DNA of 26,866 nucleotides, from positions 1 through 26,866 of the IMG/VR virus record IMGVR_UViG_3300037484_000747; one strand, written 5' to 3'. Below the pieces are notes generated by a model that was given only the letters and a program-made list of their open reading frames with translations, had not been told where the DNA came from and made no database searches. How positions within the stretch are numbered: position 1 is the first letter of the stretch; each line of letters begins with the position of its first letter. This stretch comes from a virus (taxonomy: Duplodnaviria > Caudoviricetes). A program made the position numbers and the translations under genes. This document shows positions 1-26,866 of this stretch, piece by piece.

Positions 1-346
1 GTCCATCAAACGCGAACGTAGTCACTTCACCAAACTTTCCTGCAATTATATCATTGGTTATTTTCTGTACGTTCATCCATGTTTTCAAATACTGTATATT
101 CGAAACTCCCGGATCGAACTGCCAATAATACAATTTCGTATCGTCGTCTTCACGCAAACTTGAATGCCCTAGTTCTCCCGGCGCAACAATAATATGGCGC
201 TTCGGTGGGAATGTAAGGAAACTCGTTGACTTACCACTCAATGGTGGTCCATTGACAAGTAAGCGCCGGAAGGTATTCTTCCATGCATCGAGATCGATTT
301 CTTCGAGTTCGAATTCGCCTTTCTCAGTAACTGTTATTCTCGGCAA
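1..346 (-). CDS. P-loop ATPase, AAA_24/Sak4-like phage recombination protein (runs off window edge)
   Basis: Not in ORF track; hand-translated from TTG at 346 with GGAGG upstream: MPRITVTEKGEFELEEIDLDAWKNTFRRLLVNGPPLSGKST (Walker A) ... VTTFAFDG (Walker B-like). Confidence 0.75.
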   Translation of the reverse strand, partial: MPRITVTEKGEFELEEIDLDAWKNTFRRLLVNGPPLSGKSTSFLTFPPKRHIIVAPGELGHSSLREDDDTKLYYWQFDPGVSNIQYLKTWMNVQKITNDIIAGKFGEVTTFAFDG

Positions 347-373
347 ATTTGCCTCCAACAAACCAACACAAGC

Positions 374-397
374 AAAGTGGGCCGTCGCGCCCACCTT
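374..397 (-). terminator. Possible intrinsic terminator or processing hairpin
   Basis: Minus strand AAGGTGGGC-GCGACG-GCCCACTTT followed by a U-rich tract, just downstream of ORF 420-629. Confidence 0.35.
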
Positions 398-419
398 ACT
401 TGGTGGTATTAATTACAAC

Positions 420-629
420 TTATCGGTTCTCCAATGCCTTCCGAACCCGGCGCAAGCAACGCTGCGCTTTAGCAGCATACGTAGTCGCGGCGTCGCCAGT
501 CAACCCTTTCTTACTCGCAACGGTCTTACCGATCGTCTTACTGAATACGAACAAATCCTGAAGAACCTCAGCGCCGCTGCCTTTCATTGAAAGAGTAACA
601 CTTTCCTCAATCGCGGACAATGCTTTCAT
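420..629 (-). CDS. Hypothetical protein
   Basis: ORF 420-668; likely start MKALSAIEE at 629 after an AAAGGGGG RBS-like tract. Confidence 0.55.
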   Translation of the reverse strand: MKALSAIEESVTLSMKGSGAEVLQDLFVFSKTIGKTVASKKGLTGDAATTYAAKAQRCLRRVRKALENR

Positions 630-689
630 AAATGATATCACCCCCTTTCGTTTGGGATCAACGAACATCAGAATCTATCGACGGATTCA

Positions 690-833
690 TCAGTTCGTTT
701 GTAAGTCGAACATATCTTTGCATTTTGTCGAACAAAAGAAATAAAGCCAAACACCAATAATTAATGTAACAGTGTCTCGGTTAGCTGGTATTTCAACACC
801 ACAACCTTTACAAAGACAAGTCATTAAAGTCAT
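690..833 (-). CDS. YHS/TRASH-like metal-binding microprotein (47 aa)
   Basis: Hand-translated MTLMTCLCKGCGVEIPANRDTVTLIIGVWLYFFCSTKCKDMFDLQTN; CxxC ... YxFCSxxC pattern. Confidence 0.6.
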   Translation of the reverse strand: MTLMTCLCKGCGVEIPANRDTVTLIIGVWLYFFCSTKCKDMFDLQTN

Positions 834-848
834 TACATTAAAACCTTT

Positions 849-1073
849 CTATCGATTATCTGCTTCACTTCTCCAATGTGCGTGTGCTGGTTCACAAAAA
901 CCTTGCATACCTTCTTGGGCAATTGGTTCAATAACACGTAACTTTTCGGTTACTTCGTTCAAGTGTTCAGAAACCTTTACATAAGTTTCGTGATGCGTTT
1001 TAGCAACGTGATCGCGTAAGTAAAATATTCGATAAAACTCAGATTTACAAAACCGACAAATAAGTTTTTTCAC
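849..1073 (-). CDS. C2H2-type zinc finger protein (paralog of 19465-19665)
   Basis: CRFCKSEFYRIFYLRDHVAKTHH = C-x2-C-x12-H-x4-H. Confidence 0.7.
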   Translation of the reverse strand: MKKLICRFCKSEFYRIFYLRDHVAKTHHETYVKVSEHLNEVTEKLRVIEPIAQEGMQGFCEPAHAHWRSEADNR

Positions 1074-1123
1074 AAATCTTGCATCGCTTTCCCCGCCGAA
1101 AATTTTCCCATCGTCGTACCACC

Positions 1124-1152
1124 AATGTAACCCGTCGCGGTGCCGGTGTCAA
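1124..1152 (-). promoter_or_regulatory. Sigma70-type promoter upstream of the C2H2 gene
   Basis: Minus strand TTGACA (1152-1147), 17 bp spacer, TACATT (1129-1124). Confidence 0.6.
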
Positions 1153-1493
1153 GTGTCGCAAAATTCCGCTTCAATTACGGGCGGTTCCATCGATTGCTCG
1201 ACGATTTGGTCCGGCTTTGCGCGTTCGGTTGATTTGACAACGTGATACGATATAAGCTTTTGATGATGTTGTTGCTTTGGTGCATGCTTCTTTTGCGATC
1301 CAATCTTTTGTGAACCTTCGTACGAATCACTAAGCTGGCTCCCATTGAGTATCGCTGTAAAGTGTCCTTTTGGAGTACACTTCGCGAACAAAACATTCAA
1401 TCGCCGTAACATCGCGCGAGTGAATGATTTCTCTTTTGTATCATCCATGTCAACCTTTACCGTCAATCGAAGTATTGCGTATTGTTTTGACAT
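1149..1493 (-). CDS. Hypothetical protein
   Basis: 114 aa ORF coupled to the upstream gene, GAGG RBS. Confidence 0.55.
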   Translation of the reverse strand: MSKQYAILRLTVKVDMDDTKEKSFTRAMLRRLNVLFAKCTPKGHFTAILNGSQLSDSYEGSQKIGSQKKHAPKQQHHQKLISYHVVKSTERAKPDQIVEQSMEPPVIEAEFCDT

Positions 1494-1720
1494 TAAAAGT
1501 CCTCAATACAAATTGGCGGTTTGCAACGACTGACTACCTTTTTGACTTCTAGTACGAGAATAGTTTCGTGTTGACTGCCAGTTGCGGCAACAATTCCTTT
1601 GGCTTCGTCTATTTTAGCTTGTAACGTCCCGGTTGCAGGAAAGCCATTAAAGCTAAGTAAGTCTTCTCGGCGACGCCGCCAGATAACATATCGTTTATTC
1701 GTCTTTGCCATCGTCTTCAC
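1493..1720 (-). CDS. Hypothetical protein
   Basis: 75 aa ORF in the tightly packed operon. Confidence 0.55.
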   Translation of the reverse strand: MKTMAKTNKRYVIWRRRREDLLSFNGFPATGTLQAKIDEAKGIVAATGSQHETILVLEVKKVVSRCKPPICIEDF

Positions 1721-1862
1721 TTCCTTTCAATTCGTCAAGACACCAAGCACATTCAGGCGGTCCTTTGCACTCATTATCGTGGTGTGCCAATCTTTGGAGT
1801 TCATCAAGTTGCTCCACCATCCAATCATAATGCGAGCCGTAGAAGTCATAACGTCGTGGCAT
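1695..1862 (-). CDS. Hypothetical microprotein (55 aa), possible metal binding
   Basis: Hand-translated MPRRYDFYGSHYDWMVEQLDELQRLAHHDNECKGPPECAWCLDELKGSEDDGKDE; fills the gap between neighbours. Confidence 0.5.
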   Translation of the reverse strand: MPRRYDFYGSHYDWMVEQLDELQRLAHHDNECKGPPECAWCLDELKGSEDDGKDE

Positions 1863-1865
1863 CTA

Positions 1866-2750
1866 TCAATCGCGTTCTCGCTTCGGCCACGATTCAATTG
1901 CGTATGCTCGTGCAGCGCCAAGTGAGCACAAGTCTTTGAACTCGCACTTTTTGTTGAACGCAAAACACCCTTTTGGCGCTTGCTTAACATACACTGATTT
2001 CGATTTCGCACGCAGGATTTCGTCAGCAGCTTGGCAAGTTTCGTCAATCCACTCTTTTAGTTGATCAGTTTCTACCGGATCAAACTGCCGATTGATTGCA
2101 CACGACGCTGGACTGTCATCACGTACTGATCCAGCCATGCTTCGTATATGTGTTTTCATCAAGAACTGCGCATCACATACAAACGCCTGACCGAGCAACT
2201 GCCGATCGAATACATCAAGGTCAGAGTTTATATCCCATGTCGAGTGCTTAAAATCATTGACGACTGTTTTGTTATCACCAACGCGTTCAAGCACTAAATC
2301 GGGAATCGATAAATAAACTGCTTTGATATTTGGCAGTATTCGGTAATATTTCTTCTCTGACGCGATAACGTTGTACATCGTAAAGTCTTTATCAAACATC
2401 GCGATGTATTCACTAACAATATCGCTTGCGTGTTGAATTGAGTAAATCGATTGCTTACCCCTTGGGCACGGAACCGAACCAACAGCATCGTGATATTTTG
2501 TCCAGCACTTTTGCCATTCATCAGACGACATTATCTGTTTACCGTTAGACAAATACCAGTATGAAAACGCCGGATGCAACATCAAGCCAGAGAACTTCAT
2601 TGGCCATGTAACTTCCGTCGCTAACTTTTGCATACTCGTATAATGCCATTTTCGCTGGCACTGATCCCACGCTTCGATTTGCGAATGTGAGATCACCAAG
2701 TAATCGGGGTTCTCGGACATAAACTTCTCAAATGGGATTTGATCTTTCAT
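1866..2750 (-). CDS. PD-(D/E)XK exonuclease, Cas4/RecB-like (PDDEXK_1), probably Fe-S binding
   Basis: ISHSQIEAWDQCQRKWHY N-terminus, IPDLV...VNDFKHS catalytic motif, QLxxQ, and C-terminal CFAFNKKCEFKDLC (1+3 Cys). Confidence 0.85.
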   Translation of the reverse strand: MKDQIPFEKFMSENPDYLVISHSQIEAWDQCQRKWHYTSMQKLATEVTWPMKFSGLMLHPAFSYWYLSNGKQIMSSDEWQKCWTKYHDAVGSVPCPRGKQSIYSIQHASDIVSEYIAMFDKDFTMYNVIASEKKYYRILPNIKAVYLSIPDLVLERVGDNKTVVNDFKHSTWDINSDLDVFDRQLLGQAFVCDAQFLMKTHIRSMAGSVRDDSPASCAINRQFDPVETDQLKEWIDETCQAADEILRAKSKSVYVKQAPKGCFAFNKKCEFKDLCSLGAARAYAIESWPKRERD

Positions 2751-3523
2751 TCATCAATCTCCTTAATAATCAACTTACCATCATTTCGGCGAACAAACTT
2801 AATCCCATACGATGGCCGTGTTACTGGCAATCGGCTAAAATATATTTTCTTATCGAAAATCGTAAACTGTGCAATATTCTTGATATTTGTATTACGCAAC
2901 GAACTCAGTCGTAAATTAACAGCAATAGTATAACGACTTCGGCCTTCGTAATCTATCAATGGATTTAATATAATATTAAACTTCTGTCCGTTGACAACAA
3001 ACTCCATTGGATTCGATGCACCGTTGGAGCGCAAATGGCTCTGGTCAAGAATAGGTCGTGGTGTTTGTTCGGGGTGTTGTACATCAGATGCAGCAGCAAA
3101 CAAATTTAAATTTTGCATGTTATAGTTAACCATCGGCACGGAATGGCAAGTCGCTGGTGTCGGGCGATATGCAAAAAATAATTCAGCATCATGAACAGGT
3201 AGTTCATAAGCGTGAACATATTGTACCAAAAATCTGTGCGACAAATTCGTATAATCATACGCATTAGTTATTTGTACTCGGCGGAAAACTGCAAGTGCTC
3301 CATGTATAGAATCGAACATCCCAAGCTCAATCAAATTGCGAAGGATGCGATTCTCCATACGTGCCCAATCACGCCGTACTGTTGCAAGCCTACTATCCCA
3401 ACCCAATGCCGCAATATATTCCTCGAATAATCGTAAATATTCAGTCCGTGGGGGAGCTAAAACACTAGGGTCTGGGTTAGGTTCAGCGTCAATAGGCATT
3501 ATCGGTGGTCGTTGTCGTGGCAT
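2747..3523 (-). CDS. Hypothetical protein (258 aa)
   Basis: Long ORF coupled to both neighbours; no motif recognised. Confidence 0.65.
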   Translation of the reverse strand: MPRQRPPIMPIDAEPNPDPSVLAPPRTEYLRLFEEYIAALGWDSRLATVRRDWARMENRILRNLIELGMFDSIHGALAVFRRVQITNAYDYTNLSHRFLVQYVHAYELPVHDAELFFAYRPTPATCHSVPMVNYNMQNLNLFAAASDVQHPEQTPRPILDQSHLRSNGASNPMEFVVNGQKFNIILNPLIDYEGRSRYTIAVNLRLSSLRNTNIKNIAQFTIFDKKIYFSRLPVTRPSYGIKFVRRNDGKLIIKEIDE

Positions 3524-3524
3524 A

Positions 3525-4649
3525 TTAACTCATTTCTCCATTTGCTACTTTGTACTCCCACCATTCAGAACACGTTTTGCAGCGGCACTGAACGTGGTGG
3601 CTTTTCGGTTTTTTCGGCTCCTTTGAATCTGTTGCTTTTTGCGTTCCGTTGTTCGTAACTCCCGCATCTTCGATATTCGTTCCCTGTACGCTATATCCTT
3701 TATTGCTACTATATCCATTGAAGTACGTTCCGTGATGAACCGAGTTGTTGGAGGGCGTATAGCCATGAATACCTCCGTAGTAATATGACGTTGTTGTATT
3801 GCCGTCAACCTTCTTCACACGGCGAACTTTTTCTTCACCATTGATAACAGTCGTAAAAACCGTGCTTGCATATTTGTGATCTGCCAGATCAATTGTCTCA
3901 AGCTGTACGAACTTCGGCTTTTTGTTCGTCTCAAACTTCACGAGTGTACTCGGTGGAATATACAAACGTTTCCAATAAGCAAGATCGAATGCAGGTAAGC
4001 AACCAATAGCATTGATCAAAATCTGTGCCGTACTCGCAAACACAAATCCCCATTCTGTTTGGATAACAAATAAATCGCCACGATCGCGCCACAACCACAT
4101 CGTTCCGTGTTTTCCACCTTGAATCATACCACACGCAAGCGCACCGTACATGCACTTCGTCGCTTCCTTAATAGCGACTTCAATCGATTTCACGTCACCT
4201 TCGATATAGAACTTCTCAATCAACCTGAGGTACACTTCAGTATCAACTTCGGCATCTGGCTTCAACGAGAATTGTTCTTTGATCTCGCCGTCGTTCACAA
4301 ACCAGCCATTGTGAATCATACAAAGTCCAGTTACTTTTGAATACAGTGGGTGGTTATTTTTGTTATTCGACGGTTCACCAACGGTTGCATATCGAGCATG
4401 AAGAAGCATATTCGTCGGCATTTCGGTAGGTGATTCGTATAACAAATGCCCAGGAATCTTGATAAAGTCACGCGCTTCAATTGGGAACTTCGCAAAATTT
4501 GTATTACCTTTTGCCATAATATATGCATATCCGGCAGCATCTCGACCACGCGATTGAATCCCTGTAAGCAAACAACGCGACATACTCCATAAACCTTTAG
4601 TGCTGACGAGTGTTGGATCAGTAACAATATATCCGGCTATTCCACACAT
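3525..4649 (-). CDS. Class II (Ntn) glutamine amidotransferase with low-complexity and Cys/His-rich tail
   Basis: MCGIAG (Cys2 nucleophile), RGRDAAG, HARYATVG, NNHP, HNG and DTE motifs. Confidence 0.92.
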   Translation of the reverse strand: MCGIAGYIVTDPTLVSTKGLWSMSRCLLTGIQSRGRDAAGYAYIMAKGNTNFAKFPIEARDFIKIPGHLLYESPTEMPTNMLLHARYATVGEPSNNKNNHPLYSKVTGLCMIHNGWFVNDGEIKEQFSLKPDAEVDTEVYLRLIEKFYIEGDVKSIEVAIKEATKCMYGALACGMIQGGKHGTMWLWRDRGDLFVIQTEWGFVFASTAQILINAIGCLPAFDLAYWKRLYIPPSTLVKFETNKKPKFVQLETIDLADHKYASTVFTTVINGEEKVRRVKKVDGNTTTSYYYGGIHGYTPSNNSVHHGTYFNGYSSNKGYSVQGTNIEDAGVTNNGTQKATDSKEPKKPKSHHVQCRCKTCSEWWEYKVANGEMS

Positions 4650-4795
4650 ACAGGCTCCTGTCCAGCAGTTGCTTCGGGTAATGCTTCGACTTTAATACCT
4701 TCAGTGCGAAAACCATATCCTAATGCGCCGCAAACTTCGCACCAAAAACTTTCACTACCTGTTGTTTCACCAACCCATTTCCATTTGTGTTTCAT
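4637..4795 (-). CDS. Microprotein (52 aa) between amidoligase and GATase
   Basis: Hand-translated MKHKWKWVGETTGSESFWCEVCGALGYGFRTEGIKVEALPEATAGQEPVCVE; ATGA overlap with the amidoligase stop. Confidence 0.55.
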   Translation of the reverse strand: MKHKWKWVGETTGSESFWCEVCGALGYGFRTEGIKVEALPEATAGQEPVCVE

Positions 4796-5871
4796 GCTGT
4801 AAGTGACGTATCCGTTGGTGAATTTCCTGGCCGCCGGGATTCGTCAGCAACATAATCAGGTTCGTGATAAAAGTCATCTTCGTCTTCACCGAACAATGTC
4901 GTGATATTCTGCGTCGAATCGTAAAATCCAAACTTCTTAGTTACTCGGTCATATCGATCTTCAAGGTACGAACGGAACATACCACGAATATCGAGTTCGT
5001 GGCAAAGTTGCGTCATCGCATTACCGTACAGTGGAAAGCGAAAGTCAGGTAAGTAACCCAATCCCGGTAGGTTCAGCGGTTCGCGTAACTTATCCCACGC
5101 GAGTTTCAAGTCGCCAAACTTATGTTGCTTCTTATCGGCTTCAATGATCCAATTCGGCTGAGGCCGATGGAGATAGAACATCATACCATCTTTTGGTTTA
5201 ATTATCTTCGGCTGTACGGTAAGTATCGTCTTCGGATCAATCGGTTCAAGTGACTTATCTGTCGCCAATCGATTGACAAACTTAATACACAACATCACCC
5301 ACGACGAAATCTTGTCGTAGTTGAGGCTTGCCGAATGAGCACGAAACTCAATCGTATGACGCGACGAAAACAGTGGATCAATATTGAGTGCTTGATACCG
5401 ATCGCTCGTATCTATTCCTGCCTTGCAGTTGGCATTGCCACGACGCGACAGAGGCATATACGAAAACACTGTTTGTTCAATCTTCCCCCATTCGGTGATA
5501 ATTCGATCAAGTGATTTCATGTTATTTCTTGGCGCATAAAGTTCGGGCGCATGGACATGAACATGAAGTCCGCAACTTGAGTTCACTGCACCATACTTAT
5601 TAGCGATGCCAAGTGCTGCCTTCAGTTCACCAAGTGAGTTCAATCCCAACGGTGGCGATACGAGTTCAATACCGTATCCGTAATCACCTTGAACCGTGAT
5701 CGACCCATCGGTTTTCACTTGCCACCCCGAATAGCATCCATTGGGGCAGCGAGTATGGCCGGTCGCGTAATCATCGACAACCAAACCAAACCGTTTGAGT
5801 TCGTCAACCATTTGAGCATGACTGAACTTACTTATATGCTCAATTTCAACACCAAACTTTCGCTGACTCAT
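4792..5871 (-). CDS. Putative amidoligase (Amidoligase_2, glutamine synthetase-like COOH-NH2 ligase)
   Basis: FGVEIEH, WQVKTDGSI, IELVSPPL, VNSSCGLHVHV, RYQALN and TIEFRAH motifs. Confidence 0.92.
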   Translation of the reverse strand: MSQRKFGVEIEHISKFSHAQMVDELKRFGLVVDDYATGHTRCPNGCYSGWQVKTDGSITVQGDYGYGIELVSPPLGLNSLGELKAALGIANKYGAVNSSCGLHVHVHAPELYAPRNNMKSLDRIITEWGKIEQTVFSYMPLSRRGNANCKAGIDTSDRYQALNIDPLFSSRHTIEFRAHSASLNYDKISSWVMLCIKFVNRLATDKSLEPIDPKTILTVQPKIIKPKDGMMFYLHRPQPNWIIEADKKQHKFGDLKLAWDKLREPLNLPGLGYLPDFRFPLYGNAMTQLCHELDIRGMFRSYLEDRYDRVTKKFGFYDSTQNITTLFGEDEDDFYHEPDYVADESRRPGNSPTDTSLTA

Positions 5872-5882
5872 TTGATCTCCTT

Positions 5883-6035
5883 TTAGTTTTCAATAGAAAC
5901 ACGTTTGTTTGTATCGGCAATGTACATACACATACTTTCGGTGCCCCGATTCGATGCAATATCGATATACGAAATATTGTGTTCGTCGGTTACACCTTTC
6001 GATTCAACCCACGTTTTGAATTCTTTCCAGGTCAT
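5883..6035 (-). CDS. Hypothetical microprotein
   Basis: Likely start MTWKEFKTWVES at 6035 (AAGGAG RBS, ATGA overlap). Confidence 0.55.
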   Translation of the reverse strand: MTWKEFKTWVESKGVTDEHNISYIDIASNRGTESMCMYIADTNKRVSIEN

Positions 6036-6268
6036 CGAATCTCCTTCACCTTTCGTTTGTCGGTCAGGTGAAATCCCCAATCAACAGGTAAACCCGAATG
6101 ACGTTTGAGTACACCATCACGTGAAATACTAAGTACAGAATACTTCTCGCACTCGCTTATCGGACGGTCGTCGGAATGCTTTTTGCAATATAGTATTGCT
6201 TTGTCTGGCGTCTTTTCAAACCAGAAGTCGAGCAATTGTCTTGGTGCAATATGGCAAGTGATCATCAT
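6032..6268 (-). CDS. Hypothetical protein
   Basis: 78 aa ORF with AGGAG RBS. Confidence 0.6.
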   Translation of the reverse strand: MMITCHIAPRQLLDFWFEKTPDKAILYCKKHSDDRPISECEKYSVLSISRDGVLKRHSGLPVDWGFHLTDKRKVKEIR

Positions 6269-6284
6269 CGATTACTCCTTTTCA

Positions 6285-6497
6285 TCATCGTATCTCGCGA
6301 ACCTTTCGTTCGCTATTTATAGGCAATTGCGCAATACTTTTCATTGGCAATCGATAACGTATCATATATGGTCCGACGCAGCCAATATCAATCCTACATT
6401 TGGTTCGTGAACGCTTAAAATAAAAACCAACATACTTCGGATTTATCCCATTTGTTAGCTCTAATCGGCGAACTAATGAAACCTCGCGTTTCATCAC
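6285..6497 (-). CDS. Hypothetical protein
   Basis: 70 aa ORF, operon packing. Confidence 0.5.
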   Translation of the reverse strand: MMKREVSLVRRLELTNGINPKYVGFYFKRSRTKCRIDIGCVGPYMIRYRLPMKSIAQLPINSERKVREIR

Positions 6498-6805
6498 GCG
6501 GCCTTTTTTTCTTGTTTAACTTCTTCAATAATCAGCGACAGCGAACCTTTGAATTCAATATCCGTACGCTTATCGACAAGTTCCTTAATCACATCGTCAA
6601 AGTCCATGTTGAGTTCAAGCAACTTCAGCGCGACGCCTGGAAGTTTCATTTCGCCGTCGTATTCAAATGACTTTGATTTCTTAAGATACGTAATTGCGTC
6701 GTCGGTTAACGATTTGAGCAACTTCATATCAAAGTTGCCGTCTGTCTTTTCCATCGCTGTGAAACCACGCTCAAGAAATAGCACAAGTTTCTTCACTGCA
6801 ATCAT
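6494..6805 (-). CDS. Hypothetical protein
   Basis: 103 aa ORF with AAGGAG RBS and ATGA overlap. Confidence 0.6.
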   Translation of the reverse strand: MIAVKKLVLFLERGFTAMEKTDGNFDMKLLKSLTDDAITYLKKSKSFEYDGEMKLPGVALKLLELNMDFDDVIKELVDKRTDIEFKGSLSLIIEEVKQEKKAA

Positions 6806-7101
6806 TTGATCTCCTTAATCTTATGTAACACATTAATCTGGATTTGTTGTGTCGGCAAACCATGTATAAGCGACCGACGACGAAGTGTTAGCGACTGCGG
6901 TCGAAATGGCAGCCAGGTTGATCGCATTTCAACGATGACATGTCGGCTACCGCGATAATATGTAAATACTTCAATACCATCCCCATAGCTTCTATCAGTA
7001 CTAAAAAGCAAACTATCTACGCGAATCGACCGTATGAATCGATCTTGTAATCTTGCTTCTTTTGTGTCAACTATTGCCATTCGTGAATACTTCCTTAACA
7101 A
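6802..7101 (-). CDS. Hypothetical protein
   Basis: ORF in operon; true start is probably the downstream MAIVD. Confidence 0.5.
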   Translation of the reverse strand: MLRKYSRMAIVDTKEARLQDRFIRSIRVDSLLFSTDRSYGDGIEVFTYYRGSRHVIVEMRSTWLPFRPQSLTLRRRSLIHGLPTQQIQINVLHKIKEIK

Positions 7102-7549
7102 AAAGAGAATGTGTCGGGCCAGTAAACGAACGCTTCCAACCCACCTTCAGTGCAGCTTTGATCATATTCGTGTTATCATTGCGGACCAGTGATACAGCAA
7201 ACTTAACGCAAAGCTTTTCGAGAATTCGCTCGCGCAATCCGTCAATTAAACTAAAAAGTCCTTTGCCTTGGTATTCTTCACTCACAAATGTACCGTGAAT
7301 AAACGCAATTTGATCTTCGAAAAACGAGATGTCGGTAATGAATACCGGAGATAGATAAGTATCTGGTGGATTAGCAGCAACACGCAAACGTGGTACGTCA
7401 ATACGCAGAATTGCCCAACTACGTTCGGCATTGACACGAATATCAATAATCGCATCTTTTACACCAAGCACAGATAAGTGATTCAATACTTGATGTGCTT
7501 TTGGCGAATCCTTCAGCGCGATGATATCATCAATATTGATTGCTGACAT
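7067..7549 (-). CDS. GNAT-family acetyltransferase
   Basis: HGTFVSEEYQGKGLFSLI (acetyl-CoA motif A) and VRNDNTNMIKAALKVGW (motif B-like). Confidence 0.75.
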   Translation of the reverse strand: MSAINIDDIIALKDSPKAHQVLNHLSVLGVKDAIIDIRVNAERSWAILRIDVPRLRVAANPPDTYLSPVFITDISFFEDQIAFIHGTFVSEEYQGKGLFSLIDGLRERILEKLCVKFAVSLVRNDNTNMIKAALKVGWKRSFTGPTHSLFVKEVFTNGNS

Positions 7550-7704
7550 TACAAATCCTCCATTTCGGACATTGGTGGATATTCGTTACACCATGCCTTA
7601 CAGACTATACAAAACTGTGGCTTCATATCATCAGTCATGCCAATCCAAATATTATGCGGCTTTCCATCTCTACACAATGATTGCGTAAGTTCGTTGTGTG
7701 TCAT
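7549..7704 (-). CDS. Cys/His-rich microprotein (51 aa)
   Basis: Hand-translated MTHNELTQSLCRDGKPHNIWIGMTDDMKPQFCIVCKAWCNEYPPMSEMEDL. Confidence 0.45.
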   Translation of the reverse strand: MTHNELTQSLCRDGKPHNIWIGMTDDMKPQFCIVCKAWCNEYPPMSEMEDL

Positions 7705-7714
7705 TGGTCTCGTA

Positions 7715-7966
7715 TCAAGCATGTATCGCCTCCGGTGGTTCGATTGATTGCTCGCGTATTGACTTCGGTAACTTCACTTTTGGTTTCTCTTTGAATACTT
7801 CAAATCCTTCAAGTGCCAAACAACGCCGACATATCGGCGCTGAGTGGTTTTTCTGCGCTGTACGATATAACGTACCGCACATTGACATATTAATACCAAT
7901 CGGATACCGCGCCGACTTCTGCACATTCGGGTAGTGCCAAACTTGTGATTTCATCACGGCTTTCAT
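7715..7966 (-). CDS. Hypothetical His/Cys zinc-binding protein
   Basis: H ... MCG ... CRRC pattern. Confidence 0.55.
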   Translation of the reverse strand: MKAVMKSQVWHYPNVQKSARYPIGINMSMCGTLYRTAQKNHSAPICRRCLALEGFEVFKEKPKVKLPKSIREQSIEPPEAIHA

Positions 7967-8376
7967 AAAAGCTTCTGTATCACAAAATTTGCAAGTTCAG
8001 GCGTCAAGCCAATGTTCGTGTCGCACTTAACCAAGTGTTCTCGTAAATCGTCCATGTCAGCGTCGTCGTCAAGGATAACAAACCTATTTGTACCCGGATG
8101 CTCAACCAACCACTGACGAATCTCACTACCGCGTGTTGCTGAATCACTCTGTAAACGGGGTGTAACGTCAATAGGTGTCTTCAATACTCCCCAAAGGAAC
8201 AAATTATGCCGTATTGCGTCTAATCCTTGCATTCGCCAAGTGCTCGATACGACGATTTCGGCGCCAGTGGCAAATGTAATTTTATTCAGTGATGCTACAC
8301 ATACCGGGTCGGCGCTGCCAAAGCGAGTCTTCCTGTTAGTCAGAACGCCATCGAAGTCAAGAAAGATAATTTTCAT
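7963..8376 (-). CDS. HAD-superfamily phosphatase (HAD_SAK_2-like)
   Basis: MKIIFLDFDGVL (DxD), IVVSSTWR, RGSEIRQWL and FVILDD motifs. Confidence 0.88.
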   Translation of the reverse strand: MKIIFLDFDGVLTNRKTRFGSADPVCVASLNKITFATGAEIVVSSTWRMQGLDAIRHNLFLWGVLKTPIDVTPRLQSDSATRGSEIRQWLVEHPGTNRFVILDDDADMDDLREHLVKCDTNIGLTPELANFVIQKLL

Positions 8377-8747
8377 TTTAATTTCCCTACTAAAAGTTGG
8401 TTTGCAACAACTACAGGAATATTAGTTTGATATCCAGTTGTAACCAAACCACGCCAACGAACCTTTCTTACAACATACTCGTTATCAAACAACGTTGGTC
8501 GTTGCAAATAAATATGAAATCGTAGATAATACCGTCGCCACGTTTTCGTACGTGTATCAAAAATCTCGGCTCGTGTCTTACGTGAACTCGTCAACCACGA
8601 ATTGCACTCAACCAAAGAACAACCATTATGGCGTTGGTATTTAAAAAGAAGTTCTTTTCGATCAGTTAACGCAAATATTTTCCAGCCAATTCGCTGCTGG
8701 AATGATTTTAACTTTTGAGGCGTTGGTGATATACTATCCATGCACAT
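8373..8747 (-). CDS. Hypothetical protein, paralog family member 1
   Basis: MC...QRIGWKIF...HN...RFHIYLQRP...TTGYQ...PVVVAN, shared with 9005-9352 and 9366-9740. Confidence 0.75.
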   Translation of the reverse strand: MCMDSISPTPQKLKSFQQRIGWKIFALTDRKELLFKYQRHNGCSLVECNSWLTSSRKTRAEIFDTRTKTWRRYYLRFHIYLQRPTLFDNEYVVRKVRWRGLVTTGYQTNIPVVVANQLLVGKLK

Positions 8748-8769
8748 AATTTATCTCCACAATAAGGTT

Positions 8770-9012
8770 TCATTTCACTCGCTCTAATTCAAAATCACGC
8801 AATCCATTAACTTCATACAAGCCAAAGCGTACATTATAATAACATTCCGAAGGCGGACACCATACGCGAACTATCATACCATTTGTATATCGTGGGTCAG
8901 CGCGCAACTTCACCCGGTCGCCTTCAAAGAACTTTTGAACTGCTGGTTGAGGTTGTTCGCAACCACCTAAGCAACCTAGCAATACCATCAATACAACAAT
9001 TCGCTTAATCAT
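8770..9012 (-). CDS. Predicted lipoprotein with SH3/KOW-like domain
   Basis: MIKRIVVLMVLLGCLGGC signal with lipobox; KFFEGDRVKL...YYNVRF...ELE beta-barrel pattern. Confidence 0.65.
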   Translation of the reverse strand: MIKRIVVLMVLLGCLGGCEQPQPAVQKFFEGDRVKLRADPRYTNGMIVRVWCPPSECYYNVRFGLYEVNGLRDFELERVK

Positions 9013-9352
9013 GGCTTAACACCTTTATCCGCGAGGCGACAACAACAGGACACCCACATTGGTATCCAGTAACGACAGGATATCGAAACAAAACCCTTCT
9101 AATTAGTCCGTGTCTTGGTCGTTGTAAGTAAACATGGAATCGTGGCGCATACTTCATGTTATCGCTAACCATGCGTGGCTTTGCATGTGAAACAAGCCAG
9201 CGATTCATTGGAACTTTGGCTTTACCGTTATGTTTATAAACTGCAAATAATAATGTACTGGTGGTTCGATAATTGTAGAATATCTTCCAACCATATCGCT
9301 GTCGATACGACAGAAGTTCTCTCGGTCGTTTACTTATGCTTGTCAAGCACAT
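9005..9352 (-). CDS. Hypothetical protein, paralog family member 2
   Basis: Same conserved blocks as 8373-8747. Confidence 0.75.
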   Translation of the reverse strand: MCLTSISKRPRELLSYRQRYGWKIFYNYRTTSTLLFAVYKHNGKAKVPMNRWLVSHAKPRMVSDNMKYAPRFHVYLQRPRHGLIRRVLFRYPVVTGYQCGCPVVVASRIKVLSHD

Positions 9353-9365
9353 AATATTTGTTTCC

Positions 9366-9740
9366 TTAATTCACACGCAATCGGTTTGCGACAACAATAG
9401 GTAGGTCATTTTGCCAACCTGTCGTCACCGGGCCGCGCCAATGGACTTTACAAACACGTTCGCCAGCCGAAATCATATACGCTGGTGGACGCACTAGATA
9501 AATATGGAAGCGTAACAAATATCGTTCGTTCTTATTCCGTTGTTGATTGAAAACAATCGCAGTATGCGGTTGAAAACTCCTTAACCACTTTCGCCGTGGC
9601 ACCTGGCGCGCTTGGTTATGGATAAAGAATTGAAAAAAAAGTTTCTTAGGCACAAAACCAACATCAAATATCTTCCAGCCGTATCGTTGTTTATATGACA
9701 TTTGCTGTTTAAGCTCTGTATCGATTATTTGCAAGCACAT
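9366..9740 (-). CDS. Hypothetical protein, paralog family member 3
   Basis: Same conserved blocks; AGGAGG RBS. Confidence 0.75.
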   Translation of the reverse strand: MCLQIIDTELKQQMSYKQRYGWKIFDVGFVPKKLFFQFFIHNQARQVPRRKWLRSFQPHTAIVFNQQRNKNERYLLRFHIYLVRPPAYMISAGERVCKVHWRGPVTTGWQNDLPIVVANRLRVN

Positions 9741-9785
9741 ATATCCTCCTAATGAACTTAATCGCTTCCCAAATATACCGATACA

Positions 9786-10085
9786 TCAATTCAGCGGTAG
9801 CATTCCACATTCTCGACCACCAATCAACACGTTATCTTTGTCATGTGCCATCCAGGTCTTGCCGCACGAACATAAGTCAATTCGTGCATGAAATTTGCCT
9901 TCTTTGATAAAGTTATCAAACGACAGTGATCGCGATATGAATCCAAAATTACTGTACGAATTAATCGTAACATACCCGTCTTGCGCCAGGACGAACGTTA
10001 GTATGTCATCATATCGCAAGTCACGATTACGATGGAAGTCTTTTGCTTCTTCAAGCATAAACGCATCAAACAATGCTTGTCTCAT
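9786..10085 (-). CDS. Hypothetical protein with C-terminal CxC...H...C motif
   Basis: 99 aa ORF in operon. Confidence 0.55.
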   Translation of the reverse strand: MRQALFDAFMLEEAKDFHRNRDLRYDDILTFVLAQDGYVTINSYSNFGFISRSLSFDNFIKEGKFHARIDLCSCGKTWMAHDKDNVLIGGRECGMLPLN

Positions 10086-10087
10086 AG

Positions 10088-10300
10088 CTACTTCACCTTC
10101 CTTTTCGTCGGTTCAAAGTAGAATCGCCATTGCGTCGGAGTATGCCGCGTCTTCAGGACTTCCAGTGGATGGCCGATTTGACGTTCGATATCCTTAAGTG
10201 CTTCTCTCGAACCAAGCGTAAGCGTCCCTTTATCTTTACTTTGTCGAATTATCCGCGTCGGGAACTTCCACTTCGACCGTGTGACTTTTGAAAGCTTCAC
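10088..10300 (-). CDS. Hypothetical basic protein
   Basis: GTG start after AAGGAG. Confidence 0.55.
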   Translation of the reverse strand: MKLSKVTRSKWKFPTRIIRQSKDKGTLTLGSREALKDIERQIGHPLEVLKTRHTPTQWRFYFEPTKRKVK

Positions 10301-10316
10301 TATAATGCTCCTTAAT

Positions 10317-10390
10317 TGGAGTACAGGGTGGGAGTTGAACCCACTTGCTAGGATTTGCAGTCCTGTGCTTGACCGTTTAGCTACCTGTAC
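10317..10390 (-). tRNA. tRNA-Cys(GCA) with encoded CCA
   Basis: Minus strand GTACAGG/CCTGTAC acceptor stem, anticodon loop CT-GCA-AA, T arm GTGGG-TTCAACT-CCCAC, U discriminator and CCA; one C-A mismatch at the top of the anticodon stem. Confidence 0.92.
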
Positions 10391-10399
10391 GTAACTTAT

Positions 10400-10642
10400 T
10401 TAGTCGTTATCGCAAAAGATAATCGCTTGTTTGGATGCGCCAAGTTCGGATTCACGAACATCATTACCACCGTAAACGTCAGTGATCTTCTCGTGATAAC
10501 GAACACCACGAGTATCATTGTCTGGTGATGGATGACCTACAATGTCAATTCGTTCTAGTGATATGCAATCTCGATCTCTTGCAAACACGGCAGCGTCATC
10601 GGCCATTGGGCCAATAATTTGTTTGAGTTCTTTTACGATCAT
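10400..10642 (-). CDS. Hypothetical protein
   Basis: Likely start MIVKELKQII at 10642 after GGAGGT. Confidence 0.6.
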   Translation of the reverse strand: MIVKELKQIIGPMADDAAVFARDRDCISLERIDIVGHPSPDNDTRGVRYHEKITDVYGGNDVRESELGASKQAIIFCDND

Positions 10643-10825
10643 TCTACCTCCTACAATTTGGGCAATCAAACAACATTAGATTCCACCAGTACCATTGACG
10701 ACACTTCACGCATCTTTTAGTACTATACCAAATCATATGGGAAGTTTGTTTCGCCATCAATGCCTCGTCTGCCGTGTGGCGCATGGGTGGCGCACCAAAG
10801 CGCCAACCAAAGCCCACGGTCTTAA

Positions 10826-11605
10826 TCAAATCGCCAAATCCGGCCAAACTACTAATTTTGCGCGCCGCCGGGCGGGAAGTTTCCTCTTTCTTAGGGAGTC
10901 ATTTCCCACGGAATTGTGCCGCTTGCAACTACTTGGTTTTGTTGCGCAATTTCCGCAAAACTTTTGGGAAGTCGCTTTTTTTGGTGATTTCCCACGGCAA
11001 CTTTTGCAATTCGGACTTAAGCAACCCGGACACCGTGGCTGTGCAACAATCTCAAGTTTCAGTGGTCGCAACGTATGCGTTATGCTTGTGTCGCTATAAT
11101 ATAAGTATCCAAACCATGTCTTTGGGTGCTTCTCAGACAATGGTATACGTTCAAATTCACCAGGAAGTGGATGAATCACGGATACGCCATGAAATGTGCG
11201 AACGTACTTCTGAACATGTTGAATTACTTGTTCGGTTACGCTGGGCCAAAGGAACGAGAACAAATGCGTTACCCCGGCTGGAATTATAACATCGCGATAG
11301 TCGCCATGAATCACCGAAACATTTGAACTAAACGACGATAACAACTGTTGAGCAAGTTGGTAGCGCAATCGTGAGCATTCAATACCAAGTACCCGCGCAT
11401 CACGATCACGAGCTAATTTCAGCGCGCGGCCATCACCACACCCAATATCGAGTACAAACGAATTCGCATTAACGTTCAACAAGTTAAGCGCTCGTTCGAT
11501 TACATCAGATGGCGTAATGCCGAAGTTAACGTCAATTCCACGCTCCATATATGCTTCACTCAGTTTAGAATTCGTAATATATTCATCGCGTGTGATTATA
11601 TTCAT
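10826..11605 (-). CDS. Class I SAM-dependent methyltransferase (FAM173/DOT1-like) with Cys-rich C-terminal extension
   Basis: TPSDVIERALNLL, VLDIGCGDGR (motif I), GIEC, IHGD and FSFLWP; tail CPGC..CKSC..CGNC. Confidence 0.8.
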   Translation of the reverse strand: MNIITRDEYITNSKLSEAYMERGIDVNFGITPSDVIERALNLLNVNANSFVLDIGCGDGRALKLARDRDARVLGIECSRLRYQLAQQLLSSFSSNVSVIHGDYRDVIIPAGVTHLFSFLWPSVTEQVIQHVQKYVRTFHGVSVIHPLPGEFERIPLSEKHPKTWFGYLYYSDTSITHTLRPLKLEIVAQPRCPGCLSPNCKSCRGKSPKKATSQKFCGNCATKPSSCKRHNSVGNDSLRKRKLPARRRAKLVVWPDLAI

Positions 11606-11754
11606 TCTACCCTCACTAATTGTTCAAGTGTACCAAGAAATATGTCATTCTCATGTGCAACCGTCATTGCACACTTTTTGCACAACTTCAGCCGGTCTTG
11701 TTCACGTTGTTCACGGCACAACAAACAGCGCTTTTTTGGTCGTTTGTGTTTCAT
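11602..11754 (-). CDS. Zinc-binding microprotein (50 aa)
   Basis: Hand-translated MKHKRPKKRCLLCREQREQDRLKLCKKCAMTV...; ATGA overlaps at both ends. Confidence 0.55.
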   Translation of the reverse strand: MKHKRPKKRCLLCREQREQDRLKLCKKCAMTVAHENDIFLGTLEQLVRVE

Positions 11755-11963
11755 TTAAATTTAGACTCAAAATAGTCAAACTCAGTATGTTTCGGCTTAT
11801 CGAATACACGTTTAAGTGTATCTTCTTGTTTTTCATAATCCGCTGGAAATCTTACGTGAATATGGAACTTCGCGCGATCCATATGCATTACTTCGGTGTA
11901 ATCACCAAATACCCGCGCATTACGACCAAATACATCAGTTAAGCTACGTGCTGCCATTAGCAT
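11751..11963 (-). CDS. Hypothetical protein
   Basis: 70 aa ORF in operon. Confidence 0.5.
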   Translation of the reverse strand: MLMAARSLTDVFGRNARVFGDYTEVMHMDRAKFHIHVRFPADYEKQEDTLKRVFDKPKHTEFDYFESKFK

Positions 11964-12214
11964 ATTCCTAAATGCGCAGCCATATAAAGATCGTCAATTA
12001 ATTGACGAAGCGTAATACACTTTTTACCAGCTTCGCCGGCCCATTGATTATCCCTTATCGAATACTTATGATAATATACGACATTTGGAATTCGAATAAC
12101 CGACTCATACATATCACGAATCACGTCAAGGTCTTCTTGAGTTTCAATCGTCACTTCAATTGTACGTGGTTGGAAACTTGTCACTATAGGCGGGTCAGTT
12201 CGCTTAAATTTCAT
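11957..12214 (-). CDS. Hypothetical protein
   Basis: 85 aa ORF, GAGGAAGG RBS. Confidence 0.55.
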   Translation of the reverse strand: MKFKRTDPPIVTSFQPRTIEVTIETQEDLDVIRDMYESVIRIPNVVYYHKYSIRDNQWAGEAGKKCITLRQLIDDLYMAAHLGIC

Positions 12215-12226
12215 AAATTACCTTCC

Positions 12227-12418
12227 TCAATCGACTATTGCCAAATCTGCTGTATCGATAATCAACAGTTTGCCATCATTATACCCGATACCAACATTAT
12301 CAAAAAGCACTTCATACCGTGAACGTGGTAGTTCGGCAACGACAGCGCCTTCTTCATGTGGTCGCGCCCAATGATGCGCGTTAACACGTATCTTGTCACC
12401 GAGTTTGGGATATTTCAT
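12227..12418 (-). CDS. Small SH3/KOW-like protein
   Basis: KLGDKIRV...GAVV...YEVLFD pattern. Confidence 0.55.
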   Translation of the reverse strand: MKYPKLGDKIRVNAHHWARPHEEGAVVAELPRSRYEVLFDNVGIGYNDGKLLIIDTADLAIVD

Positions 12419-12569
12419 TTCGTTTTTCCTTAGCGCACATAGGGCAGCCTTTTGTCAATCTGTCGCGTTTATGTCGCGGTTGCCCTACAAACAACCAACG
12501 AACAGTTTCGTTGCGAAGTGTTTTCGTCCCGTGAATTTGGCAGTTTACGACCCATTTATCTTTGGTCAT
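12396..12569 (-). CDS. Zinc-ribbon microprotein (57 aa)
   Basis: Hand-translated MTKDKWVVNCQIHG...KGCPMCAKE. Confidence 0.5.
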   Translation of the reverse strand: MTKDKWVVNCQIHGTKTLRNETVRWLFVGQPRHKRDRLTKGCPMCAKEKRNEISQTR

Positions 12570-12658
12570 TTGCTTTTAACCTTATTTGCTTAGCATCTTC
12601 GCGAAGTTCTTTGGAACGCTTTTTCATCTCGTCATGCTTTGCTTGCCGTTCTTGCGCT

Positions 12659-12979
12659 TCAAGTTTGCGCTGTTCGCGCCGATGTGGAAAGTTCATTCGT
12701 TTCATAAAACCTCATTAGCCCAAATTTGCGTTGAAGTGGTTTGCATTCTCTAGTACACCAATGAACCTTAACCCACCGATTCATCACCATACACTTAGGG
12801 CACCTGACATAACTCGTGTTAGGGTCTCGATTATGCGCTCCACCAAACGAAGCAACCAATCGTGGCCATTCGGTAATAAAGAACTTAATGCAACACCAAG
12901 GTATGTTAGAGTGTAATCCATAAGCAACGTGTTGCGTGTCAGTCATTGAATCAACTTCAATGTTTCCGATGGGACCCAC
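12659..12979 (-). CDS. Cys-rich hypothetical protein
   Basis: IPWCCIKFF ... RCPKC; true start is probably MTDTQH. Confidence 0.55.
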   Translation of the reverse strand: MGPIGNIEVDSMTDTQHVAYGLHSNIPWCCIKFFITEWPRLVASFGGAHNRDPNTSYVRCPKCMVMNRWVKVHWCTRECKPLQRKFGLMRFYETNELSTSARTAQT

Positions 12980-13155
12980 CGATTATCAATTTGAACCAAA
13001 CAACCAGTGCTCACTGACCACTTATTTGGATATCCGCTTTGTTCCCATGCTGATTTGCAAAGGTAGTTGCCCAAAAACGTAAACACCAATACAAAAATGA
13101 TAGCAGCAATAACCATTGATACAATCGGGTGATCATCGATAAAATCAAATATCAT
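12943..13155 (-). CDS. Small single-pass membrane protein
   Basis: Hydrophobic IVSMVIAAIIFVLVFTFLG; GAGAGG RBS. Confidence 0.65.
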   Translation of the reverse strand: MIFDFIDDHPIVSMVIAAIIFVLVFTFLGNYLCKSAWEQSGYPNKWSVSTGCLVQIDNRWVPSETLKLIQ

Positions 13156-13178
13156 CGTATACCTCTCGTTTGGTTTGT

Positions 13179-13211
13179 GCTACTCACTGGTATTTCTCAC
13201 CAATGAGTAGC
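13179..13211 (-). other. Intergenic RNA hairpin (13 bp stem)
   Basis: Minus strand GCTACTCATTGGT-GAGAAAT-ACCAGTGAGTAGC with one G-U pair. Confidence 0.65.
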
Positions 13212-13319
13212 CCGAACAAAACAAATTACATCAAATTATACAAACTATATACAAAATCTGTGCACTAACTCCTTAATTGATTCTCATTGTTTTGCCCTCC
13301 TATACTTGACAAATTATAT

Positions 13320-13541
13320 TTAATTACGCTTGCCACCTTTTGGTTCACAAGCTTGGTAGAACTCCGTTCGATTGAATTGTTCGTCATCGTCGGCGAAGAT
13401 ATCGGCAATATCTTTTTGTAAACATTTTACAAAGCAAGACATATCAGGATCAAACTGATGGTGCTCGGTTAAGTCACAAAGCATTTTAGCAAACTTAACG
13501 TAATCGTGTTTTGGCATTATGTACCCACTTTTATCACTCAA
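13320..13541 (-). CDS. Hypothetical protein
   Basis: 73 aa ORF with ..F..D...FN...F..AC motif typical of small phage proteins. Confidence 0.6.
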   Translation of the reverse strand: MSDKSGYIMPKHDYVKFAKMLCDLTEHHQFDPDMSCFVKCLQKDIADIFADDDEQFNRTEFYQACEPKGGKRN

Positions 13542-13738
13542 CTTCCTGCCGATATCGAAACGTACTCTTGGCCATTTGGAAGATCAAATGGACCACACTC
13601 GCCGACATGAGAAGTAATATGAGCATGTCCAAGCGGACCACAATCACCAGAAGCACTATGGTAATAAAAAACTTGTTTTTCGCCATTACCTTCGCGCTCC
13701 AACTTTATTAATTGAGCAATGAAATTACTTAACGTCAT
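13538..13738 (-). CDS. Hypothetical protein
   Basis: AAGGAGG RBS. Confidence 0.6.
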   Translation of the reverse strand: MTLSNFIAQLIKLEREGNGEKQVFYYHSASGDCGPLGHAHITSHVGECGPFDLPNGQEYVSISAGS

Positions 13739-13886
13739 TGGTCGCCTCCTTTATTGCTTCTTTTAATGGAGTCAACCTACCACACGATAAGCACTTAATG
13801 CTTTCGTCATTGATCGCTTTGCCGTAGAAATTCACTGTTTGATGGAACTTAGGTTCTTGGCAGCTTGCGCAATGAATTCTTTCCAT
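13725..13886 (-). CDS. Zinc-ribbon microprotein (53 aa)
   Basis: Hand-translated MERIHCASCQEPKFH...KCLSCGR; AAGGAG RBS. Confidence 0.55.
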   Translation of the reverse strand: MERIHCASCQEPKFHQTVNFYGKAINDESIKCLSCGRLTPLKEAIKEATNDVK

Positions 13887-14043
13887 GTCAGTGTACTCCT
13901 TTTATTCTTGGCCTTTCGCGCACGTAGGAACACATCATTCAACCACTTCAAGCGGCACGAATCACAATTGCATATTCGTTTGTGGCTCATAAAAAGGACT
14001 TTGCTGTTTTGTCAAATATTCCATACTCGATCGTGTTTCGTCG

Positions 14044-14274
14044 TCATATAATCTTTCGAATGCCATGATATGGCATAAATTCGTACAATTTGCCTTTCAT
14101 TGACTCCAAGATATACTTATCCGGCATTGCATCGCCTGGCGTTGGCACACACTGAATCACACGAAGATTCTTAACAAGCCCCACTGTCACCGTCTGGCCA
14201 AGTCGCCAAGATTGTTTTGAATTCTTAATCATGTTGTTGTTCTTCATATGGGAGTTTATACCCACACTTTCCAC
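14044..14274 (-). CDS. Hypothetical phage protein
   Basis: Probable start MIKNSKQSW; VPTPGD..PD.Y.L motif. Confidence 0.55.
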   Translation of the reverse strand: MESVGINSHMKNNNMIKNSKQSWRLGQTVTVGLVKNLRVIQCVPTPGDAMPDKYILESMKGKLYEFMPYHGIRKII

Positions 14275-14383
14275 AATAGTTTACTACTAGATTGCCAGCG
14301 AGTGTATTGCGCCAGTAGTAACCGTCAAAGTAAACTTCTTTGACGTGGCAATTCGGGCACCCTTTAATTGTTTCCACTTTCAT
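14225..14383 (-). CDS. Zinc-ribbon microprotein (52 aa), related to 18149-18307
   Basis: Hand-translated MKVETIKGCPNCHVKEV...NYCGKCGYKLPYEEQQHD. Confidence 0.6.
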   Translation of the reverse strand: MKVETIKGCPNCHVKEVYFDGYYWRNTLAGNLVVNYCGKCGYKLPYEEQQHD

Positions 14384-14390
14384 TTGCCTT

Positions 14391-14606
14391 TCATTGTGAC
14401 TTATACTTATCCGTACGTTGGCTACGACGTTCGTTTTGCAACTCTCTTAACGTGTTAAGTATTGTAAGCTGGTTTTCAATAATTCGATACAATCCAGATT
14501 CGGTATTGACAGTATGGGTTGTCATACTAGTCGTCAAAAACGCTAACGTCAATGCAATACTTTCGTCGATTGTTTTCTTTGGGCAAGTATGTATTACTTC
14601 ACTCAT
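14391..14606 (-). CDS. Hypothetical protein ending in RRSQRTDKYKSQ
   Basis: GGAGG RBS. Confidence 0.6.
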   Translation of the reverse strand: MSEVIHTCPKKTIDESIALTLAFLTTSMTTHTVNTESGLYRIIENQLTILNTLRELQNERRSQRTDKYKSQ

Positions 14607-14745
14607 TGTGTTCCTCCTTGAATATCTGACTTCAGCAGCATACCATTATCACATATCCAGAAGTCTTCAAGCAAATGACGAAGTTGTTCACCTTCGGCAA
14701 CTTTAAGTGCCTGAGTGAAGTCATCAAAAGGTATCAGCCAACGTA

Positions 14746-14901
14746 TCATACTTTTCCTTTCCGCTGTGACTTATATTTATCTGTTCGTTGCGTGCGACGT
14801 TTGTTCTCATTGCGGTGGTATGGGCAAAAACCGCATATCTTATATTTTTGTTCAATCTCTCGCTTACGTTCCTTATTACCATTTGGTGTACTTGATTGCA
14901 T
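14746..14901 (-). CDS. Basic microprotein (51 aa) with CxxCxxH and RRTQRTDKYKSQ
   Basis: Hand-translated MQSSTPNGNKERKREIEQKYKICGFCPYHRNENKRRTQRTDKYKSQRKGKV. Confidence 0.55.
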   Translation of the reverse strand: MQSSTPNGNKERKREIEQKYKICGFCPYHRNENKRRTQRTDKYKSQRKGKV

Positions 14902-14911
14902 AAATAAACAC

Positions 14912-14999
14912 TTACAAGATAGTGTTTCCGATTATTGTTCGGTAGTTGTAAGCCCCTAGTGTGTTAGTGTGGGCAATTAACTATAACACTATCTTGTAA
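14912..14999. repeat. Perfect 15 bp inverted repeat enclosing two sub-hairpins
   Basis: TTACAAGATAGTGTT (14912-14926) and AACACTATCTTGTAA (14985-14999). Confidence 0.85.
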
Positions 15000-15006
15000 A
15001 TATTCA

Positions 15007-15252
15007 TCAAATAGCAATCCTTTGTATATATTCCATAATCTCTCGATCAATCATATTTTCACGTTTAATGCGCTTTGGTTGTTCGTGCTTGCGTATCCAC
15101 GAATTAAAGCGTTTAGTATCATAAACTGCCATAGTTTCAATGTCATCGTCCGAGTGCATATGGCATTCACAATACGGACAGTCAAGATACTGTCTCCCAC
15201 CATAAACATGAGTATGTTGGCAACGACAAACTTTACCGGATAACATAAACAT
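15007..15252 (-). CDS. Cys/His-rich hypothetical protein
   Basis: CRCQHTH...CPYCECH. Confidence 0.55.
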   Translation of the reverse strand: MFMLSGKVCRCQHTHVYGGRQYLDCPYCECHMHSDDDIETMAVYDTKRFNSWIRKHEQPKRIKRENMIDREIMEYIQRIAI

Positions 15253-15735
15253 AAGTATTTACCTAACTTGAATACGTTTGACCACGTTTCATGTCTAACT
15301 GTTTGAGTAACTTGTAGTATTCAGTTTCGCTGATTACTGTCTTTCTACCCATTACCTTCGCTGGTAGAAACACGCTTAATCGCCGCTTACCGCTACACCT
15401 AACCGATACGAGTGTTAACTTTTTCATTACTTTTAATAGTCTCTAAAACATACTTTAAACAAGTCAAATACCCAAGGACAAATTCTTTCGCTGTGTCTTT
15501 GGTAGCATATTCAATGATATGCCGGTAGCTGTTTTGCTTACTAACCAAAACGTCAATCAATTTCTCTGTTGGCATTATAATCTGTTTTCCTTTTTAGCCT
15601 GGATTAAAAGCAATGCTAGTGTCTTAAATGTCTTATTTGATTCGTCTTCGGACTGTTGATAACTGCAACATACTTCTGGCATCCAACCATGTATGGTGCA
15701 ATACAGTCCTATTTTTGTAACAATATCATCTGTCA

Positions 15736-16008
15736 TTAGTCACCATTTATCATTGTACAGTTACATTTACAACCAAATGATCTAATATGTTGGGTATGTA
15801 ATTGTTTCTGACATGATGTGCAAAGGTTCAATGGGTCTTTGCTTTCATTACCACGAACAGGACGTAAGCACATTGAACGTCCACTAAACGAGCCATTGAG
15901 TAAGTCATCTTGGAATATCCTAACAGCAAGATGCTTTGAATATGCTTGTTCACTCAATCGCTTGTACTGTCTATTAGCTATACGTTCAAACAAAGAATAA
16001 AGCGCCAT
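15736..16008 (-). CDS. Hypothetical protein with Cys-rich C-terminus
   Basis: GGAGG RBS; CTSC...H...CKCNC. Confidence 0.6.
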   Translation of the reverse strand: MALYSLFERIANRQYKRLSEQAYSKHLAVRIFQDDLLNGSFSGRSMCLRPVRGNESKDPLNLCTSCQKQLHTQHIRSFGCKCNCTMINGD

Positions 16009-16019
16009 TGAATATCCTC

Positions 16020-16790
16020 CTATCTATTTCTAAAACTAGCTGCAATATCAGCAAGCCAAGGTGTATCTTTAAAACTATCTTTGACTTTGTTCAAATGTGC
16101 CTTGTTCCATGCGTTATGAACTGTTCTTGCTTCTGTGCCATTGGTTATCCCATCGATTGAATACTTTGAAGTATGCTCACTAACCGATCTTTCATCACCT
16201 TCACTTACAGGGAGCGGGTGGTTGCAATTCTTATCGCAACCATAAATACAAGTCGGTTTGTCACCTAACATTATTGCCATTCGTTTCCTTGCTTGCTTAC
16301 CTTCTCTGCAAGGATGGATTTTTGAAATATCGTAATTTGGATACTTCGGCTTATCTTTACCGTCTTTAACCGTATCACCTGGGATAATACATGGACTTGA
16401 CTTACACGTAAAGGTGTTATTGCAATGCTTGCAGTAGTGACTATGTGTAAGTGCTATTAACTCAGGTAACAACGGTAACTTAGTATACAATGCATTGTTT
16501 GCGTCGGTCGCGCCGTTCGCGCTCCCGAATCGCCGGTTCGCGTTCGCGCCAGATGCCCCAAATTTCGCACCGGGAGCGGTTTCTGCACCCGTTGCGCGAG
16601 CGGTCGGCGCTGACCCCTCAATCGCCGCGATGCGTCGCGAGTTGGGGCTGGAAACCGCGTTTCCGTCGATTTCGGTCGATTTCGCCGGAATTGCGCGCTC
16701 TGCGATGGCAGTATTCGCGTGGTTGGCTTCTTTCGCGGCGATGGGAGTTTTCATATTCGTTTCGTTGGCAGTCATTTCAATCGTAGCCAC
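16020..16790 (-). CDS. Hypothetical protein, Cys/His-rich C-terminal half; start uncertain
   Basis: 256 aa ORF; the N-terminal part is Ala-rich and lies in a GC-rich segment. Confidence 0.5.
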   Translation of the reverse strand: MATIEMTANETNMKTPIAAKEANHANTAIAERAIPAKSTEIDGNAVSSPNSRRIAAIEGSAPTARATGAETAPGAKFGASGANANRRFGSANGATDANNALYTKLPLLPELIALTHSHYCKHCNNTFTCKSSPCIIPGDTVKDGKDKPKYPNYDISKIHPCREGKQARKRMAIMLGDKPTCIYGCDKNCNHPLPVSEGDERSVSEHTSKYSIDGITNGTEARTVHNAWNKAHLNKVKDSFKDTPWLADIAASFRNR

Positions 16791-16812
16791 TAGCAGAGAT
16801 GCCAGTGGCTAC
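16783..16812 (-). other. Intergenic RNA hairpin (13 bp stem)
   Basis: Minus strand GTAGCCACTGGCA-TCTC-TGCTAGTGGCTAC with one G-U pair. Confidence 0.65.
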
Positions 16813-16830
16813 TGTTGACGTGACGGCTGT

Positions 16831-17277
16831 CTAGTCTAATACCATGCCGTTTGGAGCGACGTTTTCTAGCGCATCGTCGGCGTCGTTCGGTCGCGTCGGT
16901 TCGCTGGCAAGGATGGCGTCGGCATCCATCAGCGCGATTTGACTTGCAATCTCGTCATCGATGGCGCTCTCATCCTTGGCCGGTCGATACCCCGCAGGTT
17001 TGTCAGCGAACAGATAAATCGTCGGCCCACCGCGCCCGGCTACCGTAGCAACGACTTCCTGCCGTTCCAATTCTTTGACGCATTCGATGGCGTCAAGGGT
17101 TGGAAAAGCTTTTCGCAGCTTGTCGTTGAACTTCGACCAGCGAACATGTACCCCTAAGTACGGTTCGCCGGTTTTGACGTTCACTTTGTTGTGCTTCCGA
17201 AGCACCTTTATGCTTGCGATGACGTGCAACTTGACGGCACGTTCTTGATCCGCGTTTGCAAATACCGAATTTTCCAT
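16831..17277 (-). CDS. First leftward gene; possible winged-helix-like protein with acidic tail
   Basis: AAGGAG RBS; helices followed by VVATVAGRGGPTIYL hairpin; D/E-rich C-terminus. Confidence 0.65.
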   Translation of the reverse strand: MENSVFANADQERAVKLHVIASIKVLRKHNKVNVKTGEPYLGVHVRWSKFNDKLRKAFPTLDAIECVKELERQEVVATVAGRGGPTIYLFADKPAGYRPAKDESAIDDEIASQIALMDADAILASEPTRPNDADDALENVAPNGMVLD

Positions 17278-17355
17278 AACCTTTTTCTCCTTTTGCGCTA
17301 GTGCGCCTTTTTGATCGGTAGCTGCCGACTCAGGGTGGCGATATTGCCTATCGTT

Positions 17356-17390
17356 TCAAGCTGATATGCTCCAAGGAGCATACCAGATTG
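17356..17390 (-). other. Leader RNA hairpin
   Basis: Minus strand TCAATCTGGTATGCTCC-TT-GGAGCATATCAGCTTGA. Confidence 0.6.
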
Positions 17391-17623
17391 ACGCGGTAGA
17401 TTATGACTGTGGGATGCAATGCTCGATTTCATTTATTCGGTTACGGAGCAATTGTACATCGCAAAGGTCAAAGTCAGCAAGGACTAATTGTTTTTGAAAT
17501 GTCTTGATAAGTTCCTGTTTTGACATTGAATTGCCTCATTTCTGCGCGATTGCGCTATTGTGCTGGATAACGCCGGACTCGTTTGGAGCTAGGTTGCTCC
17601 GCCTAATTGTAAGTAAGTGAAAT

Positions 17624-17978
17624 TGCAGTATAGGTGCCATATAGGGAAAAATGCGCCAATTGCGCTGACCACGAAGAGAGCAACCGCGATGCCAAAGTGC
17701 TTTCGGGTGCTTCCGGGCGCTCGCTGGCAGTTCCGCACCCACTTTTGGCACAGGTTTTGCATTGCGTGTCAATTCGGCATGTCACAAGGTGGCAAAGCAG
17801 CGGCAACCGTGGCAAAACGGGTGCAATGCTGGCAAACGGTGGCAAAGTGCCTTGGAGTGCCATCGAGTGCCATCAGCGTCCCTGGCACACATCTTGCAAT
17901 TGCAATCGCCGTGCCATCGGGCATGAGCGCCCGATTCCCCGGTTGGCACACAACTTGCTAGCTGCAAATATCGTGCCA
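17624..17978. promoter_or_regulatory. Cluster of sigma-54 (RpoN) -24/-12 consensus sites
   Basis: Exact TGGCAC-N5-TTGCW at 17746-17761(+), 17883-17898(+), 17901-17916(-), 17944-17959(+) and 17963-17978(-); one mismatch at 17624-17639(-) and 17679-17694(-). Confidence 0.8.
17790..17872. repeat. Approximately 10 bp-phased TGGCAA / GTGCC repeats
   Basis: TGGCAA at 17790, 17810, 17830 and 17840; GTGCC at 17847, 17857 and 17867. Confidence 0.7.
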
Positions 17979-18099
17979 ACGCGCGGTGGAGTGATTTCAC
18001 GCCCACATTTTGTGCCCCAACCACCGCCTACCCCCACCCCCCTGGCACGCCATATGGTCCGTGAGGTAGCTGGTCGATTTTGGAAATGGTAGTCGGGGG

Positions 18100-18128
18100 T
18101 TGACTTCCTCCCTACGATGTATTATATT
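18100..18128 (+). promoter_or_regulatory. Sigma70-type promoter of the right arm
   Basis: TTGACT, 17 bp spacer, TATATT, followed by AGGAGG RBS at 18135. Confidence 0.75.
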
Positions 18129-18148
18129 GAAATTAGGAGGTAACGATT

Positions 18149-18307
18149 ATGATTGACTTTATTGAATGCCCAATATGCCATTACGAAAAGGCAGGTAAAA
18201 TATTGAATCCAGTACGAATTTGCTTTGGTACTCATACTCAATCGCCGCACTACGAATGCTATTGTGGAAAGTGTGGTCATACGTGGAAGGAACTGGTAAA
18301 TGCTTGA
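18149..18307 (+). CDS. Zinc-ribbon microprotein (52 aa), TFIIS-C-like pattern
   Basis: Hand-translated MIDFIECPICHYEKAGKILNPVRICFGTHTQSPHYECYCGKCGHTWKELVNA; strong RBS. Confidence 0.7.
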   Translation: MIDFIECPICHYEKAGKILNPVRICFGTHTQSPHYECYCGKCGHTWKELVNA

Positions 18308-18581
18308 ACTCAAAAAATACGAACGCCAGAACATCAAACGACGCTACGGCTGCGATTGGCAAACGTATATGCGATCGTATGAAATCCAACAAGGCAAATG
18401 TGCAATGTGCAACGAACTCCCCGGAGCACGCGGTCTAAAAGCCGACACGAAACGCAGACGATTTTCAGCAACGCATTTCAAGCTTTTGTGTCCTCATTGT
18501 TACTACGTTATCCAGCATTGGATAAAAGATGACAAGCGATCCCAAATCAAGGCGTATATGTGCCTGGATGACCCAGAATGA
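18300..18581 (+). CDS. Degenerate endonuclease VII-like zinc protein
   Basis: RRYG...Y...QQGKCAMC ... LLCPHC aligns with 26414-26737 but lacks DHDH and the Asn after the second CxxC. Confidence 0.65.
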   Translation: MLELKKYERQNIKRRYGCDWQTYMRSYEIQQGKCAMCNELPGARGLKADTKRRRFSATHFKLLCPHCYYVIQHWIKDDKRSQIKAYMCLDDPE

Positions 18582-18680
18582 CCAAACTCAATTTTAGGGT
18601 AGTCAGTAGAATTGCTTCCTTTATACATTAACTAATTTCAAATCGAGATTTCTCAATAAAATCAATGGTAGTGCGACAGG

Positions 18681-18877
18681 GTGGGAAAGTGACCAAAAAC
18701 TCTTCCCGGATGACTTCCCACGACGACTCAAGCATGCGGAATCATTCGCGAATCAAGTTTCAAAAGTGGGAAGATGACCGAATTTTTGGGCGACGGCGGA
18801 TGATTTTTTCAACCTCGACTTCCCACCAGAGATACGCGGAATCGTTGATGAAACCAATCAAATCCCAAGCGTGGGAA
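18681..18877. repeat. Five alternating GTGGGAA/TTCCCAC motifs in imperfect ~105 bp duplicated units
   Basis: Motifs at 18681(+), 18715(-), 18766(+), 18820(-) and 18871(+). Confidence 0.7.
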
Positions 18878-19019
18878 ATCACTCCTATATAAGAGAGATG
18901 TCACCCACCCAAAACTCATACAGCGGAACTGACGGGAGTATAACTTCGGAAAGACTGCCGGGACGTAAACGTCCCTGGCGTCTTCCACAAAGATTATACT
19001 AAGCGAAATGAGGTTCCCA

Positions 19020-19235
19020 ATGGCACGAACTTGGCACCATACACCATTCAAGCATCGGAAGTTCGAATATGAGTTCGAACGCTGGACCTGGCTTTGGAAC
19101 GAACCTAAAGCTTGGAGGAAGATCATGAAGCATCGTCGTCGGCGTGCTGTCGTCAGGCATTTGCTAGGTTCCCGAAAAGATTGGGATAACATCGCATGGC
19201 CATTAGATACGAAACCTTGGATATATTATTGGTAG
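19020..19235 (+). CDS. Small basic Trp-rich protein
   Basis: MARTWHH...EPKAWRKIMKHRRRRA...PWIYYW; GAGG RBS before 19020. Confidence 0.6.
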   Translation: MARTWHHTPFKHRKFEYEFERWTWLWNEPKAWRKIMKHRRRRAVVRHLLGSRKDWDNIAWPLDTKPWIYYW

Positions 19236-19403
19236 AAAAACTGGTATGTTTTTCCTCCAACGAAATGACGTAAGCTTGCAATACTAAAAGTGATTCTCCA
19301 AAGGGGGTGATCCGAATGCCACAAGACCCACCAATAGGGACTCCGTGGACGTAATCGTGGGGGGTGCGCATCCACTTGAAAACACGCACGAATTTAAAAC
19401 ACC

Positions 19404-19432
19404 TTGACAAACAAACAAAACGGTGTTATATT
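19404..19432 (+). promoter_or_regulatory. Strong sigma70-type promoter of the packaging operon
   Basis: TTGACA, 17 bp spacer, extended -10 TG-T-TATATT. Confidence 0.8.
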
Positions 19433-19464
19433 AAAAGTACCAGGTATGACTTCGAGTAACGACA

Positions 19465-19665
19465 GTGATTCTATGCAAGTTCTGTAAATCCGAACAACCG
19501 AACTGGCGATCGTTGCGAATTCATTGTGATATCCAGCATCATCGCGAATATGTCGCTGTTGAAGAATGGCTAGGCAAAACGGTTAAAGTGCGGTTGCAAT
19601 CACTTGAACAAGTTGCTAAAGAAGGTTTGGTTGGGCATCAGGAGATCAGGTACTTAGATCAATGA
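19465..19665 (+). CDS. C2H2-type zinc finger protein (paralog of 849-1073)
   Basis: CKFCKSE...LRIHCDIQHHREYV. Confidence 0.7.
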   Translation: MILCKFCKSEQPNWRSLRIHCDIQHHREYVAVEEWLGKTVKVRLQSLEQVAKEGLVGHQEIRYLDQ

Positions 19666-20081
19666 CACCAACCAATGAAAATATCCTTGGTGTGAATCCT
19701 GAAGATTATCGCACATGTAAACGATGCAAACGCCTGAAGCATATCGATGAATACAGACCGATGCCAGGTGGCAGGAAGTCGCCGGTTTGTTCAGGTTGTC
19801 AGGCTGAAAGGCTTAGAGAAACCAAAGTCTTAGGCAAAGATGATTCGAACCAGCGCGCGTGGATCGTCGGCGAACTGATCAAACAGTACCGATCGACCGA
19901 TAAACAAACCGATAAGATACGATGCTTGGAGGCGCTGGCAAAACTTCTACCACCAGAATCAAAGACACCTTTAGATGACCAAAATGTAATCCAAAGTCTA
20001 ATGAAGAGTTTGGAAACCAAAAAGCGGAAAGCAAGAGAAGCAAAAGAAGATGCCGGAACCAACCCAAGTCCAGAAGCCTAA
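19662..20081 (+). CDS. Putative terminase small subunit with N-terminal Zn ribbon
   Basis: Position before the TerL parts; DKIRCLEALAKLL resembles the TerS oligomerisation helix; CKRC...CSGC. Confidence 0.5.
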   Translation: MTPTNENILGVNPEDYRTCKRCKRLKHIDEYRPMPGGRKSPVCSGCQAERLRETKVLGKDDSNQRAWIVGELIKQYRSTDKQTDKIRCLEALAKLLPPESKTPLDDQNVIQSLMKSLETKKRKAREAKEDAGTNPSPEA

Positions 20082-20880
20082 CGAAGAAGGGTTCGTCCTG
20101 CTTCGGTTGCATTATTCGGCTGACCCCGAAAAGACCGAGAAGTGGGCATCGAAGGCAAAGCAGGAATATCCAACAGAAGATTGGGACCGTGAATTTGAAC
20201 TCAAACCAGTCGGGCATAAGGATTCGTATCCAGTGTTCGGTGATTACAAACGAATACTTCACGAAGACGAAAACTTGGTATGGCTACCGTCGAAAGGCAA
20301 AGTAATCTATCGCGGTTGGGATTTTGGAAAAGTCCATCCGTGCGTTGAATTTGCGCAATGCTTTGGAAACTCCAAGAACTACCTTGACGAACTATACGGC
20401 AGCAATATTTTGTTCGAACCTTTTATTCAGCAAGTTCTTGGGCATTCGAGCGTAAACTTCCCTGGCTGTACGTTTGTCGATTGGGTTGACGTTTCTGGCC
20501 GTAACGAAGACGCCTGGGGAAATTCGTCGATTCGCTCGATGCGATTGTACGGACTCCACCCACGCGGCGGGGAACAGTTGGTTGAAGACGGAATCCGGCT
20601 TATGTGCCAAGATATGGTCCGGCTCGAAGACGGGCATCCATATATTCGGCTGAACCCATTGAAGTGCGTCCAACTTGCGAATGCTTGTCGCGGTGGATTA
20701 AAACGAAACAAAAAGGGCGAGATAATCAAAGATGGTATTCATGACCATCCAGTTGACGCGGCACGATATTTGTATCAAGGTTTAGGTAGTGATACTGCAA
20801 AAGATTGGTCGAAGATCAGGGATAAACTGAAGAATCAGTATGGGAAGTTTCCGAAAGATGGACGGCAAGTACGACGATAA
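20050..20880 (+). CDS. terL: Terminase large subunit, C-terminal linker and RNase H-like nuclease domain (stand-alone gene)
   Basis: LHYSADP...WDREFE linker, IYRGWDFG, WVDVSG and HDHPVDAARY catalytic motifs; no Walker motifs. Confidence 0.88.
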   Translation: MPEPTQVQKPNEEGFVLLRLHYSADPEKTEKWASKAKQEYPTEDWDREFELKPVGHKDSYPVFGDYKRILHEDENLVWLPSKGKVIYRGWDFGKVHPCVEFAQCFGNSKNYLDELYGSNILFEPFIQQVLGHSSVNFPGCTFVDWVDVSGRNEDAWGNSSIRSMRLYGLHPRGGEQLVEDGIRLMCQDMVRLEDGHPYIRLNPLKCVQLANACRGGLKRNKKGEIIKDGIHDHPVDAARYLYQGLGSDTAKDWSKIRDKLKNQYGKFPKDGRQVRR

Positions 20881-21101
20881 TGAAGAAGCCGAAGATCAAT
20901 TTTTCGGACGTTATCCAAGTCAAAGATGGCGAACCGTATCGTTGGTATCGCCGTACTGATGGAACATATGTTGAATGTTCGGTTTGTTGTGACTGCCAAC
21001 TTGTTCATACTATTGAAATGAAACCAAATAAGCGGTATATGCGTGTGAAGGTTTGGCGAGAAGAAGAAAAAACCAAGGAGTTACGAAAACGAAAACGATG
21101 A
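20880..21101 (+). CDS. Small basic zinc-binding protein (CCDCxLVH motif)
   Basis: CSVCCDCQLVH; TAATG overlap with the nuclease gene. Confidence 0.7.
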   Translation: MKKPKINFSDVIQVKDGEPYRWYRRTDGTYVECSVCCDCQLVHTIEMKPNKRYMRVKVWREEEKTKELRKRKR

Positions 21102-21487
21102 AACAGTTATTTGCAGCACTAAGTTTGGTATTTCTGCTTTCGTTTGGTGGTATTGGGGAATCACAAACCAAAAGCCAGTTCCCCAAGATAGATCAAAAAA
21201 CGGCAGTTGGTGTAATCGTAGAATTCTGCCCCGATGATACTTTGATTACGTTGACGGGATTTGGCATCAAAGACGATCTGGAATTTTTGGTTTATTCGGT
21301 TGATTCTGTTGTATTCGCAATTGTTCAGTTTGTGAAGGGTGATGAAAACCTAAATGCGTCTGCTATTTATGTTTTGCGCCCTGACGGTATTGTTGAGAAA
21401 TACCTTCCTTCCGAGTTCAAGAAAATTGAAAAACCTTGCGAAACACGAAAAGCGTTGGGATTAAAAAATCGAAACAATAATTTCTAA
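21098..21487 (+). CDS. Predicted secreted/periplasmic protein
   Basis: Start at 21098 after AAGGAG; signal peptide MKQLFAALSLVFLLSFGGIGESQ. Confidence 0.65.
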   Translation: MKQLFAALSLVFLLSFGGIGESQTKSQFPKIDQKTAVGVIVEFCPDDTLITLTGFGIKDDLEFLVYSVDSVVFAIVQFVKGDENLNASAIYVLRPDGIVEKYLPSEFKKIEKPCETRKALGLKNRNNNF

Positions 21488-22177
21488 ATGCAGTTCTCTC
21501 GAAATGAAGCACTTCAGTTTATTGCTGAAGACTTACACGAAGCGGGTAGTGAGATACTTTACTTTGCTGATCATATTTGGACACATGATCCTCATGCAAA
21601 AGGTACGAAGATAGTAAAGCTGCCGATATGGAAAACGTACATACCAAAACTTTTGACTCTATCGGCAAATCATCCTCGGCTGGCGATATACAAATCTCGG
21701 CAGATGATGGTCACGTGGCTTATTTGTATAGTATGTCTTTGGGAAGCGTTGTTCAAACCGGGAAGCCATATCGCGCTTATCTCGATGAAAGAGGAAGACG
21801 CGGGGAAGCTGATCGGGCGAATGAAATTAATGTTCGAGCATTTGCCTGCACATTGGTTGTTGGGCCTGCCGGAACCGAAGTATTACAGGGGTAAAAAGGG
21901 AATCATTTTGCGAATGGTCGTGCCACACTTCAATGGCGAACCCGAAAGTGTAATTCAGGCATATCCACAAAACGGAAACCCTGGACGATCTGAAACCTTA
22001 TCATTGTGTTATTGGGATGAAGTAGGAGAATGTGACGACGCCGAAGCGAGAAACATGTACGCTGCCTTGAGACCAACCTTGGAAAACGGCGGACGGTTGA
22101 TTATGAGTTCAACTCCGCCGCGTTCTGAAGAACATTTTTGGGAAGCGTTTTGTCGCGGTGATTATTTTGGTGGATAA
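21488..22177 (+). CDS. terL: Terminase large subunit, N-terminal ATPase domain (stand-alone gene)
   Basis: AIYKSRQMMVTW (Walker A variant), GRS, LCYWDEV (Walker B with catalytic E) and IMSSTP (motif C); ends before the nuclease domain. Confidence 0.88.
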   Translation: MQFSRNEALQFIAEDLHEAGSEILYFADHIWTHDPHAKGTKIVKLPIWKTYIPKLLTLSANHPRLAIYKSRQMMVTWLICIVCLWEALFKPGSHIALISMKEEDAGKLIGRMKLMFEHLPAHWLLGLPEPKYYRGKKGIILRMVVPHFNGEPESVIQAYPQNGNPGRSETLSLCYWDEVGECDDAEARNMYAALRPTLENGGRLIMSSTPPRSEEHFWEAFCRGDYFGG

Positions 22178-22470
22178 TGATTTGGCTGAGTAAAGTAAAA
22201 GCGAAGTTTCGTTGTATGCGTGATGCGCGTGGTCGAACGTCGTGGACACATACATTGGCAATACCAATCGTAATTGCGATTACAATAAAGATGCTTTGTA
22301 GTGGAATTGACCTGACAATCCCCGGTGGATACCGTATTACTACGGCATCTGTTCTTGCTGTTGATTACGTTGAGATGATAAAATATTGGATTGGCTTGTT
22401 TTTCGCAAGAGAAACAACCGAAAAAGTTATCGATTATTTGGCGGAGAAAAATGGGAGCAGCAATACTTAG
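22177..22470 (+). CDS. Putative holin
   Basis: DARGRTSWT followed by two hydrophobic segments; lies at the head of the spanin/endolysin cassette. Confidence 0.55.
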   Translation: MIWLSKVKAKFRCMRDARGRTSWTHTLAIPIVIAITIKMLCSGIDLTIPGGYRITTASVLAVDYVEMIKYWIGLFFARETTEKVIDYLAEKNGSSNT

Positions 22471-22750
22471 TTTACTTGGCCCGTTGCTTGGACCGATTCT
22501 CGCAGTGATTGCAGCACTGGCTGCATTCGCGGCATTTTATTTCGGCATCAAGCGTAAGGGTGTCCTTCAAGAACGTGAGAAACAAGAAGCACAAAGAATT
22601 CAAGAAGTTGCCAAAGTGCAGGCGAAGGTCCAAGAAGCAACTTCTAAAGATACCGAAATTGATACAAAGGTAGCAAATGAAATTGAGCAGATTAAAACGG
22701 ACGTTGGCAAGCAGCCTACTTCTGATAAGCCTGATATTTTCAGGTTCTAG
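22451..22750 (+). CDS. Putative inner-membrane spanin (Rz-like)
   Basis: Start MGAAILSLL after GGAG; N-terminal TM segment then coiled coil; overlapped by a lipoprotein gene. Confidence 0.7.
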   Translation: MGAAILSLLGPLLGPILAVIAALAAFAAFYFGIKRKGVLQEREKQEAQRIQEVAKVQAKVQEATSKDTEIDTKVANEIEQIKTDVGKQPTSDKPDIFRF

Positions 22751-22997
22751 TTGCGCAGTTCAAGCACCGGCTGTTATTATCTACTTGCCTGAAAAGCCAG
22801 CGATTGAAACGTGTCCACCGAAGGTAGTAGTTGAAGGGCATATTGTTGGCGATACGATAACACTGTCATTGGCCGACGCACAACGGTTGCGAGATTGGAT
22901 AAACACATATATTGTATGCTCGGAAAGCAATCAAGCGAAGTACAAAGGACATATCGAGAAATTGGAAAATCGTTTGAAAGCCGTCGGAGGAAAGTAA
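22677..22997 (+). CDS. Putative outer-membrane spanin lipoprotein (Rz1-like)
   Basis: MKLSRLKRTLASSLLLISLIFSGSSC signal with Cys and Pro-rich mature start; overlaps the i-spanin 3' end. Confidence 0.7.
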   Translation: MKLSRLKRTLASSLLLISLIFSGSSCAVQAPAVIIYLPEKPAIETCPPKVVVEGHIVGDTITLSLADAQRLRDWINTYIVCSESNQAKYKGHIEKLENRLKAVGGK

Positions 22998-23153
22998 ATG
23001 ATTGGATTGCTGATTGGTTTGTTTCTTGTTGTATGCCTAATTGGTGGCGTGTTTTATGGTTATGCATATGTAAGCGCATGCGTCAATGGGACTCCTGTTC
23101 TCAGCGAACTTGTTAGAAATCTAAACTATCTGATTGGTCGTGAACCTAAGTGA
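22998..23153 (+). CDS. Single-TM microprotein (51 aa), possible holin accessory
   Basis: Hand-translated MIGLLIGLFLVVCLIGGVFYGYAYVSAC...GREPK; GGAGG RBS, GTGA overlap with the endolysin. Confidence 0.6.
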   Translation: MIGLLIGLFLVVCLIGGVFYGYAYVSACVNGTPVLSELVRNLNYLIGREPK

Positions 23154-23551
23154 GATTACTTTCTGATGACGCTCTTGCTACGCTTACCATCTGGACTGAA
23201 GCCCAAGGCGAATCGTTTGAAGGCAAAGTAGCCGTTGGTGAAGTCATTCGCGAACGTATGCGTAGAAAGTATGCAAGTGATGGAACAGTTGCCGGGACTG
23301 TTGCTCGGCGGTATCAGTTCAGCGCATGGAATGACGACCATCAAGATAATGCACTTTTGATCCGCGCACTCAAATTGGATTGGGGCGATGTAGGTATACC
23401 AGAATGCCAACGTGCCTGGGAGAAATCTGCAACTACAAATTACGTTTCTAAAGCGGTTTTGTACTGCAACTTAGCCGTTGCACAACCCGATTGGGCAAAA
23501 CCAGAAAAGCTTGTCACCAAAATAGAACATCATTCATTTTTTAGTGATTAA
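23150..23551 (+). CDS. SleB/Hydrolase_2-family cell wall hydrolase (endolysin)
   Basis: TIWTEAQGESFEGKVAVGEVIRER (catalytic Glu), YQFSAWN, PDWA and IEHHSFF. Confidence 0.88.
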   Translation: MRLLSDDALATLTIWTEAQGESFEGKVAVGEVIRERMRRKYASDGTVAGTVARRYQFSAWNDDHQDNALLIRALKLDWGDVGIPECQRAWEKSATTNYVSKAVLYCNLAVAQPDWAKPEKLVTKIEHHSFFSD

Positions 23552-23552
23552 A

Positions 23553-25727
23553 ATGGCAGAAGAACAATTAAATACGTCGCCGTCAGCACCGCAAGCAGAA
23601 TCATCGGACGAATTCGATGATACTGTCAAAGGCCCGATCAGCGGCGTCGATGCCGTAGACTTTGTTAATTTCGCATCTGATCCTGATGTAGTCGCTGATA
23701 TCAAGAAGACGATTTTCCCGCAGATCAAAAAAGCGCGGTCGAATCGAAATTCAAAGCTTTCTGACGATTGGGATAGATATCGTGACGTTTACAATCAGCG
23801 CAGAACGATCTCGTTTTATGAAGGCAGATCGCGGTTGTTTCTCGGCGCAATACGGAAGGCAGTAGATACGCTAACGCGGATTGCGAAAGATTCAATGCTT
23901 GCCGACCCGTATGTTAGTGTTGAAACGGACGTAGAGCGTTGGCGTGACGTTGGTGTGCATTTTATCAAATACTTGCTTGAGAATCAAGGACAGATTCGTC
24001 CGAAGCTTTCGATGTTCTTGCGCCAACTCTATCAAATTGGCACATCGTGCATGAAGTTTGGTTGGAAAACATCGTATCGGAATATCACGTATCGCGAAAA
24101 AGGTGAACTTGGACTAGAAATCAAAAAGCGCAAGGCGTATGATCATTACGGCCCAACGCTTGACGTTATCGATATGCGGCATGTTTATGTTTGGCCCGAA
24201 GTCGCTACCGATTACAATGGATTACAGATTGTTTTTGAAGATTCCGTGACAACGATTGCCACTCTTCGGCGCAAAGTGAAGGAAGGTTGGTACGAACCTG
24301 AAACTGTTGATAAAGTAATACAAAAGCGAAGTAGTGAAATTGCGCAGGATAATAAATCGAGAAGCCATGCTGTTAAAGAAGGTATGGTTGATGGCGAACT
24401 CGAACAAGGCGAACTTGATATCACTGAAGCGTGGGTACGCTACCGATTGCCTGACGACGAAGGTGATTCTGAATGCTTGCCGTGGGTGTGGTTGACGTTC
24501 GCTGGTGAAGAAATTCTTCGGGTACAAGAAAATCCGTGGTGGTTTCAAGCACCGCCTTACCTTTTCGGTGCAATCTTCCGTGAACATGATTACTTTTATG
24601 GGCATGGTTTGATTGAAGCTACCGAAATGTGGCAGTATATGCTGAATGATATCGTCAACCAGACAATGGATTGCGGTACGTATGCATTGAACCCGATTAC
24701 AATTATGGACCCCGCTGCTGTTGACGATCCTGATATGTATCAGATCGAGCCGATGGCGAAATGGATGATTGCACCTGATGCCGTGAGTTTTGAACGCCCA
24801 CCTGCAAATATGACTCAAGAAGGTTTGGGGATGGTGCGGTTCTTGCTGAACATTGTCCAAGAAGCGACAGATGCAACGGCAATTGTCCAAGGAACACCGC
24901 GCGAAGGTATGGGACCGGCTGCGGGAACTGCAACTGGCATATCGCAACTTATGGCGTCATCGAGCGCGGCGATTGTCGATCAAGTTGAAGAACTCGAAGC
25001 ACAAGTGTTTACGCCATTGCTGAAAATGGTCGAAATTGCGGCCCATCAGTTTATGGACGAGAAGATGGTTATTCGTCTTGAAGGGCCAGACGCAGCGGTT
25101 ATTACGCAGCGAATCATCGAACCAAGTGATTTGATTTTATCGACGGACGTTCGCTGGATTGCGAGCCGCCGATTGCGCGAGAAGCTTGCAAAAGGGCAGC
25201 AATATCTCAATATGCTGAACATTGCGCTTGGTGTTGATCCTCAAATGACGTTACAGCAAGGGTTTATGATTGATTTGAAGTACCTGATCAAAGGCGCAGC
25301 AATTTCAATCGGTGCTGATGATGCAGATAAGATTATCAAAGACGTGACGCAGGGTTTGCCTGGAATTCCCGCCGAACTCGAATACGAACTAGCTATTTCG
25401 GGTCGATCGGTTGTCGCCTCGCCGTTGGAATCGGTTGAAGATCATGTGCGGAAAATCCAGATTTTGATGCGTTTGCCGTTGCCGCAAACCGAATACGCGC
25501 AGATAAAGTTGAAAGAATTGATTGCAAGTCATTATGCGGTATTGAATCAGGTTCAAGCACAAATGATGGCGCAGCAAGCAAATGGAACTCCGGGTGGAGC
25601 GCAACGTGGCCCTGTCGGTGGTCAAATGATGGGTGGCGGAACGCCACTTCGTCCGCAAGAGCAACCGCAGAACGCCGGGCCTGGCGATGCGTTGAAAGGA
25701 TTGCTAAGTCAAATTGGGGGAGCGTAA
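23553..25727 (+). CDS. Portal protein (large, P22-like)
   Basis: About 724 aa downstream of terminase; GTSCMKFGW, YFYGHGLIE, TATGISQL and Q/G-rich tail typical of podovirus-type portals. Confidence 0.85.
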   Translation: MAEEQLNTSPSAPQAESSDEFDDTVKGPISGVDAVDFVNFASDPDVVADIKKTIFPQIKKARSNRNSKLSDDWDRYRDVYNQRRTISFYEGRSRLFLGAIRKAVDTLTRIAKDSMLADPYVSVETDVERWRDVGVHFIKYLLENQGQIRPKLSMFLRQLYQIGTSCMKFGWKTSYRNITYREKGELGLEIKKRKAYDHYGPTLDVIDMRHVYVWPEVATDYNGLQIVFEDSVTTIATLRRKVKEGWYEPETVDKVIQKRSSEIAQDNKSRSHAVKEGMVDGELEQGELDITEAWVRYRLPDDEGDSECLPWVWLTFAGEEILRVQENPWWFQAPPYLFGAIFREHDYFYGHGLIEATEMWQYMLNDIVNQTMDCGTYALNPITIMDPAAVDDPDMYQIEPMAKWMIAPDAVSFERPPANMTQEGLGMVRFLLNIVQEATDATAIVQGTPREGMGPAAGTATGISQLMASSSAAIVDQVEELEAQVFTPLLKMVEIAAHQFMDEKMVIRLEGPDAAVITQRIIEPSDLILSTDVRWIASRRLREKLAKGQQYLNMLNIALGVDPQMTLQQGFMIDLKYLIKGAAISIGADDADKIIKDVTQGLPGIPAELEYELAISGRSVVASPLESVEDHVRKIQILMRLPLPQTEYAQIKLKELIASHYAVLNQVQAQMMAQQANGTPGGAQRGPVGGQMMGGGTPLRPQEQPQNAGPGDALKGLLSQIGGA

Positions 25728-25728
25728 G

Positions 25729-25926
25729 ATGCCTTATGAAATAACAAAGTTTGATGACAGTTACAAAGTGACTTCTCCGCACGGTACAAAAGCAAAGAAA
25801 ACAACGAAGTCGAAAGCGAAAAAGCAAGTACGGTTGCTTCAGGCGATCAAGCATAATCCAAATTTTACACCGTATTCAGCAGATAATACTAAAGATGGCC
25901 AAGGCTTTCGGCGAAGAAAGAAGTAA
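25729..25926 (+). CDS. Small basic phage protein
   Basis: MPYEITK...AKKQVRLLQAI; GGGGGAG RBS. Confidence 0.65.
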   Translation: MPYEITKFDDSYKVTSPHGTKAKKTTKSKAKKQVRLLQAIKHNPNFTPYSADNTKDGQGFRRRKK

Positions 25927-25929
25927 TTT

Positions 25930-26163
25930 ATGCCACACCAAGAATGCATTGACCATTTGCAAATGGCGCTTGATATGATTCCTCCCGGCAAAGAAAACGA
26001 TGAACTTCGAATGCACGTTTCCGAGGCTTTGAAGGAAGTTGAATCGGGTTACGGTCAGGAAGACGAAAGTGAAAGTGAAATGCCGTCTGAAACTGACCCA
26101 TATATGGCGAAAAATCGTATGCCAATGGATATGATGAAGCGCCGTATGATGATGAAGGAGTAA
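25930..26163 (+). CDS. Hypothetical protein
   Basis: 77 aa, acidic and Met-rich. Confidence 0.6.
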   Translation: MPHQECIDHLQMALDMIPPGKENDELRMHVSEALKEVESGYGQEDESESEMPSETDPYMAKNRMPMDMMKRRMMMKE

Positions 26164-26169
26164 TCTGTC

Positions 26170-26457
26170 GTGGATATTTCGAAACTTACGCTTGAAGACG
26201 AACTCACGCTGTTTGAAGCATTCGTGAAATCGCCAGTTTGGGAAGTTGTCCGGGCGCGATGGGAACCGTTAGTAAGTACGGCAATCGGTGCGGCACTTTC
26301 TGGCAAGGTGAACGGATCAGAACGTGACTTTCTTGCGGGAAAGGCAAACGGATTGAAGCATATGATGGAATATCCTAATGCTCATATCCGTAATTTGCAA
26401 GTCAAATTGAAAAATGAGCAATCCAAAGCCGAATCCAAGCGAAATCCGGCGCAATAA
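26170..26457 (+). CDS. Small helical head-module protein
   Basis: AAGGAG RBS; SPVWEVV...ERDFLAGKANGL pattern typical of genes between portal and scaffold. Confidence 0.6.
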   Translation: MDISKLTLEDELTLFEAFVKSPVWEVVRARWEPLVSTAIGAALSGKVNGSERDFLAGKANGLKHMMEYPNAHIRNLQVKLKNEQSKAESKRNPAQ

Positions 26458-26737
26458 GGCGCAAGAACACGAAATTATCAAGAAATATGGAATTACCGAA
26501 GACCAATACCAACAAATATTGGAATTACAAAACGGTGTCTGCGCCATATGCTTGCGGCACCAAAGATATAAGCGATTATCGATTGACCATGACCATAAAA
26601 CTAAACGAGTTCGTGGTTTGCTCTGTAATTGGTGCAATCGCGCACTTGGAAAGTTTGTAGATTCTCCAATACGCCTTCGCCGGGCTGCGGAGTATTTAGA
26701 AACATCTGAATCGAAACTCGTCCATATAATCAAGTGA
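26414..26737 (+). CDS. Recombination endonuclease VII family protein
   Basis: KYGIT..QY....QNGVCAIC, LSIDHDHKTKRVRGLLCNWCNRALG and AAEYL. Confidence 0.9.
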   Translation: MSNPKPNPSEIRRNKAQEHEIIKKYGITEDQYQQILELQNGVCAICLRHQRYKRLSIDHDHKTKRVRGLLCNWCNRALGKFVDSPIRLRRAAEYLETSESKLVHIIK

Positions 26738-26773
26738 GCCACACTTGACGTAGCGACGTAAAAAGGAGGGCCA

Positions 26774-26866
26774 ATGGCAAAAAAAGTAGAAGATGCTCAA
26801 AGTACGGAAAATCCAACGGGGGAAACTCCGCTTCCAGAACAGAGCGCGGCGGAAACGGAAGTTGAA
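26774..26866 (+). CDS. Probable capsid scaffolding protein (N-terminus only)
   Basis: AGGAGG RBS; acidic low-complexity MAKKVEDAQSTENPTGETPLPEQSAAETEVE; position after the portal. Confidence 0.5.
   Translation, partial: MAKKVEDAQSTENPTGETPLPEQSAAETEVE

Follow-up and report, generated by a model that had tools for sequence, protein, structure and literature searches.

The window analysed here is a whole virus contig of 26.9 kb, in which two divergent gene arms are separated by a gap of 871 bp. On either side, the nearest called genes stop at 17277 and begin at 18149, and among the ORFs scanned as genes none lies within or across the gap (17278-18148). According to Pfam and PHROG profile searches, the leftward (early) arm consists of small genes, including those for an exonuclease, a glutamine amidotransferase, and an amidoligase, and the rightward (packaging) arm carries terminase, lysis genes, and a portal of the SU10 type. 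The first gene of the early arm (16831-17277, minus strand) encodes a predicted winged-helix protein of 148 amino acids, which has 21 homologues (59-100% identity) and no family in Pfam, PHROG, or NCBIfam; its structure model has a pLDDT of 76, with weak matches to winged-helix folds (best E value of 0.0075). The ATPase part of the terminase large subunit (21488-22177, plus strand; phrog_2, E value of 1.7e-14) is oriented away from the gap, followed by the SU10-type portal gene (23544-25727, plus strand; PF23899, E value of 1e-20). The large terminase looks split, with its ATPase part downstream of a 276-aa gene (20050-20880) and two genes between them. This 276-aa gene, the motifs of which we take to resemble the terminase nuclease part, is present in six viral loci (at 59-87%) and had no family match in the profile search. 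An ORF at 19662-20081 was considered as the small terminase and rejected, as it gave no alignment to gp6 of phiEco32, and it is left unassigned. The window also contains three look-alike small ORFs (8373-8747, 9005-9352, and 9366-9740), which start with MC, have GWKIF and RFH.YL.RP in common, and belong to no Pfam or PHROG family, and a tRNA-Cys (GCA) in the early arm at 10317-10390, beyond which an Rfam scan of the window gave no structured RNA above the cut-off.

The gap holds an array of sigma-54 (RpoN)-type sites. Five exact TGGCAC-N5-TTGCW sites (17746+, 17883+, 17901-, 17944+, and 17963-) and two with one mismatch (17624- and 17679-), all listed in an earlier note made from the same DNA, were confirmed at their positions. 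Their enrichment was also borne out: the whole window has nine matches with at most one mismatch where 1.17 are expected, and none of 100 shuffles reached nine, while the composition of the 871-bp gap predicts 0.0008 exact sites there, vs. the five present. The two one-mismatch sites both point leftward. The first (17679-17694, minus strand) is a predicted promoter of the early arm with a predicted start near 17668, and the second (17624-17639, minus strand) has an exact counterpart in the related locus L162 only. An exact site facing right (17746-17761, plus strand) lies within a helically phased segment described below. The other four of the five exact sites form two head-to-head pairs, a pairing absent from the earlier note, with 2 nt separating the -12 boxes in pair 1 (17883-17916; 17883+ and 17901-) and 3 nt in pair 2 (17944-17978; 17944+ and 17963-). 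Two weaker copies proposed at 17810+ and 18043+ are better explained otherwise; 17810+ falls in a phased GGCAA repeat as one of its units, and 18043+ belongs to a separate conserved block, in which TGGCAC is kept in four of six loci and never with a -12 box. A hairpin or cruciform was rejected as well, the pair spacers being no more complementary than shuffled ones (1.56 vs. 1.71 of 5), and the fold of 17870-17990 is only mildly stable (z of -2.1, with 7 of 200 shuffles equally good). No DnaA box with at most one mismatch to the consensus was found in 17278-18148.

Eight loci of the family cover the gap, namely the window, L123, L124, L162, and L164-L167. We excluded L163 and L126, which do not reach the site, L125, which is the same contig as L123, L128 and L129, which are too short, and L127, a more distant relative (61% identity) without the array and with no exact site in 29.9 kb. 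The leftward site corresponding to 17679 was found with at most one mismatch in all eight loci, and it faces the early genes. It lies upstream of the 148-aa gene in all seven loci having both, ~400 nt away in the window, and in L165 it ends 26 nt ahead of the start codon of the first early gene, with GGTGA in the predicted leader. The totals per locus (at most one mismatch) are 7, 7, 4, 3, 2, 2, 1, and 1, three of the loci being incomplete. L162 and L123 have an equivalent of 17746+ at an unchanged offset (51-52 bp), which L164, L166, L167, and L124 lack. Head-to-head pairs are missing in most relatives, while L162 has one at the same distance from a conserved C-run block as pair 2 of the window; L124 and L165 have no site near that block except the promoter-like leftward one. 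The array is not a uniform decoy, since a conserved leftward site stands against variable remaining sites.

The helically phased segment (17695-17846), which is predicted to be an enhancer or a DNA-wrapping arm, adjoins the leftward site. It consists of GCTTNC-like units at 17699, 17709, and 17719, TGTCA at 17767 and 17780, and six GGCAA/TGCAA units at 17791-17845. In 7/7 loci, AA/TT in this ~150-bp segment recurs with a period of 10.2-10.5 bp, matched by none of 300 shuffles in each, and these seven loci are not independent because of their common ancestry. The 150 bp to the right of 17694 have the strongest 10-bp phasing of the contig (rank 1 of 1069 windows). CAA-core units occur at constant distances from the leftward site (~74-77 and 96-147 bp) in seven of eight loci, and the segment, the length of which varies in ~10-bp steps, is locked to the leftward site and not to the C-run block. 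A second strong 10-bp AA/TT phasing (rank 2 of 1069) was observed at 16551-16725, in the alanine-rich 5' part of the ORF at 16020-16790, and an inverted repeat at 16768-16827 flanks this stretch.

In the available text of two papers, activator sites are placed 80-150 bp upstream of sigma-54 promoters, possibly as tandem repeats (PMC7910581), or 100-150 bp upstream (PMC7057263), and activator action at such promoters requires bent DNA (PMC7910581, PMC7057263). No match to the IHF consensus was found in the phased segment of the window, and a one-mismatch match was found in two of the eight loci, at different places. An IHF site is not obligatory for an enhancer-type sigma-54 promoter, because curved DNA can substitute for it. 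The earlier note was correct that the right arm has good sigma-70 promoters (18100 and 19404); the one at 18100-18128 (plus strand, 10/12) heads the packaging arm, and a 9-10/12 match is found at the same place in L162, L164, L165, L123, and L124. This does not apply to the left arm, since no minus-strand sigma-70 match of at least 9/12 was found at its head in 17278-18148, and this absence supports a working sigma-54 promoter there. Judging from these sequence features, 17679 is rather probably a working enhancer-type sigma-54 promoter of the early arm. The phased segment may just as well serve for the wrapping of DNA by a phage protein or gyrase, and the predicted winged-helix protein of 148 amino acids is a possible candidate for binding the phased repeats. 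As the earlier note had stated, no activator is visible; there was none among the 68 ORFs scanned in the window, which is a fragment, and no sigma-54 gene either. Within the predicted early-transcript leader, at 17348-17399, lies a 25-bp inverted repeat (80% complementary).

The identity of the binder was addressed with 331 viral loci, which fall into 152 clusters. Beyond the sites that had been searched for, these clusters hold 450 extra sites with the N5 spacer vs. 4 with N4 and 11 with N6. At positions not used in the search, a pyrimidine precedes TGG in 77% and G/A follows CAC in 94% of 751 sites, so that the viral sites match the published sigma-54 consensus TGGCACG-N4-TTGC(T/A) (PMC7910581, in its available text) at the unsearched positions also. 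A scan for head-to-head pairs gave 122 viral loci with an estimated ~150 stretches, vs. none when the same pair was searched with six-base (N6) spacers. The gap was 1-5 nt in 145 of the 150 pairs counted, including the two of the window. Tandem pairs were found in ~190 stretches and back-to-back pairs, searched with a looser pattern, in 90; preferred spacings in the viral clusters are 17-21 bp for head-to-head and 25-28 bp for tandem sites, and other viral arrays have up to 13 sites in 400 bp. The pairs are not a general bacterial feature, because the prokaryote genomes of GTDB (596 Gb) gave only 31 stretches, the gaps of which are distributed differently (12 nt in 13 of them) and which include several perfect hairpins. 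Genomes of Zwartia and related betaproteobacteria repeatedly carry a head-to-head pair with a gap of 11-12 nt (L132, L133, L138, L139, L142, L145, L146, L148, L150, L151, L154, L156, and L160), and a six-site array with a terminase match (L157, 2133-2259) lies on a contig of 2.3 kb that was binned with Gemmatimonadota and probably comes from a phage.

The sigma-54 DNA-binding domain (PF04552) was found in none of 50 array-phage records, including 24 near-complete ones, and the activator domain (PF00158) gave only two partial matches in the 50 records. The cultured phages with arrays infect Pseudomonas aeruginosa and Vibrio, both of which possess rpoN. The earlier proposal that host sigma-54 is the binder is thus well supported by the strict spacing, the bases at unsearched positions, the absence of a phage sigma-54 gene from these records, and the non-complementary spacers, and we consider it very probable from the sites themselves that sigma-54 binds the array.

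To the right of the pairs, a C-run block (18011-18094) is conserved in 6/6 aligned loci, next to the sigma-70 match at 18100, and is predicted to be a genome end or packaging site. Its distance from the conserved leftward site is 132 to 425 bp across the family. The gap of the window has the layout of a short terminal repeat, lying between divergent arms and upstream of terminase with C/G runs. Because LUZ24 and phiEco32 share this layout and carry terminal repeats rich in C/G runs in the corresponding gap, a terminus is predicted near the C-run block, and on this comparison the block at 18011-18094 is probably the genome terminus. Summed read depth is higher at 17838-18004; we did not use it as evidence of an end, as it is a sum over several contigs, and contigs cannot show ends.

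The polarity of terminase was examined in the 111 clusters with long loci, using a terminase profile built from the loci of the present analysis. A large terminase was found in the locus in 32 clusters, oriented away from the array in 32/32, and no match was found in the locus of the other 79. Eleven new clusters from a three-site scan gave no large-terminase match with our own profile (0/11) and one later by Pfam. The Pfam scan, which covered 88 of 135 listed neighbouring ORFs, added three terminases facing away (L178, L288, and L449) and a small-terminase gene oriented towards the array in L170. Many arrays adjoin early-type genes (gp88-like, SAM lyase, ArdC, and SprT) or structural genes. 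The sites themselves have no orientation bias, with 68 facing terminase and 83 facing away. On the terminase side, a G- or C-run (at least 8 in 10) occurs within 200 bp in 14/32, vs. 4/32 on the far side. Contig ends lie within 250 bp of the array in 13 of 111 clusters vs. 1-9 in other 250-bp bins, a weak excess, because repeats break assemblies. DnaA-box matches were seen in or beside the sigma-54 arrays of a large marine cluster (L020, 75-94; L012, near 1640-1680).

Packaging in lambda and P22 proceeds from the cut into the terminase genes. If this rule applies here, the array side would be packaged last and enter the cell first. Two groups of cultured phages carry terminal sites. In phage K5, 6 of 14 distinct sites lie in the 1,182-bp terminal repeat and three more at the start of the early block; according to the available text of PMC3652863, run-off sequencing has located the equivalent repeat in PaP1. 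In the T5-like vibriophage VspSw_1, seven of eight sites lie in 3.2 kb of the pre-early region, upstream of A2/A1. A second Pakpunavirus cluster of sigma-54 sites is located at the inner border of the early block beside short direct repeats (L130, 15149-15334; K5, 80267-80452), and 121 Pseudomonas phage records match this region of K5. LUZ24, phiEco32, nickie, Barton, Kokobel2, and PSA28 have sigma-54 sites at background only, and the array is dispensable in related designs, as LUZ24, phiEco32, L127, and others do without it. Among cultured relatives there was no DNA match to the array, the best portal match was 26%, and the terminase of L007 had none.

We give about an even chance to a model in which the genome end that enters first is loaded with host sigma-54 polymerase, one site firing there and the extra sites holding parked enzyme. 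Sigma-54 polymerase contacts the two boxes and remains closed as long as no activator acts (PMC7057263), and E. coli has 135 high-stringency sigma-54 sites that are mostly bound but silent (PMC4591121), as far as the available texts of these papers go. By this model, host sigma-54 holoenzyme would bind the entering DNA end, and the early genes would be transcribed from the conserved leftward site upon binding of an activator to the phased repeats. The variable extra sites, which presumably do not fire, would park silent polymerase as a landing pad that works in either orientation. Each head-to-head pair would be one two-way docking slot rather than two promoters, since polymerase bound at either site would lie over the partner's -12 box; the predicted start of each paired site falls within the partner site. 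A location of the pairs within a short terminal repeat would place them at both genome ends. The role of the parked enzyme is the weakest step, and it may feed the early promoter or shield or hold the DNA end. Among the three options of the earlier note, the organisation of the DNA end and activator-dependent early transcription give the best fit, and the interpretation of that note is partly supported overall. It is possible, and distinctly more speculative, that many unrelated phages use activator-locked sigma-54 polymerase as a structural part, with silent holoenzymes capping the DNA end or ratcheting the genome in and the same pool firing the early arm upon a host signal; such a cap would guard against host nucleases and end sensors.

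The headline of the earlier note was a decoy. In a fuller form of this reading, replicated copies of the array would drain host sigma-54 polymerase and damp psp, nitrogen, or motility genes, the array position merely reflecting available non-coding space. Relatives do differ freely in site number (from 1 to 7), arrays elsewhere reach 13 sites within 400 bp, the sites lack orientation bias, and seven sites in many genome copies could compete with the 135 sites of E. coli (PMC4591121, from its available text). The decoy fits less well, however, because a sponge needs no fixed position upstream of terminase, and relatives keep as few as one site, the sole site always kept being the promoter-like leftward one with the phased segment. 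In addition, pairs 1-5 nt apart probably cannot be loaded together, which would waste the capacity of a sponge, and a phage needing sigma-54 for its early genes gains by concentrating it, not by removing it. We therefore hold the decoy to be unlikely. A signal for packaging or for the terminal repeat, acting late, in which a polymerase stalled by the cut marks the terminase stop or the duplication of the repeat, would agree with the terminase orientation in 32/32 and with the G- or C-runs within tens of bases of which arrays often end (14/32 vs. 4/32). It is quite unlikely in our judgement, given that the distance from the conserved site to the block is so variable (132-425 bp), that the block of L124 and L165 has only the promoter-like site near it, and that most arrays have no nearby terminase match.

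Two further explanations change what the sites do or what binds them, and we rate each of them as very improbable. In a plain cluster of working promoters, every site would fire and the pairs would be two-way promoters for both arms, on the precedent of the single promoters of YuA. This agrees with the use of sigma-54-like promoters by YuA (PMC10914365, in its available text) and with a pair just upstream of capsid, protease, or sheath genes in L019, L050, and L017, whereas the start predicted for each paired site lies inside its partner, the right arm is headed by a conserved sigma-70 match of its own, and most relatives have no pairs. As an observation on its own, L019, L050, and L017 (at 3001) have single head-to-head pairs immediately upstream of major capsid, head protease, and tail sheath genes, with possible use as late promoters. 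Alternatively, a phage protein (a small terminase, an initiator, or the 148-aa winged-helix protein) and not sigma-54 would bind the motif; the early arm begins, beside the array, with the predicted winged-helix gene, and the preferred spacings (17-21 and 25-28 bp) are tighter than whole polymerases require. Against such a binder, one 16-bp consensus is shared by 152 clusters with small terminases of differing families (phrog_3802, 309, and 83), the motif fits the sigma-54 consensus given in the available text of PMC7910581, unsearched positions included, and no RpoN-like gene was found in 50 records. 

Early phage transcription is usually assumed to depend on sigma-70. A conserved enhancer-type sigma-54 promoter heading the early arm would couple the onset of infection to a signalling protein of the host. 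Tight sigma-54 arrays occur in more than 150 viral clusters and are rare in host chromosomes, pointing to an undescribed use of a host transcription complex at phage ends, and the pattern is accessible in cultured Pakpunavirus phages (K5 and PAK_P1) and in the T5-like vibriophage, all of which carry sites in their terminal regions. In literature other than subscription papers and supplements, we found no paper on arrays of sigma-54 sites at phage ends. What is new here is that, in a single family, a conserved module of predicted promoter and phased segment can be told apart from a variable cluster of terminal sites; the rules of spacing and the orientation of terminase over many lineages are new as well.

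The leftward site and its phased segment resemble enhancer-dependent bacterial promoters of the glnAp2/NtrC type and the tandem-repeat Nla28 promoters of Myxococcus (PMC7910581, as far as its available text describes the latter) in the -24/-12 consensus with exact spacing, in the repeats 96-147 bp upstream, which are candidate activator sites, and in the phased bendable DNA between them. They differ from these promoters in lying in a phage, in having no IHF consensus, in being surrounded by extra sites in both orientations, and in the absence of an activator from the window. The LUZ24/phiEco32 podoviruses share the divergent arms, the amidoligase and glutamine amidotransferase genes, the SU10-type portal, the terminase oriented away, and the C/G runs at terminal repeats; unlike the window, they have no sigma-54 sites near their ends, and the annotated early promoters of LUZ24 are of the sigma-70 type. 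In T5, the injection-stop region in the terminal repeat carries eight DnaA boxes with a proposed role in DNA entry (10.1101/866236), and, as far as the available part of this preprint describes it, it shares with the window, as predicted for the latter, a cluster of boxes for a host protein in the first-entering terminal DNA. The host protein is a different one, and the gap of the window has no DnaA box; the T5 model is itself a proposal, and sigma-54 is unmentioned in that part of the preprint.

The sigma-54 promoters of phage YuA, located in its virion-gene region, are a further point of reference. The available texts describe a Bdellovibrio phage annotated with a sigma-54-type regulator (PMC3391216) and the use of sigma-54-like promoters by the Pseudomonas phage YuA (PMC10914365). 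YuA shares with the phage of the window, as we read it, the lytic-phage use of host sigma-54, but it does so with single promoters, whereas the window has a cluster at a predicted terminus that heads the early arm.
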